In this document: positions 1-64,000 of the stretch, one piece after another | How positions within the stretch are numbered: the stretch's first letter is position 1 | How the letters are laid out: every line of letters begins with the position of its first letter | From: Vicinamibacterales bacterium | GTDB lineage: Bacteria > Acidobacteriota > Vicinamibacteria > Vicinamibacterales > UBA2999 | Reading direction: 5' to 3' | Assembly: GCA_044347565.1 (NCBI GenBank) | Contig: JBIKUN010000006.1 | Location: forward strand, 415 to 64,414 | DNA length: 64,000 bases | Made by a program: the position numbers and the translations under genes | The notes under the pieces: model-generated | Seen by the model: only the letters and a program-made list of their open reading frames with translations | Database searches by the model: none | Told to the model about the DNA's origin: nothing

Positions 1-1247
1 TGGCGCGGTTCCGCCTCGTCGTGCCGCTGCTCGCCGAACACAAGCCGCTCCCCCGCGTCCCCGGTCACGAAGAAGGACGCGCGCGTCGGATGCAGCACGG
101 CGAAGAGCCGATCGACCACCTTGGCCGCGAGGTCTGTCGTGCCGGCAGCGCTCAAGAGGACCTGCAGGACGTCCCACAGCAGCCCCATGTTGCGGTAGTC
201 CTTGTCGGTGTGGCCGGTGAAGATGCCGAGCAGGCGGTCGGTGGACGGCCCGCCGGCATCACCGGCCGCGTCGTGCCACAACACCGCCTCCTCGCCGTTC
301 TTCTGGCGCGCCACGCCGAGTGCCTCATTGGCGCGCTTCAGCAGATCGAGCGGCTCGAGGCCATCGGCCTCGGCGGCCTCGCACGCGACGATGCCGACGG
401 CGCAGTGCAGCCGCACGCTCTCCTGCAGGAAGGCGCGGCCGGCGACGTGATGTCGCACGCGCTCGGCGACGAGACGCGCCGCATCGGCGCCGACGTTGCC
501 GAGCGGCAGCGCGAAGATGGCGCCGCCGTAGCGCATGAGAACGTCGGAGCGGCGCAGCAGCACCTGCATCGTCTGCACGACTTCACGGATGAGGCCGTCG
601 CCGGCGCGGCGGCCGAACTGGTCGTTCACGGCCTCGAGGCCGAGCGGATTCACGAGCAGCAGCGCGCACGGCAGCCGGCGGCGCCGCGCCCGATCGAGGT
701 CGGCGCGCAGCACGCCCATCAGTTCGTGACGGCCCGGCAGGCCCGTGAGCGGATCGGTGAGGACCGAGTAGACACTGACGATGGTCGAGGCGAGCGCATG
801 CGCCACGGCGAGCATCGAGCCCGGGCCGGTCGCCATCACCGGCGGGGGCATGCGCAGCGCCACCCACCCCGCGGCCGGCGAGAGCCGCCGCTGGTCGGCG
901 CTTCGGCGCCGCGCGTGATTCACGCTCGGTCCGGCGCCACCAACACCCGCCCAGAGACTCGTGAGGAGCGGCGCGGCAATCAGCACGCCGTGGCCCCCGC
1001 GGCTCGGGATGAGGCCGTCGGCGCTCACCGGCACGCCGTTCCAGGCACCGGTCTCGAGCACCTCGGTCGCGAAGGCGTCCGCCGCCGCGGCAGACGCCAG
1101 CTCCGGCAGCGGCGGGCCGTCGCCCGCATGCACGAGCACGATCGGCGCGGCCGAATTCCAGGGCGTCGGCAGATACAGCGAGGCCGCCGTGGCCCCCGCC
1201 TGTTCCGCGAGATGTGCGAGCTGCGACGCCAGGCGTTTAGGTCCCAT
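1..1247 (-). CDS. GAF/GGDEF-domain signalling protein with a degenerate active site; the C-terminus runs off the left edge
   Basis: Absent from the ORF track because it leaves the window. Hand translation of the minus strand from ATG 1247..1245 gives MGPKRLASQLAHLAEQAG... It has the GGDEF-domain hallmarks DPLTGLPGR and I-site RRSD, with RYGGAIF in place of GG(D/E)EF, then a GAF-like segment (TGHTDKDYRNMGLLWDVLQ...). The listed + ORF 21..1292 is its antisense shadow. Confidence 0.8.
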   Translation of the reverse strand, partial: MGPKRLASQLAHLAEQAGATAASLYLPTPWNSAAPIVLVHAGDGPPLPELASAAAADAFATEVLETGAWNGVPVSADGLIPSRGGHGVLIAAPLLTSLWAGVGGAGPSVNHARRRSADQRRLSPAAGWVALRMPPPVMATGPGSMLAVAHALASTIVSVYSVLTDPLTGLPGRHELMGVLRADLDRARRRRLPCALLLVNPLGLEAVNDQFGRRAGDGLIREVVQTMQVLLRRSDVLMRYGGAIFALPLGNVGADAARLVAERVRHHVAGRAFLQESVRLHCAVGIVACEAAEADGLEPLDLLKRANEALGVARQKNGEEAVLWHDAAGDAGGPSTDRLLGIFTGHTDKDYRNMGLLWDVLQVLLSAAGTTDLAAKVVDRLFAVLHPTRASFFVTGDAGERLVFGEQRHDEAEPR

Positions 1248-1257
1248 CGTGTCCGTA

Positions 1258-1345
1258 GAATTTATCGGCGTCTTCTAGCCATAATATACTGACTCGTAGG
1301 GGTTTGCGCGTTTCTTCACGAACTGGCGCAACCGATAAATCGGCT
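1258..1345. promoter_or_regulatory. AT-rich divergent promoter region with inverted ATTTATCGG / CCGATAAAT motifs
   Basis: This is the only AT-rich stretch (CCATAATATACTGAC) between the divergent GGDEF and HD-GYP genes. ATTTATCGG at 1260..1268 is repeated as its reverse complement CCGATAAAT at 1332..1340, which lies inside the near-palindrome CCGATAAATCGG. No transcription start data. Confidence 0.3.
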
Positions 1346-1526
1346 GGCGCCGAGCAGCAATAACGGCGGCACCGTGGTTTGCCGGTTCACCCCTGACCGC
1401 CGCTGCCGGGGCGCCGTCGGCCCGCAGGCGAAACTGGGCCGGAAATCGCCGGTGGCCGCGCGTACCCCCTGGATCCCGTCCCTCCCCAAACATGGCGGAG
1501 AGTTTGCATCACGCCCGTCAGACGCC

Positions 1527-3491
1527 ATGTCGATGCCTGCCACCAACGCCGCGAGCCCCCCGCACGACACCCGGGTGCTCTCGCGCTATGTCGCGGCAGT
1601 CACGGCGCTCGGCCTCTTCACCATCGCGCAGTCGCTGACGACCTTGGTCACGATGCCGAAGCCGGCGGAGTGGATGCTCTTCTCCGGCCTGGCCATTGCC
1701 TTCGGCCGGCTGTCGCTGCGCGTGCCCGGCGTGCCCGTGCACGCGTCGATGGCCGACACGTTCCTCCTCACCTCGGCGGTCCTCTTCGGACCGGCGCCGG
1801 CCACGGTCGCCATGGCGGCCGACGGCTTCATCATGTCGTGGCGGCGCGGCCACAGCGCCGACCGCATGCTCTTCAACGCCGCCAACCCCGCCCTCTCGGT
1901 GTGGCTCGGCGCGCAGGCGTTCCTCGCGCTGCTCGGCCGTTCGCCGCTCGCAAGCGACGTAGTCTCGCTCGAAACGCTCGTCGGCCCGCTCGCCATCATG
2001 GCGGTCGTGCACTTCCTCGTGCACACCGGGATCACGGCCACGGCCGCCGCGCTCGAACGTGGCGGCCACCCGCTGGAGGTGTGGCGCAATCACTTCGCGA
2101 TGCTGGCGGTGAGCCAGGCGGCGTCGGCCTCGGCCGCCCTCATCCTCACGCTGCTCGCCCGCCAGGTCGGCGTGCTGGCGCTCGCCGCCGCCGCGCCGCT
2201 CGTCGTCATCGTCTATCTCGGCCTGCATTCGCGCTTCGGGCGCCTGGCTGATGCCGAACGCCACGTGAAGCAGGTGGACCGGCTCTACATGTCCACCATC
2301 CAGGCACTCTCGAGCGCCATCGACGCCAAGGACGGCGTGACGAGCAGCCACATCCGCCGCGTGCAGACCTATTCGGTGGCGCTGGCCCGCGCCCTCGGCG
2401 TCTCGGTGCCCGATGAAGTGAAGGCCATCGAAGCCGCGGCCCTGCTGCACGACACCGGCAAGCTGGCCGTGCCCGAACATATCCTGAACAAGCCCGGCAA
2501 GCTCACCGCCGCCGAGTTCGAGGCGATGAAGCTGCACGTCGACGTCGGCGCCGACATCCTCTCGTCGATCGAGTTCCCGTATCCGGTCGTGCCGATCGTG
2601 CGCGCCCACCACGAGAACTGGGACGGGAGCGGCTATCCGCGCGGCCTCAAGGGCGAGGACATTCCAGTCGGCGCCCGCATCCTCTCGGTCGTGGACTGCT
2701 ACGACGCGCTCACCTCGGACCGCCCGTACCGCCCGGCGATGACGCAGGAGCAGGCGACGGCCATCGTCGTCGAACGCCGCGGCTCGATGTACGACCCGCG
2801 CGTCGTCGACACGTTCCTCGAACTGCTGCCCTCGCTCGGCAAGGTGGTCGAGGCCGAACCGAACCTCGGCCGCGCCATGCACAAGCTCGCGGCCGCGCGT
2901 GATGCCGCCGCCACCGCGGCCCCGGCCGCGCCGCCGGCTGCCGCCCAGGCGCCGGTGCTGCTGGCGCCGCAGACCGCCCTCGAGAGCGTATCGCGCCTGC
3001 TCGCCGGTCCGCCGCGGGTGGCCGACGTCGCCGGCCTCATCGCCCTCGACCTCAAGGCGATGTCGCCATCCACCGAGTTCGTCTTCTACATCACCTCGCC
3101 CGGCGCCGAACGCCTGGTGGCGGAGTACGCGACGCGCGAACACCCCGGCGGCACCGGCTACGACGCCATCTCGCTCGGCGAACGCGTGAGCGGCTGGGTC
3201 GCGGCCAACCGCCAGCAGATCATCAACTCGGATGCCCGGCTCGACCTCGGCACGTCGGCGACGATGACGACGCTGCGCTACTGCGTGGCGACGCCGCTCG
3301 TCGACGACGGCCACACGACGGGCGTGCTGGCCGCCTACAGCGACACGCCGCTCGCCGCCGAAGTGGCGCATCAGCTCGCGCTCATCGCCCCGCAGCTGGC
3401 CGCCGCGCTCGCCCGCGCCTCCGGCGTGCCGCTGCGTCCGGCCAAGGCGCCCCTGTCGCGGCCGAGCCTGCGCGTCGCCGCCAGCCGCTGA
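1527..3491 (+). CDS. Membrane-anchored HD-GYP domain c-di-GMP phosphodiesterase with C-terminal GAF-like domain
   Basis: ORF 1374..3491 trimmed to ATG 1527 (MSMPATNAAS...). Multiple hydrophobic helices in the N-terminal half. HD-GYP motifs HDTGKLAVP and HHENWDGSGYPRGL. The C-terminal region looks GAF-like. Confidence 0.85.
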   Translation: MSMPATNAASPPHDTRVLSRYVAAVTALGLFTIAQSLTTLVTMPKPAEWMLFSGLAIAFGRLSLRVPGVPVHASMADTFLLTSAVLFGPAPATVAMAADGFIMSWRRGHSADRMLFNAANPALSVWLGAQAFLALLGRSPLASDVVSLETLVGPLAIMAVVHFLVHTGITATAAALERGGHPLEVWRNHFAMLAVSQAASASAALILTLLARQVGVLALAAAAPLVVIVYLGLHSRFGRLADAERHVKQVDRLYMSTIQALSSAIDAKDGVTSSHIRRVQTYSVALARALGVSVPDEVKAIEAAALLHDTGKLAVPEHILNKPGKLTAAEFEAMKLHVDVGADILSSIEFPYPVVPIVRAHHENWDGSGYPRGLKGEDIPVGARILSVVDCYDALTSDRPYRPAMTQEQATAIVVERRGSMYDPRVVDTFLELLPSLGKVVEAEPNLGRAMHKLAAARDAAATAAPAAPPAAAQAPVLLAPQTALESVSRLLAGPPRVADVAGLIALDLKAMSPSTEFVFYITSPGAERLVAEYATREHPGGTGYDAISLGERVSGWVAANRQQIINSDARLDLGTSATMTTLRYCVATPLVDDGHTTGVLAAYSDTPLAAEVAHQLALIAPQLAAALARASGVPLRPAKAPLSRPSLRVAASR

Positions 3492-3517
3492 CGCGGCCCC
3501 GCGGCCGCCGCCTCACC

Positions 3518-4882
3518 TCAGCCTTTCGCCATCGCCGCGCGCGCCGACGCCAGCACCGCCGGAATCGTGTCGGCAATGATGTCGACGATGCGGTCGAGTT
3601 CGGCGTCGGTCGTCACGAGCGGCGGCGCGATGCAGATGCAGTCCATCACCGCGCGTGTGTAGAGGCCGCGTTCGAGCATGCCGTCCATGAGCTTCTGACT
3701 CACGCCGAGCGCCGGCGGGAAGAGCTGCTTCGTGGCCGGGTCGGCCACGACTTCGACGGCGCCCATGAGGCCGAGGGCGCGCACGTGGCCGACACCGTCC
3801 ATCGACGCGAGTGCCGTCAGCTTCTCGTGCAGCCGCGCGCCGCTCGTCTTCGCGCGTTCGACCAGCCCTTCGCGTTCCATCACGTCAAGATTGGCGAGCG
3901 CCACCGCGCAGCAGGTGGGATGGCCCGAGTAGGTGAAGGCGTGCATCCACCGCTGTCCGGGCCCCACGCCGTTGATGACGGCACGGACGCGGTCAGACAC
4001 GCCGATGCCGCCAAGCGGCACGTAGCCGCTCGTGATGCCCTTGGCGAACTGCATGATGTCGGGCTCGACGCCGTAGTGCTGGAGGCCGAACCACGTGCCG
4101 GTGCGGCCGAAGCCGGTGATGACGTCATCGGCGATGAGCAGCACGTCGTACTGGTCGCAGATCGCGCGGATGCGCGGGAAGTAGTCGGGCGGCGGCACGA
4201 TGACGCCGCCGGCCCCCTGCACGGGCTCGGCGATGAAGGCGGCGACGGTGTCGGGGCCTTCGCGCAGAATGGCCTCTTCGAGCCTGTTGGCCGCGGCCAC
4301 GCCCAGGCTCACGCTCGTGTCGGTGTGGGCGAAGCGGTACGGGTCGGGCGCCTCGATGTGGCTGAAGCCGGGCGTGCGCGGCTCGAACATCGGCCAGAAG
4401 GCCGGCAGCCCCGTGGCGCTCATCGCCGCGAGCGTCAGCCCGTGATACGCACGCTGCCGCGAGATCACCTTGATTTTGCCGGGCTTGCCCAGCGCCTTCC
4501 AGTAGAAGCGCGCCGTCTTGAAGGAACTCTCGGACGACTCGGCGCCGCCGCTCGTGAAGAAGAACGTGTTGATCGACGGATACGCCAGGCCGCTCAGGCG
4601 CTCGGCGAGCCGGATCGCCTGTTCGTTCGTACCGCCCGCGTAGGCGGAATGGAACGCCAGCGTGGACATCTGCTGCTGGGCGGCGTCGGCGAGTTCCCGG
4701 CGGCCGTGGCCGATGTTGACGTTCCACAGGCCAGAGAGGCCGTCGAGGTACTCGCGCCCCGTGCCGTCGGTGATGCGGGCGCCCTCCCCCTTCACCCACA
4801 CCCGCGTGCCGGCGTACGCCGAGGGGTGATGGAGCGGATGCATCAGATGGGCCTGGTCGGTCGCAAGCGGCGTCGTGGACAT
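3518..4882 (-). CDS. Class III (omega-type) pyridoxal-phosphate aminotransferase
   Basis: 454-aa ORF with a typical class III aminotransferase N-terminus (GEGARITDGTGREYLDGLSGLWNVNIGHGRRELADAA) and the IADDVITGFGRTG motif region. Confidence 0.85.
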   Translation of the reverse strand: MSTTPLATDQAHLMHPLHHPSAYAGTRVWVKGEGARITDGTGREYLDGLSGLWNVNIGHGRRELADAAQQQMSTLAFHSAYAGGTNEQAIRLAERLSGLAYPSINTFFFTSGGAESSESSFKTARFYWKALGKPGKIKVISRQRAYHGLTLAAMSATGLPAFWPMFEPRTPGFSHIEAPDPYRFAHTDTSVSLGVAAANRLEEAILREGPDTVAAFIAEPVQGAGGVIVPPPDYFPRIRAICDQYDVLLIADDVITGFGRTGTWFGLQHYGVEPDIMQFAKGITSGYVPLGGIGVSDRVRAVINGVGPGQRWMHAFTYSGHPTCCAVALANLDVMEREGLVERAKTSGARLHEKLTALASMDGVGHVRALGLMGAVEVVADPATKQLFPPALGVSQKLMDGMLERGLYTRAVMDCICIAPPLVTTDAELDRIVDIIADTIPAVLASARAAMAKG

Positions 4883-5035
4883 GGGGTGACATGCTACGCG
4901 CTGGCAGCGGCGCCGGGCAACGGCGGGCCGGGCGCCCTCTGCCGCTCGACCGGCGTCAGGCGCCGTCCGACCGGCGACTTCGGCCCTTCATGCAGCCGCA
5001 CGAAACACCGGGCGGGCCGTCGCGTCTACTGAGGC

Positions 5036-5452
5036 ATGACTCTGCAGCCGCTCCTCGACGCGCCCGTGGCGGTCATCGTCCATGTCGTCACCGTGGTGCC
5101 GGCCTTCTTCCTCGGCACCTGGCTGCTCTTCCTGAGCACGAAGGGCTCGCCCTACCACCGCCTCGCCGGCAAGGTCTACCTCACGCTCATGGCGGTGACG
5201 GCGTTTGCCGCGATCTTCATCCGCTCGTTCGCCGGCTGGAGCGTGAGCATCGGCCCGCTGAAGCTGGGCCTCATCCACCTGTTCATCCTGCTGACGTATC
5301 AGGGCATCTGGCGCACACTGCGCGCCATCAAGGCGGGGAATCTCGCCGCGCATCAGGCCTCGATGCGCGGGATGTACTTCGGCGCGCTCATCATCGCCGG
5401 GCTGCTCGCGTTCGCGCCCGGGCGGGTGATGTACCGGATGTTTCTGGGCTAG
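5036..5452 (+). CDS. Small integral membrane protein (DUF2306-like)
   Basis: 138-aa ORF with four hydrophobic helices and good GC3 codon usage. The family assignment is from memory of DUF2306-type sequences. Confidence 0.6.
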   Translation: MTLQPLLDAPVAVIVHVVTVVPAFFLGTWLLFLSTKGSPYHRLAGKVYLTLMAVTAFAAIFIRSFAGWSVSIGPLKLGLIHLFILLTYQGIWRTLRAIKAGNLAAHQASMRGMYFGALIIAGLLAFAPGRVMYRMFLG

Positions 5453-5466
5453 CCGCGCCGGCGCCG

Positions 5467-6549
5467 TCAGTCGGCCGCCGGCACGCTCAGCACGAGACGG
5501 CTGCCGCCGCCCTCGAGCGGCGAGACGTCCAGGCCGCCGCCGTGCGCGCGCGCGATCTTCCGCGCCGCCGCCAGCAGCATCGCGCCGGACGCGCCGGCCG
5601 GATGGTCCGCCCAGTCGGCATCGAAGAAACGCGGGTAGGCCGATGCCGGCAGCCGCACCGCCGACTGGCACACCTCGATCGTGCGCGTCGCCGCCTCGCG
5701 GCGCGGACCGAGCGCCACGCTGACCTTGCGCCCATCGCCGCGATCTTCGATGAGGGCGCGCACGGCCGCGAGCATCGCGCCCAGGGCCGTCGTGAGCAGC
5801 CGTTCGTCACCGAAGACGTGGCACTGCCCAGGCGGCACCGCCATCGCGGCGGCGCCGCCGCTCAGGCGATTCTCGGGGCCGAAGGCCTCGAACACCTGGC
5901 CGAGCAGCCGCAGCAGATCGACTTCGTCGAGGGCCGGCAGCGGCTCCACCTGCAGCACGACGGCGGCATCCGCAAGCCAGCGCCCGCGCGTGGCTTCGGC
6001 GCGCGCGAGCTCGATGGCCACGCGGTCGCGCAGCGAACGGCCGCGCAGCGGCACATCGCGCAGGGCGGCCTGGATGGCGTCGAAGGCATCGGCCAGCGCC
6101 GTGGCCGCCACGGTGAGCGACGCGGCCGTGGCCGTCGGTTCGACCGCGGGAACGGGCGGCGCGGGCACGGACGGCAGCGCGGCGACCGCGGCCGGCGATG
6201 TCACGGGGGCCGCCACCACGGGCTCGAAGCCGGCGAGGGACCGGTCGACCAGCGCCTCGACGTAGTGTGGCTCGGCGCGCATGCGATACGAAGGCGGCAG
6301 CCCTTCGCGTCCCCGCGGCGGCGGTGCCGCACTCAGGTCGGGGTCGGCATCGTCATCGCTGTCGCGGTCGCGCTCGACCACGATGTCGCCATCGTCATCG
6401 TCGAGATCGCCATCGACGTCGACATCGTCGCCGCCGGTCTGCGCGGCGTTGAGCGGGAGCGCGGCGTCGTCAGTCACACGAACAAACGGGGGCACGTAGG
6501 CAGGGGATTCAGACACTGAAGGGAGCCTCGGTTCAAAAAACCGCGACAA
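5467..6549 (-). CDS. Hypothetical protein with poly-acidic N-terminal tract and degenerate histidine-kinase-like ATPase C-terminus
   Basis: 360-aa ORF. The C-terminus ARKIARAHGGGLDVSPLEGGGSRLVLSVP resembles the G2-box end of HATPase_c. The N-terminus carries DDVDVDGDLDDDDGDIVVERDRDSDDDADPD. The listed TTG start at 6549 sits in low-GC3 codons, so GTG 6516 (GAGG 9 nt upstream) or GTG 6477 may be the real start. Confidence 0.6.
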   Translation of the reverse strand: MSRFFEPRLPSVSESPAYVPPFVRVTDDAALPLNAAQTGGDDVDVDGDLDDDDGDIVVERDRDSDDDADPDLSAAPPPRGREGLPPSYRMRAEPHYVEALVDRSLAGFEPVVAAPVTSPAAVAALPSVPAPPVPAVEPTATAASLTVAATALADAFDAIQAALRDVPLRGRSLRDRVAIELARAEATRGRWLADAAVVLQVEPLPALDEVDLLRLLGQVFEAFGPENRLSGGAAAMAVPPGQCHVFGDERLLTTALGAMLAAVRALIEDRGDGRKVSVALGPRREAATRTIEVCQSAVRLPASAYPRFFDADWADHPAGASGAMLLAAARKIARAHGGGLDVSPLEGGGSRLVLSVPAAD

Positions 6550-6551
6550 GT

Positions 6552-7970
6552 TTACATCAGCGGTGCGCGAATTCCGCGGCCCGGACGGGCGTTCGTGAGG
6601 CGCCCCCCCTCGACGACGAGCTGACCTCCGACGATCACGTAGGGAATGCCGGCGGATGGCAGCGTGGCATCCTCGTAAGTGGCCCGATCGATCACGGTCG
6701 CGGGGTCGAACACCGTGAAGTCTGCATCGGCCCCGACTTTCACCCGCCCCTTGGCAGACATCGCCGGCACGCGGCCTTCGAGCCGGCGCGCCGGCATCAG
6801 CGTCATCCGGGCGAGCGCGTCCATGAGCGGCAGCGCGCGTTCCTCGCGCACGTACTTCCCGAGCACCTTCGCGAACGTGCCTGATGTGCGCGGATGGCCC
6901 TTGCCGTTCTCGATGAATCCATCACTCGCGATCATCGAGAGCGGACTCACGATGGCCGCCCTCGTCTGCGCCTCGCTGCGGCCGTGGATGATGACCGTAC
7001 CGCCTGCGGCACGCGCCGTCTCGAACGTCTTCCGCGTCAGCCGTTCACCGGTGCGCACGAGCTGATGCAGGCCGAACCTCTCGTCGGGCCAGGTTTTCCA
7101 GTCGTCGAAGAGCGCCGACTCGATCTCCGTCATGCCGGCGCCGTAGGGATACGCCTCGGTGGTCACGTCCTGTCCGGCCTCGCGCGCCGCCTGGATGGCG
7201 GCGAGGAACTGGTCGATCTGGTCGCCGGCGACCGAGTTGACGTGCACGATGTGCAGGCGGGCGCCAGCGGCCTTCGCCGCGGCGATGGTCTCCTGCAGAC
7301 CGGAGATGTCGCCGCGCATGTGGATGTGCACGGAGGCATTGGCGGCGGCCGCGACGCGGAACATGCGCTCGAACTCCGACATCGGCGCGCCGGGCGTGTA
7401 GGCGCTGCCGAACCCGACCGCGACGGCGCCGTCCTTCAGCCCCTGGCGGATCGCGGCCTCCATCTGCTGGAGCTGCGCCTCGGTCGCCACCGCGCTCGCC
7501 CCGACGCCCGCCGGCATCAAGCCCGCGCCCGGATCGCCGAGCGCCGTCTTGCGCGCCGGGATGTGGCCGGCGGCCACGCCGAAGTTCACGCGCTGTCCGG
7601 CCGTGCGCGCGTCGTACCAGCCGGCGACGTCGCCGGTGCCGACCTCGAGCTCGAAGGCCGAGGTCACGCCGTCGCGCACCATCATCGCGTAGGAGTCGTC
7701 CTGCTGCCCGTGCTCGTGCAGGTCGATGAACCCCGGCGCCACCACGTGGTTCGCCGCGTCCACGACGCGCGTGCCCTGCAGCGGCGACTCCGAAATCGCC
7801 TCGATGCGGCCGCCGCGCACGCCGACGTGGCGCACGGCGTCGAGGCCCGACTCCGGGTCCATCACCCGCCCGTTGGCGATGACGAGGTCATAGGTGGGCA
7901 TTGGCGGCACCGGCGCCGAACAGCCGGCGATCCCGAGCAGTGCGCCGAGCGCTATCGCACGCATGTTCAT
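6552..7970 (-). CDS. Amidohydrolase-family lipoprotein (D-aminoacylase-like)
   Basis: Lipobox LGIAGC in MNMRAIALGALLGIAGCSAP. Metal-binding signature PGFIDLHEHG. N-terminal YDLVIANGRVMDP is typical of D-aminoacylase-type amidohydrolases. Confidence 0.8.
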   Translation of the reverse strand: MNMRAIALGALLGIAGCSAPVPPMPTYDLVIANGRVMDPESGLDAVRHVGVRGGRIEAISESPLQGTRVVDAANHVVAPGFIDLHEHGQQDDSYAMMVRDGVTSAFELEVGTGDVAGWYDARTAGQRVNFGVAAGHIPARKTALGDPGAGLMPAGVGASAVATEAQLQQMEAAIRQGLKDGAVAVGFGSAYTPGAPMSEFERMFRVAAAANASVHIHMRGDISGLQETIAAAKAAGARLHIVHVNSVAGDQIDQFLAAIQAAREAGQDVTTEAYPYGAGMTEIESALFDDWKTWPDERFGLHQLVRTGERLTRKTFETARAAGGTVIIHGRSEAQTRAAIVSPLSMIASDGFIENGKGHPRTSGTFAKVLGKYVREERALPLMDALARMTLMPARRLEGRVPAMSAKGRVKVGADADFTVFDPATVIDRATYEDATLPSAGIPYVIVGGQLVVEGGRLTNARPGRGIRAPLM

Positions 7971-8018
7971 GATGTTCCCCCGAGCCCCGAGTCCGGGGCC
8001 CCGGCAAGCGCCCGCGCG

Positions 8019-9428
8019 TCACTTCGCGCGGGCGAGATCCATGACGACGTCGAACTGGAAACGCACGAAGCGATGCAGCTCCTCGAGGAGGATGCGTTCC
8101 TGATCGCTGTGCGCGCCGAAGCCCTTCTGCCCGTCTTCGCTGTCGAGGGCCGGGCCGATGCCGTAGCACTGCGGCCCCTTGGCGCGGATGTTCGACATGT
8201 CGGTCGCGCCGGTGCCCATGGTGGGCAGGGCGACGGTGTCGTAGTGCTTCTTGATCTGCGCCTCGATCGCCGTGAAGGCCTCGGTATTCAGGCGCGAGCC
8301 GCCGGCCGGGCGATACCGGTCGCGCGCCCAGCGCACCTCGACCTTCGGGTCGTTGATGACCTTGCGCACCAGGTCGAGGAACTTGTCCTGGTCTTCGTCG
8401 GGATGCAGGCGCACGTCGAAGGTGGCCTTCGCTTCCGAGGGAATCACGTTGTAGCGGAAGCCGGTCGCCATGATGGTCGGCACGAGCGACGTGTGCGTCA
8501 TCGACCAGTGCTGCGGTTCGTTCACGAGCATCCAGTCTTCGGCCGGGCCGTGCACCTTCGGGTCGGGGTGGAGCAGGTCGCGGTACTTCTGCGCCACGGC
8601 CGGTTCGACCATCGTCGTCAGCCGCTTGAAGTACGACGCGGTGGTTTCATTGAGGCGCAGCGGCGGTTTCCACGCCCCCACTTTCCCCACCGCGGCCGCC
8701 ACGCCGAGTACCGCGCTGTTCTGGTTCGGCACCGAGCCGTGACCGGCCGGACCGGTCACGATGATCTCGACCGGGCGCGGTTCCTTCTCGGTCGTGCCGA
8801 CGTTCGCCTGCACCACCTTGCCGCCGCGGCGCACGACGCCACCGCCTTCGGCGAGACAGAACTCGGCGTCGATGGCGTCGAAGTGATTGTCAGCCATGAA
8901 CTGCGCGCCGACGTCTGGCGCGCCTTCTTCGCCGGATTCGGCGAGCAGGATCACGTCGCGGTCGAGCGCCGCCTTCGTGCGGTGGAGCTGCAGGATGAGC
9001 ATCAGCCCGGCCACCAGGTTGTCCTTGTCGTCGACCGTGCCGCGGCCGTAGACGTAGCCGCCGTCGACCGTCGCGCCGAAGGGCGGGAACGTCCACTTCT
9101 TCGGGTCCACGGTGACGACGTCGGTGTGGCCCATGATGAGGACCGGCTTCTTCTTTCCGTTGCCCGTGATGCGCACGACGAGGTTCGGGCGCTGCGGGTC
9201 CTTCGCGAAGACCTGATACGGGATGCCCTCGGCATCGAGCACCTGCTTCAGGTACTCCACGGCGCGGATCTCGTTGCCCGGAGGGCTGCTCGTGTCCTGG
9301 CGCAGCAGCGCCTGGAAGTGCTTCAGGGTTTCGGCTTCGAAGGCGGCGGTGCCGGGCCCGCTCTGCGCGTGCGGCAGCGCGGCGGCGCCGAGGATGGCGA
9401 GGGCGACGAGCGTCAGACGTCGGAACAT
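8019..9428 (-). CDS. Secreted M20/M25/M40-family metallopeptidase
   Basis: Signal peptide MFRRLTLVALAILGAAALPHAQS. M20 motifs IMGHTDVVTVDP and YGRGTVDDKDN. Confidence 0.85.
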   Translation of the reverse strand: MFRRLTLVALAILGAAALPHAQSGPGTAAFEAETLKHFQALLRQDTSSPPGNEIRAVEYLKQVLDAEGIPYQVFAKDPQRPNLVVRITGNGKKKPVLIMGHTDVVTVDPKKWTFPPFGATVDGGYVYGRGTVDDKDNLVAGLMLILQLHRTKAALDRDVILLAESGEEGAPDVGAQFMADNHFDAIDAEFCLAEGGGVVRRGGKVVQANVGTTEKEPRPVEIIVTGPAGHGSVPNQNSAVLGVAAAVGKVGAWKPPLRLNETTASYFKRLTTMVEPAVAQKYRDLLHPDPKVHGPAEDWMLVNEPQHWSMTHTSLVPTIMATGFRYNVIPSEAKATFDVRLHPDEDQDKFLDLVRKVINDPKVEVRWARDRYRPAGGSRLNTEAFTAIEAQIKKHYDTVALPTMGTGATDMSNIRAKGPQCYGIGPALDSEDGQKGFGAHSDQERILLEELHRFVRFQFDVVMDLARAK

Positions 9429-9437
9429 GCCGACATA

Positions 9438-9662
9438 CTACACGCGGCGCGGCGGGATGGCAGGGCCGGCGGCCGGGCCGTCAGGCGCTGGCCGAGGCGC
9501 CACGAACCGCACGGTGTCGTGCAGGTGGGTGTAGACGGCGATGCACATGATGAACGGCAGCGCCATGCGGAAGAACTCGGCGACATGCCGCGCACGCGAG
9601 GCCGAGGGGGCGCGGTGCAGATAGCGATGGACCCAGACCACGACGGCCGCCAGCACGACCAC
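9438..9662 (-). CDS. Possible small two-helix membrane protein upstream of the M20 peptidase gene
   Basis: 74-aa GTG-start ORF (VVLAAVVVWVHRYL...FFRMALPFIMCIAVYTHLH). The first ~55 codons show strong GC3 bias, which is lost upstream of the GTG. It stops 9 nt before the M20 start. No recognisable family. Confidence 0.3.
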   Translation of the reverse strand: MVVLAAVVVWVHRYLHRAPSASRARHVAEFFRMALPFIMCIAVYTHLHDTVRFVAPRPAPDGPAAGPAIPPRRV

Positions 9663-9734
9663 GGCGCCGAGGCGATGAATCCGAAGACGAGCAACCCTTC
9701 TTCGGGCCGCAACCGCCAGAGCCGGTGCATCACG

Positions 9735-9752
9735 AAAAAACGCTACGGCGCG

Positions 9753-9759
<7 letters not shown>
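9735..9759 (-). terminator. Putative intrinsic terminator of the DEAD-box helicase gene
   Basis: The minus strand reads GCGCUA-GCGCGCCG-UAGCGU followed by UUUUUU. That is a 5-6 bp stem including one G-U pair, with the stop codon inside the hairpin. This is one of the few T6 runs in the window. Confidence 0.4.
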
Positions 9760-11078
<1,319 letters not shown>

Positions 11079-11107
11079 TGCTTTAACAGACTCCTGAAGG
11101 ACGCATC

Positions 11108-11302
11108 CTAGGCCACCGGCTTGGCGTTCGGCGGCGCGGGCTCGCGTCTGACCATCCCCGTCGCCACTTCGGCGCGGGCGGTGGTCGTATGGCGGTGTCC
11201 GGCCGGCACCCGGGGGGTGCAGCCGCGGACGAGCTGGAGGGCGCGAAGGGAGCTGACCACGACGAACTCGAACGCGGCCATATGGTCGGGTCGATCAATC
11301 AC
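11108..11302 (-). CDS. Candidate RNA polymerase omega-like small protein (64 aa)
   Basis: Nested in the listed ORF 11108..11419. GTG 11302 is preceded by GGAG at 8 nt. The product MIDRPDHMAAFEFVVVSSLRALQLVRGCTPRVPAGHRHTTTARAEVATGMV... matches the omega core pattern (F-x-[LF]-V...R-A-x-Q-L ... A-x-E-[IV]-x-x-G-x-V). Codons are GC3-rich. It ends 29 nt before the helicase start. Confidence 0.45.
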   Translation of the reverse strand: MIDRPDHMAAFEFVVVSSLRALQLVRGCTPRVPAGHRHTTTARAEVATGMVRREPAPPNAKPVA

Positions 11303-11500
11303 TTCGCACGCTCCAATGCCGCAACGCGAGCCGGCGGCGGGGACGGACCTGTCTCCGGACCGGGCTCGAACAAACTCGTTGCTTTGGGGCATAAGCGCGT
11401 CCGCGGCGGGAGCGCTCAAAGAAGCGAGAACTCAAGTATAGCGTAGACTGTTGATCCGGGGCCGGCTCCAGGCGCCCGAAGCACCTCGAGGAGACGGCGC

Positions 11501-12052
11501 GTGGCGAAGTGGACACGGATGTCGGGGGCGGTTGTGGCCATCGTGGCCGCCGCGGGAATCGCGGTGCTGGCCGCGGACCGGATCTTCACCAATCCCAAGC
11601 CGCAGGCCCACCTGCGGGCCCTGTTCCCGAAGGCGGCGGCCTTCTCGGCGCTGGAGGGCACGCCCCTCCACTTCAAGGCCTACGCGGCCGATCCGAAGAC
11701 CACGCCGAACCCGCCGCTGCTCGGCTACGCCTTCTGGACGACCGACGTCGTGCCGGCCGAATACGGCTACCACGGCCCGATCCACGTCCTCGTCGGCATG
11801 GACCTGACCGGCATCCTCACCGGCGCCATCGTCGACTACGACTCGGAACCCTACGGCTACTTCTCGGTGCAGCCGCCCGAGTTCAGCGCCCAGTTCACCG
11901 GCAAGAGCATCCGCCAGCCGTTCAAGGTGGGCGGCGACGTGCACGCCGTGTCGCGGGCCACGATCTCGGTGTCGAGCGCCACGCGCGCCATCCGTGACAG
12001 CGCCCGCATCATGGCCAAGGCATTCCTGAATCCCGCCAACCTCAAGCCGTGA
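11501..12052 (+). CDS. Membrane-anchored FMN-binding (FMN_bind, NosR/RnfG/NqrC-type) domain protein
   Basis: N-terminal anchor MSGAVVAIVAAAGIAVLAA. FMN_bind-like core with the candidate flavinylation site HAVSRATIS (Thr codon 11960..11962; SRAT instead of the usual SGAT). The stop overlaps the next gene (GTGA). Confidence 0.75.
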   Translation: MAKWTRMSGAVVAIVAAAGIAVLAADRIFTNPKPQAHLRALFPKAAAFSALEGTPLHFKAYAADPKTTPNPPLLGYAFWTTDVVPAEYGYHGPIHVLVGMDLTGILTGAIVDYDSEPYGYFSVQPPEFSAQFTGKSIRQPFKVGGDVHAVSRATISVSSATRAIRDSARIMAKAFLNPANLKP

Positions 12053-12942
12053 TTCAGCCGGACGATCCCTGGGGCTTCGAGGAGGAGCCGGTCGAGACCT
12101 GGAGCGACCTGCTGTCGGCCCAGGCCGTCGACATCCTCCCGCTCATCGCCTTCCTGCTGCTCGCCTACGTCAGCTTCCACCGGAAGAGCGTGCGGCTGAA
12201 GTACGTGACGCTGGCCGCGTCCGTGCTCTACATGGGGTTCGCCAAGAGCAACCTGCTGTCGATCACCGACGTCTTCCGCGTGGTCGACTGGAGCTTCCCG
12301 CCCTTCAAGCACAACATCGCCTGGTATCTGTTTGCCGGTTTCACCGTGGTGTCGACGGTGCTCTGGGGCCGCTTCTACTGCGGGCGCGTCTGCGCCTACG
12401 GCGCCTTCACGCAGCTCATGGACGCGATCCTGCCGTCGACATGGCGCGTGGACGTGCCGAAGGGCCTCGAGAAACGCGCCGGCTACATCAAGTTCGGCAT
12501 CCTCGCGACGGTGCTCACCTACTACGCGCTGACGCACAACACGATGGTCTACCGTTACGTCGAGCCGTTCTGGATGTTCGGCCGCTCGGAGTCGTCGGTG
12601 CTGCTCTGGGCGATGCTCGGCCTGCTGCTCGCCACCACCGTGTTCGTGCGCAATCTCTACTGCCGCTTCCTGTGTCCGCTCGGCGCGACGCTCGGCGTCA
12701 TCTCGTTCCTGACCGTCTTCAAGATCAAGCGCTGGTCGGAATGCAACACCTGCAAGATCTGCGAGAAGACCTGCGAGTGGGGGGCCATCGAAGGCCCGCG
12801 CATCATCCAGACCGAGTGTGTGCGCTGCGACGACTGCGAACGCGTCTACGCCGATGAAGCCAAGTGCCCGCACTGGCGCATCCTCGACTACAAGAAGCGC
12901 AAGGCCGGCGGGGCCATTCCGCTCACGCCCGTCAGGAGCTAG
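12049..12942 (+). CDS. NapH/NosR/MauN-type polytopic 4Fe-4S ferredoxin membrane protein
   Basis: CGRVCAYG and CRFLCPLG membrane-proximal CxxxC motifs, plus two ferredoxin clusters CNTCKICEKTC and CVRCDDCE...KCP. The GTG start overlaps the upstream stop by 4 nt. Confidence 0.85.
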   Translation: MIQPDDPWGFEEEPVETWSDLLSAQAVDILPLIAFLLLAYVSFHRKSVRLKYVTLAASVLYMGFAKSNLLSITDVFRVVDWSFPPFKHNIAWYLFAGFTVVSTVLWGRFYCGRVCAYGAFTQLMDAILPSTWRVDVPKGLEKRAGYIKFGILATVLTYYALTHNTMVYRYVEPFWMFGRSESSVLLWAMLGLLLATTVFVRNLYCRFLCPLGATLGVISFLTVFKIKRWSECNTCKICEKTCEWGAIEGPRIIQTECVRCDDCERVYADEAKCPHWRILDYKKRKAGGAIPLTPVRS

Positions 12943-12953
12943 CCCCGCGCCGG

Positions 12954-13994
12954 CTACGGCGTGGGCGGCCGGCGCACGATCAGGCGGTCGCGCAGCCCGG
13001 TCGAGACGAGCACCTGATTCTCCGCCGTGACGATCACGGCCTCCACATCCGGCAGGCGCTCGACGAGCGCCATGCCGCGCTCCGGCCCCAGGATGAAGAC
13101 GCCGGTCGAGAGGCCGTCGGCCCAGAGCGCCTCCTTCGTCACGATGGTCACGCTGCGGGTGCCGCGCGCCGGCTGTCCGGTGGCCGGGTCGAGGAGGTGG
13201 TGGTAGCGCACGCCGTCCTGCTCGAAGAACCGCTCGTAGTCGCCTGACGTGCTGAATGTCGCGTTCGAGAGTTCGAGCACGGCGAACGGAGCGTCAGGCG
13301 CGCCGCGCGGATCCTGGATGCCGAGCCGCCACGGCGACTCCCCCGCCGCACCGGCCACGTAGAGATCGCCGCCGGCCTGCACCATGAAGTCGCGCAGCCC
13401 CGCCGCCCGCAGGATGGTGACGGCCCTGTCTACCGCGTAGCCCTTGCCGATGCCGCCGAGGTGCACGCGCACGCCGGGGCGCGTGATGGCCACCGTGCCG
13501 GCGGCCTCATCGATGACCACGCGGCGGTAGTCCACGCGCGGCACGCGCGCGGCGATCTCCGCCGCGGATGGCACGCGGTTGTCCTGGTCGTGGTCGAACT
13601 TCCAGACCTCGGCGAGCGCGCCGAAGGTGACGTCGAACGCCCCGTCCGTCCAGGCGCTCACCTGCGCCGCGGCCCGCAGCACGGCGCGAGTGTCGGCGTG
13701 CACGCGCACGGGGGCGCCGCCAGCCGCGGCATTGAGGCGCGAGACGTCGCTCTCCGGCCGCCAGGTGCTCAGCAGCGCCTCGAGGCGATCGACCTCGGCG
13801 AATACGGCGGCAAAGGCCACACGCGCCCGCGGCGCATCGTGCGTGCGCGCCGTGAGATGCAGTTCGGAGCCCATCGCCAGGCGGCGCTCCTCGACGAGCC
13901 CCGGCGCGGGCGGTGCGGCCGGCGGCGCACACGCCGTGGCCAGCAGCACGACAGCGGCAAGCGCGCTCAGTTGGGGACCGGACCTCACGCGCAC
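12954..13994 (-). CDS. apbE: FAD:protein FMN transferase (ApbE family) lipoprotein
   Basis: Lipobox LLATAC. ApbE motifs GGIGKGYAVDRAV, TSGDYERFF and HHLLDPATGQPA. GGAGG lies upstream of GTG 13994. Confidence 0.9.
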   Translation of the reverse strand: MRVRSGPQLSALAAVVLLATACAPPAAPPAPGLVEERRLAMGSELHLTARTHDAPRARVAFAAVFAEVDRLEALLSTWRPESDVSRLNAAAGGAPVRVHADTRAVLRAAAQVSAWTDGAFDVTFGALAEVWKFDHDQDNRVPSAAEIAARVPRVDYRRVVIDEAAGTVAITRPGVRVHLGGIGKGYAVDRAVTILRAAGLRDFMVQAGGDLYVAGAAGESPWRLGIQDPRGAPDAPFAVLELSNATFSTSGDYERFFEQDGVRYHHLLDPATGQPARGTRSVTIVTKEALWADGLSTGVFILGPERGMALVERLPDVEAVIVTAENQVLVSTGLRDRLIVRRPPTP

Positions 13995-14066
13995 GGCACG
14001 CCTCCAGCCTCCTATGCTACCGGGCGGGTGTCACGGCGTCATCTCGGCCACCGCCGGGCCGTACCG

Positions 14067-14096
14067 ACGTCTCGCCGCCTCACGGCGGCGAGACGT
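14067..14096 (-). terminator. Perfect 13-bp GC-rich hairpin between the DUF1501 and apbE genes (possible terminator or attenuator, no U-tract)
   Basis: ACGTCTCGCCGCC-TCAC-GGCGGCGAGACGT, 38 nt downstream of the DUF1501 stop. Flanked by the direct repeat GGTGTCACGGCGT at 14027..14039 and 14097..14109. Confidence 0.4.
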
Positions 14097-14134
14097 GGTG
14101 TCACGGCGTGTGTGCGCGGCGGCCGGGCCCGCCC

Positions 14135-15487
14135 CTAGAGCATGAAGCCGACGTCGGCCGTCGGGAACTGCGAGAGGTTCGGGAACGCCACGGCCAGTTC
14201 GCCCGGCGTCGCGCCGAACCACCTGCCGAGCGTGGCGCCGAACTGCGACGTCGAGATCCTGGGAATCCAGGCCCCGCGGTTGCCGGCGTCATCCGGACCG
14301 CCCAGCGCGAACTCCGGCATCTGGCCGTAGATGCCGCCGCGCACGCCGCCGCCGATGATGAACTGGTGGCCGCCCCAGGCATGGTCGGTGCCCGTGCCGT
14401 TCGGCTGAATCGTACGGCCGAACTCGGACTGCGTGAAGGCGGTAATCTGCGACGACAGACCGGTCTCGACGGTGGCGTTGTAGAACGCGTTCAGCGCGTT
14501 TGCGAGTTCGGCGAGCAGCGCCGTGTGATTGCCATCCTGCGAGGTGTGCGTGTCGAACCCGCCCATCGAACAGAAGAAGACCTGCCGGCCGGGCCCGATC
14601 TGCGAGCGCAGCCGGATGAGTTTCATCACTTCACGGAGCTGGTTGCCGAGGCCCGTACCGGGGAACACGGTGTTGAGATTGCTGACGGTGCCGCTGTTGG
14701 TCAGCGTGTCCGCCAGCTGCAGACCATCCGCGAAGGCGTCGTTGGCCGCCGTGCGCAGCGGGTGCCCGGCATCGAGCGCCAGCATCGCGTTGACGGCGTT
14801 GCGGCGGGCGGTCGCCGCCGCCGACGGGGAGATGTTCAGCCCCGAGAGATTGAGGCTGGCTCCCGGTGGAATGACGTTGGGCGCGCCGCCGCCACTCTGC
14901 AGGAACGCCGCCGGTGACGACACCGACACGGCCCCGAGCGTGTCGTTCACGCCGAAGACGTCGAGCAGCCGCCCGCCCCAGCCGCCAATCGTCGAGTTCG
15001 ACGTGGCCGTCTGCGCCTGCAGCGTCTGGTCGGAATGCGAGAAGAGATTGCTTGGCGCAAGCGCGCCGTCCCGGTACTGCTGGCGCGTCAAGGGCCGTTC
15101 GAGCTGCCCTGTGTTCAGCACCACGGCGACGCGGCCGGCGTTGAACAGGGTGTTCACCGGCGCCAGCGACTGATGCATGCCGTACTGATTGCCGCTGGCA
15201 TCGAGGATGGGCGAGGTCAGCCGCGACGGCGCCAGCGTGAGGCTCGCCCGCAGCGTCTGGTATTGCGTGTAGCGGGCGGTGTCGAGCGGCACGATCGTGT
15301 TGTTGCAGTCGTTGCCGCCGAACAGGTAGACGCAGACGAGCGCCTTGTAGTCGCCGACCGGCGCCGCGGCGGCGTCGGTCACGAACCAGGAGCGGGCCGG
15401 ACCGACGCCCAGGCCCGTCAGCCCCAGCGTGGCCAGGCGCGTGCTCAGCTTCAGGAAGTTCCGGCGTGCAGGCTTGTGCGTATGCAT
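14135..15487 (-). CDS. Tat-exported DUF1501 family protein (sulfatase/alkaline-phosphatase-like fold)
   Basis: Twin-arginine signal MHTHKPARRNFLKLSTRLATLGLTG. The typical DUF1501 core (FGGNDCNN, GGFDTHT, DHAWGGH). It starts 16 nt after the DUF1800 stop. Confidence 0.9.
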   Translation of the reverse strand: MHTHKPARRNFLKLSTRLATLGLTGLGVGPARSWFVTDAAAAPVGDYKALVCVYLFGGNDCNNTIVPLDTARYTQYQTLRASLTLAPSRLTSPILDASGNQYGMHQSLAPVNTLFNAGRVAVVLNTGQLERPLTRQQYRDGALAPSNLFSHSDQTLQAQTATSNSTIGGWGGRLLDVFGVNDTLGAVSVSSPAAFLQSGGGAPNVIPPGASLNLSGLNISPSAAATARRNAVNAMLALDAGHPLRTAANDAFADGLQLADTLTNSGTVSNLNTVFPGTGLGNQLREVMKLIRLRSQIGPGRQVFFCSMGGFDTHTSQDGNHTALLAELANALNAFYNATVETGLSSQITAFTQSEFGRTIQPNGTGTDHAWGGHQFIIGGGVRGGIYGQMPEFALGGPDDAGNRGAWIPRISTSQFGATLGRWFGATPGELAVAFPNLSQFPTADVGFML

Positions 15488-15503
15488 GGTGCGTACTCTC
15501 GGG

Positions 15504-17936
15504 CTACGGGATGACGACGGTCTGGAACGCGGTCACGGGGCCGGCGCCGCACGCGTTCACGGCCTGCACGCTGAAGTTGTAAGTGCCACCCGGCGCGCCC
15601 GAGGCGAAGCCGCGGCCGGCAATCGGGAACGACCCCACGTGCGCCCCCGACACGTTGAGGCGATAGCTGGCAGCCGGCGTGCCCCCGGACGGCGTCTCCC
15701 ACGAGGCGCTGATGACGTTGCCGGTCCTGGTGACCTGGAAGTTGATCGGCACGCGCGGCAGCGCGCAGGTGGTCGACGGCGCGGTCAACGTCACCGAACC
15801 CGACTGGCTGCTCGCGCCGGCCGCGTTCACGGCCCGCAGGCGGAAGGTGAAGGTGCCGTCCGGAATGCCCGGCAGGTTGAACTCCTCGCTGAGCGGAATC
15901 GGCAGCGACACGGTGGCCGAGCCGGTGACATCGAGTATCAGGCTCTGCGGCGTGCCGCCGGAGAACGCGTTCCGCCAGGCGAGCCAGAGCGCCGAGCCCC
16001 GCACCGCGCCCTGGATGTTCGTCGGGGCATCGGGCCGGCGCGCGGCGTTCACATGGAGCCGCACTTCATTCGACGGCAGGCTCAGCGCGCCGCCGCTCGA
16101 CGACTTCATGCGCACGAAGAAGGAGCCGTTCGGCGCCGTGATGGTGAAGAACGGCGCGGTGCTGCCGGTGGGCACGACGGCCATGGTCGTTCCCGCCGTG
16201 ACGCCGCCTTCGAGCACATACGTCTCGGGCGCCGGGCCGAGCTGCGGCGGATTCCAGCGCAGCGTGACCGTGTTGCCGGAGACCGACGCCACATACAGCC
16301 CGGTGGGCGCCTGCACGGTGGTCGGGATGACGCCGCCGGCGCTCGTGCCGCCGGTATACACGGAGTACTCGCTCGAGATGGCGGCGAGATACACGGCGCC
16401 GAGCGCCCGCTGATTCGGGTCGGTCACCGGAATGGCGTTCGTCGCATCGACGATGATCTGACGCAGCTGCGGCGACATCCTGCCCATCATGATCGTCGCG
16501 TTGACCTTCTCGACGAGGGCGGCCGTGTCGTTCGCGACGACGCGGAACGGCGTCATGTCCACCGCGAATGCCGCCCCGTACTGACCGGTCAGAATGCCGT
16601 AGATGAAGTTCGCGCGCTGAATGGCGAGCGCCGGCGGATACAGCTGGAACTCGGGTCCGAAGAGCGACTGGGCCGAGGGGATCTTCGCCGTCGGCGAGTA
16701 GAAGCTGAAGACGGTCGACGGCGTCAACACGCGCTGGCTGAGATTCGTGAACACGAACTGGAAACTGCCGGGGTCACCGAGCGACGCGTTGAGCGCGCGG
16801 CCGAGACCCATGATGTGCAGGATCGGATCCTTCAGCCGGCCGTGCAGCGTGGCGTCAGGATTCAGCGCCTCGGGGTCGAGCAGGATGGCCGCGAACACCG
16901 CCGCCAGATCGCCGCGCACGCCGGCGCCGTTGTTGATGAACACGTTGGCGACGCGGTTGATGTAGGCCGGGCTCGGGTTGCTCGTGACGAGCGAGCGGAT
17001 GAGCCGCGTGGCGATGAACGGTGGCACGTTCGGGTGCGCGAAGATGTTGTTGAGCAGCCCGTCAAGGTCCTGCGCCGCTGTCTGGTCCGCCGGCAGTACG
17101 GAGCCGTTCAGCAGCGTCTTCGCGGTGGTGTCGTGGCGGGTGGCGCTGGAGGTCGGCACGAGGTTGCCGACGAAGTACTCCGGGTTGCTGTTGCCCGAGG
17201 TCGCGCCGGGCATCGGCGGGTACGTCCACCCGGTGAGCGCCTTGGCGAACTCCGCGATGGTGCCCTGCGAATAGGCCGGGATGGGGTTGCCGGCGCCGTC
17301 GAGCTTCTGGCTGCCGTCGTTGTTCAGCTCCCACGTGCCGATCGAAAAGAGCTGCAGCAGTTCGCGTGCGTAGTTCTCGTTGGCCGACGTCGTGGCCGTC
17401 GCCTTGCGGTTGAAGACGTTGTCCAGATACCTGCCCATCGTCGGGCTGAGCGACACCTCCTGCAGCAGGGTGCGGAAGTTGCCGAAGGCGTTGCGCGACA
17501 GGAGCCGCATCCACGGCGTGAGCGCCGCGCCGTCGCCGACCTTGTTGGCCGAGACCACGATCGTCTGGCTCAGCGCGAAGATGGCGCGCTGGCGCAACTG
17601 GTCGGGTCCGTTCGCCATGTGCAGGTAGACCTGAGCACGCACGGCGTTGCCGTCGAGGCCATCCGGAATCGGGCTCTCGGGCATGGCCTGCTGCTGCTGG
17701 ACCCACGCTGCGGGCCCGATGGCCTGCACGTTCGCGACGTCGACGGCGGTGGGGCCGAAGGTGGCCTGCTCGAGGAAGTGCACGGCCGTGGACACGTCGG
17801 TCGCCTGCGCGGACACAGGGTGCACGTCCAAGAACTGGACGAGCACGACGAAAAGTGCAAGGGCCGTCCAACTGGAGCGATGGGGGTGGCAGCGGGGGGC
17901 GACGTCGAAAAATTGCCGTGTTTTCGGCGCGTTCAT
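15504..17936 (-). CDS. DUF1800 family protein with three C-terminal fibronectin-III-like modules
   Basis: 810 aa. Signal-like N-terminus, then a DUF1800 core (HFLEQATFGPT, ENYARELLQLFSIG, RHDTTAKTLL). The last ~270 aa are three ~85-aa modules. Confidence 0.9.
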   Translation of the reverse strand: MNAPKTRQFFDVAPRCHPHRSSWTALALFVVLVQFLDVHPVSAQATDVSTAVHFLEQATFGPTAVDVANVQAIGPAAWVQQQQAMPESPIPDGLDGNAVRAQVYLHMANGPDQLRQRAIFALSQTIVVSANKVGDGAALTPWMRLLSRNAFGNFRTLLQEVSLSPTMGRYLDNVFNRKATATTSANENYARELLQLFSIGTWELNNDGSQKLDGAGNPIPAYSQGTIAEFAKALTGWTYPPMPGATSGNSNPEYFVGNLVPTSSATRHDTTAKTLLNGSVLPADQTAAQDLDGLLNNIFAHPNVPPFIATRLIRSLVTSNPSPAYINRVANVFINNGAGVRGDLAAVFAAILLDPEALNPDATLHGRLKDPILHIMGLGRALNASLGDPGSFQFVFTNLSQRVLTPSTVFSFYSPTAKIPSAQSLFGPEFQLYPPALAIQRANFIYGILTGQYGAAFAVDMTPFRVVANDTAALVEKVNATIMMGRMSPQLRQIIVDATNAIPVTDPNQRALGAVYLAAISSEYSVYTGGTSAGGVIPTTVQAPTGLYVASVSGNTVTLRWNPPQLGPAPETYVLEGGVTAGTTMAVVPTGSTAPFFTITAPNGSFFVRMKSSSGGALSLPSNEVRLHVNAARRPDAPTNIQGAVRGSALWLAWRNAFSGGTPQSLILDVTGSATVSLPIPLSEEFNLPGIPDGTFTFRLRAVNAAGASSQSGSVTLTAPSTTCALPRVPINFQVTRTGNVISASWETPSGGTPAASYRLNVSGAHVGSFPIAGRGFASGAPGGTYNFSVQAVNACGAGPVTAFQTVVIP
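15507..16316 (-). repeat. Three tandem FN3-like coding modules inside the DUF1800 gene
   Basis: Modules start at VQAPTGLYVASVSGNTVTLRWNPP, PDAPTNIQGAVRGSALWLAWRNAF and LPRVPINFQVTRTGNVISASWETP. Modules 2 and 3 end in G(T)(F/Y)xFxxxAVNAxGxxxxS, and module 1 ends in the looser GSFFVRMKSSSG. Divergent at the DNA level. Confidence 0.6.
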
Positions 17937-18047
17937 GCGTCCTACCTCGTCATGGGAACAGGCAGTTGAGCCTGGATACGCCTCAAGACAGAAGCAGGAT
18001 TCGTGCCAGCGATGAAGAACGGCCGAGCTTGGAGGCCGCCGGCGCGA

Positions 18048-18575
18048 TCAGCGCGGCGGCGACGGCAGGTAGTACTGCTTGTACATCCCGCGCCGGAACA
18101 GCCATCCGCCGAGCGGTCCGCCCCAGTTCAGCACGTGATACATGAATCCGAGGTCCATCAGCTCGATGAGGTTGCCGTCGAAGTCGCGCACGAAGAAGAA
18201 CGAATGGCCGCGCGGCGACTTCTCGGGTTTGCTGACGATCTCGACACCCTTGGCAACGAGATGGTCATGCCACTTCTGCAGGTTGGTGACGTTGAACGAG
18301 AAGTGCGTGAGGCCGACGCGGTGCCAGGGGATGACCTCCGCCGGCAGCTTCGGCTCGAACGCGAAGATCTCGAGCACGCCGCCGCCGGGCACGCGGATCC
18401 AGCCGATCTTGCAGGACGGCAGGGGCGCATCCACGCCAAAGAAGGCGCGGACGCGATCGGGCGGCGTGTCGGCCACGCCGACGAGCGGACAGCCGAAGAT
18501 CTCGGAGTAGAACCGGACGGCCGTGTTGAAATCCGACACGGTCAGGCCGACGTGACTGAAGGAACGGGCGCGCAT
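18048..18575 (-). CDS. VOC (glyoxalase/bleomycin-resistance/dioxygenase) family protein
   Basis: FSHVGLTVSDFNTAVRFYSEIFG start and FFFVRDFDGNLIELM end are typical of the VOC fold. Confidence 0.8.
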   Translation of the reverse strand: MRARSFSHVGLTVSDFNTAVRFYSEIFGCPLVGVADTPPDRVRAFFGVDAPLPSCKIGWIRVPGGGVLEIFAFEPKLPAEVIPWHRVGLTHFSFNVTNLQKWHDHLVAKGVEIVSKPEKSPRGHSFFFVRDFDGNLIELMDLGFMYHVLNWGGPLGGWLFRRGMYKQYYLPSPPR

Positions 18576-18600
18576 GGCCCGGAATGGTAACAGGGACCGG

Positions 18601-20136
18601 CTAGAGCGCGATGTCGCGGATGTGATCGGCCACCCGCAACGCCTGGGCGATGATCGTGAGCCCGGGGTTGACGGCCGCCGACGACGGGAAGAACGAGGCG
18701 TCGACCACGAACAGGTTCTCGACGTCGTGCGTGCGGCAGAACGGGTCGAGCACCGAAGTGGCCGGGTCGGTGCCGAAGCAGCACGTGCCGCACTGATGCG
18801 TCGTGTTCTTCGCCTTGTGCGAGTGCCGCATCACCTTCCAGAAGCCCAGCCGTTTCAGCAGGCGCGTCGCCTCGTCGACGAGCCGGTCGTGCGCGCGCAG
18901 GTTGTTCGGCGCATAGTCGAGGCGGATGCGGCCATCGGGGGCAATCGTGACGCGGTTCTCCGGATGCGGCAGGTCTTCCGACATCGCCAGCCAGTCGACG
19001 CCGCGCGCCACCCAGGCATCGTAGGCGCGGAGCGGGATACCGGGAACGATCGTGTCGCCCACGGCCTTGGCCATGATGCCGTGCGTGCGCCCCTGCGACT
19101 GCAGATGACCGAGCGGAAACGGCGTGCCGGGCCCCTCGAAGTAGAAGTCGTTGAGGGCCACCGTCTTCTGGAACACGGTGTCGTTCGGGCGGAACGGATG
19201 GAACCCCTGCATCATCGTGGCGAGATGCGCCATGTAGCGGCGGCCCACCATGTCCGACGAGTTGGCGAGCCCGCGCGGATGGCGATCCGTGGCCGACCGC
19301 AGCAGCAGCGCCGCCGAGTTCACCGCGCCGCAGGACACCACGATCGTCGGCGCCTCGGCGCGCACGACCGCGCCCGCGCGCTCGACCTCCACCGCCTCGA
19401 CGCGCGTGCCGGCCGCGTTCGTGCAGAGCCGGCGCGCCAGGGCACTCGTCCACAGCGTGACGTTCGGGAAGGCCGCGGCCGGCGTGACGGCGCACACCTC
19501 CGCATCGCTCTTCGCCCCGAGACGGCACGGGAACGAGTTGCAGGTGTTGCAGAGCACGCAGCCGCCCTCAGTGCCCGGACCGAGCAGGCCGAGCGGCAGA
19601 TGGAACGGCCGCAGCCCCTGCGCCCGCAGGTCGTCCACGATGGCCTGCATCATCGGCGCATGCGGCACCGGCGCATGCGGAAAGGGCCCGCGCGACGGCT
19701 CGGTGGGATCGGTGCCCGCCTGCCCGCGCACCCCGTAGAGCACTTCGGCGCGGTCGTAGTACGGCGCCAGCGTCTCGTAGTCGATGGGCCACGCCGGCGA
19801 CTCGCCGTCCACGTGCCGCAGCACGCCGAAATCCTCGCGGCGCAGCCGGATGAGCACGCTGCCCCAGAACTTGGTATTGCCGCCGACGCAGTAGTGCGTG
19901 TACGGCAGGAACTCGGCGCCCTCCCGATCGACCCACGTCTCGCGCGTGCGGTAGCGCAGGTCGCGCCAGACCGCCGCCGGATCCCAGTTCTCTGCTTCAC
20001 GCGGCACGGCCTCGCCGCGTTCGACGAGCAGGATACGCGCGCCCGTCGGCGCCAGCGCGTGCGCCATCGTGCCGCCGCCGGCGCCGGAGCCCACGATGAT
20101 GACGTCGAACCGTTCCGTGGCGGACACGCGGCTCAC
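18601..20136 (-). CDS. GMC-family FAD oxidoreductase
   Basis: Rossmann motif FDVIIVGSGAGGGTMAHALA. The C-terminal GTCCFG...VVDASFFPSS is typical of GMC enzymes. Start trimmed to GTG 20136, which overlaps the upstream stop (GTGA). Confidence 0.85.
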   Translation of the reverse strand: MSRVSATERFDVIIVGSGAGGGTMAHALAPTGARILLVERGEAVPREAENWDPAAVWRDLRYRTRETWVDREGAEFLPYTHYCVGGNTKFWGSVLIRLRREDFGVLRHVDGESPAWPIDYETLAPYYDRAEVLYGVRGQAGTDPTEPSRGPFPHAPVPHAPMMQAIVDDLRAQGLRPFHLPLGLLGPGTEGGCVLCNTCNSFPCRLGAKSDAEVCAVTPAAAFPNVTLWTSALARRLCTNAAGTRVEAVEVERAGAVVRAEAPTIVVSCGAVNSAALLLRSATDRHPRGLANSSDMVGRRYMAHLATMMQGFHPFRPNDTVFQKTVALNDFYFEGPGTPFPLGHLQSQGRTHGIMAKAVGDTIVPGIPLRAYDAWVARGVDWLAMSEDLPHPENRVTIAPDGRIRLDYAPNNLRAHDRLVDEATRLLKRLGFWKVMRHSHKAKNTTHQCGTCCFGTDPATSVLDPFCRTHDVENLFVVDASFFPSSAAVNPGLTIIAQALRVADHIRDIAL

Positions 20137-21134
20137 CGGGGCACGGCCGCGCCGCCGTCGGCGGTGGCGTAGATCTGGTCCATGAGGACCTGGTCCTCGA
20201 TCGCCCGCTCGAGGCACATCTCGGGGGGGCGTCCGCCGCGGATGGCGCCGGCAAAATCGCGGTACATCGCCTGGTAGCCGCGGATGTCGCGGAAGCCCGG
20301 CACGAGGAGCCGCGGCACGGCGCCGCCGCGGGCGATGACGAAGACGCCATTCGACTCGAACGAGATGACGCCGCGCCGGCCGAAGAGCTTCGACATGCGC
20401 AGGCCCTGGAAGAACGACGGGATTTCGCGCGAGTAATAGAGCGCGCCGACGGCCTGGTTGTCGTACTCGAGCGCCACCATCATGCTCTTGGCTCGGCGGT
20501 CTGGCCCTTCGCGCGACACCGACGGCCGGTAGCCGCGCGCGGCGACGATGCGCGGCCCGAGGCAGCCGGCGATGTGCAGCCAGTGGATGCCCTCCTCGAA
20601 GAAGGCATCGCCGCCAGCCATCGACTCGTCGTTGCGCCAGTCGTCTGCGGCCTTCAGGCGGTGCGCGATGGTGGTGAAGTGCGCGAACACCATCTCGCCG
20701 ATGACGTCATCGGCGAGCAGCCGCTGCAGCGTGCGCACGAGCGGCTTGTAGTGGTCGTTCTCTCCCACCAGGACGATCCGCCCGGCGGCGTCGCGGGCCG
20801 CCCGCACCGCCTCGTAGTCGGCCATCGCCGGGAAGGCCGGCTTCTCGACGAGCACGTGTTTGCCGGCGGCGAGCGCCGCGAGGGTCAGGTCGCGGTGGAA
20901 CCGCGGCGGCACGGCGACGACGACCGCGTCCACCGACGGGTCGGCGATGGCGGCCTCGTAGCTGCCGAAGGCGGCGCGGCCGCGGAACTCGGCGCGGAAG
21001 GCCTCGGCCCTGGCGGCGTCGCGGCTGGCGTAGCTCGCCACCACGTCTCCCCCGAGCGCGCGCAGGTGACTGCTGTGGACGCGGGTGATGAAGCCACAGC
21101 CGAGGTAGGCGAGATGAAAGGGAGCGGAGGACAC
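20133..21134 (-). CDS. Gfo/Idh/MocA-family NAD(P) oxidoreductase
   Basis: Only the last 333 codons of listed ORF 20133..22565 look real. GTG 21134 gives VSSAPFHLAYLGCGFITRVHSSHL..., with VLVEKP and the typical dimerisation half. Confidence 0.8.
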   Translation of the reverse strand: MSSAPFHLAYLGCGFITRVHSSHLRALGGDVVASYASRDAARAEAFRAEFRGRAAFGSYEAAIADPSVDAVVVAVPPRFHRDLTLAALAAGKHVLVEKPAFPAMADYEAVRAARDAAGRIVLVGENDHYKPLVRTLQRLLADDVIGEMVFAHFTTIAHRLKAADDWRNDESMAGGDAFFEEGIHWLHIAGCLGPRIVAARGYRPSVSREGPDRRAKSMMVALEYDNQAVGALYYSREIPSFFQGLRMSKLFGRRGVISFESNGVFVIARGGAVPRLLVPGFRDIRGYQAMYRDFAGAIRGGRPPEMCLERAIEDQVLMDQIYATADGGAAVPR

Positions 21135-21215
21135 GCGTGACTCGCCCGGCGCGGGCGCTGTCGGAAGTGTATACCGCCCGGCGCACCGCCGCCGCGCTAC
21201 ACTCTGAATCGACTC

Positions 21216-22673
21216 ATGTATACGCTCCGGCGCCGCGCCTTGGCCGTTGTCGTCCTGGTGGCCATGACCCTTCCCGCCGTCGCCGTCCCCGCGGGGGCCG
21301 GGACTCCCGGCCAGGCCGTGCCGCGGGGCGCCTACGAACCCAGCGTCGTCGTGCGCTGGAATGCCTCGCTCGTCGAGGCCGTGCGGCGCACGGGCTTCCG
21401 CCCGATGTGGACCGCGCGCGCCCTGGCCATCGTGCACACGGCGATGTACGACGCGTGGGCGGCCTACGACCCGGTCGCGGTGGGGGTGTACTGGGACGGC
21501 GACCTGCGCCGCCCGTACTCGGAGCGCGACGAGGCGCACGTACGCGATGCGGTGAGTCTCGCGGCCTACCGCGCGCTCGTCGACCTCTTCCCATCGCAGA
21601 CGTCCACGCTCTTCGACCCGCTGCTGCGCGAGCTCGGACTGGCCACGGCGGCCACGAGCGATCCCACGACGCCGGCCGGCCTCGGCAGCCGCTGCGCCGC
21701 CCTCGTCATCGCCAGCCGCCACGGCGACGGCGCCAACCAGCTCGGCCTCGCCGGGGCCGGTCCCTATGCCGACTACACCGGCTATGCGCCGGTGAACACG
21801 CCCGAGCTGCTGCGCGATCCCAACCGCTGGCAGCCGCTGCGCGCCGCCGACGGCACGGCGCAGGCCTTCATCGCGCCGCAGTGGCGCCTCGTGACGCCCT
21901 TCGCCCTCACCTCGCCGTCGCAGTTCCGCCCCGGTCCGCCGCCGCTCTACCCCGACCCGCGGTACGCGACGGAAGCCGACGCCGTGCGGCAGCTGAGCGC
22001 GGATCTCACCGATCGCGAGAAGGTCATCGCCGAGTACTGGGCCGATGGCCCGAACACCGAGACGCCGCCTGGCCACTGGGCCGTGCTCGCGTGGTGGGTG
22101 TCGGCGCGCGACCGCCACACCCTCGGCCAGGACGTCGTGATGTACTTCGCGCTCGGCAACGCGCTGCTCGACGCCAGCATCGCCGTATGGGACGCGAAGA
22201 TCGCCTACGACTACGTGCGGCCGATCTCGGCCATCCGCTTCCTCGGCGCCGGCAGGACCATCGCCGCCTGGGGTGGCCCCGGGCTCGGCACGCGCCTCAT
22301 CCCCGGCGACGCCTTCCGCCCCTACATCGCCACGCCGGCCTTTGCGGAGTACACGTCGGGCCACAGCGGCTTCAGCGCGGCGGCGGCCGCGGTGCTCACC
22401 GCCTACACGCGCAGCCCGCTCTTCGGTGCCTCGCACACCTTCAGGGCCGGCACCTCGACGATCGAGCCTGGTCTGACGCCCGCCACCGACATCACGCTGC
22501 GCTGGCCCACCTTCGACGAGGCCGCCGACGAAGCCGGCATCAGCCGCCGATACGGTGGCATCCATTTCGAGAGCGGCGACCTGGCCTCGCGCGCCATGGG
22601 CAAGGCGATCGGCCTTCAGACCTGGCAGAAGGTGCAGCAGCTGGTCGGCGGCGCCGTGAGACGGAGACCGTAG
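21216..22673 (+). CDS. Secreted vanadium-haloperoxidase / PAP2 acid-phosphatase-superfamily protein
   Basis: Signal peptide MYTLRRRALAVVVLVAMTLPAVA. Motifs KIAYDYVRP, AEYTSGHSG and SRRYGGIHFESGD match the K-x6-RP / SGH / SR-x5-H-x3-D pattern shared by both families. Confidence 0.75.
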   Translation: MYTLRRRALAVVVLVAMTLPAVAVPAGAGTPGQAVPRGAYEPSVVVRWNASLVEAVRRTGFRPMWTARALAIVHTAMYDAWAAYDPVAVGVYWDGDLRRPYSERDEAHVRDAVSLAAYRALVDLFPSQTSTLFDPLLRELGLATAATSDPTTPAGLGSRCAALVIASRHGDGANQLGLAGAGPYADYTGYAPVNTPELLRDPNRWQPLRAADGTAQAFIAPQWRLVTPFALTSPSQFRPGPPPLYPDPRYATEADAVRQLSADLTDREKVIAEYWADGPNTETPPGHWAVLAWWVSARDRHTLGQDVVMYFALGNALLDASIAVWDAKIAYDYVRPISAIRFLGAGRTIAAWGGPGLGTRLIPGDAFRPYIATPAFAEYTSGHSGFSAAAAAVLTAYTRSPLFGASHTFRAGTSTIEPGLTPATDITLRWPTFDEAADEAGISRRYGGIHFESGDLASRAMGKAIGLQTWQKVQQLVGGAVRRRP

Positions 22674-22702
22674 GGTAATATCCCCTGCCGGAGGGCTCCA
22701 GC

Positions 22703-23596
22703 ATGGCGCGCAAGACCGCAGCGGATTTCGACCCCGAAGTGCTCATCCTCTTCGATGCCTACGTGCATGGCGCGCTCGATCGGCGCGGGTTCCTCGACAA
22801 GGCCGCGAAGTACGCCGTGGGCGGCATGACGGCCTCGATGCTGCTCGACGACCTGAGCCCGAAGTTCGCGGAAGCGCAGCAGGTGGCCAAGGACGACGCC
22901 CGCCTCAAGGCCGAATACGTCGAGTACGCCTCGCCGCAGGGCTACGGGAAGATGAAGGGCTACCTCGTGCGCCCGGCGAAGGCTGCCGGACGCCTCCCGG
23001 GCGTGCTCGTCATCCACGAGAACCGCGGTCTCAACCCGCACATCGAAGATATCGCCCGCCGCGTCGCGCTCGACGGCTACGTCGCCTTCGCGCCGGATGC
23101 GCTCACGCCGCTCGGCGGCTACCCCGCGGCCGGTGAAGACGAAGCGCGCACGCTCTTCGGGACACTCGAACAGCCGAAGACGCGCGAAGACATGGTGGCC
23201 GCAGCGGGCTTCCTGCGCACGCACGCCGAGTGCAACGGGAAGATCGGCGCGGTCGGCTTCTGCTACGGCGGCGGCGTCTGCAACGTCCTCGCGACCCGCG
23301 TGCCGGACCTGCTCGCCTCGGTGCCCTTCTACGGCGGTCCGGCGGCGGCCGAGGACGTGCCGAAGATCAAGGCGCAGCTCCTCATCCACTACGCCGGCAC
23401 CGATGAGCGCATCAACGCGGCGTGGCCGGCCTACGAAACGGCGCTCAAGGCGGCCGGCGTGAGGTACACGATGCACATGTACGCCGGCACGCAGCACGGC
23501 TTCAACAACGACACGACACCGCGCTTCGACAAGGCCGCGGCGGCCGAGGCATGGAAGCGCACGATGGACTTCTTCGCCGCGACGCTGCGCAAGTAG
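22703..23596 (+). CDS. Dienelactone hydrolase family protein with Tat-like leader
   Basis: RRGFLDKAAKYAVGG Tat-like motif. DLH core GVLVIHENRGLNPHIEDIARRVALDGYVAFAPD, GFCYGG nucleophile elbow and C-terminal GTQHGF. Confidence 0.85.
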   Translation: MARKTAADFDPEVLILFDAYVHGALDRRGFLDKAAKYAVGGMTASMLLDDLSPKFAEAQQVAKDDARLKAEYVEYASPQGYGKMKGYLVRPAKAAGRLPGVLVIHENRGLNPHIEDIARRVALDGYVAFAPDALTPLGGYPAAGEDEARTLFGTLEQPKTREDMVAAAGFLRTHAECNGKIGAVGFCYGGGVCNVLATRVPDLLASVPFYGGPAAAEDVPKIKAQLLIHYAGTDERINAAWPAYETALKAAGVRYTMHMYAGTQHGFNNDTTPRFDKAAAAEAWKRTMDFFAATLRK

Positions 23597-23597
23597 C

Positions 23598-25232
23598 GTG
23601 AGCCGGTTCGCAGTGCCGCATCGCGGCCGGCGCCTCGCCTGTGCCGCGCTGGCGGGCGCGCTGGCCGCCGGCGGCATCCGCGCCGGCGCCCAGTTCGATC
23701 CCGCGCGCGTCACGCCGGAGCCACCGGCCGTGGCCGCGCGGTTTCCCGAGCCATCCGTGGCCTATCCCACGCCGGCCTTCGCGGCGGGCCGCACCACCCT
23801 GCCCTCGCACGACGAGGCCGAGGCATTCGTCACCGCCGTCGCCGCGCGCGCGCCGCAGACGGTCACCGTCGAACACGTCGGCACGTCGCAGCAGGGCCGG
23901 GCGATGCTCCTCGTGACGCTCGCCGCGCCTGGCGGTCCCTCGGCCGCGCGGCCGAGCGTGCTGGTGCTGGCGCAGCAGCATGGCAACGAACCAGCCGGCG
24001 GCGAAGCGGCCCTCGCCCTCGTCGATCGCCTGGCCGGCGACGGCTCGGGCCTGCTCGACCGCGTCAACGTCTATGTGATGCCGCGCGCCAATCCCGATGC
24101 CGCCGAACGGTTCGTGCGCGCGACCGCCAGCGGCGCTGACGTCAATCGGGACCACCTCCTGCTGCAGACGCCGGAGGCGCGCGCCATCGCCGCCGTGAGC
24201 CGGCGGGTGCGTCCGGACGTCGTGCTCGACCTGCACGAGTTCACGGCCGGTGACCGCTGGGTGAAGAAGTACGGTGTCGTGCAGCACTACGACGCGCTCC
24301 TCCAGCCGGCCACGGTCGGCAACCTCGAGCCGTCGATCGCGCGTGAAGCGGCGCGCCATTTCCTGGCACCCGTGCGGCAGCGGCTCACGGCCGAGGGGCT
24401 GCGCGTCTTTACGTACCACACGACATCGCCCGATCCGGCCGACCGCGTGGTCTCCGCCGGCGGCGTGCAACCCGACACCGGCCGGAACGTCAATGGCCTG
24501 CGACAGGCAGTGTCGCTGCTCATCGAGACCCGCGGCGTCGGTGTCGGCCGCGCGCATCTCGCGCGCCGCGTGCATACACACGTCACGGCGGCACTGACCG
24601 TGGTGCGGCAGGCCGCCGCGCGCGGGCCGCGGCTGGTCGCCGTCACCCGCGCCGCCGACGCGGCCGTGGCCGCCGGCGCCTGCGCGGGCATGCTGACGAT
24701 CGCCGCCGAACATACACCGGTGCGGATGCCGATGACCTTCCTCGACGCCGTGAGCGGCGCGGAACGGCGGATCGTCGTGCCGTGGCGGTCCGCGGATACG
24801 CTGCGCATCGTGCGGGCGCGGCCGCGCCCCTGCGGCTACCTGATCGACGCCGGCGAAACGGCTGCGGTCGAGCGCTTGCGCCTGCTCGGCGTGCAGGTCA
24901 CGCCCACCGCCGTCGAGCGCCGCTGGGTTGTGGAGACCTACCGCATCGTGGCGCAGTCTGCCGGCGCGCGGCAGGACGCCCGCGGCGCGATTGACGACGG
25001 CGCGCCGATCGCGGTCCTCTCGGTGCGGCGCCTGCGCCGTCAGGACTCGGTGGCGCCCGGCACGTGGTTCGTCGATCTCGCGCAGCCGCTCGGCACGCTC
25101 ACCGCCGCCGCGCTCGAGCCGGATTCGCAGAACAGCTTCGCCGCCAGCGGGCTCCTCGCCGCCCCCGACCGCACGCTGCGCCGGGTGATGGCGGCGCCGC
25201 CGGCCGGCGCGTTCGGGACCACCGCACAATGA
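23598..25232 (+). CDS. Secreted M14-family zinc carboxypeptidase-like protein
   Basis: Zn ligands in QQHGNEPAGGEA (HxxE) and DLHEF, plus VNRDH substrate-binding motif. Signal-like N-terminus. Confidence 0.8.
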   Translation: MSRFAVPHRGRRLACAALAGALAAGGIRAGAQFDPARVTPEPPAVAARFPEPSVAYPTPAFAAGRTTLPSHDEAEAFVTAVAARAPQTVTVEHVGTSQQGRAMLLVTLAAPGGPSAARPSVLVLAQQHGNEPAGGEAALALVDRLAGDGSGLLDRVNVYVMPRANPDAAERFVRATASGADVNRDHLLLQTPEARAIAAVSRRVRPDVVLDLHEFTAGDRWVKKYGVVQHYDALLQPATVGNLEPSIAREAARHFLAPVRQRLTAEGLRVFTYHTTSPDPADRVVSAGGVQPDTGRNVNGLRQAVSLLIETRGVGVGRAHLARRVHTHVTAALTVVRQAAARGPRLVAVTRAADAAVAAGACAGMLTIAAEHTPVRMPMTFLDAVSGAERRIVVPWRSADTLRIVRARPRPCGYLIDAGETAAVERLRLLGVQVTPTAVERRWVVETYRIVAQSAGARQDARGAIDDGAPIAVLSVRRLRRQDSVAPGTWFVDLAQPLGTLTAAALEPDSQNSFAASGLLAAPDRTLRRVMAAPPAGAFGTTAQ

Positions 25233-25948
25233 CGCCTCGCACCAACGCCCTTGGCCAGCCGATCGGCGACCCACTGGATGGCTGGCAGGCGCCGCCGCGG
25301 CCCACGGTGCTCGCGCTCGACGGCACGTGGGCACGTCTCGAACGCCTCGATCCCGACCGTCACGCGCGGGCGCTGCACGACGCCAGTGCCCTCGACACCG
25401 AGGGCCGCAACTGGACCTACCTCCCCGTCGGCCCGTTCGCCACCTTCGACGACTACGACCGCTGGCTGCGCGCCGTGGCCGTGGCCGCCGATCCGTACTT
25501 CTTCGCCGTGCTCGATCGCGCCACCGGGCAGCCGGTGGGTGTGGCCAGCTACCTGCGCATCGACCCGGCGGCCGGCGCCATCGAAGTGGGCCACATCAAC
25601 TTCTCGCCGCGGGCGCAGCGTACGTCGGTCGCGACCGAGGCGATGTTCCTGATGATGCGGCACGCCTTCGCGCTCGGCTACCGCCGCTACGAGTGGAAGT
25701 GCGACGCGCTCAACGCGCCATCGCGTGTCGCCGCCGAGCGCCTGGGCTTCACCTACGAAGGCCTGTTCCGCCAGGCCACCATCTACAAGGGGCGCAGCCG
25801 TGACACGGCCTGGTATTCGATCCTCGATCGCGAGTTCCCGGCGCTCGAACGCGCCTATCTCGCCTGGCTCGCCGCCGCCAACCGCACCGCCGACGGCCGC
25901 CAGCTGCGGCGCCTGGCCGATCTCATCGCCGAGGCGCGCCGTGCGTAA
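25229..25948 (+). CDS. GNAT N-acetyltransferase (RimJ/RimL-like)
   Basis: ATG 25229 overlaps the M14 stop (ATGA). MTPRTNALGQPIG... with the GNAT core TEAMFLMMRHAFALGYRRYEWKCDALNAPSRVAAERLGFTYEG. Confidence 0.85.
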   Translation: MTPRTNALGQPIGDPLDGWQAPPRPTVLALDGTWARLERLDPDRHARALHDASALDTEGRNWTYLPVGPFATFDDYDRWLRAVAVAADPYFFAVLDRATGQPVGVASYLRIDPAAGAIEVGHINFSPRAQRTSVATEAMFLMMRHAFALGYRRYEWKCDALNAPSRVAAERLGFTYEGLFRQATIYKGRSRDTAWYSILDREFPALERAYLAWLAAANRTADGRQLRRLADLIAEARRA

Positions 25949-28157
25949 TCTGCTGACCGCGCTCGCGTTCGCCGCCCTGGCCGCCGCGCCACTGCCGGTG
26001 CGCGCGCAGACGGCCTCGCAGACCGCGCCGCCGGCCGCCGACATCCTCTCGTCGGGCCGGCGCACGATGACCGCCGAGCGCCTGCGCGATGGCGAACACA
26101 TCGTGCTCGATGGCGTGCTCGACGAACCGGTGTGGGGCCGGGCGCAGCACGGCGGCGAGTTCATCATGCAGGACCCGGTGCTCGGCGGCACCCCCACCGA
26201 ACGCACCGAGATCCGCATCGCCTTCAACCGCGACCATCTCTACATCGGCGCCACGCTCTTCGATTCAGAGCCCGACAAGCTCAAGGGCAACACGCGCAAG
26301 CGCGACGAGTTCCTGAGCGCCGACGACCGGTTCATGTGGACGATGGACACGTTCCTGAACCAGCAGACCGGCTACTTCTTCGAGATGAACCCGGCCGGCC
26401 TCATGGCCGATGCACTCATGGGGCCCGGCGGCTCGAACGCCCGCGAGTGGGACGGCATCTGGAACGCCCGGGTCAAGCAGAGTGAGATCGGATGGGTCGT
26501 CGAGATCGACATCCCGTTCATCACCCTCGCCTTCGATCCGAATGCCCCGGCGTGGGGCATCAACTTCCAGCGCACCGTGCGCCGCAAGAACGAAGAACTG
26601 CTGTGGACGGGACATCAGCGCAACCAGGGGCTGCGCCGCATGGCGACCGCCGGCCTCCTGCTCGGCCTGAAGGACATCGCGCAGGGCCGCGGCTGGGAGC
26701 TCAAGCCGTACGCGGCCGGCTACCTGGCCGACGCGCCCGGGCGCACGCCCGCCGTCGCCCGCAACGGCTCGGCCAACATCGGCGGCGACGTGACCTACAA
26801 CTTCACCCCCAGCCTGCGCGGCGTGGCTTCGGTCAACACCGACTTCGCCGAAACCGAGGTGGACCAGCGCCTCGTGAATCTCACGCGGTTCCCGCTGTTC
26901 CTGCCGGAGCGCCGGACGTTCTTCCTCGACGGCGCCACCTTCTTCGACTTCGCCAATCGCGCCTTCTTCTCGCGCCGGATCGGACTCGACGCCCGCGGTC
27001 AGCCGCAGCGCGTCGACATCGGCACCAAGGTCACCGGCCAGGCCGGACAGCAGGATATCGGCGCGTTGTACGTGCGCACCGGCGAAGACGAGGGGGCGCT
27101 CCCCGAAGACTTCCTGGTGCTGCGCACGCGGCGCCGGATCCTGCAGCAGTCCTACGTCGGCGGCATCTATACCGGGCGGGCGACGCGCGGGCAGACCGCG
27201 TTGCCCACACGGCACACGCTCGGCCTCGATGCCCGGCTGGCGACTCGCAACTTCCGCGGCAGCAAGAACCTCGAAGCCTCGGGGTACCTGCTCTACGCGA
27301 CCAACCCGGCCGACACCGGCCAGAACATGTCGTTCGGCGGCTTCCTGTTCTACCCGAACGACATCTGGGAAGCCGGCGCCGGCTTCAACGTGATCGAGAA
27401 GCGCTTCGATCCGGCCATCGGCTTCACGCCGCGCCGCGGGCAGCGCCAGGCCTTCCCGTTCGGCTACTACATGCCGCGCCCGTTCAAGCACCGCTACATC
27501 CGCCGCTACGGCTGGGGGTTCAGCACCGATCTCATCACCGACATGAAGAACGACTGGGTGACGCGCGAGATCAACGTGCGGCTCGGGCGCATCGAGTTCC
27601 ACTCCGGCGACAACATCGAAGTGAACGTCGCCCCGTCCTACGAACGGCTGCAGGATCCGTTCGCGATCAGCGCCGGCATCACCCTGCCGGCCGGCCAGGA
27701 GTATCACTTCACACGCTATACGGTGCAGGCCAACACGGCCAACCAGCGCCTCGTCGCCGTGCGTCCGCGCCTCGAATGGGGCGGCTTTCTCTCGGGTACG
27801 CGCCGCGAGATGGCGTTCGATGTCGGCATTCGCCCGCGCCCGGGCGTCACCATCAACCTGGCCAACGAGTGGAACCGTGTCGCGCTCGCCGAGGGCACCT
27901 TCAACACGCGGGTCCACCGGGCCATCATCGACACGCAGTTCAGCCCGTTCATGTTCCTCGTCAACAACATCCAGTACGACTCGGTGAGCCGCGTGCTCGG
28001 CTGGCAGTCGCGCTTCCGCTGGATCGTCGTGCCGGGCAACGACGTGTTCGTCGTCTACACCCACAACTGGATCGAAGACCGCTTCGCCGCCAACCAGCGC
28101 TTCCGCACGCTCGACCGCCGCGGCGCTGCGAAGGTCGTCTACACCCGGCGCTTCTGA
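25941..28157 (+). CDS. DUF5916 / CBM9-like domain outer-membrane-type protein (paralogue 1)
   Basis: GTG 25941 overlaps the GNAT stop by 8 nt. Signal peptide VRNLLTALAFAALAAAPLPVRAQ. The N-terminal CBM9-like segment IVLDGVLDEPVWGRAQHGGEFIMQDP is followed by a long beta-rich region. Confidence 0.8.
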   Translation: MRNLLTALAFAALAAAPLPVRAQTASQTAPPAADILSSGRRTMTAERLRDGEHIVLDGVLDEPVWGRAQHGGEFIMQDPVLGGTPTERTEIRIAFNRDHLYIGATLFDSEPDKLKGNTRKRDEFLSADDRFMWTMDTFLNQQTGYFFEMNPAGLMADALMGPGGSNAREWDGIWNARVKQSEIGWVVEIDIPFITLAFDPNAPAWGINFQRTVRRKNEELLWTGHQRNQGLRRMATAGLLLGLKDIAQGRGWELKPYAAGYLADAPGRTPAVARNGSANIGGDVTYNFTPSLRGVASVNTDFAETEVDQRLVNLTRFPLFLPERRTFFLDGATFFDFANRAFFSRRIGLDARGQPQRVDIGTKVTGQAGQQDIGALYVRTGEDEGALPEDFLVLRTRRRILQQSYVGGIYTGRATRGQTALPTRHTLGLDARLATRNFRGSKNLEASGYLLYATNPADTGQNMSFGGFLFYPNDIWEAGAGFNVIEKRFDPAIGFTPRRGQRQAFPFGYYMPRPFKHRYIRRYGWGFSTDLITDMKNDWVTREINVRLGRIEFHSGDNIEVNVAPSYERLQDPFAISAGITLPAGQEYHFTRYTVQANTANQRLVAVRPRLEWGGFLSGTRREMAFDVGIRPRPGVTINLANEWNRVALAEGTFNTRVHRAIIDTQFSPFMFLVNNIQYDSVSRVLGWQSRFRWIVVPGNDVFVVYTHNWIEDRFAANQRFRTLDRRGAAKVVYTRRF

Positions 28158-28167
28158 CGGCCGCCGC

Positions 28168-30801
28168 TCACGGCGCGATGGTGAACGGCGCGACGCGCAG
28201 CGGCCACTGCAGCGACAGCGTGCCTGGCGCGGTGATGCCGGCCAGCCACTGATACACGCCGGGCGGCGTGCCCGCCGGCAGCGGAAAGGTGAAGGGCACG
28301 CTCACGCTTGGCAGCACCACACTGCGGGCGAGGGGCGCGAGCCCGGGGCGAAGCCCCCCCTGCGACAGCAGCGACAAGAGCGCGCCATCGGGCCCCTGCA
28401 CCACGACGTAGGCATCCACGGCCCCGCCGACGATGCCCGCGGTCGCCCGCACCGTGGCGACGAGCGTGTCGCCGGCGCGAAACGTGGCCTGGTTCACGTC
28501 CACCGCCAGCGGATCGGCCTGCGCCACGCGGCCGCCGCTGCCGGAGCGGCCATTGAGCCGCACGTACTCGGCCCAGCGCGGGCCCGCCACCGGATCGGCG
28601 CGGAGCTCTGACGGCGCGTTGAAGTGGTCGAAGACCTGCTGGTCGGTCTCGTCACCACGCAGCCCCCACGCGTCCGCGAAACCAAGCAGGTTGTGGCCAT
28701 CCCAGCCGTGCTTCAGCGCGAACGACGCCAGCGCCCCCGACACGCCGCCGCGATTCCAGTCCTGTTCGCCTTCGTAGTAGTCGGGATAGTAGCGGCCCGG
28801 CACCGGGTCATCGACGCGCCGCCCCCGCAGCCGGCTCACGCCGTGTTCGCCCATCCCGGCGATGAGCACGGCGCCGCGCGGATCCACGGCCACGAGCCAC
28901 GGATAGTGCGGCGTGCCGGTGGCGTCGTTGCGTCCCCAGGAATTCGGGTAGGGTTCCCAGTCGTCGCCGAAGATGAATCGCGACTGCCCGCCGTCGGGCG
29001 GGAGCCAGGCGTAGACCTCGTTGAAGCGGTCCTGCCCCGGATCACCGTCCACACCGCCGCCCACCGACTTGCACCAGTAGATGCCGTCTTTCGGCCCGGC
29101 CGTGCCCCAGCGATCGACGTCGAGCCAGGCCCAGCCGAAGGCGAACCGTTCGAACTTGTTGTCGACGGCGCCGAGGCGTGTCGTCTCGCCGGTCCGGGGA
29201 TCGATCCGGCGAATGAGGCCGTAGCCGAGTTCGAGCACGATGAGACGGCCGCGGCTGTCGACGCGCACCGTCTGCGGCACGTAGATGTCGGGGCGGACGC
29301 CGCGGGCGGCGTCGGCGGCGCTCACCTCGAGGCGGCTGGCCGCCCGGGTCTGCGCGTGGTTGTAGATGTCGGTGACGCCACGCGCCAACAGCGCGGCCTC
29401 CATGTCGGGCCGGCCGGCGAGGGTCGTCACGCGCCCGTCGCGGGTGATGCGGCGGATGGCGTGATTGCCCTGATCGGCGACATACAACACGTCGGCCACC
29501 GGGTCGAAGACGACGGACGTCGGCCCGTTGAGCCGCGCCGCCTGCCCGGCGCCGTCGGCCGCGCCGGGCTGGTGCGCGGGGTCGCCCGCGAACACACTTA
29601 CCGTGCCGACGCGGGTGGCGTCGTCCACCACCACCTTCCAGATGCAGTGGTCCTCGAACGACGCCACGTACCAGATACGTTCGTCGCGCGGATCGATCGC
29701 GATGTCGAGCGGCGTGCGGAAGCCGCCCGCCTCGCCCGGATACTGCCCCTCGGTCCACACGCCACGCAGTTCCTGGTTACCGCGGATCTGCGCCATCGAC
29801 TTCGTGATCCAGACCGGATCCTTCCCCGGCGCGGTACGCCAGCCGGCCACCGTCACGATCTCCCCATCCGGCAGCAGATATCCGACGCGGCCACCGGATT
29901 CGGCGAAGGCAAAGCGGCCGGCGCTGTCCACCTGGCCGGTGATGAGATTGCCCATCCAGCCGACCCCGCGCGGGCCGTCCTTGAACGGCATCCGTTCCTG
30001 TTTGCCCGTGACCCGCAGGTCGCGATGGTCGTCGTTCGAGTATTTGGCGGCGAGTTCCCGCACGAAGGGCAGCTGGTGCGGCAACTCTTCCCACCACATC
30101 TGCAGCCCCTTCTCCCACTCGGCGTTGGGCATCATGCGCTCGAGATACAGATCGGCCTGATGCGGGGGCGCCGACCACGGTTCCGCGCGCGGATCCATCG
30201 GGTAGCCGCGGAAGCGCCGCCCCGCCGCGTTCACGTAGGTGACATGCGGGCCGGCGCGCGCGTAGTCGGAGAGGATGGGCACGAGCGGACTGACCGGCCG
30301 GCCCGTCGTGATGTGCACGAAGATCGGGGCCGGGCGGTAGTCGCGGCGGGCCGCGCCCTCGACGTCGATCGTGAGGTCGTGCACGCCATCGGGCAGGGCC
30401 GACAGCTCCGGCGTGGCCAGGTCGAGGCGGATGGCGGCCATCTGGTCGATGGGCAGCCACGGTGTCACCGCGGTGCCGCGCACCAGCACGCGCAGCCGGC
30501 TGAGACCGCTCGATGCCGGCGGAATCTCGGTCCAGTAGTTGCCGCGCTCGAGCAGCCGTACCTGCAGCGTGGCCGTGAGCGCATCGGGCGCCGCATGGTG
30601 GCCGCGATGCAGATGCACCCAGTCGCTGTCGGGCAGCCCTCCGGGATCTTCGAGCCCCTGCACCTTGGTGATTTCGATGAGGTGCGGCGCGTCGGCCAGC
30701 GGCCAGGCCGTCTGCCGCGCCTCCACGCCCGTCAGGGCGGCCACGATCGTGGCCGCCAGCAGCGCGCCGAGACCCGGCCGGCGCTCAACTCCGTGCGACA
30801 C
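28168..30801 (-). CDS. Large secreted NHL-repeat beta-propeller protein of unknown function
   Basis: 877 aa with a signal-like N-terminus. NHL-type blades (LYVADQGNHAIRRITRDGRVTTLAG, LIVLELGYGLIRRIDPRTGE). No catalytic motif recognised. Confidence 0.75.
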   Translation of the reverse strand: MSHGVERRPGLGALLAATIVAALTGVEARQTAWPLADAPHLIEITKVQGLEDPGGLPDSDWVHLHRGHHAAPDALTATLQVRLLERGNYWTEIPPASSGLSRLRVLVRGTAVTPWLPIDQMAAIRLDLATPELSALPDGVHDLTIDVEGAARRDYRPAPIFVHITTGRPVSPLVPILSDYARAGPHVTYVNAAGRRFRGYPMDPRAEPWSAPPHQADLYLERMMPNAEWEKGLQMWWEELPHQLPFVRELAAKYSNDDHRDLRVTGKQERMPFKDGPRGVGWMGNLITGQVDSAGRFAFAESGGRVGYLLPDGEIVTVAGWRTAPGKDPVWITKSMAQIRGNQELRGVWTEGQYPGEAGGFRTPLDIAIDPRDERIWYVASFEDHCIWKVVVDDATRVGTVSVFAGDPAHQPGAADGAGQAARLNGPTSVVFDPVADVLYVADQGNHAIRRITRDGRVTTLAGRPDMEAALLARGVTDIYNHAQTRAASRLEVSAADAARGVRPDIYVPQTVRVDSRGRLIVLELGYGLIRRIDPRTGETTRLGAVDNKFERFAFGWAWLDVDRWGTAGPKDGIYWCKSVGGGVDGDPGQDRFNEVYAWLPPDGGQSRFIFGDDWEPYPNSWGRNDATGTPHYPWLVAVDPRGAVLIAGMGEHGVSRLRGRRVDDPVPGRYYPDYYEGEQDWNRGGVSGALASFALKHGWDGHNLLGFADAWGLRGDETDQQVFDHFNAPSELRADPVAGPRWAEYVRLNGRSGSGGRVAQADPLAVDVNQATFRAGDTLVATVRATAGIVGGAVDAYVVVQGPDGALLSLLSQGGLRPGLAPLARSVVLPSVSVPFTFPLPAGTPPGVYQWLAGITAPGTLSLQWPLRVAPFTIAP

Positions 30802-30875
30802 GTCCCCCTCCTCATGTGGCGCGCCGGTGCTCGACCCGACGTGCGAGGGGGGACCCGCAGGTGTCCGGCGACACC

Positions 30876-30910
30876 GCCGGATGCCACGGCGCCACGGCGC
30901 GGCATCCGGC
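30876..30910 (-). terminator. Hairpin downstream of the TPR gene (10-bp stem, 15-nt loop, no U-tract)
   Basis: GCCGGATGCC-N15-GGCATCCGGC, 21 nt after the stop at 30931. Confidence 0.3.
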
Positions 30911-30930
30911 GCAGACTGACGCGAAGGCTC

Positions 30931-32496
30931 TCAGCGCATGGACGTGCCGAGCTTCGCCTGGACCTTCTGGAGGCCCTTCACCGAGGGCGTGCGGTTCGGC
31001 GTGCGCAGCAGCGCCTGCTCGAACGCGGCGGCTGCCTCCTTGTCGCGGCCGGCCTCGGCCAGCAGCTCGCCGTAGAGTTCGAACGCCGGCTTGATCGGCT
31101 CGGGCGGGCCCGAGGGCGCGGCCATCGTGACCTCGACCTCCGTCGCGCGCTTCGCGAACGCGAGCGCCTCGTCCTTCTGCCCCTTCGCCCAGCGGATGAT
31201 CGCGCCGAGCTCCTGCTCGCGAATCGCATGCGGACGCGCCGCATAGGCGTTCGGACCCGCGGCAGCGCGTTCGCGGAAGCCCTTGAGCTGCGCTTCGGCA
31301 GCCTCGGCCGTGGCCATGTCGCCGAGCTTCGCGGCGCTCACGCCGACGATGTAGACCCACGAGGCCGCGCCTTCCGAGACGCCCATGGCATTACCCGGCA
31401 TCGCCATGCCCGGCATGCCGGCGTGTTCGCCGCCGGCGGCGGCCGCGGCCGGGGCGGCCGGCAGCGCCAGCTTCTCCCACTGCGCCGTTTCCTGGATGTA
31501 GCGCGCGCGCATGCCGAGATAGCCGTCGCGGATGTTGGCGGCGTTCGGATTGCGGTCGGCCGCGCCCTTCGCCGCCTCGACGTTCTTCTTCGCCTCGTCG
31601 AACTTGCCGAGCATGAGGTGGGCGTAGCCGAGCCAGCCGAGCGTGTGGAAGTCTTCGCGGCCCTCGGGCAGCTTCAGCTTGGCATTGAGATCGACGGCCG
31701 CCTTGTAGGCATCGATGTTCGAGAGCGCCACCTGTTCCCACATGCCGCGCTGCACGTAGATGTGCGAGGGCATGTGCAGCGCGTGCGCGGCTGATGGCGC
31801 GATCTTCGCGTAGGCATTGGCGGCCTCGAGCGCGAGCGGCGCGTGATCGGGATCGTCGAAGGCGTGGATGACGAAGTGCGCGGCGCCGGGATGTTTCGGA
31901 TTGGCGGCGAAGATCTTCTCCGCAATCGACGCGGCGAGCGCCTGGCGGCGGAAGCCGGCATCGCCGGGCCGCACGCTGCCGAGCAGCGACAGCGCGTAGA
32001 ACGTGCCGATCTCGTGGTCGCCGGGATACTGCTCGTAGAGCCGCGCCATCTGGTTCGCGTAGGCGAGGTCACGCGTCAGCTTGTCGCCCGGGCTGAAGTA
32101 GAGCGTCTGCATCGCCTCGAGCAGCGCCTTCTCCTTCGGCAGCGTCGCCTTGGCGAGGCGCGCCTCGTGCGTTGGCGCAAGGCGGTCGAGCACGGCCTTC
32201 GCCTTCGCAAGATCCTGCTGCGCCCACAGCGGATGGTTGTGGCTCATCGCTTCGCCCCAGTAGGCCAACGCGAAGTTCGGATCAGCCTTCTGCGCCGCCT
32301 GGAAGGCGACGGCGGCTTCATCGAACTGGAAGTTGTGCAGCGCCTTCACGCCGGTGAGGAACGCCTCCTGCGCGGCGGGCGCGCCGGACGTGGGAAACGT
32401 GATCGAGCCGAACTGCTGCGCGGCGGGCGCGGCCGCCCACACGAGCACCGCCGCCACTGCGGCGACGAGCGCCGACGTCGTGCGCACACGAACCAT
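30931..32496 (-). CDS. Secreted tetratricopeptide-repeat protein
   Basis: Signal peptide then TPR-like helices (AQEAFLTGVKALHNFQFDEAAVAFQAAQKADPNFALAYWGEA...). Confidence 0.75.
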   Translation of the reverse strand: MVRVRTTSALVAAVAAVLVWAAAPAAQQFGSITFPTSGAPAAQEAFLTGVKALHNFQFDEAAVAFQAAQKADPNFALAYWGEAMSHNHPLWAQQDLAKAKAVLDRLAPTHEARLAKATLPKEKALLEAMQTLYFSPGDKLTRDLAYANQMARLYEQYPGDHEIGTFYALSLLGSVRPGDAGFRRQALAASIAEKIFAANPKHPGAAHFVIHAFDDPDHAPLALEAANAYAKIAPSAAHALHMPSHIYVQRGMWEQVALSNIDAYKAAVDLNAKLKLPEGREDFHTLGWLGYAHLMLGKFDEAKKNVEAAKGAADRNPNAANIRDGYLGMRARYIQETAQWEKLALPAAPAAAAAGGEHAGMPGMAMPGNAMGVSEGAASWVYIVGVSAAKLGDMATAEAAEAQLKGFRERAAAGPNAYAARPHAIREQELGAIIRWAKGQKDEALAFAKRATEVEVTMAAPSGPPEPIKPAFELYGELLAEAGRDKEAAAAFEQALLRTPNRTPSVKGLQKVQAKLGTSMR

Positions 32497-32560
32497 GATG
32501 TCCTCCGGACAGGCTGTCGATTGGGGGCGCGCGGCGGCCGGCCGTACGCCGTGGATTAGC

Positions 32561-33331
32561 TTACACCCGGGTCGCGGCGCGGCGCGTCACGCGGAACGTG
32601 ATGAGACGTGCGGGCCCTTCGGTGACCACGGCGAGCCGCGGGGACGTGAGAAAGGCCAGGCCTTCGGGCCGTTCGCCGTCTTCGAGCGGCAGGTCGAAGC
32701 TCTGGATGAGCTGGAGTCCGTCGTGGGCCAGCCGCATCACGACGATGCGGCGGCTCTCCTCCGAGAGCAGCAGGAGGAGACCCGTCACCGGATCGACCGC
32801 CACGTCCGCCAGATCGTCGAGCAACCCTTTGGCGGCGCGCGGCAGCTTGAGGTCGTCGGTCACAGCGAGCGTGCGCAGATCGCACAGGCAGACGCGGCGC
32901 GGCTTGTGTTCGTGCACGGCCACGAGCGCCGCCCGTCCGGTGGGCGAGAAACGCGGCGCGAGCCAGGCCAGGCCCTCGAAGCCCTTGTTCTTCGTCGAGC
33001 CCGGCCGCTCGAGCAAGGCGGTGCGTGCGACCCGCGGGCCGCGGGCGCCGAGGCGCAACTCGACGAGCGTGCCGTGTTCCTCCGAGAGCGCCCACACGAT
33101 GTCGCCGGTCTCGTTCGCGGTGATGCCCTCGAGGTCGGCGAGCGCCGGATGCAGGTCGGGCCCGGCCCAGAGCGTGGCGGTTGCGCCGCGCAGGCGGTAG
33201 ATGCCGAGGTCGTCTTCCACGATGAGCACGCCGGCGCGTGACGCCGTGACCGCGCTCGTGCCCTTCACGGGGAGCGCGCGCACGGTGGCAAGTGCCAGCG
33301 AGAGAGGCGTTTGCGTGGTGGACGAGGGCAC
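32561..33331 (-). CDS. SdiA-regulated/YjiK-like beta-propeller protein
   Basis: 256 aa with repeated (F/P)EGLA(W/F)L motifs and beta-propeller-like periodicity. The family call is from memory and only moderately supported. Confidence 0.55.
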   Translation of the reverse strand: MPSSTTQTPLSLALATVRALPVKGTSAVTASRAGVLIVEDDLGIYRLRGATATLWAGPDLHPALADLEGITANETGDIVWALSEEHGTLVELRLGARGPRVARTALLERPGSTKNKGFEGLAWLAPRFSPTGRAALVAVHEHKPRRVCLCDLRTLAVTDDLKLPRAAKGLLDDLADVAVDPVTGLLLLLSEESRRIVVMRLAHDGLQLIQSFDLPLEDGERPEGLAFLTSPRLAVVTEGPARLITFRVTRRAATRV

Positions 33332-33414
33332 GGAGGTGTGGGTCTCTCACGGCGTCGCCGCGGCCGGGGGTTGCTCCTATACTCTACACACCGATTTTCC
33401 GAAGGAGCGTTCCG

Positions 33415-35238
33415 ATGCGCATTCGCCGCCTGCTGCTCACGTCCGCCGCCGTGCTTGTCTGCGGCACCGCCATCGCCATCGGACAGCAGCAGGCCGCCGA
33501 GGCCCCGGCGGCGCTGCGTCCCGGCTTCACGCGCCCCGCCGTCGCCGGGCTGAACGGCCTGGTCACGTCGGGCCATCCGATTGCGTCATCCGCCGGGCTC
33601 CAGATCCTGCTCAAGGGCGGCAACGCGTTTGACGCCGCGGCGGCCGTGGGCTCGATGGCCGCGCTCGGTGAACCCGAGATGAACGGCATCGGCGGCAACG
33701 GCTTCATGACCATTTATCACAAGGGCACCGGCAAGGTCTGGTCGCTCTCGATGGCCGGGGCGGCGCCGAAGGGCATCGTGCCCGCCGACATGACGCCCGA
33801 GACGCTGAATGCCGGCATGAAGGCCGGCATCGTGCCCGGCAACATCGGCGGCTATCTCATCCAGCTCCAGCGCTTCGGCACGATGAAGGTGGCGGATGTC
33901 TTCGCCACGGCGATCGACTACGCCGAGAAGGGCTACCCGATCGACCCGATGCTTGCCGCCTCGATCGCGCGCGGCCGGAACAACCTGGCGAAGTATCCGA
34001 CCACGGCGAAGATCTTCCTGCCGAACGGCGAGCCGCTCAAAGCGGGCGACCTGCTGAAGAATCCCGACTACGCGGCCACACTGCGTAAGATGGTCGAGGC
34101 CGAAGCGCAGGCGCTCGCGAAGGGCGCGTCGCGCGAAGCCGCCATCCAGGCCGCCTACGACCGCTTCTACAAGGGCGACATCGCACAGGAGATCGACCGC
34201 TTCTTCAAGGCGAACGGCGGCGTGCTCACGGCGGCGGATCTCGCGGCCTACAAGCCCGAATGGCAGGAGCCGCTGCACACGACCTATCGCGGCCACGACG
34301 TCTACAGCAACCCGGCCACCTCACGCGGCGGCTTCGAAGTGCTGATGGGCGCGAACCTCATCGAGCCGGTGGACCTGAAGGCCGCCGGCTCCGGATCGCC
34401 CGCGGCGCTCCACGCGGCGATTGAAGCGATCAAGATCTCGAAGGCCGACATCTACCGCTACGTCGCCGACCCGGCGTTCGTCTCGGTGCCGCAGGCCGGC
34501 CTCATCTCGCGCCGCTTCGCCGACGAACGCCGCAAGCTCTTCGATCCCGCGAAGGCGATTCTCTATCCGCCCGCCGGCATGCCGGAGGGCTCCCCCACGT
34601 CGTCGCCGCGAGCGCAGGGCCCGGCCTTCGACGACAACTACGACGGCGAACTCCACACGACGTCGTTCGAGATCGTCGACAAGTTCGGCAACGCCGTCGG
34701 CTGCACGCCCACGCTTGGCGGTCTCTTCGGCAACAACGTCGTCGTCGGCAACACGGGGCTGCTCCTCAACAACGGCATGCGCATCGGGTCGACATCGCCC
34801 TACCCCACCGACGTGAACTACGTGGGCGCCGGCAAGATTCCGATTCTCAACAACTCGCCGGTCGTGGTGCTGAAAGACGGCGCGCTCGCCTTCGTGTTCG
34901 GCACGCCCGGCGGTGAGACGATTGGCCAGACGGAATTTCAGGTGCTCTTGAATCTCGTGGACTTCCAGATGCCGGTGCAGGAAGCGATCGAAGCGCCGCG
35001 GTTCGTGCTCGACGCCACACCGAACTTCTACAAGCCGGGCGCCGCGATCACCGTGCAGATCGAAGGCCGCGTGCCGGCCCCGACGATCGCGGCGCTCAAG
35101 GCGATGGGCCACACCGTGCAGGTGCTGCCAGGCTGGGGCAGCCTGGGGCACATGCAGGTCATTCGCGTGGACCCGAAAACCGGCGCCAAGACCGCCGGCG
35201 CCGACCCGCGCCGCACCGGCTACGCCATGGGGTACTGA
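33415..35238 (+). CDS. ggt: Gamma-glutamyltransferase
   Basis: ATG 33415 with GAAGGAG 8 nt upstream and a signal peptide. GGT motifs GGNAFDAAAAV, GIGGNGFM and the autoprocessing/nucleophile Thr in GELHTTSFEIVD. Confidence 0.9.
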   Translation: MRIRRLLLTSAAVLVCGTAIAIGQQQAAEAPAALRPGFTRPAVAGLNGLVTSGHPIASSAGLQILLKGGNAFDAAAAVGSMAALGEPEMNGIGGNGFMTIYHKGTGKVWSLSMAGAAPKGIVPADMTPETLNAGMKAGIVPGNIGGYLIQLQRFGTMKVADVFATAIDYAEKGYPIDPMLAASIARGRNNLAKYPTTAKIFLPNGEPLKAGDLLKNPDYAATLRKMVEAEAQALAKGASREAAIQAAYDRFYKGDIAQEIDRFFKANGGVLTAADLAAYKPEWQEPLHTTYRGHDVYSNPATSRGGFEVLMGANLIEPVDLKAAGSGSPAALHAAIEAIKISKADIYRYVADPAFVSVPQAGLISRRFADERRKLFDPAKAILYPPAGMPEGSPTSSPRAQGPAFDDNYDGELHTTSFEIVDKFGNAVGCTPTLGGLFGNNVVVGNTGLLLNNGMRIGSTSPYPTDVNYVGAGKIPILNNSPVVVLKDGALAFVFGTPGGETIGQTEFQVLLNLVDFQMPVQEAIEAPRFVLDATPNFYKPGAAITVQIEGRVPAPTIAALKAMGHTVQVLPGWGSLGHMQVIRVDPKTGAKTAGADPRRTGYAMGY

Positions 35239-35255
35239 GGCCGGAGACGCCTGCC

Positions 35256-36371
35256 ATGACCCTCGCTCGACGACTTGCCCTGGGTGTGGGCGCGCTGGCC
35301 GTGCTCATCGGCGCTGAGCGCGGCGCGTCGCATCTCGCAGCGCAGGCCACGCCCGTGCCGGTGTTCGCGGTGGACCCGCAGTGGCCCACGCTGCCGCCGC
35401 AGTGGACGCTCGGGCAGGTGACGGGCGTCGCCGTCGATGCGCAGGATCACGTGTGGGTGCTGCACCGGCCGTGGTCGCTCACCGATGACGAGAAGGCGCA
35501 GAACCCCGAGGCCGCGTGCTGCACCGCAGCGCCGCCGGTGCTCGAGTTCGACGCGAGCGGCCGCTACCTGGGGGGCTGGGGCGGAGCGGGCGCCGGCTAC
35601 GAGTGGCCCGAGGACGAACACGCCATTCACGTCGATCACAAGCGCAACGTCTGGATCACGTCGGCCGGCGGCCCGCGGCTGCGCGACGGCAAGGAGAACA
35701 TGATCCTGAAGTTCACGAGTGATGGCCGCTTCCTGTTCCAGATCGGGAAGCGCGGGCAGAGCAAGGGCTCACTCGACACCGCGAATGTGAACAACGCCGC
35801 CGACGTCTACGTCGACCCCAGGACCAACGAGCTCTACGTGGCCGACGGCTACGTGAACCGGCGCGTGATCGTCTACGACGCCGATACCGGCGCCTTCAAG
35901 CGGATGTGGGGCGCCTACGGCAAGCCGCCCGACGACGCCGCGTCGAAAGTGGTCACGACCTCCGGACCGCCGCCGGCGCAGTTCAACCTCGTGCATGGCA
36001 TCCGTGTGTCGACGGACGGCAAGGTCTACGTGAACGATCGCCGCAACAACCGCATGCAGGTATTCACGACGGCCGGCGTCTACGAGCGCGAGATCTTCAT
36101 CGACCGCACAACGAAGCTGCTCGGCACGTCGTTCGCCGTGGGCTTCTCACCGGACGCGGGCCAGCGCTTCCTCTACCTCGCAGATGCCGGCAACGGCAAG
36201 GTGCGCATCTACGACCGCGCCACCCTCACCGAAGTGGGCGCCTTCGGCCGCATCGGCCGCTACGCCGGACAGTTCATCTTCCTGCATGCGCTCGCGGTCG
36301 ACTCGAAGGGCGATCTCTACACGGCCGAAGTGGGCACCGGACGGCGCGTGCAGAAGTTCGTGAAGAGATAG
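35256..36371 (+). CDS. PAL-like (peptidyl-alpha-hydroxyglycine alpha-amidating lyase family) NHL propeller, paralogue 1
   Basis: Signal peptide. The PAL catalytic pattern is conserved: VWVLHRPW, DEHAIHVD, ADGYVNRR, LVHGIRV, NDRRNNRM, FLHALAV. Starts 17 nt after ggt. Confidence 0.75.
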   Translation: MTLARRLALGVGALAVLIGAERGASHLAAQATPVPVFAVDPQWPTLPPQWTLGQVTGVAVDAQDHVWVLHRPWSLTDDEKAQNPEAACCTAAPPVLEFDASGRYLGGWGGAGAGYEWPEDEHAIHVDHKRNVWITSAGGPRLRDGKENMILKFTSDGRFLFQIGKRGQSKGSLDTANVNNAADVYVDPRTNELYVADGYVNRRVIVYDADTGAFKRMWGAYGKPPDDAASKVVTTSGPPPAQFNLVHGIRVSTDGKVYVNDRRNNRMQVFTTAGVYEREIFIDRTTKLLGTSFAVGFSPDAGQRFLYLADAGNGKVRIYDRATLTEVGAFGRIGRYAGQFIFLHALAVDSKGDLYTAEVGTGRRVQKFVKR

Positions 36372-36489
36372 CACCGCAGTCGGCATGCGGCCGCTGTCCC
36401 GCCCGGCGGGTCCTGTCACCGGCGGATCACCTTCCCAAGGAGCCGACGACCGGACACCGCGCCAACGCGACTGCGGCAGAGACCCGACG

Positions 36490-37323
36490 CTATCGTCCCG
36501 CGGCGGCGCGGCCCAGCGTGATGCTGGCGTCGTTCGGCACGAGCAGGCCGAGGAAGCCTTCCTTGACCCGCTGCGCCACGTCCTTCTCGTTCGCCGTCAG
36601 CATGTTCACGAGCTTCGTGCGCGAGGTCTCGGCCAGGATCTCCTGGTTGCCCTTCTCCGCCGCCGCCCGGTCGCCCTTGAGCGCGCCGGTCAGGCTGCCG
36701 ATGCCGCAGGCGAGCACGCTGTAGCCGCCGATGTCGGCGATGTCCTTGGCCTGCGCGACGGCGCCCGGGTCCTCGAGCATCAGCATCGCGACGACATTCC
36801 CGGTCGGGTTGGCGGCCGACCAGACGTTGGCGCGCGCGTCGGCGAAGAGGCTGATGGCCTGGCGGCCCTGATCGAGGTTCTCGATGTGCGGCAGCGTGAT
36901 GCCGTCGGCGCCCATGGCGAGGATCTCCTTGATGCGCACGAGCGTCTCGGCCGGGCCGGCCTCGGCCAGCGAGGGGATGCGCACGAGCAGCATCTTGCGC
37001 CCCGGCGTGCCCTTCTTGCCGAGGCCTTCGCTGATCGCCATCACGGCGTTGCGGTCGTAGGCGCCTTCGAGGTTCAGGAACACGAAGTCGATGAGCGGGT
37101 TCTTCGCCAGCGCCTGGCCGCCGGCCACGGTGTAGACCGCAGGGCCTCGATTCGGGCCGCGCGGCGCCGGGTTCTCGTCGGGCACGAATACCCCGAACGC
37201 GGTCTTGCCGGCTGCCCACAGGTCGAACGTCGCCGGACGCGCCGTCTGGGCCAGAGCCGCCCCCGGGCCAACCAGACCAGCCAGCACCACCAGCACCGCC
37301 CCCGCCACCTGTTGCTTGCTCAT
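36490..37323 (-). CDS. HpcH/HpaI aldolase / citrate-lyase-beta-fold protein with a predicted signal peptide
   Basis: Start trimmed to ATG 37323 (MSKQQVAGAVLVVLAGLVGPGAALAQ). TIM-barrel pattern IDFVFLNLEG, LVRIPS, ILAMGADGITLPHIEN, MLMLEDP. Confidence 0.55.
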   Translation of the reverse strand: MSKQQVAGAVLVVLAGLVGPGAALAQTARPATFDLWAAGKTAFGVFVPDENPAPRGPNRGPAVYTVAGGQALAKNPLIDFVFLNLEGAYDRNAVMAISEGLGKKGTPGRKMLLVRIPSLAEAGPAETLVRIKEILAMGADGITLPHIENLDQGRQAISLFADARANVWSAANPTGNVVAMLMLEDPGAVAQAKDIADIGGYSVLACGIGSLTGALKGDRAAAEKGNQEILAETSRTKLVNMLTANEKDVAQRVKEGFLGLLVPNDASITLGRAAAGR

Positions 37324-37404
37324 CGTGTCGCGCCTCCGTGAATCCGAGGGGCCGATCATACCGCGCCGGATGGCCCCGCGCCGCCCACGCTAGAATGAGG
37401 CGTC

Positions 37405-38937
37405 GTGCGTCGTCTGGCCGTTCTTCTGTGTGTCGCCCTGACACTCGCCGTCGCGGGCACCGCGCCCGTGGCGCAGGGCCCGTCACCCGCGCCGATCACG
37501 ATCGTGAGCGCGCAGGGGCGGCGCAGTCTCACGGTCACCACGGTGAACGGCGGCGACTACCTGTCGCTCGATGACGTGGCCGCCGCGCTCGGCCTCACCC
37601 TGCGCGACGACCGCGTGACCGGCACGACCACGGTCGCCGCGGGCGGACGTTCGGCCGTGCTCACGCCCGAACGCAACGTGGTGTCGGCGCAGGGCCGGCT
37701 CGTGTCGCTCGCGGCACCGCCGCTCCGGCAGGACGGCCGGCTCGTCGTCACGCCGGAGTTCGTGGCACGAGTCGTCGGCGTGCTGCTCGACCGCCGGGTG
37801 GACTTCCGCCGCGCCGGCCGGCTCTTCGTCATCGGCGACCTGCGCGTGCCGCGTGTGGTCATCCGTGGCGAGTTCGCGGCGAGCGCCGCGCAGATCACCT
37901 TCGAGATTGCACCGGCCACCGAGCCCACCGTGACGCGCACCGGCAGCGAACTCATCGTCACCTTCGCGGCCGACGGGGTGGACGCGGCCGTGCCCACGGT
38001 GCCGGCCAATCCGCTGCTGCAGGGCATCCGTCAGGGCGAAGGCGCGAGCCTCGTGCTCGCCACCGGCCCCCGCTTCCAGTCACACCGCACCACCGTGCAG
38101 CCGATCGACGCCGGCACGACGCGGCTCGTCGTCGACCTGCTGGCCGCGGGAGCGGAGACGCTCACACCCGGTGCGCCGGCCACGCCACCGGCGCCGCTCA
38201 CACCGCCCGCCGCCGGCACCGGCGATCCGGGACCCGCCGTATCGCTGCCGCCGCCCGGCGGCTTCCGCACCATCGTCATCGACCCGGGCCATGGCGGCGA
38301 CGCCACCGGCACCGAAGGCCCCGGCGGCACGCTCGAGAAGACCGTCACGCTGCAGGTGAGCCGGCGCCTGAAGGCGCTGCTCGAAGGCCGGCTCGGCCTG
38401 CGTGTCATCCTCACCCGCGACGACGACCGCACGCTCGACCAGGACCAGCGCGCCGCCATCGCCAACAACAACCGCGCCGATCTCTTCGTGAGCATCCACG
38501 CCAACGCGGCCGTGCGGTCCACGGTGAAGGGCGCCGAGGTCTACTACCTGAGCGTGGACCGCGCGAGCCTCGAGTCGCGGCGCGCCATCCAGCAGCCCGA
38601 CGCGCTGCCGCAGCTCGGCGGCGGCACGCGCGCCATCGAACTCATCCTGTGGGAGACGGCGCAGCTGCGCCATCTCGAGCAGTCGGCCACCTTCGCGGCG
38701 CTCGTCGAGTCGGCGCTGCGCGGCAAGGTCGAGATGAGCCTGCGCCCGGTGCAGCAGGCGCCCTTCCGGGTGCTGGTCGGCGCGAACATGCCGGCCGTGC
38801 TCGTCGAAGTCGGCTACCTCTCGAATCCGGACGAGGAGAAGGCGCTCACGAGCGCCGCGCACCAGGACAAGGTGGCCCTCGCCGTGTTCGAGGCCATCGC
38901 CGCCTTCCGCGGCCGCGCCGAGAAGCCGGCCCAATGA
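37405..38937 (+). CDS. N-acetylmuramoyl-L-alanine amidase with N-terminal AMIN-like domain
   Basis: Signal peptide. Amidase_3 motifs IVIDPGHGGDATG, LFVSIHANA and VLVEVGYLSNPDEE. Confidence 0.9.
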   Translation: MRRLAVLLCVALTLAVAGTAPVAQGPSPAPITIVSAQGRRSLTVTTVNGGDYLSLDDVAAALGLTLRDDRVTGTTTVAAGGRSAVLTPERNVVSAQGRLVSLAAPPLRQDGRLVVTPEFVARVVGVLLDRRVDFRRAGRLFVIGDLRVPRVVIRGEFAASAAQITFEIAPATEPTVTRTGSELIVTFAADGVDAAVPTVPANPLLQGIRQGEGASLVLATGPRFQSHRTTVQPIDAGTTRLVVDLLAAGAETLTPGAPATPPAPLTPPAAGTGDPGPAVSLPPPGGFRTIVIDPGHGGDATGTEGPGGTLEKTVTLQVSRRLKALLEGRLGLRVILTRDDDRTLDQDQRAAIANNNRADLFVSIHANAAVRSTVKGAEVYYLSVDRASLESRRAIQQPDALPQLGGGTRAIELILWETAQLRHLEQSATFAALVESALRGKVEMSLRPVQQAPFRVLVGANMPAVLVEVGYLSNPDEEKALTSAAHQDKVALAVFEAIAAFRGRAEKPAQ

Positions 38938-39521
38938 CGCCGCGCCGCGTGGCCGCGCTCGTCGGCATCGGCGCCCTCGTCGTGGGCCTCGGCTGGCTGA
39001 TGTTCTCGTTCCTCGAGCGGCGGCTGTCGGCGCCGACGCCGGATGCCGAGCCGGTCACGCCGGCCGCCGAGACGCCGGCGGCGGTCGGTCCGCGCATCTC
39101 CGCCATCCTCTACTTCGTGTCGGAAGACGGCACGTTGCTCGAGCCCCGTGCGATCGACGTGCCGCTGCGCGATTCGCCGGCCGCGCAGGCGCGGGCGCTC
39201 GTCGAGGCGCAGCTGGCCGCCACGCCGCCTGAACCGCTCACTCGCGCCGTGCCCGAAGGCGTGACCGTGCGCGGCGTGTTCCTCACCGGCCGCGACGATG
39301 CCTACGTGGATCTCGACGGCACGTTCGTCTCGGCGCTGCCGGGCGGATCGCACAACGAGCTCATGGCCACCTACGCCATCGTCTCGGTCCTCACCACGAA
39401 CCTCACGCCCGTCACGCGCGTGCAGATCCTGATCGATGGCCGCGAGGTCGAGACGCTCACCGGACATGTGGACTTGCGTGAGCCCTTGCGAAAGAATGAA
39501 GGGCTCATCCGCGTCCCATGA
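38934..39521 (+). CDS. GerMN-domain membrane-anchored protein
   Basis: ATG 38934 overlaps the amidase stop (ATGA). TM anchor, then a GerMN-like region ([14 protein letters not shown]...[18 protein letters not shown]...[19 protein letters not shown]). Confidence 0.8.
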
Positions 39522-40249
39522 CCAGACAATTCGATCGCGCTCCCGGGGACCTGCGTCCCGTCACGATCACGCCCGGCTATCTCGCCCACGCCGAAGGCTC
39601 GGTGCTCATCGAGGTGGGCCACACGAAGATCATCTGCGCGGCCTCGATCGAAGACCGTGTGCCGCCGTTCCTGCGCGGCAGCGGCAAGGGCTGGGTGACG
39701 GCCGAATACGGCATGCTGCCCCGCGCCACCAACACCCGCACGACGCGCGAGGCGTCGCAGGGCAAGGTGGGCGGCCGCACGATGGAAATCCAGCGCCTCA
39801 TCGGCCGCTCGATGCGATCGGTCGTGCGGCTCGAACGGCTCGGCGAACGCACGCTGTGGCTCGATTGCGACGTCATCCAGGCCGATGGCGGCACGCGCAC
39901 GGCCTCGATCACCGGCGCCTTCGTGGCGATGGTGCTGGCCTTCGGCCGTCTGAAGGAGACGAGCGGCCTCACGACGATTCCCGTGAACGACTACGTCGCG
40001 GCCACGAGCGTCGGCATCGTCGCCGGCATGCCGCTGCTCGACCTCGCCTACGAGGAAGACTCGAAGGCCGAGGTCGACATGAACATCGTGAAGACCGGCG
40101 ACGGCCGCTTCGTCGAGATCCAGGGCACGGCGGAAAGTGAGCCCTTCGACCAGGCGGCGCTCAACGGCCTGCTCGAGCTCGCCACGAGCGGCATCGACCG
40201 CCTGATCGCCGCCCAGCGCGAGATCTGCCGGCCAATCCTGGGCCGCTGA
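39518..40249 (+). CDS. rph: Ribonuclease PH
   Basis: [48 protein letters not shown] and [16 protein letters not shown]. The start overlaps the GerMN stop (ATGA). Confidence 0.97.
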
Positions 40250-40842
40250 TGCGCGTGCTGTGCTTCGCGACGACTAATCCCCACAAGGTCCGCGAGGTGC
40301 GCGGCCTGCTGGCCGGCGTGCCGGTGCGGGTCGAGACGCTGGCGCCCATCCCCGCGGGCGCCGAACCGGAAGAGACGGCCGACACCTTCGAGGGCAACGC
40401 CCGTATCAAGGCCCTGCATTACGCGGCGCGGCACCCCGGCGAATACGTCGTGTCGGAGGATTCCGGCCTCGAGGTGGACGCCCTCGGCGGCGCGCCGGGC
40501 GTGCACTCGGCCCGTTTCCTCGGCCCCGACGCCACCTACGCGGCGCGCTTCGACGAGATCCTGCACCGCCTGCGCGACGTCGCGGACGCGGCGCGCACGG
40601 CGCGATTCGTCTGCGCCCTTGTCGTCGCCAGGGACGGCGCGGTGCTGTTCGAGAGCCGCGGGGTGGTGGAGGGCCGCATCGCCCACGCCCCGGCGGGCGA
40701 CGAGGGCTTCGGCTACGATCCGATCTTCTTCAGTCCGGCCCTTGGATGCACCCTCGCCGAGGCGGGCGACGCCAAAGGCACGGTGAGCCATCGCGCGCAG
40801 GCCGTCGCCGCCCTGGTCCACTGGGTGCGTGACCTGAAGTAA
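40249..40842 (+). CDS. rdgB: Non-canonical purine NTP pyrophosphatase (RdgB/HAM1 family)
   Basis: FATTNPHKVREV, EDSGLEVDALGGAPGVHSARF, GFGYDPIF, SHRAQA. The start overlaps the rph stop (TGATG). Confidence 0.95.
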   Translation: MRVLCFATTNPHKVREVRGLLAGVPVRVETLAPIPAGAEPEETADTFEGNARIKALHYAARHPGEYVVSEDSGLEVDALGGAPGVHSARFLGPDATYAARFDEILHRLRDVADAARTARFVCALVVARDGAVLFESRGVVEGRIAHAPAGDEGFGYDPIFFSPALGCTLAEAGDAKGTVSHRAQAVAALVHWVRDLK

Positions 40843-40859
40843 CCTCAGTCCCCACAGCC

Positions 40860-41498
40860 ATGCTTCAGGTCGAACGCTCCGAGCGCAGCCGCACCGCCAT
40901 CCTCGACGCCGCCCTCGAGTCGTTCTCGCATCACGGCTACGGTGCCACCAGCATGCGCGACATCGCCAGCAAGGCCGGCGTCTCGACCGGCTCGGTGTAC
41001 CATCACTTCCAGGACAAAGAAGCCATCTTCCAGGCGCTGCTCGAGCAGTTCCAGGCCATCACGAAGCGGCCCGACTTCCCCATCAACGTCGTGCTCGAAC
41101 GCGGCGACTTCCTCGACGACTTCGCCGCCCTGGCCGACGCCGCCCAGCAGGTGCTGACGCGCTGGCGCCCGTATCTCGCGCTCTACTACGTCGACGCGGT
41201 CGAGTTCGACGGCCGCCACATCCAGCGCTTCTACGCCGACCTCGCCACCCGCTTCGAGGCGTTCGCCGACACGCACCGCGCCAGCCTCGATCTTGACACG
41301 CGCTTCCGCGACGACGTCCCCTTCGCGCCGGCATTGCTCTTTGCCACGCGCGCCTTCATCTACTACTTCTCGGTCGAGTCGATCTTCGGCGTCGAGCAGC
41401 AGATGGGCCGGCCCACACCGGAGGCCATCGCCCTCATCTCCGGCATCATGCGGCGCGGCATGCTGAAGCCGGTGGCCGGCGACGCGACGTCCGCCTAA
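40860..41498 (+). CDS. TetR/AcrR-family transcriptional regulator
   Basis: The N-terminal HTH ILDAALESFSHHGYGATSMRDIASKAGVSTGSVYHHFQDKEAIF is a textbook TetR_N domain. Confidence 0.9.
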   Translation: MLQVERSERSRTAILDAALESFSHHGYGATSMRDIASKAGVSTGSVYHHFQDKEAIFQALLEQFQAITKRPDFPINVVLERGDFLDDFAALADAAQQVLTRWRPYLALYYVDAVEFDGRHIQRFYADLATRFEAFADTHRASLDLDTRFRDDVPFAPALLFATRAFIYYFSVESIFGVEQQMGRPTPEAIALISGIMRRGMLKPVAGDATSA

Positions 41499-42490
41499 CG
41501 CGGCGCGATGCCGAGCACGCGCATCTCGTGCTCCATGAGATGCCGCATACCTTCGTCGAGCGGCCGCGGCGCGAACCCGAGTTCGTGCGCCGCCTTCGCG
41601 CTCGAGCCCAGGTAGGTCACGCCGGCGGCCACGCGCAGCGTCTCGCCGCTCAGGCCCTCGGGCAGGGGCACGAGTGTCTCCACGCCGTCCATCACGCGGG
41701 CGAGGCCACGCAGCAGCGCCGGCGGAATACCGGCGATCGGCGCCGGGCGTCCGCTGGCCCGCGCCGCCGCCCGCACCGCGTCGCGCAGCGAGTGCGCCGG
41801 GCCGGCGATGATGTAGCTCTCGCCGGTACGTCCGCGCTCCATCGCCTCGATGTGTGCATGCGCCGTGTCGTCCACGTGTCCCCAGCAGGAGGCCGTGCCG
41901 GCCGGCACGAACGGCAGGCGGCGCCGCAGGTGGTTCACGAAGATGCTGCGCACCGCGCTCGTGTCTCCCGGCCCGTAGACGACGCCCGGCTGCACGATGA
42001 TGAGCGGCAGCCCCTGCGCGATGGCCGGCAGCGCCACCTCGTAGTGCGCACGCCATTTCGTGTCGTCGTAGAGCGACAGGTGCGGTCCATCGAAGCGGTA
42101 CGACTCGTCCACCAGCGCGCCGTGCGTGTCGGAGAAGACGGCCAGACTGCTGGTGTAGACGCCGCGCGCGATGCCGAGTTCGCGCATCACGTCGAGCACG
42201 TGCCGTGTGCCCTCGATGTTCACGGCCTCGGCCAGCGGCCGCGCCCGTGGCGCCCCGAGCCTGTACCAGGCAGCGAGGTGGAACATGCCGTCCGCGCCGC
42301 GCATCCCGGCACGCAGCGTGCCGGGCGCCATGATGTCATCCACATGCAGCTCGCACCCGAGTTTGGCGAGCAGCGACGCCTTCTCGGGCGAGCGCACCAG
42401 GGCCACCACCTGATGTCCGCGCGTGCGCAGTTGCTTGGCCACCTCGGCGCCGACGAATCCCGTGGCGCCGGTGACGAAGTAGCGAGACAC
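41495..42490 (-). CDS. NAD-dependent epimerase/dehydratase (extended SDR) family protein
   Basis: Rossmann motif YFVTGATGFVGAEVAKQL. Start set to GTG 42490. The listed start at 42559 would add 23 non-conserved residues and reach within 38 nt of the tRNA. Confidence 0.8.
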   Translation of the reverse strand: MSRYFVTGATGFVGAEVAKQLRTRGHQVVALVRSPEKASLLAKLGCELHVDDIMAPGTLRAGMRGADGMFHLAAWYRLGAPRARPLAEAVNIEGTRHVLDVMRELGIARGVYTSSLAVFSDTHGALVDESYRFDGPHLSLYDDTKWRAHYEVALPAIAQGLPLIIVQPGVVYGPGDTSAVRSIFVNHLRRRLPFVPAGTASCWGHVDDTAHAHIEAMERGRTGESYIIAGPAHSLRDAVRAAARASGRPAPIAGIPPALLRGLARVMDGVETLVPLPEGLSGETLRVAAGVTYLGSSAKAAHELGFAPRPLDEGMRHLMEHEMRVLGIAPR

Positions 42491-42530
42491 GGGCGTCAGG
42501 AGAGCGCAGCCGCCCGGCCGCCGCGGCGCG

Positions 42531-42566
42531 TCACACAGAAGTCGTGCAGGCGGGTACAATGCGGGG
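42531..42566 (+). promoter_or_regulatory. Possible tRNA-Pro promoter (-10 TACAAT at 42555..42560)
   Basis: TACAATGCGGG lies 36 nt upstream of the tRNA 5' end. The same 11-mer occurs at the lhgO-side -10 of the 47853..47881 palindrome. No convincing -35. Confidence 0.3.
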
Positions 42567-42596
42567 ACCGGACGCCAGCGGTCAGCACCACGGCGT

Positions 42597-42673
42597 CGGG
42601 GCGTAGCTCAGCCTGGTAGAGCGCTCGCTTTGGGAGCGAGAAGTCGCTGGTTCGAATCCAGTCGCCCCGACCA
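42597..42673 (+). tRNA. tRNA-Pro (anticodon UGG), CCA encoded
   Basis: Hand-folded cloverleaf: acceptor CGGGGCG/CGCCCCG, D arm GCTC-AGCCTGGTA-GAGC, anticodon arm CTCGC-TTTGGGA-GCGAG, variable loop AAGTC, T arm GCTGG-TTCGAAT-CCAGT, discriminator A and CCA. 77 nt in total. Confidence 0.93.
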
Positions 42674-42829
42674 TCGTTCGACCACGGTGGTAGCCGCTGG
42701 CCGTCGGGGGGCGCCCCCGGCTGAGTCCACGCCTCGGTTCCAGGATTCGATGCCGCCATGCGCCGCGAAACCGGCCGCCACGCGCGGCGGCGCGCGCCGC
42801 TGGTACCGCGCCTGCGCTAGGATCCCCTC

Positions 42830-43255
42830 ATGACGAACGTACTCGTGCCGGTGGACGGTTCGGAAAGCGGGACGCGCGCCGTGCGGTGGGTGGCGCGCGT
42901 GCTCGCCGGCCAGGCCGGCGCCTGCGTGCAGCTCGTGCACGTGCAGCCGGCCATCGATGCGTGGGAAGTACGAAGCCACCTCGGCGCCGACGACATCGCC
43001 CGCTGGCACGCGTCGGCCTCGCAGGCCATCCTCGAGCCCGCGGCCGCGATCGTGCGCGAGGCCGGCATCGACGTGACCACGCATGCGGCCGTGGGCGACA
43101 TCGCCTCCGAGGTCGCCGCCCACATCACCCGCCTCGGCTGCGACAGCCTGGTGATGGGCACCCGCGGCCTCGGCCCCGTGCAGAGCCTGCTGCTCGGATC
43201 GACCGCGATGAAGGTGATCCACGTCGTCGACGTGCCGATCACCCTCATCAAGTAG
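42830..43255 (+). CDS. Universal stress protein (UspA family)
   Basis: MTNVLVPVDGSESGTRAV... and the C-terminal LVMGTRGLGPVQSLLLGSTAMKVIHVVDVPITLI ATP-binding motif. Confidence 0.9.
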   Translation: MTNVLVPVDGSESGTRAVRWVARVLAGQAGACVQLVHVQPAIDAWEVRSHLGADDIARWHASASQAILEPAAAIVREAGIDVTTHAAVGDIASEVAAHITRLGCDSLVMGTRGLGPVQSLLLGSTAMKVIHVVDVPITLIK

Positions 43256-43261
43256 CGCGCC

Positions 43262-46200
43262 CTACTGCCCCGGCCAGCGCCCGGGCGTGTACGGCACGCC
43301 GGCCGCTTCCAGTTCCTGCTCGAACGTCCGCACCTCGGTCTCGAGGGCCCTGAGCAGGCCCACCACCGTCGTCGCCTCGTCGGACGCAATCGTGTAGTTC
43401 TGCTGCTGGGTCGCCGTCGGCGCGCCAGTGAGGCCGCGCGCGCCCGCCGAGGCGGAGTTGACCCGTGCCTGCACGCTCGACGGCGCGCCCGACTCGAGCC
43501 CGCGCAGCGTCTCGTTGCCGCGCAGCGTGCGCAGCACGGCGAGCGCGCGGGTATCGAAGCCCACGGCCGTGTCGAGCATCCGCAGCGCCGCGCTCGATGC
43601 CACGACCGCCCGGCGGATCGCCTGCGTGCGTGTGCGCAGCTGGTTGGCCTGCTCGAGGGCGCCCGTGAAGGTGCGCTGCAGGCGGAACACACGCTCCTGG
43701 TAGTCGCGCGCGGATGTCGTCTGCGCCGGCGTGAGCGTGATCGCCGGATCGGGCTGCACGGCGAGGGCCTGCGGATCGCCCAGCGTCGTGGTGGTGCCAC
43801 CCACGCGGCGCGACAGTGTGAGCGTGTAGGTGCCGGGCGCGACGAAGCCGCCGAGCGCCTGCTGTCCACCGAAGCCGCCGCCGCCGGTGCCGACCGCTGG
43901 CGGCAGGGCCGGCCCGGTGCCACGCAGGTCCCACGTCGTGCGATGGATGCCGCGGGCGCCGGGCACCACGAGGCGGCGCACGATGGCGCCGGCCGCGTTC
44001 GTCACCGTCAGGAACGTCTGCGGCGCCTCTTCATCGGCCTCGGCGGTGAGCTGCGCCGGCGACGGATACGGCGGCGTCTCCTTCTTCGCCTCGGCGGCGC
44101 GGAACGCGTCCTGGCGCTGTTCCCGGCGCGTCTTCGGCGTCTCCTTCACCCAGTAGGTCACCGTGGCGCCGGACGGACGGTTCTCGCCCATCCAGAACTG
44201 CTCGCCCTGGAACCCGCGCGCCCGTCCGGTTTCCGGGAGTTCGATCACGGCCGGCTTCGTCGGGAAGATGTGGGCGTCCTTCCCGAAGGTCGCCGCCGAC
44301 GCCTGACGCAGTGGCGAGAAGTCGTCGAGCACGTAGTAGCCGCGGCCGAAGGTGGCGAGCACGAGATCGTGCTCGCGTTCCTGCATGGCCAGGTCGCGCA
44401 CGGGAATCGTCGGCAGATTGGTGCGCAGGCGAATCCACGTCTTCCCGCCGTCCACGGTGAAGAAGAGACCGAACTCGGTGCCGACGAAGAGCAGGTCGGG
44501 ATTCACCGGATCTTCGGCGAAGGCGAGCACCGGGCCGGTCGCCGGCAGGTCACCGGCAATCGCCGTCCACGAGGCGCCGCGCGTCGTGCTCTTGAAGATG
44601 TAGGGCTTGAAGTCGCCGTTCTTCGTGTTGTCGAAGAGCGCGTAGACGGTGCTCTCGTCGCTTTTGCCGGCGTAGAGCCGCTGCACGTAGACGCCGTACG
44701 AGCCGTAGTCGGGCAACCCGGGCAGCCGCTCGCTGCGGCGCCAGTTCGTGCCGCCGTCGAGTGAGATCTGGACGAGGCCGTCGTCGGTCCCCACGTAGAG
44801 CAGCCCTTCACGCCGGCGCGACTCGGCCACCGCCGAGATGTTGCCCCAGGTGGCCGTGGACTGGTGCTGGGCCACGGCTTCGGGCGGCCACACGCGGCCC
44901 ATCACCGGCAGCATATTGCGGTCGGTCTGATGGGTGAGATCGCCGCTCACCGCCCGCCACGTGTTCCCCCGATCGTCGCTGCGGAACAGCTTGTTGGCGC
45001 CGAAGTAGAGCCGCGACGGGTTGTGCGGGCTGATGATGAACGGCGCTTCCCAGTTGAAGCGCAGCGGCGGCTCACCCTTCCCTTCCACCGGCCGGATGTT
45101 GACGCGTTCGCTCGTGCGGCGGTCGAGCCGCACGATGCCGCCGTACTGCGACTCGGCGTAGACGATGTTCGGGTCGGTGGGATCGACGCGCGCCACGAAG
45201 CCGTCGCCGCCGGTCACGATGAACCAGTCGTTATTGGTCGAGCCGTCGGGCCCGCGCGAGCGCGACGGCCCGCCGAGCGTGCTGTTGTCCTGCGTACCGC
45301 CGTAGATGTTGTAGATGGGCGAGGCGTTGTCGACCTCGACGTTGTAGAACTGCGTCACCGACAGGTTGGCGAAGTGGCGCCACATCGTGCCGCCGTCCCA
45401 GCTTTCGTACAGCCCGCCGTCGCAGCCCTCGAGCAGGTGGTCGGTGTTGTCGGGATCGATCCACAGATAGTGGTTGTCGACGTGTTTGTTGCGCTCGCCG
45501 AGCGTGCGGAACGTGCGGCCGCCGTCATCCGAGATCTGCGTTTCCACCGTGGGCACGTAGAGCCGGTCGGCGTCCTTCGGATCGGGGTGGATGTTCTTGT
45601 AGTACATCGGCTGCGCCTGCACGGTGCCGCGGCGCTCCCAGCTTTCACCGGCGTCGAGCGAGACGTAGATGGCGGTGTTCTCGGCGGTCTCGACCTTGGC
45701 GTAGACGACGCCGGCTTTCGCCGGCGCGAACGCGATGACGATGCGGCCGAGATCGCCCGTGGGCAGCCCCGTGCGCACGCGCCGCCAGGTCTTCCCGCCA
45801 TCGACGGACTTGTGCAGGCCGCTTTCGGGTCCGCCGTGGATGAGCGTCCAGGTGTGCCGGCGCCGCTGGTGCGCGACGGCGAGCATCACGTCGGGGCGCC
45901 GCGGGTCGATCGCCACGTCGCTCACGCCGGTGTGTTCGCTGATCTCGAGCACTTTCGTCCAGGTCGCGCCGCCATCGGTGGTCTTGTAGAGGCCGCGGTC
46001 GCCCCCGGACGACCACAACGGCCCGTAGGCGGCGGCGAACACCACGTTCGAGTCGCGCGGATCGACGACGATGCGGCCGATGTGCTCGGACGTCTTCAGC
46101 CCGACGTTGCGCCACGTGCGGCCGGCGTCGTCGCTGCGGTAGAGGCCGTCGCCCCAGCCCACGCTGCGCTGATTGTTGGCTTCGCCCGTGCCGACCCAGA

Positions 46201-46576
46201 TGGTGTTCGGATGCGCGGCGTCGATGACGACGGCGCCAATCGAATACGACGCTTCGTTCTGAAAGACGGGCGTGAAGGTGATGCCGGCATTCGTCGTTTT
46301 CCACACGCCGCCAGACGCCACGCCGACGTACCACGTCTGCTTGTCGTCGGGATGCACGGCAATGGCACTGATACGGCCGGACATCAGGGCCGGCCCCACG
46401 GCGCGCAGCCGGAACTCGGAGAACGTGCCGGCGCTGAACGGGTTCTGCGCCGCTGCCGGGGCGCCTGCCGCCGCGGGCGCGGTCGCCTGCTGCGGCGCCG
46501 CGGCCCCGAGCCCGGCCGCCCATGTCAGCACCACCGCGGCCATCGCCGCTCCACACGCTTTCAGACCCTGATGCAT
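43262..46576 (-). CDS. Secreted sortilin/VPS10-type BNR (Asp-box) repeat protein
   Basis: 1104 aa. Repeated Asp-boxes (YRSDDAGRTW, YKTTDGGATW, HKSVDGGKTW, YVSLDAGESW, SDDGGRTF, FRSDDRGNTW, TVDGGKTW) on a double-propeller scaffold. Confidence 0.9.
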   Translation of the reverse strand: MHQGLKACGAAMAAVVLTWAAGLGAAAPQQATAPAAAGAPAAAQNPFSAGTFSEFRLRAVGPALMSGRISAIAVHPDDKQTWYVGVASGGVWKTTNAGITFTPVFQNEASYSIGAVVIDAAHPNTIWVGTGEANNQRSVGWGDGLYRSDDAGRTWRNVGLKTSEHIGRIVVDPRDSNVVFAAAYGPLWSSGGDRGLYKTTDGGATWTKVLEISEHTGVSDVAIDPRRPDVMLAVAHQRRRHTWTLIHGGPESGLHKSVDGGKTWRRVRTGLPTGDLGRIVIAFAPAKAGVVYAKVETAENTAIYVSLDAGESWERRGTVQAQPMYYKNIHPDPKDADRLYVPTVETQISDDGGRTFRTLGERNKHVDNHYLWIDPDNTDHLLEGCDGGLYESWDGGTMWRHFANLSVTQFYNVEVDNASPIYNIYGGTQDNSTLGGPSRSRGPDGSTNNDWFIVTGGDGFVARVDPTDPNIVYAESQYGGIVRLDRRTSERVNIRPVEGKGEPPLRFNWEAPFIISPHNPSRLYFGANKLFRSDDRGNTWRAVSGDLTHQTDRNMLPVMGRVWPPEAVAQHQSTATWGNISAVAESRRREGLLYVGTDDGLVQISLDGGTNWRRSERLPGLPDYGSYGVYVQRLYAGKSDESTVYALFDNTKNGDFKPYIFKSTTRGASWTAIAGDLPATGPVLAFAEDPVNPDLLFVGTEFGLFFTVDGGKTWIRLRTNLPTIPVRDLAMQEREHDLVLATFGRGYYVLDDFSPLRQASAATFGKDAHIFPTKPAVIELPETGRARGFQGEQFWMGENRPSGATVTYWVKETPKTRREQRQDAFRAAEAKKETPPYPSPAQLTAEADEEAPQTFLTVTNAAGAIVRRLVVPGARGIHRTTWDLRGTGPALPPAVGTGGGGFGGQQALGGFVAPGTYTLTLSRRVGGTTTTLGDPQALAVQPDPAITLTPAQTTSARDYQERVFRLQRTFTGALEQANQLRTRTQAIRRAVVASSAALRMLDTAVGFDTRALAVLRTLRGNETLRGLESGAPSSVQARVNSASAGARGLTGAPTATQQQNYTIASDEATTVVGLLRALETEVRTFEQELEAAGVPYTPGRWPGQ

Positions 46577-46645
46577 ACGCCGTCCTGTCGCGGAAGGGCC
46601 GGCGTCGCGCCCGGCGTGTCGATTATAGGGGCCGCGGCGCGCCGC

Positions 46646-47845
46646 TCAGCCGATGCGCGCAAGAACGCGGGTGGCGACGTGGTGACCGATGGCGAGCGAC
46701 GCCGTGGCCGCCGGCGACGGCGCGTTCAGCACGTGCACCATCCGCCCGCGTTCGACGAAGGCGAAGTCGTCCACCATCGTGCCCTGCGGCGTGAGCGCCA
46801 TCGCCCGTACGCCGGCGCCGCCGGGGCGGAGGTCGTCGGCGGTGATGGACGGCACGAGGCGCGCCAGCGTCGCCGCGAAACGCGCCTTCGAGAACGAGCG
46901 GCGGATCTCGGCGATGCCGGTGCCCCAGTGCGTGCGCACGAACCGGCGGGCGCCGCGGCTGCGCACGAAGTCGGCGAGGTCGCCAATCGAGACATCGCCC
47001 CACGTGTAGCCCTCGCGGGCCAGCGCGATGACGGCGTTCGGGCCGGCTTCGACGCCGCCGGCCGCCATCCGCGTGAAGTGCACGCCAAGGAACGGGAAAC
47101 GCGGGTCCGGCACTGGGTAGATGAGGTTCCGCACGAGCGACTGACGGGCCGGCGCGAGCGTGTAGTACTCGCCGCGGAAGGGCGCAATCACGATGTCGGT
47201 CTCGACGCCCGACGCCGCGGCCACGCGGTCTGCCTGGAGCCCGGCACACGCCACCATGGCGCCCACTTCCCACACACCGTCCGACACCTCCACCCGCACA
47301 CCGGCCGGTGAGTCCTGCGCGCGGCGGAAGGCGGCGCGGCATTCGACGGCGCCGCTGGCGGCGGCGATCTCCTGCGCGAGCGTCCGCGCCACCGCGGGAT
47401 AGTCGGCGATGCCGGATTCCGGCACGTGCAGGGCGCGAAGTCCGGCGGCGTGCGGCTCGATGGCCGTGAACTCGCGCGGCGTCAGTGCCGTGACGGCGAG
47501 CCCGTGCTCGAGACCGCGCAGGCGCAACGCTTCGAGCCGCGGCAGTTCGTCCTCGCACGTCGCCACGACGATTTTGCCGCAGACGTCGTGCGCGATGCCG
47601 TGCGCGCGGCAGAACTCGACCATCCGCACGCGGCCCTCGGTGCACAGCCGGGCCCGCGCGCTGCCAGGCGCGTAGTAGAGGCCGGAATGGATGACGCCGC
47701 TGTTGTGCGACGACTGGTGCGCGGCGACGTGGGGCTCCTTCTCGAACACCACGACGCGCCGCCGATGCGTGGTGGCGAGCGCGTGCGCCGTCGCCAGCCC
47801 GACGAGGCCGGCGCCCACGACAGCGATATCAGCGGTGCGCGCCAT
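46646..47845 (-). CDS. lhgO: L-2-hydroxyglutarate oxidase/dehydrogenase
   Basis: DIAVVGAGLVGLATAHAL FAD motif and HQSSHNSGVIHSGLYYAPGSARARLC. Start set to ATG 47845 because the palindrome/promoter covers the upstream in-frame ATGs. Confidence 0.85.
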   Translation of the reverse strand: MARTADIAVVGAGLVGLATAHALATTHRRRVVVFEKEPHVAAHQSSHNSGVIHSGLYYAPGSARARLCTEGRVRMVEFCRAHGIAHDVCGKIVVATCEDELPRLEALRLRGLEHGLAVTALTPREFTAIEPHAAGLRALHVPESGIADYPAVARTLAQEIAAASGAVECRAAFRRAQDSPAGVRVEVSDGVWEVGAMVACAGLQADRVAAASGVETDIVIAPFRGEYYTLAPARQSLVRNLIYPVPDPRFPFLGVHFTRMAAGGVEAGPNAVIALAREGYTWGDVSIGDLADFVRSRGARRFVRTHWGTGIAEIRRSFSKARFAATLARLVPSITADDLRPGGAGVRAMALTPQGTMVDDFAFVERGRMVHVLNAPSPAATASLAIGHHVATRVLARIG

Positions 47846-47852
47846 CGCCCGC

Positions 47853-47881
47853 ATTGTAACGGGGTCAGACCCCGTTACAAT
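47853..47881. promoter_or_regulatory. Perfect 29-bp palindrome that reads as two face-to-face sigma70-like promoters and/or a dimeric operator
   Basis: ATTGTAACGGGGTC-A-GACCCCGTTACAAT. On each strand TTGTAA (-35-like) and TACAAT (-10-like) are separated by 16 nt. It lies in the 54-bp spacer between divergent lhgO and GNAT. Confidence 0.55.
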
Positions 47882-47899
47882 TGCTGCGGTTCCTGTCAC

Positions 47900-48379
47900 A
47901 TGACGTCACGCCCTGCTGTTGCCATCCGTGCTGCCCGTCCCTCCGACCTCGAGGCGCTCGTCGCCGGAAACGCCGCGATGGCGCTCGAGACCGAACGTCT
48001 GACGCTCGATCTGCCCACGCTGCGGGCCGGCGTGCAGGCGGTGATCGACGGGCGCGTGCCCGGCCAGTTCTGGGTGGCCGAACACGAGGGCCGCGTTGTG
48101 GGCCAGCTGCTCATCACCTACGAGTGGAGCGACTGGCGGAACCGGCCGGTGTGGTGGATTCAGTCGGTGCACGTGGCCGGCGATGCGCGCCGGCTGGGCG
48201 TGTTCCGCGCCCTCTACGCCCACGCGCGCACCGAGGCGCTCGCGGCCGGGGCCGGCGGACTGCGGCTCTACGTCGACGAGACCAACACGCGCGCCCAGGC
48301 CGTGTACACGTCACTCGGCATGAACGGCGGCCACTACCGCGTGTTCGAGGACATGTTCGCCGAGCCCGAGAAGGCTTAG
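47900..48379 (+). CDS. GNAT-family N-acetyltransferase (159 aa)
   Basis: ATG 47900 (MTSRPAVAIRAARPSDLEALV...). GNAT core VVGQLLITYEWSDWRNRPVWWIQSVHVAGDARRLGVFRALYAH...AVYTSLGM. Found in the frame of listed ORF 47426..48379. Confidence 0.85.
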   Translation: MTSRPAVAIRAARPSDLEALVAGNAAMALETERLTLDLPTLRAGVQAVIDGRVPGQFWVAEHEGRVVGQLLITYEWSDWRNRPVWWIQSVHVAGDARRLGVFRALYAHARTEALAAGAGGLRLYVDETNTRAQAVYTSLGMNGGHYRVFEDMFAEPEKA

Positions 48380-51177
48380 CGCACCGGCAGCCAGAACGAC
48401 GTCTTCACGACGAAGAAGTTCGTGCCGGTCGCGCCAAGCGAGCGGAACATGTCGCTTGGACCCACGTAGTCGCCGCGGACCTCCGTACCGGCGCGGCTCT
48501 GCTGCCACACGACGAAGAGCGTGCTGCCCGGACGCCACTCCCACCGCAGCACGACGTTACTGCGGAACGACAGCGTGTTGAAGTCGCGGTTGCGCAGCGA
48601 GAACGTCGTGCCGTCCACCCCGACCGTGCGGCTGCCGTCCGGCAGCACCGTCATCGTCGTGCCGTTCGTGCCATAGAGCAGGCGGTCGCGGCTGCGCGGC
48701 GCCGCGAGTTCGCCATAGTCGTAGTAGCGGCCCGACGCCGCGAACGGCTCCGCATAGACATCGAGGTTCATGTCGGGCTTCACCGTGAGCCCGAGACGGA
48801 ACTGCGTGGCGATGGTGCTGCGGTTGATGAACGCGAACACGTAGCGCGAGCCGTAGGTCTCGGCGCGTCCGCCGGCGAGCGTCGACACGTACTGCTGCGG
48901 CTCGGTGAGCCGCTCGTAGTACGGCTCGGCCGACAGCTGCCAGCGCGGCGCCGGCCGTATCGAGAGCAGCGTGCTCACCCGCCGCTGGCGGAAGCCGTCG
49001 TCGTTGCGCGACAGCGTAGAGGCCGCCGTCCAGCGTGTCTGCGCGCCGGCACGGTTGCCGAGGGTGACGACGGCGGTCGCCCCCGGGCCGCGGCCCATGA
49101 GCGGACCGCCGCGCGTGAGCGACACGCTCGTCTGCGGCAGATCGCGCCGCACCGCGATGGACGTCGTCCAGAAGTTGGCCCAGGTGAGATCCAGCGTGGA
49201 CCGCAGGTAGCCCGCCTGCACGAGCCGCCGGAGCGTGGTGTCGGTGTTGATGTCGGCGCGAAGCGAATAGGCGCGGAAGATGCGGCCCGGCTGCGTCTCG
49301 CGGTAGCGCAGCGTGGCGTTGCTCAGCCACCCGTCGGCGCCGTTCAGAATCGCGAAGTCGTTCGTCTCGAAGTTCTCGGAGTCGATCTTGGTGTTGACGC
49401 CCCACAGCCAGTGGCGGCCACCGGTGCGATCGAAATTCGCCTGGAACGTCCAGCCACCGAGCGAGGTCAGCGTGGGGTCGAGCGGCGAATACGTGCGGTC
49501 GGGCCGCTGCGCGAAGTGCGCGCTCGCCCGCTGCACGCGTTCGATCGCCTTCGCCGTGCCGCTCACGATCGAGCCGCCGGCCGCGGCACGGAACTCGTAC
49601 TGGCCGCCAGCGAAACGCAGCGTCGTGTTGCCGGCAAACGCCACGGCGTCGCGCGTCTGCAGATCGGCCAGCGGATCGCCCGGGGCGAAGTCGCGGTGCA
49701 CGACGCTCGCCAGCAGCCCCGCGGTCGAGGCCTCCGAGCCGAACTCCTGCAGCACACGCCCGAGCGCGTAGTAGGCGCGCGGCGCCACCGTGATGTCGCG
49801 CCGGTCGAGGGCCGGGCCGGTCGCCACTTCCGCCGACTCCTCCGCCGTGACCGCCGTGAGGAACCCGACCGACGTCTTCGACGGCAGCCGCCCGGTGAGC
49901 TTGGCCGCGCCGAGAATCGTGCTGTTGGTGGGATAGTCCACGTACGTGCCCACGGCGGGTCCGACCGGCCGCGCGCCGACGCGCCGCGAGTAGTAGAAGT
50001 TCGGATGGCCGATGTTGAAGAGCGTTGCGCCTTCGAGAAAAAACGGCCGCCGTTCCGGGAACCGCGTCTCGAATGCGGTGAGATTCACCTCGGCCGGGTC
50101 GGCTTCGACCTGGCCGAAGTCCGGATTGATCGTGGCTTCGAGCGTGAGGTTCGGGCCGAGGCCCATCTTCACGTCGGCACCGACGCGCCCCACGGGATTG
50201 AGCCCCTCCTGGAAAGGATTCCCGGTGCCCGACGGATAGACCGTGCTCGCCGCCGCGACATACGGCGACACCTCGAGCCGGCGCGCCGCCGGGACGTCCG
50301 ACACGCCCTTCAGCTCGCCGAAGCGCGACGACCACGCGCGCACGGTCCGCGGGATGAGCACCCAGTCGTCTTCCTCGTTGATCGTCGGGCGGAAGCGCTG
50401 GATGTTCAGGCCCCAGGTAAGGTCATCGACCGGGTTGAAGCGCAGCTGCGCGAACGGAATCCAGATCTCGGCCGTCCAGCCGTCGGCGTCCATCGTGGTG
50501 GCGGCGTCCCACACGAGGTCGTAGGTCGCATCGAACGTCTCTTCCGTGTCGGCGCCGTGGAAGCGGTCGAGCCGCACGCCGGCGGCGGTCACGCCGAGCA
50601 CGACCGACGTACGGTGGTCGAAGAAGGTGTCGAGGCCAATGAGCAGCCGTTCGGCCTGGTCGACGATGTCGCGGCGTCCGAGCGGCGCCTGGATGCCGCG
50701 CGCGTTCACGCTCGACATCCGTGCGCCCACGTAGAAAGCGCGCGCGTCGTAGGCGAAGCGCACTTCCATCGCGTCGGTGGGCGGCGCGCCCTGGGTCGGC
50801 TCCTTCTGCACGAAGTCGGTGACCGGTGCGGCGCGCAGCCACACCTCTTCCGAGAGCCGGCCGTCCACGGTGATCGTACCGGCATCCACTCGCGTGGCCG
50901 ACGCGCGTTTGCCCGCCGCGACCGCTGCGGGAGCGGGCGCCTGACCAGCCTGCGCGGCGGACGCCCCCGCGAGCACGGCGAGGACACACCACGCGAACGA
51001 GGCGCGAGCGAACGGTGTGAGAAGGCGGCAGGCGATCAGGGCGACGGGATGATAGCGCAGGGTGGTACCATCCGGCCTCGCATGGCCCAGTCTTCGACGG
51101 TCTACGCCGTCACGATCGATCTGTCCAACGTGGACCGCGGCGTCTACGAGACGCTGGACCTCCGCGTGGCCCGGCAT
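48376..51177 (-). CDS. DUF5916 / CBM9-like domain outer-membrane-type protein (paralogue 2); start codon uncertain
   Basis: ITVDGRLSEEVWLRAAPVTDFVQKEP... is homologous to 25941..28157. The signal peptide ARASFAWCVLAVLAGASAAQA begins near 51000. The only in-frame ATG/GTG/TTG upstream of it is ATG 51177, which overlaps yaeQ by 96 nt. In-frame CTG codons lie at 51060 and 51039. Confidence 0.75.
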   Translation of the reverse strand: MPGHAEVQRLVDAAVHVGQIDRDGVDRRRLGHARPDGTTLRYHPVALIACRLLTPFARASFAWCVLAVLAGASAAQAGQAPAPAAVAAGKRASATRVDAGTITVDGRLSEEVWLRAAPVTDFVQKEPTQGAPPTDAMEVRFAYDARAFYVGARMSSVNARGIQAPLGRRDIVDQAERLLIGLDTFFDHRTSVVLGVTAAGVRLDRFHGADTEETFDATYDLVWDAATTMDADGWTAEIWIPFAQLRFNPVDDLTWGLNIQRFRPTINEEDDWVLIPRTVRAWSSRFGELKGVSDVPAARRLEVSPYVAAASTVYPSGTGNPFQEGLNPVGRVGADVKMGLGPNLTLEATINPDFGQVEADPAEVNLTAFETRFPERRPFFLEGATLFNIGHPNFYYSRRVGARPVGPAVGTYVDYPTNSTILGAAKLTGRLPSKTSVGFLTAVTAEESAEVATGPALDRRDITVAPRAYYALGRVLQEFGSEASTAGLLASVVHRDFAPGDPLADLQTRDAVAFAGNTTLRFAGGQYEFRAAAGGSIVSGTAKAIERVQRASAHFAQRPDRTYSPLDPTLTSLGGWTFQANFDRTGGRHWLWGVNTKIDSENFETNDFAILNGADGWLSNATLRYRETQPGRIFRAYSLRADINTDTTLRRLVQAGYLRSTLDLTWANFWTTSIAVRRDLPQTSVSLTRGGPLMGRGPGATAVVTLGNRAGAQTRWTAASTLSRNDDGFRQRRVSTLLSIRPAPRWQLSAEPYYERLTEPQQYVSTLAGGRAETYGSRYVFAFINRSTIATQFRLGLTVKPDMNLDVYAEPFAASGRYYDYGELAAPRSRDRLLYGTNGTTMTVLPDGSRTVGVDGTTFSLRNRDFNTLSFRSNVVLRWEWRPGSTLFVVWQQSRAGTEVRGDYVGPSDMFRSLGATGTNFFVVKTSFWLPVR

Positions 51178-51621
51178 CCGTCGGAAACGGCGGAGTATCT
51201 GGTGACCCGACTGCTCGCTTATGCGCTCGAATACGAAGACGGCATCACCTTCGGCGACGGGCTCTCGACCGCCGACGAGCCGGCCGTGCTCGTGAAGGAT
51301 CTGACCGGCCGCACGACGGCGTGGATCGAAGTCGGCATGCCGTCAGCCGACCGGCTGCACCGCGGCAGCAAGCTGGCCGGCCGCGCCGCGCTCTACACCC
51401 ACCGCGACCTGCGGCAGGTACTGGCGCAGCTCGATGGCCAGAAAGTGCACCGAGCCGCCGAGATCCCCGTCTATGCCTTCGAGACGCCGTTCGTGGACGC
51501 CCTCGCCGCCGCACTCGAGCGCCGTACCCAGTGGACGGTGAACGTGATGGACGGCCAGCTCTACGTCGAAAGCGCCGCCGGATCGCTGGCGATGCCGATC
51601 GTCGCGTCGCACTTCGCGTGA
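51082..51621 (+). CDS. yaeQ: YaeQ family protein
   Basis: ATG 51082 inside the giant listed ORF 47881..51621. MAQSSTVYAVTIDLSNVDRGVYETLDLRVARHPSETAEYLVTRLLAYAL... is the characteristic YaeQ N-terminus. Confidence 0.85.
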   Translation: MAQSSTVYAVTIDLSNVDRGVYETLDLRVARHPSETAEYLVTRLLAYALEYEDGITFGDGLSTADEPAVLVKDLTGRTTAWIEVGMPSADRLHRGSKLAGRAALYTHRDLRQVLAQLDGQKVHRAAEIPVYAFETPFVDALAAALERRTQWTVNVMDGQLYVESAAGSLAMPIVASHFA

Positions 51622-51692
51622 GCGGGCGGCTCGCCTTCGAGCGGCGTCCATGCTACGGTGACGATCTTCGCGGGCCTGATCGTGCTCCAGTG

Positions 51693-52901
51693 ATGCGCCG
51701 CCTCGCCCGCGGGCTCGCCGTCCTCGGCGTGGCGCTCCTCGTCACGGCGCCCGCCGCCGCGCAGACCGCGCCGGCGACGCCCGACGTGCACGTGCACGAC
51801 GCGCCGACGACCGACGCCTGGCAGTGGCGGGTCGAGACCAACATCTTCGCCGGCTACAACCGGCAGGATCGGAAGTTCACGGACTTCGACGCGTGGGAGT
51901 CGCAGAACTGGCTGATGGCGACGGCGGCACGCACGACCGGCGCGTGGACGACCACGATCATCGCCGGCGGCACGCTCGAGCCCTTCACGCTCGCCGACCT
52001 CGGCTCACCACAGGTCTTCCAGACCGGCGAGACGTTCGGCAACGCGCCGCTCATCGACTACCAGCATCCGCACGACCTCGCGATGCACCTCGGCGCGGAG
52101 ACGGCGCGCGCCGTAGGTCCGGCACGCCTCACGGTGGGGGCCGCGTTCGTCGGCGGGCCGCCCATCGGTCCGCAGCCCTTCATGCACCGCGCCTCGGCGA
52201 TCGAGAACCCGCAGGTGCCGCTCAGCCACCATCAGCTCGATGCCACGCACATCACACACGGCGTCGTGCGCACGCGCCTCGAAGCGCGCGGCCTCGGCGT
52301 CGAAGCGGCGCTGTTCCGCGGCCAGGAGCCCGACGAACAGCGCACCGACCTCGACCTCGGACGGCTCGACTCGCAGGCTGTGCGCGTGAGCTATCTGCGC
52401 GGCGGCTGGGACGCGCAGGTCTCGGTGGCGTGGCTCACGCGTCCCGAGCGGCTCTCGACCTACGACGCCGAACGCCGTACCGCCTCGCTCGCCTACACGC
52501 GCACGCGCGGCGACCGCACGCTGGCCGTCACGGTGGCGGCCGGCCAGAACCGCGAGGCGCACGGCAACCTCGAGGCGTATCTCGCGGAAGCGGTGGTCCG
52601 GCCATCGGCCGCGTGGGCCGCGTACACGCGCATCGAATGGCTCGACAAGGACATCCTCGACGCCGGCTTCCACCCGATTGGCCAGGGCCACACCCACCGG
52701 CAATCACGCGTGGGTGCCTTCACGCTCGGAGGCGTGAAGGACGTCATGAGCGGCACATTCGGCCGGCTCGGCCTCGGCGCGGACGTGACGACCTACCGCG
52801 TGCCAGCGAACCTGCAGGAATCGTACGGGCGTCCGCTCTCGATGCACGTCTTCGTACGCTACTACGGCCGCTTCGGCAGCGGCGCCGCCCATCGCCACTG
52901 A
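51693..52901 (+). CDS. Secreted His-rich hypothetical protein, probably a beta-barrel
   Basis: ATG 51693 with signal peptide MRRLARGLAVLGVALLVTAPAAAQ. Amphipathic beta-strand periodicity in the C-terminal half. His clusters DYQHPHDLAMH and SHHQLDATHITH. Confidence 0.65.
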   Translation: MRRLARGLAVLGVALLVTAPAAAQTAPATPDVHVHDAPTTDAWQWRVETNIFAGYNRQDRKFTDFDAWESQNWLMATAARTTGAWTTTIIAGGTLEPFTLADLGSPQVFQTGETFGNAPLIDYQHPHDLAMHLGAETARAVGPARLTVGAAFVGGPPIGPQPFMHRASAIENPQVPLSHHQLDATHITHGVVRTRLEARGLGVEAALFRGQEPDEQRTDLDLGRLDSQAVRVSYLRGGWDAQVSVAWLTRPERLSTYDAERRTASLAYTRTRGDRTLAVTVAAGQNREAHGNLEAYLAEAVVRPSAAWAAYTRIEWLDKDILDAGFHPIGQGHTHRQSRVGAFTLGGVKDVMSGTFGRLGLGADVTTYRVPANLQESYGRPLSMHVFVRYYGRFGSGAAHRH

Positions 52902-52923
52902 CAGGGACCGCCCCCTGCGCGCG

Positions 52924-54495
52924 CTACTGCGCGGCGAGATTCGGGCGGCCCTTGCGCAGCACGAACTTCTGGATCTTGCCGGTGGCGGTCTTCGGCAGTT
53001 CGGAGACCGGCGAGAAGCTGTGCGGCACCTTGAAGTGGGCCAGATGCCCGCGGCAGAACGCGCGGAGTTCGGCCGGCGCCGCCTCGCAGCCGGCGCGGAA
53101 CACGATGAAGGCGTGCGGCGCTTCGCCCCACTTCTCATCGGGAAAGCCGACGACCGCCGCTTCGAGCACGGCCGCGTGGCGCAGCAGCGTCGCTTCCACT
53201 TCGACCGACGAGATGTTCTCGCCACCGCTGATGATGACGTCCTTCAGGCGATCGCGGATCTCGATGTAGCCGTCGGGATGCACGACGGCGGCATCACCCG
53301 AGTGGAACCAGCCATCGCCCATGACGGCGCTGGTCGCCGCCGGGTCCTGGTAGTAGCCGGCCATCACGACGTTGCCGCGCACCACGATCTCGCCGCGCGT
53401 CTCACCATCCGCCGGCACCTCGACGCCCGCCGCGTCGATGACGCGCACTTCCCCGCCGGTCAGCTGCTCCACGCCCTGCCGCGCCTTCTGGCGCGCGCGA
53501 TCGTCGCGCGCGAGCGCAGCGTGTTCCGGCAGCGGCTCGCAGATGGTCATGAGCGGCGAGGTCTCGGTGAGGCCGTAGAGCTGCGTCACGACCCAGCCGA
53601 GGTCGTCTTCGATGCGCTGGATGGTGGCGGCGGCCGGCGGCGCGCCGGCCGTGAGCACACGCACGCCCGCGGGCACACCGGCCTTGAACTCCGCCGGGGC
53701 GTTCGCGAGCGCGATGAGCACGGTGGGCGCGGCGCAGAGGAACGTCACCTGTTCCTGCGAGATGAGGCGGAAGACGGCCACGGGCTCGACCTTGCGCAGG
53801 CACACATGGCGTCCGCCGATGGCGGTCACGATCCACGTGAACGTCCAGCCGTTGGCGTGGAACATCGGCAGCGTCCACAGGTAGCGATCCGCCGCCGACA
53901 TCGGCATGTGGACGAGCATGCCCACGGCGTTCACCCAGGCATTCCGGTGCGTGATCATCACGCCCTTCGGGCGCGAGGTGGTGCCGCTCGTGTAGTTGAT
54001 GGTCAGCAGATCCGACTCGGCCACCGCCGGGCGCACGGGCGCGGGCGACGCGGCGGCGACGAGCGCGGCGTAGTCGAGCCAGCCGTCGCGCGCGCCGCCG
54101 AGCGCCACGAAGTGCCGCACGCCCGGCAGCCGCGGTCTCAGGCGTTCAACGGCGTCGACGAAGTCCGGATCGACACACACCACCGTGGCGCCGCTGTGCT
54201 GGATGAGGTACTCGAACTCTTCCGGTGCCAGGCGGAAGTTGATCGGCACGAGCACGGCGCCAATCTGCGGCACCGCGTAGAACGACGCCAGCTGCTGGTG
54301 CGTGTTCGGCGCGATGTAGGCCACGCGGTCGCCCGGCGCGACCCCGAGCGTCTGCAGCGCTGCCGACCAGCGGTCGCAGTGATCGAAGAACTGCGCGTAG
54401 GTCCAGCGCAGATCGCCGTCCACGACCGCCTCACGCGCGGCGTAGAGCCGTCGCGCCCGGCGCATGAACTCGAGCGGACTGAGCGGAATCTCCAT
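52924..54495 (-). CDS. AMP-dependent acyl-CoA synthetase/ligase
   Basis: AMP-binding signature INYTSGTTSRPKGVMITHRN, plus YGLTET, GDAAVVHPDGYIEIRDRLKD and a C-terminal PKTATGKIQK. Confidence 0.92.
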   Translation of the reverse strand: MEIPLSPLEFMRRARRLYAAREAVVDGDLRWTYAQFFDHCDRWSAALQTLGVAPGDRVAYIAPNTHQQLASFYAVPQIGAVLVPINFRLAPEEFEYLIQHSGATVVCVDPDFVDAVERLRPRLPGVRHFVALGGARDGWLDYAALVAAASPAPVRPAVAESDLLTINYTSGTTSRPKGVMITHRNAWVNAVGMLVHMPMSAADRYLWTLPMFHANGWTFTWIVTAIGGRHVCLRKVEPVAVFRLISQEQVTFLCAAPTVLIALANAPAEFKAGVPAGVRVLTAGAPPAAATIQRIEDDLGWVVTQLYGLTETSPLMTICEPLPEHAALARDDRARQKARQGVEQLTGGEVRVIDAAGVEVPADGETRGEIVVRGNVVMAGYYQDPAATSAVMGDGWFHSGDAAVVHPDGYIEIRDRLKDVIISGGENISSVEVEATLLRHAAVLEAAVVGFPDEKWGEAPHAFIVFRAGCEAAPAELRAFCRGHLAHFKVPHSFSPVSELPKTATGKIQKFVLRKGRPNLAAQ

Positions 54496-54532
54496 CGTGT
54501 CGCTCGCGCGGGCGGATGGCCGCTCGTGCCGC

Positions 54533-55966
54533 CTACCGCTGGCGCGGCTGCTGCGACGTCGTGAGCTTCGCGCCGGGGCCCGAGAGCACCTGGCTGTCGA
54601 CCGTGTACTCGGTGAACGCCTGGTACATCTCGTCCCAGCTCTGCTCCGACCAGTAGACCGGCAGGTGCGGGGCCGGATTCCAGCGGTTCTTCACCGAGTT
54701 GTCGTAGATGCCGAGGCCCAGGATCTTGCTGCCGGCCGGGATCTTCAGCGGCTCTTTCAGCTCGTAGTTGAACTGCCAGTTGAAGTCGAACTTCGGCACG
54801 TCGAGGATGGTCTGCTCGCGGCCGTCGGGATACACGATCACCCAGCGCAGACTCTTGCCGCGCAGATGCATGTGCGGTGACATCGCGTAGAGCGTGATGG
54901 GTTCGGTGACCGGCGTGATGCCGATGATCGACCAGTTCTCGACGTAGGGCGGAATGTTGGGCGTGGTGCGGCTGCGGCGCGTGCTGCCGGTATCCGCCTT
55001 GTAGAGCACTTCCTTGCCTTCGGCGCGATAGAGCGAGGCCGACGCGGTGTCGGTGGCGAGCGGATCGCCGGCCTGGCGGATGAGCAGTTCGTGCGTGACC
55101 GGCACCTTGTTGAACCAGATGCCCAGACGCGAGCGGTCCGTCTGGGGCGTGCCGGTCGGGTTGTAGTGGAGCTGCCAGTTCAGATACTTGCCGGCAGGAA
55201 TGCGCTTGCCCACGGCGGCGCGATGCACGTCCACGCCGCGGCCGGGCACCCACGAGAGCAGCTTCGAGGCGCCGGGCAGCGTGCCGGTGTCGGTCTTCGG
55301 CAGGCCGGCTTCGGTGCGCTCGATGAAGGGCTTGCCGTCGGGGCCGACGAGACGGCCGTCCACCACCTGCGAGCCTTCCGGGATATCCACGACGAAGACG
55401 CCAGAGTGATGCACCACCGAGCGGTTGCCCGGACGCAGTTCCAGCACCTCGGCGAACTTGTCTTCGGTGAACGGAATCTTCGAGAAGAACGTCTGCACGC
55501 CGAGTTCACCTTCGGCGGGAATCTCGAACTCGACGGGCATCTCGAGCACCACGTCGGGCTCGCGGCCATACGTCCAGCCTTCGACGAAGGTCGGCGCCGG
55601 CGGCAGGTCGGCGTCGTTGCCGCGCGGCGCGCCGGCGTCGGCCCACGCGACGAGCGTGGCGATTTCCTTGTCGCTCAGGCTGACGTCGTTGCGCATCGGC
55701 AGCGACAGCGCCGGGTTGGCGCCCCAGGGCGGCATCTCGCGGCTCGCCACCTTGGCCTTGATGGCCTTGGCCCACGGCCGGGCCTCCTGGTACGACAGCA
55801 GCGACATCGGCGCGACCTCGCCGGCGCGATGACAGTTCGCACACTTGGCGAACATGATCGGCGCGACGTCTTTCGCGAAGGTCGGCGCGGCGGGCGCGGA
55901 CTGGGCGGCGGCGCTGCCCGCGAATCCGGCAACACTGATGAGGCCTGCAATCAGGCGACGCGTCAT
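54533..55966 (-). CDS. Periplasmic mono-haem cytochrome c fused to a PHM/DBH-like copper type II monooxygenase domain
   Basis: ATG 55966 (GGGGAG upstream) with signal peptide MTRRLIAGLISVAGFAGSAAAQ. Haem motif CANCH (55829..55843). Cu-ligand pattern VVHHSGVF, WQLHYNP, SPHMHLRG, SWDEMYQAF. Only the last 477 codons of listed ORF 54533..56476 are used. Confidence 0.7.
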   Translation of the reverse strand: MTRRLIAGLISVAGFAGSAAAQSAPAAPTFAKDVAPIMFAKCANCHRAGEVAPMSLLSYQEARPWAKAIKAKVASREMPPWGANPALSLPMRNDVSLSDKEIATLVAWADAGAPRGNDADLPPAPTFVEGWTYGREPDVVLEMPVEFEIPAEGELGVQTFFSKIPFTEDKFAEVLELRPGNRSVVHHSGVFVVDIPEGSQVVDGRLVGPDGKPFIERTEAGLPKTDTGTLPGASKLLSWVPGRGVDVHRAAVGKRIPAGKYLNWQLHYNPTGTPQTDRSRLGIWFNKVPVTHELLIRQAGDPLATDTASASLYRAEGKEVLYKADTGSTRRSRTTPNIPPYVENWSIIGITPVTEPITLYAMSPHMHLRGKSLRWVIVYPDGREQTILDVPKFDFNWQFNYELKEPLKIPAGSKILGLGIYDNSVKNRWNPAPHLPVYWSEQSWDEMYQAFTEYTVDSQVLSGPGAKLTTSQQPRQR

Positions 55967-56078
55967 GGATGGCTCCCCGAGAAGAGTGGACCGGGCACGC
56001 ACCGAACGGCCAAGTTTAGCGCAGGTCGGCCCGCGGATCCGGCCCGACGGCAGGGAACCCGCCGGTAGAATAACGGCC

Positions 56079-57218
56079 ATGCCCGGCGCGCCACAGACCC
56101 GGCGGTGGGCCGCTGGCGCGGCCGTGGCGGCGCTCGTGCTGGCGGTCCGCGTGACGGCGCACGACCTGGAGCGCACGATCGTGCACCTCACGCTCGCGCC
56201 CGACGGCGCGTTCACCCTGCGCCTCGCCCACGATCCGGCCTGGCTGCTGCTGCGGATGGAGTCGTTCGCCGGGGGCACCGTGGCAGAGCAGGGTTCGACC
56301 GTCGGCCGTGATGCCCGGCTCACCGCGCTCGCGCCGGCGGCCATCGACCGCGTGGTGCTCTTCGTGGAGATGGTCGAGCCCGGCGGAGCGGTGGTGAGCC
56401 ACGAAGTGCGGCCGGTGTCGAGCGAGTACTCGCCACCGCCGGCGCAGACACCCGGCGGCCAGTTCGCCCTCGCCACCTACACCCTGCGCGGCCAGATGCC
56501 GCCCACCGCGCGCCGCGTTCGCTGGTACTACGGCATGGTCGCCGATCCGTATCCGCTGACCATCGCGCTCGCCGACGGCTCGACGCTGACCGAGTGGGTG
56601 CAGGGCGATGCGTGGAGCACCTCCCTGCCGCTCGGCGGCCCGTTCACGAGGCCCACGCTGGCCTCGCGGCTTGGGGAGTACCTGTGGCTCGGCTACACCC
56701 ACATCCTGCCCAGGGGGCTCGACCACATCCTCTTCGTCGTCGGGTTGTTCCTGCTCGCGGCCCGTCTGCGCCCGGTGCTGGTACAAGTCACAACCTTCAC
56801 GGTGGCCCATTCTCTGACGCTCGGCCTCGCGCTCTACGGCGTCGTGACCCTGCCGGCCGCGGTGGTCGAGCCGCTCATTGCGCTCTCGATCGTCTACGTC
56901 GCCGTCGAGAACCTGAGGACGCGGGAGCTGACACGGGCGCGGGTGGCGCTCGTGTTCCTGTTCGGCCTGCTGCACGGCCTCGGCTTCGCCGGCGTGCTCA
57001 CCGGCCTGCAGTTGCCGCGCGCCGACTTCGCGCTCGGGCTCGTGGGCTTCAACCTTGGCGTGGAGGCCGGCCAGCTCACCGTGATCGCGGCCGTGGCACT
57101 CGCCGTGGGCTGGTGGCGCGATCGCCCGTGGTATCACGCGCGCATCGTCGTGCCGGCCTCACTCGCGATCGCGGCGGTGGGACTCTACTGGACGGTAACG
57201 CGGCTTGCCGGCGGCTGA
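56079..57218 (+). CDS. HupE/UreJ-family metal permease with N-terminal periplasmic domain
   Basis: ATG 56079. The signal peptide ends ...LAVRVTA|HD. The C-terminal six-helix HupE_UreJ_2-like core has LDHILFVVGLFL, HSLTLGLAL and GLLHGLGFAG. Confidence 0.8.
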   Translation: MPGAPQTRRWAAGAAVAALVLAVRVTAHDLERTIVHLTLAPDGAFTLRLAHDPAWLLLRMESFAGGTVAEQGSTVGRDARLTALAPAAIDRVVLFVEMVEPGGAVVSHEVRPVSSEYSPPPAQTPGGQFALATYTLRGQMPPTARRVRWYYGMVADPYPLTIALADGSTLTEWVQGDAWSTSLPLGGPFTRPTLASRLGEYLWLGYTHILPRGLDHILFVVGLFLLAARLRPVLVQVTTFTVAHSLTLGLALYGVVTLPAAVVEPLIALSIVYVAVENLRTRELTRARVALVFLFGLLHGLGFAGVLTGLQLPRADFALGLVGFNLGVEAGQLTVIAAVALAVGWWRDRPWYHARIVVPASLAIAAVGLYWTVTRLAGG

Positions 57219-57257
57219 AGACACGGCCGCCGGGCGGCGCGGCCTGCGGGACCGCGG

Positions 57258-57380
57258 CTACCCGCTGCGCGCGATGTCGCGCAGGGCACTGCGGCTGGCC
57301 AACCCCGTCAGGGCGTCGACATCGATCATCGCCCGCAGGGAGACCTGCATGCGGTGCAGCTCGTCGTTCGTGGTGGCCAG
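57258..57380 (-). pseudogene. Short remnant resembling the linker and start of a GGDEF domain
   Basis: Hand translation of the minus strand gives (stop)LATTNDELHRMQVSLRAMIDVDALTGLASRSALRDIARSG(stop). D-x-LTGL-x-x-R after a coiled-coil-like linker is the canonical GGDEF entry. The reading frame is closed on both sides. Confidence 0.3.
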
Positions 57381-57680
57381 TTACGCCGGCGCGCAGGTGG
57401 GCCGGCTGCTCGCCCGCCTCGACGCGAAGGGCCTGACGGACTCGACCATCGTGGTCGTCGCCGGTGACCACGGCGAGGGCCTCGGCGAGCACGGGGAGTC
57501 CACGCACGGCATGCTCGCCTACGACTCGACGCTGCGCGTATCGCTCATCGTACGCGCGCCGTCGCTCACGCCGGCCACGGTCGCCGTGCCGGTGTCGCTC
57601 GCGGACGTCGCCGTGTCGGTGCTGCAGTTGAGCGGCGCCCGCGCCGTGCTGCCGGACGCCTCCACGCGCACGCTGCGCGA
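57379..57680 (+). pseudogene. C-terminal fragment (~100 aa) of a sulfatase gene
   Basis: SYAGAQVGRLLARLDAKGLTDSTIVVVAGDHGEGLGEHGESTHGMLAYDSTLRVSLIVRAPS...VSLADVAVSVLQLSG matches the conserved C-terminal third of type I sulfatases. The ~350 N-terminal residues with the Cys/Ser-x-P-x-R active site are missing. It is part of the fused listed ORF 57205..61452. Confidence 0.6.
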
Positions 57681-57711
57681 GCGCGCCCGGACGGACGGGC
57701 GCCCCTCGGAA

Positions 57712-58794
57712 CTACCGCGACGTGCCGGCCGGCTCGAACTTCTGGATGCGCTGACCGTAGGTGTCGGCCGCGTAGACCGCGCCCTTCGAGTCGACCACGA
57801 TGCCGTGCACCCAGTCGAACTGGCTGGGGCCGGTGCCCTGCGAGCCCCACGTCGCCAGCAGCTTGCCGTCGGCGAGCGAGAACTTGTGCACGCGCTCGAG
57901 CAGGTGGTCGGCCATGAAGCCCACGCCCTCGGTGCCCTTGCGCGAGATGTGGACATCCCAGGGATTCCACTCGTTCTTGATCTCGCGCTTGTAGTTCAGG
58001 TCCTTGTCGAACACCTGCAGGCGCTTGTTCTCGCGGTCGATGATGTAGAGGTTTTCCTGCGCGTCCACCGCCAGCTTGTGCGGCAGCACCCACTCGCCTG
58101 GACCGGTGCCCTTGTCGGCCGGGCCGCCGGCGCCCTTGCCCACCTGCTTGATGAACTTGCCGTTCTTGTCGTAGAGGATGACGCGGTTATTGCCGTAGCC
58201 GTCAGTCACGACGATATTGCCGCTCCTGAGCACGGCGATGCCCGACGGCAGGTCGAGGTGATTCGGGCCGTTGCCCTTCTCCATCGTCGTGCCGATCTGC
58301 AGCAGGAACTTGTCCATCTTCGGCGTCACCTTCACGATGCGGTGCGCATCACGCTCGATGATGTAGATGTTCCCTTCCCAGTCGACGGCGCCGGAGTGCT
58401 CCCAGTCCTTGTTGATGGTCTTGCCGTTGTACTCGAGGTCGCCGCCGGCGAGCAGCAGCTTGCCGGCAGTGTCGAAGATCATCACGGGCTTCGGACCGCG
58501 GTTGAAGACGTAAATGCGATCCTGCTGGTCGATGGCCAGCCCCGAGATACCGGGCTGATTGGTGGGCAGGCCGCCCCCGCCGCCCATCTGGCCGCGGGCG
58601 CGGCGCGCGGCCGCCTGCGCTTCGCGTTCGGCCGGCGGCGCCGGTGCCTCCTTCAACCCGAACCACATGCCGGCGGGCAGCGTGGGCCAGTTCGGCACCA
58701 GCCGGTACTGTTCGCCCTGCGCGGTCGCGCCCGAGGTCATCGCCAGCAGCAGCGCCAGCGCCGCCATCGTTCCACCCATCACACGTCGCATCAT
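57712..58794 (-). CDS. PAL-like (peptidyl-alpha-hydroxyglycine alpha-amidating lyase family) NHL propeller, paralogue 2
   Basis: Signal peptide MMRRVMGGTMAALALLLAMTSGATAQG. PAL catalytic pattern IYVFNRGP, WEHSGAVD, VTDGYGNNR, LPHKLAV, IIDRENKRLQVF, WVHGIVV. Confidence 0.8.
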   Translation of the reverse strand: MMRRVMGGTMAALALLLAMTSGATAQGEQYRLVPNWPTLPAGMWFGLKEAPAPPAEREAQAAARRARGQMGGGGGLPTNQPGISGLAIDQQDRIYVFNRGPKPVMIFDTAGKLLLAGGDLEYNGKTINKDWEHSGAVDWEGNIYIIERDAHRIVKVTPKMDKFLLQIGTTMEKGNGPNHLDLPSGIAVLRSGNIVVTDGYGNNRVILYDKNGKFIKQVGKGAGGPADKGTGPGEWVLPHKLAVDAQENLYIIDRENKRLQVFDKDLNYKREIKNEWNPWDVHISRKGTEGVGFMADHLLERVHKFSLADGKLLATWGSQGTGPSQFDWVHGIVVDSKGAVYAADTYGQRIQKFEPAGTSR

Positions 58795-58815
58795 GTCGAT
58801 TGCCTCAGAAGACTG

Positions 58816-59445
58816 CTAGCGCCCGCCGCCGGGCACGGGCTTGCGCCACCAGGGATTGCCGTAGTTCACGAACGGGCCGCCGTCGACCGAGACGGTCGTG
58901 GCCACGCGATAGGCGAGCGGCGCGTTCAGCCGCATCGTGTGCTTGATGCGCACCGTGTGGCCGCCGGCCGTGAAGGGCGCGCTCTCGAAGAGCACGTTGT
59001 AGAAGCCGCCGAGGTCGGCGCCGATGTGCGCGATCTGGTCGTAGCTGAAGCCGCGGCTGTCGACGACGTGCCGGGCGATCGCCTTGTAGTCCTTGTGGTA
59101 GCTGATCGTCTCGCGCACCGTGAACTTCCCGCCCGGGCCCTCGGCCTCGGTGAGGGCCTCATAGAACTTGCCGCCGAGCGCCCTGTAGGTCGTGGTGCCG
59201 GTGATGCGGCCGGCCTCGCCGAGCGGCCCTTCCGGCACGTCCCACTCGAACGTCCACGGCGCGCCGAGGAAGTAGGTGTCGAAGTCGAGCAGCGGCTGCT
59301 CGTCGTCGTGCCGGGTGGGCCGGCCACGGTCGGGCGCCTGCCCCTTGATTTCCTGACCGGCGGCGGCCGGCGCCGGTGGCTGGGCGGCGACGGCCGCCAC
59401 CGACACGAGCAGCCCCAGGCCCGCAAACAAGACACGCTGCAACAT
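58816..59445 (-). CDS. Secreted hypothetical protein (DUF1579/lipocalin-like?)
   Basis: 209 aa with signal peptide MLQRVLFAGLGLLVSVAAVAAQ. Ends 21 nt before the PAL-like gene. The family call is tentative. Confidence 0.6.
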   Translation of the reverse strand: MLQRVLFAGLGLLVSVAAVAAQPPAPAAAGQEIKGQAPDRGRPTRHDDEQPLLDFDTYFLGAPWTFEWDVPEGPLGEAGRITGTTTYRALGGKFYEALTEAEGPGGKFTVRETISYHKDYKAIARHVVDSRGFSYDQIAHIGADLGGFYNVLFESAPFTAGGHTVRIKHTMRLNAPLAYRVATTVSVDGGPFVNYGNPWWRKPVPGGGR

Positions 59446-59538
59446 AGGGTGCCTTTGTATACCCGGGCGCGCGCCGCGTCAACGCGAGACACATTCGCAG
59501 ACGCCCGGGCCGGCCCGACTGCGGTACACTCCCGCGCC

Positions 59539-61452
59539 ATGCCGACTCGTGCGCCCGCCCACCAGGCCGCAGGCCCCCTCCAGATTCGTGGCACGCTGGC
59601 CACGCGCTACGCCGACGTGTTCACGCCGGCGGCGCTCACCGCGCTCGAGTTGCTGGCGCCGTTCGACCGCGACCGCCAGGCGCTCATGCAGGCGCGGCTG
59701 GCGCGGCGGGCCGCCCGTGCCACCGGGCGCGCCCACATCGGCTTCCTGCCGGCCGATGCTGTCATCGGCCGCACATCGATCCGCGTGGCCGACGCCCGCG
59801 CCGGCGCCTTCGACGGCGGCGACATCCCGCCGGCCCTCGAGCGCCAGTGGATTCAGGGCACCGGCCCGGCGGCGCGGCCCGGCGCCGGGCTCGAGACCAG
59901 CCTGCGGAACGTGGCCTACGCGCTGCTCTCGGGCGCCGACGGCTGGATGTTCGACGGCGAAGACGCCCTCGGCCAGCGCTCCACGATGTCGCTCGACAAC
60001 CAGCGTAACCTGCGCCTGGCGCTCGGCCGCGAACAGGTCTTCCTCGCGGTCGCCGCCCAGGTGGCCGGCGAGATGAACCAGTGGGCGCAGGGTTTCTTCG
60101 GCCGCCCGATCGTCGCGGACTGGAAGCGCCAGCTCGACGTCACGGTGCCGGTCTTCCGCGCCCGCGGCCTCCACCTCGACGACCGCCACGTGCGCTGGGA
60201 GGACGGCACCGGCTTCTCGGCCTCGATCGTCGACCTCGTGCTCTATGTCGTGAACGTGCACACGCGGCTGGCCGCCCTGGGCCGGCCGGTGGTGCTGTAC
60301 CTGCCGAAGATCCAGACGGCCGAGGAAGCCGCCCTGTGGCACGACCTGCTGAGTGCCCTCGAAGCGCACCTCGCCCTGCCGCACGGCGCCATCAAGGCCT
60401 ACGTGCTCGTCGAGCAGCTCGAAGCCTGCTACCAGCTCATGGAGATCCGCGCCGCGCTCGGCGCGCACTTCGTGGGCTTCAACACCGGCCGCTGGGACTA
60501 CATCAACAGCGTGTCGGACGCGGTGGCGTGGGACGGCGAGTTCCGGAACCCGAACATCGACGCCATCACCATGACCTACGGCTACATGCGCGCCTACGAA
60601 GACCGCGTGCGCCGCGCCGTCAACACCCCCGATCGCCACGGCCGCACGGCGCTCTGGCAGGGCGGCATGGAGCCGAACATCCCCGTGGGCTCGGCGGCGG
60701 GCGTCGAGGCCGGCATGGCGCGCGCCGTGGCCGGGGCCGAACGGGAACGCACGGCCGGCGCCAGCGGCAAGTGGGTGGCGCACTGGAAGATGGTGCACAT
60801 CGTGCGGCCGGTATGGGAACGCGTCGGCGAAGCCAACCAGCGCGGACGCCGCTTCCCGCCGCTTGCCTACACGGACGACGACGCCTCGGCGCTGCGCGCG
60901 CTCGAGCCGGCGCCCCGCACCGTGCGCGGCGCCCGCGATCTGCTGAGCGTCGCCATCCAGTACGGCAACGCCTTCGGCCAGGGGCTGCAGGCGGCGGCCC
61001 TCAAGCCCGCGGACTTCTTCGGCAACGACGATGTCCTCTACCTGATGGAAGACATGGCCACGGGCGAGATCCGCGTCAGTATCCTCTGGGAATGGCTGCA
61101 CAAGCAGGCGCCGTTCACCGAGGCCGATGCCGGCACGGGCGTCGCCGCCGGCGACACGCTCACGCCGGCGCTCTTCGCCCGCCTGCTCGACGAGGAATAC
61201 GCGAAGCTCCTCGCCGCCAGCAGCCGCGACGTGCACGACGAGTCGAAGACCACAACGCTGCCCATTGCCCGCGATCTCGTGGCAACGCTCGTTGAGAGCC
61301 CGGCCAAGGCGCCGTGGTACATCGACCTGCTGAATCTCACGCTCGACAACACGGACCGTGAGGAATGCCGGCGGCGCGTCGCCGCCTACATGGCGGCATT
61401 CGCGGCGTCGGGTACGCGCGTGACCGCCAATCCGGAGTTCGACCAGGCCTAG
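59539..61452 (+). CDS. aceB: Malate synthase (A-type-like, long form)
   Basis: ATG 59539 inside listed ORF 57205..61452. FDGEDALG, FRARGLHLDDRHV, YLPKIQTAEEAALW, AYVLVEQLEA and GFNTGRWDYINS match the AceB catalytic motifs (E. coli NCGRWDYIFS). Confidence 0.85.
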   Translation: MPTRAPAHQAAGPLQIRGTLATRYADVFTPAALTALELLAPFDRDRQALMQARLARRAARATGRAHIGFLPADAVIGRTSIRVADARAGAFDGGDIPPALERQWIQGTGPAARPGAGLETSLRNVAYALLSGADGWMFDGEDALGQRSTMSLDNQRNLRLALGREQVFLAVAAQVAGEMNQWAQGFFGRPIVADWKRQLDVTVPVFRARGLHLDDRHVRWEDGTGFSASIVDLVLYVVNVHTRLAALGRPVVLYLPKIQTAEEAALWHDLLSALEAHLALPHGAIKAYVLVEQLEACYQLMEIRAALGAHFVGFNTGRWDYINSVSDAVAWDGEFRNPNIDAITMTYGYMRAYEDRVRRAVNTPDRHGRTALWQGGMEPNIPVGSAAGVEAGMARAVAGAERERTAGASGKWVAHWKMVHIVRPVWERVGEANQRGRRFPPLAYTDDDASALRALEPAPRTVRGARDLLSVAIQYGNAFGQGLQAAALKPADFFGNDDVLYLMEDMATGEIRVSILWEWLHKQAPFTEADAGTGVAAGDTLTPALFARLLDEEYAKLLAASSRDVHDESKTTTLPIARDLVATLVESPAKAPWYIDLLNLTLDNTDREECRRRVAAYMAAFAASGTRVTANPEFDQA

Positions 61453-61510
61453 CGTCGGCGCGGCGTGGCGGCGCGTGCGGAGGCTCGCGCGGCTGGGCGC
61501 CGTCAGGCGC

Positions 61511-63169
61511 TCAGCACGACACGCACTTGTGGTTGTTCGTCGCGCCGAGCTTCTCGAGCAGCGCGATCGTGGCCGGATACGGCTGCGTGCGCTGCACGGG
61601 ACCGTTGGCCATGTCGGCGGTGGTCTGCCCTTCGCGGTTCACCGTCGTGACGACGGCGCCTTTCGAGACGAGGTACTCGATCGACGCGTTGTCGCCGCGC
61701 GAGGCCGCCAGGTGCACGGCGGTGTTGCCTTCGTGATCCACCGCGTTCACGTCCGCCCCCACCTCTTCGACCAGGTACTTGATGGCGTGCAGGAAACCCG
61801 TCTCCGCGTAGCGATGCGAGTTGGCAGCAAAGCCTTCGCCGTAGCCCACACCGGCCGCGGCGAGCAGCGGCGGCACGGCGGGACCGCCCACCGGCACCGG
61901 CGGAATGCCCGAGACATCGGTGGTCTGGCGGATGCCGTCACCCGTGAACGGCCGCCCGGCCGGCTTCACGGTGGGAATATGCGGGTCGGCGCCGTACTGC
62001 ACGAGCAGCCGCATCGCCTCGACGTCACTCGCGTAGGCGGCGCGCCAGAACGGCGTGCCGCCGATCTCATCCACACCGGCGAAATCGGAATTGAACGCCT
62101 GATACCAGACCTTGCGGCGGATGCGCGCGTTCGGGTCGGCGCCCTTGTCGAGCAGCGCCTGCATCACCTGCAGATACGACGTGGTCTGCTGCTGATAACC
62201 CTTGGGATTCGGATACTGGGACTTGGGCGCCCAGCGATGGTTGAGCGTCGCGTAGAGCGGCGCCGCGCCGTTGGCAGCCGCGCGTGATACGTCGGCGCCT
62301 TTCGCCAGATACGCCATCGCCAGATCGAAGTGCCCGTTGATGACGGCCATCAGCAGCGGCGTCGTGCCGTCACCGGGATTCGCCTGGTTGATGTCGGCGC
62401 CACCGGCGAGCAGCGCCGTGGCTGACGCCGCGTAGCCCTCGCGCGTCGCGAAGAGCAGCGCCGTCAGGCCGCCCTGCGTGCCGATGAGTTCGTTGTAGCG
62501 GAACTGGCGCGTGAGGCCGGGAATCTGCGGCGCGCCAGCCGCTCCGCCGCGCGTGGGCGGATCGCCCGCGGTCAGCGTCGCCAGGTCTACGACCTTCGTC
62601 ACAAGACGATGGTCGGCGGCCTTGCCGAGCAGGAACGCCACGACATCGGCGCGGTCGAAGGCCGCCGCGAACATCAGTGCCGACTGCCCCTTCGCCTGTT
62701 CGAGTGCGTTCACGTCGGCACCGGCGGTGACGAGCCGCTGCACGGCGGCCAGCGTGCCCGATTCGGCGGCGAGCATCAGCGGGGTCGTGCCCGAGGTCGA
62801 CGTCGCCTTCACGTTCGCACCAGCCGCCACGAGCGCGTCCACGATGGGCGCGCTGCCGGCCCGGGCCGCGAGATGGAGGGGCGTGTAGCCGCCGAGGCGC
62901 GTCGTGGCACCGTGATTGGCGCCCGCATAGAGCAGCATCGTCGCGATGTCGGCCTGGCCCTTCATCGCCGCCCAGTGCAGCGCGGTCATGCCGTCGCCCT
63001 GCGCCGCGTTCACGTCGGCACCGGCGCGCAACATCGCGCGCACTTCCGCCGCATCGCCCCGCATCACTGCATTCGCCACCGGCGCATCGGGCGCCGCGCC
63101 AAGCAGCGCCGTAAGGCCCAGCACGAGGCCGGCGCCGGCGACACGTCCTGTCAGTCGTCGCATCAACAT
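61511..63169 (-). CDS. Secreted ankyrin-repeat protein
   Basis: Signal-like N-terminus, then repeated G-x-TPLH/ALH-x-AA-x-x-G modules (GMTALHWAAMKGQADIATMLLYAGAN, YTPLHLAARAGSAPIVDALVAAGAN, TTPLMLAAESG..., NTAVHLAASRGDNASIEYLVSKGA). Confidence 0.88.
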   Translation of the reverse strand: MLMRRLTGRVAGAGLVLGLTALLGAAPDAPVANAVMRGDAAEVRAMLRAGADVNAAQGDGMTALHWAAMKGQADIATMLLYAGANHGATTRLGGYTPLHLAARAGSAPIVDALVAAGANVKATSTSGTTPLMLAAESGTLAAVQRLVTAGADVNALEQAKGQSALMFAAAFDRADVVAFLLGKAADHRLVTKVVDLATLTAGDPPTRGGAAGAPQIPGLTRQFRYNELIGTQGGLTALLFATREGYAASATALLAGGADINQANPGDGTTPLLMAVINGHFDLAMAYLAKGADVSRAAANGAAPLYATLNHRWAPKSQYPNPKGYQQQTTSYLQVMQALLDKGADPNARIRRKVWYQAFNSDFAGVDEIGGTPFWRAAYASDVEAMRLLVQYGADPHIPTVKPAGRPFTGDGIRQTTDVSGIPPVPVGGPAVPPLLAAAGVGYGEGFAANSHRYAETGFLHAIKYLVEEVGADVNAVDHEGNTAVHLAASRGDNASIEYLVSKGAVVTTVNREGQTTADMANGPVQRTQPYPATIALLEKLGATNNHKCVSC

Positions 63170-63180
63170 CGCGTCTGCCC

Positions 63181-64000
63181 CTACTTCGCCGTCGTCGCGG
63201 CGGCGTGATTGAGGTCCATCGGCGCGGTGCTGTCGCCGAACGACGGCAGGTCCAGACCGAGCAGCTGCCCCACCGAGAGCATCGCGTTCGCCATCGGCGT
63301 GCCATCGGCCGCCTTGATGTGGAGCTGCCCCTTGAGCTGTCCACCCGCGTGACCGGCGAGGAACAGCGGGCAGCGCTTGTGGTTGTGCACGTTCGAATCG
63401 CCCATCGGCGAGCCGTACATCACGAGCGTCTGGTCGAGCAGCGTGCCGTCGCCCTCGGGCGTCTGCTTCAGCTTGTCGAGGAAGTACGGAATGAGGCTGA
63501 CGTGATAGGCGTTGATCTTCGCGAACTCGGTCACGCGGTCTTCGCGGCCCTGATGGTGCGAGGCCGGGTGGAAGCCGGTCGAGACGCCGCTCTCGGGATA
63601 CACACGGCCCGAGGCGTCGCGGCCCATCTTGAACGAGAACACGCGCGTGATGTCGCTTGCGAAGGCCACCGCCTGCAGGTCGAACATCAGCTTCACGTGT
63701 TCCGAGAACGAATCCGGCACGCCGATCGGCGCGCCGGGCAGCGCCCGCTGTTCGCCGCTGCTGTTGAGCGTCTCGACCGTGCGGATGCGGCGCTCGATCT
63801 CGCGCACGTCATCCAGGTAGTCACTGAGACGGGCCCGGTCCACCGGGCCGAGCGTCTTCTGCAGGCGGGCGATCTCGGTCGTCACCCAGTCGAGGATGCT
63901 CTTGTCTTCCCGGCGCCGGATGGCGCGTTCCTCCGCCGTGGCCCCCACGCCGAAGAGCTGGTCGAAGGCCACGCGCGGATCGCGGATCATCGGCAGCGGC
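63181..64000 (-). CDS. DUF1552 family protein; the N-terminus lies beyond the right edge
   Basis: The C-terminal ~270 aa have DUF1552 hallmarks (FHPASHHQG, MYGSPMGDSNVHNHKRCPLFLAGHAGG). The reading frame is open to the window end. Confidence 0.85.
   Translation of the reverse strand, partial: PLPMIRDPRVAFDQLFGVGATAEERAIRRREDKSILDWVTTEIARLQKTLGPVDRARLSDYLDDVREIERRIRTVETLNSSGEQRALPGAPIGVPDSFSEHVKLMFDLQAVAFASDITRVFSFKMGRDASGRVYPESGVSTGFHPASHHQGREDRVTEFAKINAYHVSLIPYFLDKLKQTPEGDGTLLDQTLVMYGSPMGDSNVHNHKRCPLFLAGHAGGQLKGQLHIKAADGTPMANAMLSVGQLLGLDLPSFGDSTAPMDLNHAAATTAK

Follow-up and report, generated by a model that had tools for sequence, protein, structure and literature searches.

An exported cytochrome c–PHM-like protein and a PAL-like propeller form a conserved gene neighbourhood in Vicinamibacterales, with a tentative role in amidating-type oxidative N-dealkylation

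PAM is the pair of animal enzymes, PHM and PAL, that amidates peptide hormones. Here we analyse a 64-kb stretch of DNA (64,000 nt; the window) from a soil acidobacterium of the Vicinamibacterales (Acidobacteriota), in which a PHM-like and a PAL-like gene lie near each other and both products carry export signals (Table 1). The coordinates and spacings given by a first-pass annotation are correct for all the genes it named, and 56079 is the actual start ATG of the HupE gene. An opposite-strand gene separates the PHM-like and PAL-like genes, which lie in different transcription units and thus do not form one operon. All four module products (the PHM-like, PAL-like, N-terminal-His and β-barrel proteins) begin with signal peptides or transmembrane (TM) segments. 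Another PAL-like paralogue, beside a γ-glutamyltranspeptidase gene, lies in the window at a distance of 18 kb. We found no candidate substrate or precursor gene for the PHM-like/PAL-like pair.

Table 1 Genes and features of the locus (positions in the window).
Feature	Position	Strand	Description
Acyl-CoA ligase	52924..54495	−	523 aa; 37 nt downstream of the PHM-like gene
PHM-like fusion protein	54533..55966	−	477 aa; signal peptide, monohaem cytochrome c domain, PHM/DBH-type two-copper monooxygenase core
Cytochrome c domain	55592..55885	−	~residues 28–125
Haem motif C42-A-N-C45-H46	55829–55843	−	codons verified
Met78 in MPPW	55733–55735	−	codon verified
PHM-like catalytic core	54581..55564	−	~residues 135–462
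CuH ligands	H186 55409–55411, H187 55406–55408, H267 55166–55168	−	codons verified
CuM ligands	H365 54872–54874, H367 54866–54868, M447 54626–54628	−	codons verified
R369, near-invariant	54860–54862	−	codon verified
N-terminal-His domain + HupE_UreJ_2 permease	56079..57218	+	divergent from the PHM-like gene, 112-bp intergenic region
Sulfatase remnant, C-terminal part only	57394..57654	+	between the HupE and PAL-like genes; outside the module
PAL-like NHL protein	57712..58794	−	exported, six-bladed propeller; 1.7 kb from the PHM-like gene
β-barrel protein	58816..59445	−	exported, 209 aa; 21 nt upstream of the PAL-like gene, same strand
Malate synthase A homologue	59539..61452	+	637 aa; 93 bp from the β-barrel/PAL-like pair, divergent

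Sequence profiles and a structural model together identify the 477-aa protein with confidence as a predicted exported monohaem cytochrome c fused to a PHM/DBH-type core. Pfam recognizes the core only below threshold (Cu2_monoox_C scores 17 bits, the cut-off being 23) and leaves its N-domain unmatched. A family profile built from 40 homologues (31–86% identity) and run against the PDB, however, retrieves PHM (E = 1.1e-8) and DBH (E = 2e-7), and the resulting alignment equates H186, H187, H267, H365, H367 and M447 column by column with PHM H107, H108, H172, H242, H244 and M314. These six copper ligands are invariant in the 40 homologues, save H187, which is kept in at least 90%. Foldseek searches with the AF2 model (pLDDT 87.2, pTM 0.85) return PHM/DBH structures at all of ranks 1–31 (E = 4e-13 to 1e-9), the next fold following at 1.7e-5, so that the match of the copper ligands is far beyond chance. 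Profile, model and conservation thus agree with the initial identification of a PHM-type monooxygenase with six copper ligands, and both sequence and structure place it within the PHM/DBH fold with its His and Met residues aligned to CuH and CuM. The family is large (roughly 16,000 clusters at 50% identity, E ≤ 1e-3), and more than 5,400 close homologues are annotated merely as ‘cytochrome c’. Prigge and colleagues are said to have shown in 1999 that R240, N316 and Y318 of PHM anchor the peptidylglycine carboxylate; these residues are replaced by S363, Q449 and F451, positions that vary across the family.

The haem-c motif CANCH noted at first reading is present at residues 42–46, and CxxCH and Met78 occupy invariant columns of the homologue alignment. 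The domain matches PccH (4rlr) and the haem region of hydrazine synthase weakly, and Pfam Cytochrome_CBB3 below threshold (20.5 bits). In many paralogues an AhpC/TSA redoxin domain is also part of the fusion, and built-in redox modules are therefore a family trait; the family also forms tandem paralogue arrays and adjoins cytochrome-c/PQQ dehydrogenases in seven loci. Bacterial ‘[AhpC/TSA redoxin]-cytochrome c-PHM-like’ proteins, annotated as redoxin/cytochrome c family, belong to the same superfamily and share the cytochrome c, the PHM-like core and its invariant residues. In contrast to these proteins, the window protein has neither a redoxin domain nor C-terminal additions (EF-hand, ankyrin, hydrolases), and linkage to PAL-like, N-terminal-His and β-barrel genes is a property of its own orthologue group.

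The PAL-like protein matches the NHL family (Pfam E = 1e-26) and aligns by BLASTP with the rat PAL sequence, verified against 3fvz, over residues 81–353, most of the propeller (E = 8e-27). This alignment pairs R99, H133, Y200, H239, R254 and H330 with rat R533, H585, Y654, H690, R706 and H786. All six are invariant in 20 orthologues, some of which bear the JGI name ‘peptidylamidoglycolate lyase’, and Arg99 is kept in every PAL-like protein examined; Chufan and colleagues reportedly described R533 in 2009 as the carboxylate partner of α-hydroxyhippurate. The catalytic set recognized by the first-pass annotation (three zinc-binding His, one Tyr, two Arg) is thereby borne out, and sequence comparison firmly assigns a PAL-type active site to the propeller. 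The calcium-site Asp787 of PAL is replaced by Gly331, and by overall score the protein is nearer to TRIM-type NHL domains than to PAL.

Linkage of the two families, implied by the earlier description of a split PAM-like module, is strong in one clade and sparse outside it. Among the 59 orthologous Vicinamibacterales loci with at least 5 kb of upstream sequence, 51 have the PAL-like gene upstream of the PHM-like gene (median gap 1.67 kb, 63 loci); all 51 come from this one taxonomic order, with PHM identities of 67–91%. The arrangement holds despite rearrangement of the flanks, with the β-barrel gene in either orientation and the permease domain present or absent. The five closest relatives, however, have no PAL-like gene within 8–10 kb of the PHM-like gene (25 kb separate the two in one of them), and only 2/70 distant PHM-like loci (35–53% identity) have a PAL-like neighbour. 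In five loci (L022, L069, L074, L107 and L153), PAL-like genes of three or more other subfamilies, 26–28% identical to the window’s protein and all retaining the R/H/Y/H/R/H set, lie 0.1–2.7 kb from PHM-like genes; L022 has three in tandem, the first starting 121 bp after the PHM-like gene. Such non-canonical genes number eight within 4 kb of PHM-like genes and one at 4–10 kb, in equal amounts of sequence, an enrichment that by locus (5 versus 1) is not significant on its own.

Two further conserved partners emerged. The β-barrel gene, missing from the earlier list of neighbours though conserved, is adjacent in 46/59 close loci and turns up beside distant family members more often than any other gene (9–10/70, against 2/70 for PAL). 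Its product has a weak DUF1579 Pfam match and no match in a PDB sequence search; its AF2 model (pLDDT 83.5) resembles the ten-stranded barrels of nitrobindin, the OssO/OlmO spirocyclases and Rv2717c (target-normalised TM ~0.7–0.78, E = 1e-5 to 5e-4), from which it differs in sequence (~7–16% identity), export and linkage to PHM-like genes. The first-pass annotation had also placed a HupE/UreJ permease between the pair. That domain is present (residues ~203–350, Pfam E = 1.2e-47), but the conserved part is the exported N-terminal domain of ~170 aa, which has no Pfam or PDB sequence match and carries an invariant A27-H28-D29 at the predicted signal-peptidase site, with H28 as the predicted mature N-terminal His. 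It is the most conserved neighbour, lying divergently beside the PHM-like gene in 72/79 loci, and in 21 of those 72 it has one TM helix in place of the permease. CopC-CopD/YcnJ, YcnI and PmoD offer examples of periplasmic copper-binding domains that begin, once mature, with a His and are fused to or paired with a permease. The window gene shares this layout of signal peptide, predicted N-terminal His, small exported domain and permease or single TM anchor, beside a cuproenzyme gene. In contrast to those proteins, it shows no detectable sequence or profile similarity, has no second conserved His and carries a permease of the HupE/UreJ type (a Ni/Co family), not CopD; metal binding by the domain is putative.

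The view that the wider neighbourhood fits the chemistry did not stand. The acyl-CoA ligase (Pfam AMP-binding E = 1.7e-84; NF004837 522 bits, above the cut-off of 476) has no signal peptide, whereas the PHM-like and PAL-like proteins are exported, and it adjoins the PHM-like gene only in L001, L002, L004 and L066, a subclade with PHM identity of ~89% or more (in L005 it is 7.5 kb away). The malate synthase (Pfam MS_TIM-barrel E = 1.4e-41; TIGR01344 226 bits, below the cut-off of 594; PDB 3cux E = 3e-42 over the catalytic core, residues 201–557) keeps its position only in the window, L004 and L161. We rejected both genes as module context because their adjacency is lineage-specific. The KKCGH motif of isocitrate lyase does not occur in the window, in line with the first-pass annotation, which listed no such gene there.

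Comparison with animal PAM (PDB 1phm/1opm, 3fvz and 5wm0) shows the same two-domain copper monooxygenase fold with identical CuH (His3) and CuM (His2Met) ligands, NHL repeats with the same catalytic residues, and extracytoplasmic location of both activities. Unlike PAM, the window genes are separate, the carboxylate anchors and the calcium-site Asp are replaced, and identity is only 26% to PAL and, by structural alignment, 14–18% to PHM/DBH. The window monooxygenase carries a fused haem c domain of its own, and supply by ascorbate/cytochrome b561 is therefore presumably not needed. DBH, tyramine β-monooxygenase and MOXD1 (PDB 4zel) share the catalytic core equally well (Foldseek E = 7.8e-13, with a profile score as good as that of PHM) and also have an extra N-terminal domain; in DBH, however, this is DOMON, and DBH has no lyase partner, whereas the PAL-like partner here is conserved. 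A mechanistic parallel is the methylguanidine system MdgH/MdgL, in which an oxygenase forms an unstable N-hydroxyalkyl intermediate whose breakdown is accelerated by a dedicated lyase, and for which the authors draw the PHM/PAL parallel (PMC12508155). The N-dealkylation logic would be the same, but this cytoplasmic system uses an Fe/2-oxoglutarate dioxygenase (MdgH) and a lyase (MdgL) that is not homologous to PAL. In the literature we found neither an experimentally characterised bacterial PHM+PAL pair, in line with the first-pass annotation, nor a published bacterial counterpart of the cytochrome-PHM and PAL-like pair.

The reading we tentatively favour is a conserved extracytoplasmic Vicinamibacterales module that probably performs a two-step, ‘amidating’-type oxidative N-dealkylation, whose substrate need not be a classical Gly-extended peptide; the original observation is confirmed and its interpretation partly supported. 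The haem c of the 477-aa protein (Cys42/Cys45/His46, Met78) would accept electrons one at a time, supplied by the respiratory chain or by a periplasmic carrier, and pass them to CuH, thereby replacing ascorbate (vitamin C) as electron source; CuM would activate O2 and hydroxylate a C–H beside an amide nitrogen. The zinc propeller (His133, His239, His330; Tyr200, Arg254, Arg99) would then cleave the carbinolamide, releasing a primary amide together with glyoxylate or a different 2-oxo acid or aldehyde. As accessory proteins, the nitrobindin-like barrel may carry a small or hydrophobic ligand, and the N-terminal-His domain, to which a HupE-type permease is often joined, may handle metal (Cu). 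We counted for the amidating reading the complete invariant copper ligands, haem c with Met78, the PAL set including Arg99, the 51/59 linkage, the juxtapositions with other subfamilies and the export of four products; against it, S363/Q449/F451, the 2/70 distant loci, the lack of a single operon, the separation in closest relatives, Gly331, the TRIM-type similarity, the missing precursor gene and the 5 versus 1 enrichment.

The replaced carboxylate anchors would also suit a periplasmic hydroxylase of a substrate other than a glycine compound, such as a hydrophobic or aromatic molecule delivered by the β-barrel, acting as DBH does on a benzylic carbon, with the PAL-like protein processing a different hemiaminal or carbinolamine product or something unrelated. 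The barrel outnumbers PAL among distant neighbours and resembles ligand-binding or small-molecule-processing barrels, and the tandem arrays and dehydrogenase neighbours look like diversified catabolic oxidation. We regard this as somewhat unlikely, given the strong PAL-like linkage in the Vicinamibacterales clade, its recurrence with other PAL-like subfamilies and the intact active site with its R533 equivalent; the barrel gene itself lies on the same strand, 21 nt from the PAL-like gene.

Adjacency may alternatively reflect inherited gene order without functional coupling, two exported enzymes serving separate processes and PAL-like paralogues being simply common. All 51 linked loci belong to one taxonomic order (67–91% PHM identity), so that synteny could be phylogenetic inertia; a second paralogue lies in the same window, adjacency is lost in the closest relatives and the genes are transcribed separately. 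Yet the flanks have been reshuffled many times with the pair still within ~1–3 kb, different PAL-like subfamilies (including the L022 trio) have been juxtaposed independently, and the same two folds are fused in animal PAM, which makes this explanation unlikely. Highly improbable, in our view, is a haem-copper redox or copper-handling role for the PHM-like domain, serving copper homeostasis or redox defence of the periplasm together with the N-terminal-His/HupE protein: the prevalence of that divergent neighbour and the peroxiredoxin-type AhpC/TSA domains of paralogues would fit, but a metal-handling neighbour is equally expected beside a cuproenzyme, complete invariant mononuclear CuH and CuM sites in the two-domain fold mark a catalytic O2-activating monooxygenase family, and large families with varied domain fusions are commoner among enzymes than among chaperones.

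The sulfatase remnant matches Pfam Sulfatase (E = 5.4e-12) over profile positions 212–300 of 301 only and is 46% identical to residues 262–346 of an intact 661-aa sulfatase in L161.

The 477-aa protein at the centre of this locus is, as judged from its family profile and structure model, a PHM/DBH-type two-copper monooxygenase core of predicted activity that follows an N-terminal monohaem cytochrome c domain. Single-sequence tools barely detect it, making a family profile and a structure model necessary. Pfam Cu2_monoox_C matches below its gathering threshold (E 0.0042, 17 bits against a cut-off of 23), and the single sequence found no match to the N-terminal Pfam model Cu2_monooxygen, in NCBIfam or, by phmmer, among PDB sequences; in BLASTP, rat PHM (its sequence checked against PDB entries) aligns at E 0.24, its TVHHMLLF and VLQVHY pairing with VVHHSGVF and NWQLHY. 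An alignment of 40 members (31–86% identity) served for both the profile and an AF2 model. Searched against the PDB, the profile finds PHM (E 1.1e-8) and human DBH (2e-7), both alignments spanning the two catalytic sub-domains, and places H186, H187 and H267 in the exact columns of the CuH ligands H107, H108 and H172 of PHM, and H365, H367 and M447 in those of the CuM ligands H242, H244 and M314. H186, H267, H365, H367 and M447 are invariant among the 40 homologues, and H187 is kept in at least 90%. The AF2 model (pLDDT 87.2, pTM 0.85) has the two-domain β-sandwich catalytic core of the PHM/DBH family: ranks 1–31 of a Foldseek search against the PDB are all PHM/DBH (E 4e-13 to 1e-9, target-normalised TM up to 0.66), and the best other fold reaches E 1.7e-5. 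The first-pass annotation had proposed both this fold and these His and Met residues as CuH and CuM ligands, and both proposals withstood the profile and Foldseek searches.

The N-terminal region carries a signal peptide and a haem motif (C42, C45 and H46) that, like the distal-ligand candidate M78, is invariant among the 40 homologues; the combination of CxxCH, distal ligand and export predicts a monohaem c-type cytochrome. Pfam cytochrome models remain sub-threshold (20.5 bits against a cut-off of 27), and the domain is weakly similar to PccH (4rlr). The protein has more than 5,400 close homologues, every one of them named ‘cytochrome c’ or ‘hypothetical’. Matches at E<=1e-3 comprise about 16,000 50%-identity clusters, of which 2,258 match at E<=1e-30. 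Many members of this superfamily have an AhpC/TSA redoxin domain N-terminal to the cytochrome–PHM-like core; other multidomain members add an M56 peptidase at the N terminus or EF-hand, ankyrin, α/β-hydrolase, GDSL lipase or CBM48 domains at the C terminus (examples are proteins P0244, P0287, P0311, P0314, P0331, P0340, P0359 and P0371). Paralogues often stand in tandem arrays of two or three, as in the distant metagenome loci L117, L127, L130, L132, L151 and L155, and a cytochrome-c/PQQ β-propeller dehydrogenase adjoins distant PHM-like genes in seven loci, including L107. Built-in redox modules therefore look like a superfamily trait, which supports the idea that the haem would feed CuH, and the fusions, arrays and dehydrogenase neighbours together suggest diversified periplasmic oxidations.

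Genes and domains of the locus and of related loci (window positions unless preceded by the handle of a related locus)
Feature	Position	Strand	Remark
periplasmic γ-glutamyltranspeptidase	33415-35238	+	Pfam E 6e-123
second PAL-like NHL paralogue, 371 aa	35256-36371	+	
exported protein	36490-37359	-	weak HpcH/HpaI aldolase match, 22.8 bits against a cut-off of 25
acyl-CoA ligase	52924-54495	-	without signal peptide
cytochrome/PHM-like protein, 477 aa	54533-55966	-	
membrane protein with HupE_UreJ_2 domain, 379 aa	56079-57218	+	
its ~170-aa exported domain	56079-56690	+	
sulfatase remnant	~57394-57654	+	Pfam Sulfatase E 5e-12, last ~90 model positions only
NHL propeller (PAL-like), 360 aa	57712-58794	-	
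exported protein (β-barrel), 209 aa	58816-59445	-	
malate synthase homologue, 637 aa	59539-61452	+	
exported ankyrin-repeat protein, 552 aa	61511-63169	-	
DUF1552/HXXSHH-type protein	63181-63990	-	
three tandem PAL-like genes	L022:3362-6901	+	differing subfamilies
~170-aa domain alone	L053:8954-9580	-	single TM helix
cytochrome c–PQQ dehydrogenase	L107:1952-3766	+	between PAL-like gene (plus TetR regulator) and PHM-like gene
malate synthase region	L161:5993-7967		called at 404 aa; opposite-strand 243-aa call over the rest

The exported NHL propeller keeps the active-site set of PAL, the other half of animal PAM. Rat PAL, whose sequence was verified against 3fvz and 5wm0, matches it in BLASTP at E 8e-27 and 26% identity, residues 81–353 being colinear with PAL 17–312 of 323; Pfam reports NHL at E 1.1e-26 and the 6-bladed propeller DUF5128, so that a six-bladed NHL β-propeller is predicted. 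H133, H239 and H330 fall on the Zn ligands H585, H690 and H786 of PAL, and Y200, R254 and R99 on its catalytic Tyr654 and Arg706 and its substrate Arg533; these are accordingly candidate residues for the same roles. All six are invariant in 20 orthologues, in keeping with the first-pass annotation, which had recognised the catalytic set from the sequence alone, and the equivalents of the three His are also kept in five other bacterial PAL-like sequences. Asp787 of the PAL Ca site is replaced by Gly331 (A, S or E in other bacterial PAL-like proteins), and Met784 by Trp328. By overall similarity the protein is nearer to non-enzymatic, TRIM-type NHL domains than to PAL: its profile scores Thin NHL at E 1.6e-43 and TRIM71 at about 1e-26, against 1.4e-25 for PAL. 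Because generic NHL repeats dominate the total score, the PAL assignment is based on the active-site residues together with the long colinear alignment. Some orthologues are labelled ‘peptidylamidoglycolate lyase’ at JGI, and ‘6-bladed beta-propeller’ at NCBI.

The window has a G+C content of ~70%, and its closest public relatives are Vicinamibacterales/Acidobacteriota MAGs, with DNA identity of ~88–89% to L001 and L066. The spacings first reported are all correct on the gene map (37 nt from the PHM-like gene to the acyl-CoA ligase, 1.7 kb between the PHM-like and PAL-like genes, 93 bp from the PAL-like operon to the malate synthase), and Rfam and promoter/terminator scans of window 52–62 kb gave nothing above background. 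The neighbourhood had been read through the ligase, as a route to N-acylglycines, and through the malate synthase, as a consumer of glyoxylate. The ligase, whose product lacks a signal peptide, adjoins the PHM-like gene only in L001, L002, L004 and L066 and lies 7.5 kb off in L005; all loci with a ligase near this gene belong to a subclade of at least about 89% PHM identity. The malate synthase matches PDB 3cux (E 3e-42 over the catalytic core) and Pfam MS_TIM-barrel (E 1.4e-41) and MS_C, and on sequence grounds appears to be a genuine MSA homologue, scoring 226 bits on TIGR01344, far under the equivalog cut-off of 594; the window, L004 and L161 are the only loci in which it is adjacent. Both arguments are thus weak, and we rejected a general functional link of the module to either enzyme, the adjacency being confined to the nearest subclade. 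The reported absence of isocitrate lyase from the window stands, no isocitrate-lyase signature having been found there. In the long-read MAGs L002 and L004 the ligase region matches in several shifted pieces, and the malate synthase of L161 is called shorter than that of the window; these calls could reflect frameshifts by assembly errors, or pseudogenes.

That reading of the neighbourhood had left two better-conserved partners unrecognised. The β-barrel gene is found in 46 of 59 close loci and is also the commonest neighbour of distant PHM-like genes (9–10 of 70 loci). Its 209-aa product matches Pfam DUF1579 weakly (19.7 bits against a cut-off of 25.2), and sequence and profile searches of the PDB gave no significant match; in its AF2 model (pLDDT 83.5) ten strands form a barrel similar to those of nitrobindin, the OssO/OlmO spirocyclases and Rv2717c. 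The other partner is encoded by the gene divergent from the PHM-like gene, which joins a ~170-aa exported domain to a HupE_UreJ_2 permease domain (Pfam E 1.2e-47, residues 203–350). The HupE permease previously placed between the two genes is confirmed as a domain; the conserved part, however, is the ~170-aa N-terminal domain, which is the divergent neighbour in 72 of 79 close loci: 51 carry it as a fusion with HupE_UreJ_2, and 21 carry it alone with a single TM helix. Reading about 20 loci as lacking a HupE gene was accordingly rejected, since the N-terminal domain alone is present there. This domain gave no significant match in Pfam or in sequence and profile searches of the PDB. An Ala-His-Asp/Glu triplet is invariant exactly at its predicted signal-peptidase site, so that the mature protein is predicted to begin with His28.

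In the best-supported mechanism, haem-driven PHM-type hydroxylation by the 477-aa protein in the periplasm would be followed by PAL-type cleavage of the resulting carbinolamide, together an amidating or, more generally, an oxidative N-dealkylation; the barrel protein and the putative metal-handling membrane protein would act as accessories. What the analysis shows are the synteny, the export signals, the folds, and the ligand sets with their conservation; the electron route, the chemistry, the coupling of the two enzymes and all accessory roles in this scheme are what we infer. We offer only tentatively, and with more doubt than belief, its fullest form: a four-gene periplasmic amidating system of Vicinamibacterales driven by the respiratory chain, in which a cytochrome c-fused PHM-type monooxygenase, a PAL-type zinc lyase, a nitrobindin-like ligand carrier and an N-terminal-His metal-handling protein/permease would turn glycine-terminated or N-carboxymethyl amides into primary amides and glyoxylate. 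The substrate residues bear on this directly. Prigge et al. are said to have reported in 1999 that R240, N316 and Y318 of PHM hold the C-terminal Gly carboxylate and backbone. Their equivalents here are S363, Q449 and F451, variable across the family, and the loss of these peptidylglycine-specific anchors argues against simply assuming Gly-extended peptides as substrate; it leaves room for a rival reading in which the barrel protein delivers a different substrate class. Retention of the Arg equivalent to PAL R533 instead favours a substrate with a carboxylate adjoining the carbon that is hydroxylated. The near-invariant R369 of the PHM-like protein follows H365 by four residues within one β-strand, so that it is expected to be oriented like the CuM histidines; it could be an alternative anion anchor that substitutes for the PHM carboxylate residues. 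A role in copper or redox homeostasis is another rival. Copper sites with an N-terminal His are known from CopC, YcnI and PmoD, and the predicted His28 of the ~170-aa domain recalls them; the same protein would be a metal-handling accessory in the amidating system.

A further rival is that the PHM-like and PAL-like genes merely share an inherited gene order. Using the single PHM-like protein and a 7-sequence alignment as queries, we searched a single genome for each GTDB species and retained 80 loci carrying PHM-like orthologues at 67–99% identity; a metagenome scan added 10 close loci and 70 distant ones at 35–53% identity. A PAL-like orthologue lies upstream on the same strand in 51 of the 59 close loci with at least 5 kb of upstream sequence, with a median gap from PAL-like end to PHM-like start of 1.67 kb (range 1.0–6.4 kb, 63 loci). 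The linkage persists despite rearranged surroundings, with the 209-aa gene in either orientation and the permease domain present or absent. PAL-like genes of other subfamilies, 26–28% identical to the window protein, also lie 0.1–2.7 kb from PHM-like genes (L022, L069, L074, L107 and L153); all six catalytic residues are kept in the four that were aligned (L022, L069, L107 and L153), and in L022 the tandem set starts 121 bp past a PHM-like orthologue of 76% identity. Over equal amounts of sequence, eight such genes fall within 4 kb of a PHM-like gene and one at 4–10 kb, or five against one by locus, a difference that is suggestive and alone not significant. Among the 70 distant loci, only 2 have a PAL-like gene nearby, so that the coupling characterises this orthologue group and a few more rather than the whole superfamily. 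The genes form neither one polypeptide nor one transcription unit as in bifunctional PAM, an opposite-strand gene lying between them, and exceptions to the linkage include the five closest relatives (L001, L002, L003, L009 and L066), which have extra DNA between the genes; in the L003 genome the β-barrel/PAL-like/malate-synthase block and the PHM-like gene share a contig but lie 25 kb apart. In relatives, an intact 661-aa sulfatase-TPR gene and as much as ~20 kb of additional DNA separate the two genes; together with the sulfatase remnant in the window, this suggests that a deletion in the window’s lineage brought the pair back together.

A full-text literature search found no described bacterial PHM, PAL or PHM+PAL system; the nearest functional analogy, the MdgH/MdgL hydroxylase–lyase pair (PMC12508155), is unrelated. 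What is new here is the arrangement of known catalytic folds (a haem c fusion, split genes, a bacterial periplasm) and the conserved partners. If the amidating-system reading is true, this would be the first prokaryotic PHM/PAL pathway and the first PHM/DBH member in which CuH is reduced by a covalently fused haem rather than by ascorbate. All PHM/DBH structures that we retrieved are of animal proteins (rat PHM, human DBH), and mechanistic studies of animal PHM/DBH, to our knowledge, rely on ascorbate. The passage of electrons from CuH to CuM in these enzymes remains a matter of debate; a bacterial relative that carries its own haem donor would offer a self-contained, bacterially expressible system for studying that transfer, would show the linked halves of peptide amidation chemistry in prokaryotes and would bear on the origin of PAM. 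Given that the family’s many clusters are annotated only as ‘cytochrome c’ or ‘redoxin’, any function would propagate widely in soil metagenomes, and an ascorbate-independent amidating pair could serve the production of C-terminally amidated peptides.

Elsewhere in the window, a further PAL-like NHL paralogue shares 26% identity with the first and retains all of the R/H/Y/H/R/H residues. Its gene begins 18 nt past the γ-glutamyltranspeptidase gene and is convergent with the gene for the exported protein that weakly matches an aldolase. Beyond the malate synthase gene lie those for the exported ankyrin-repeat protein and the DUF1552/HXXSHH-type protein. At least 15 other loci have an ankyrin orthologue (51–66% identity) ~8 kb downstream of the PHM-like gene; in the superfamily protein P0314, ankyrin repeats are fused to the PHM-like core.
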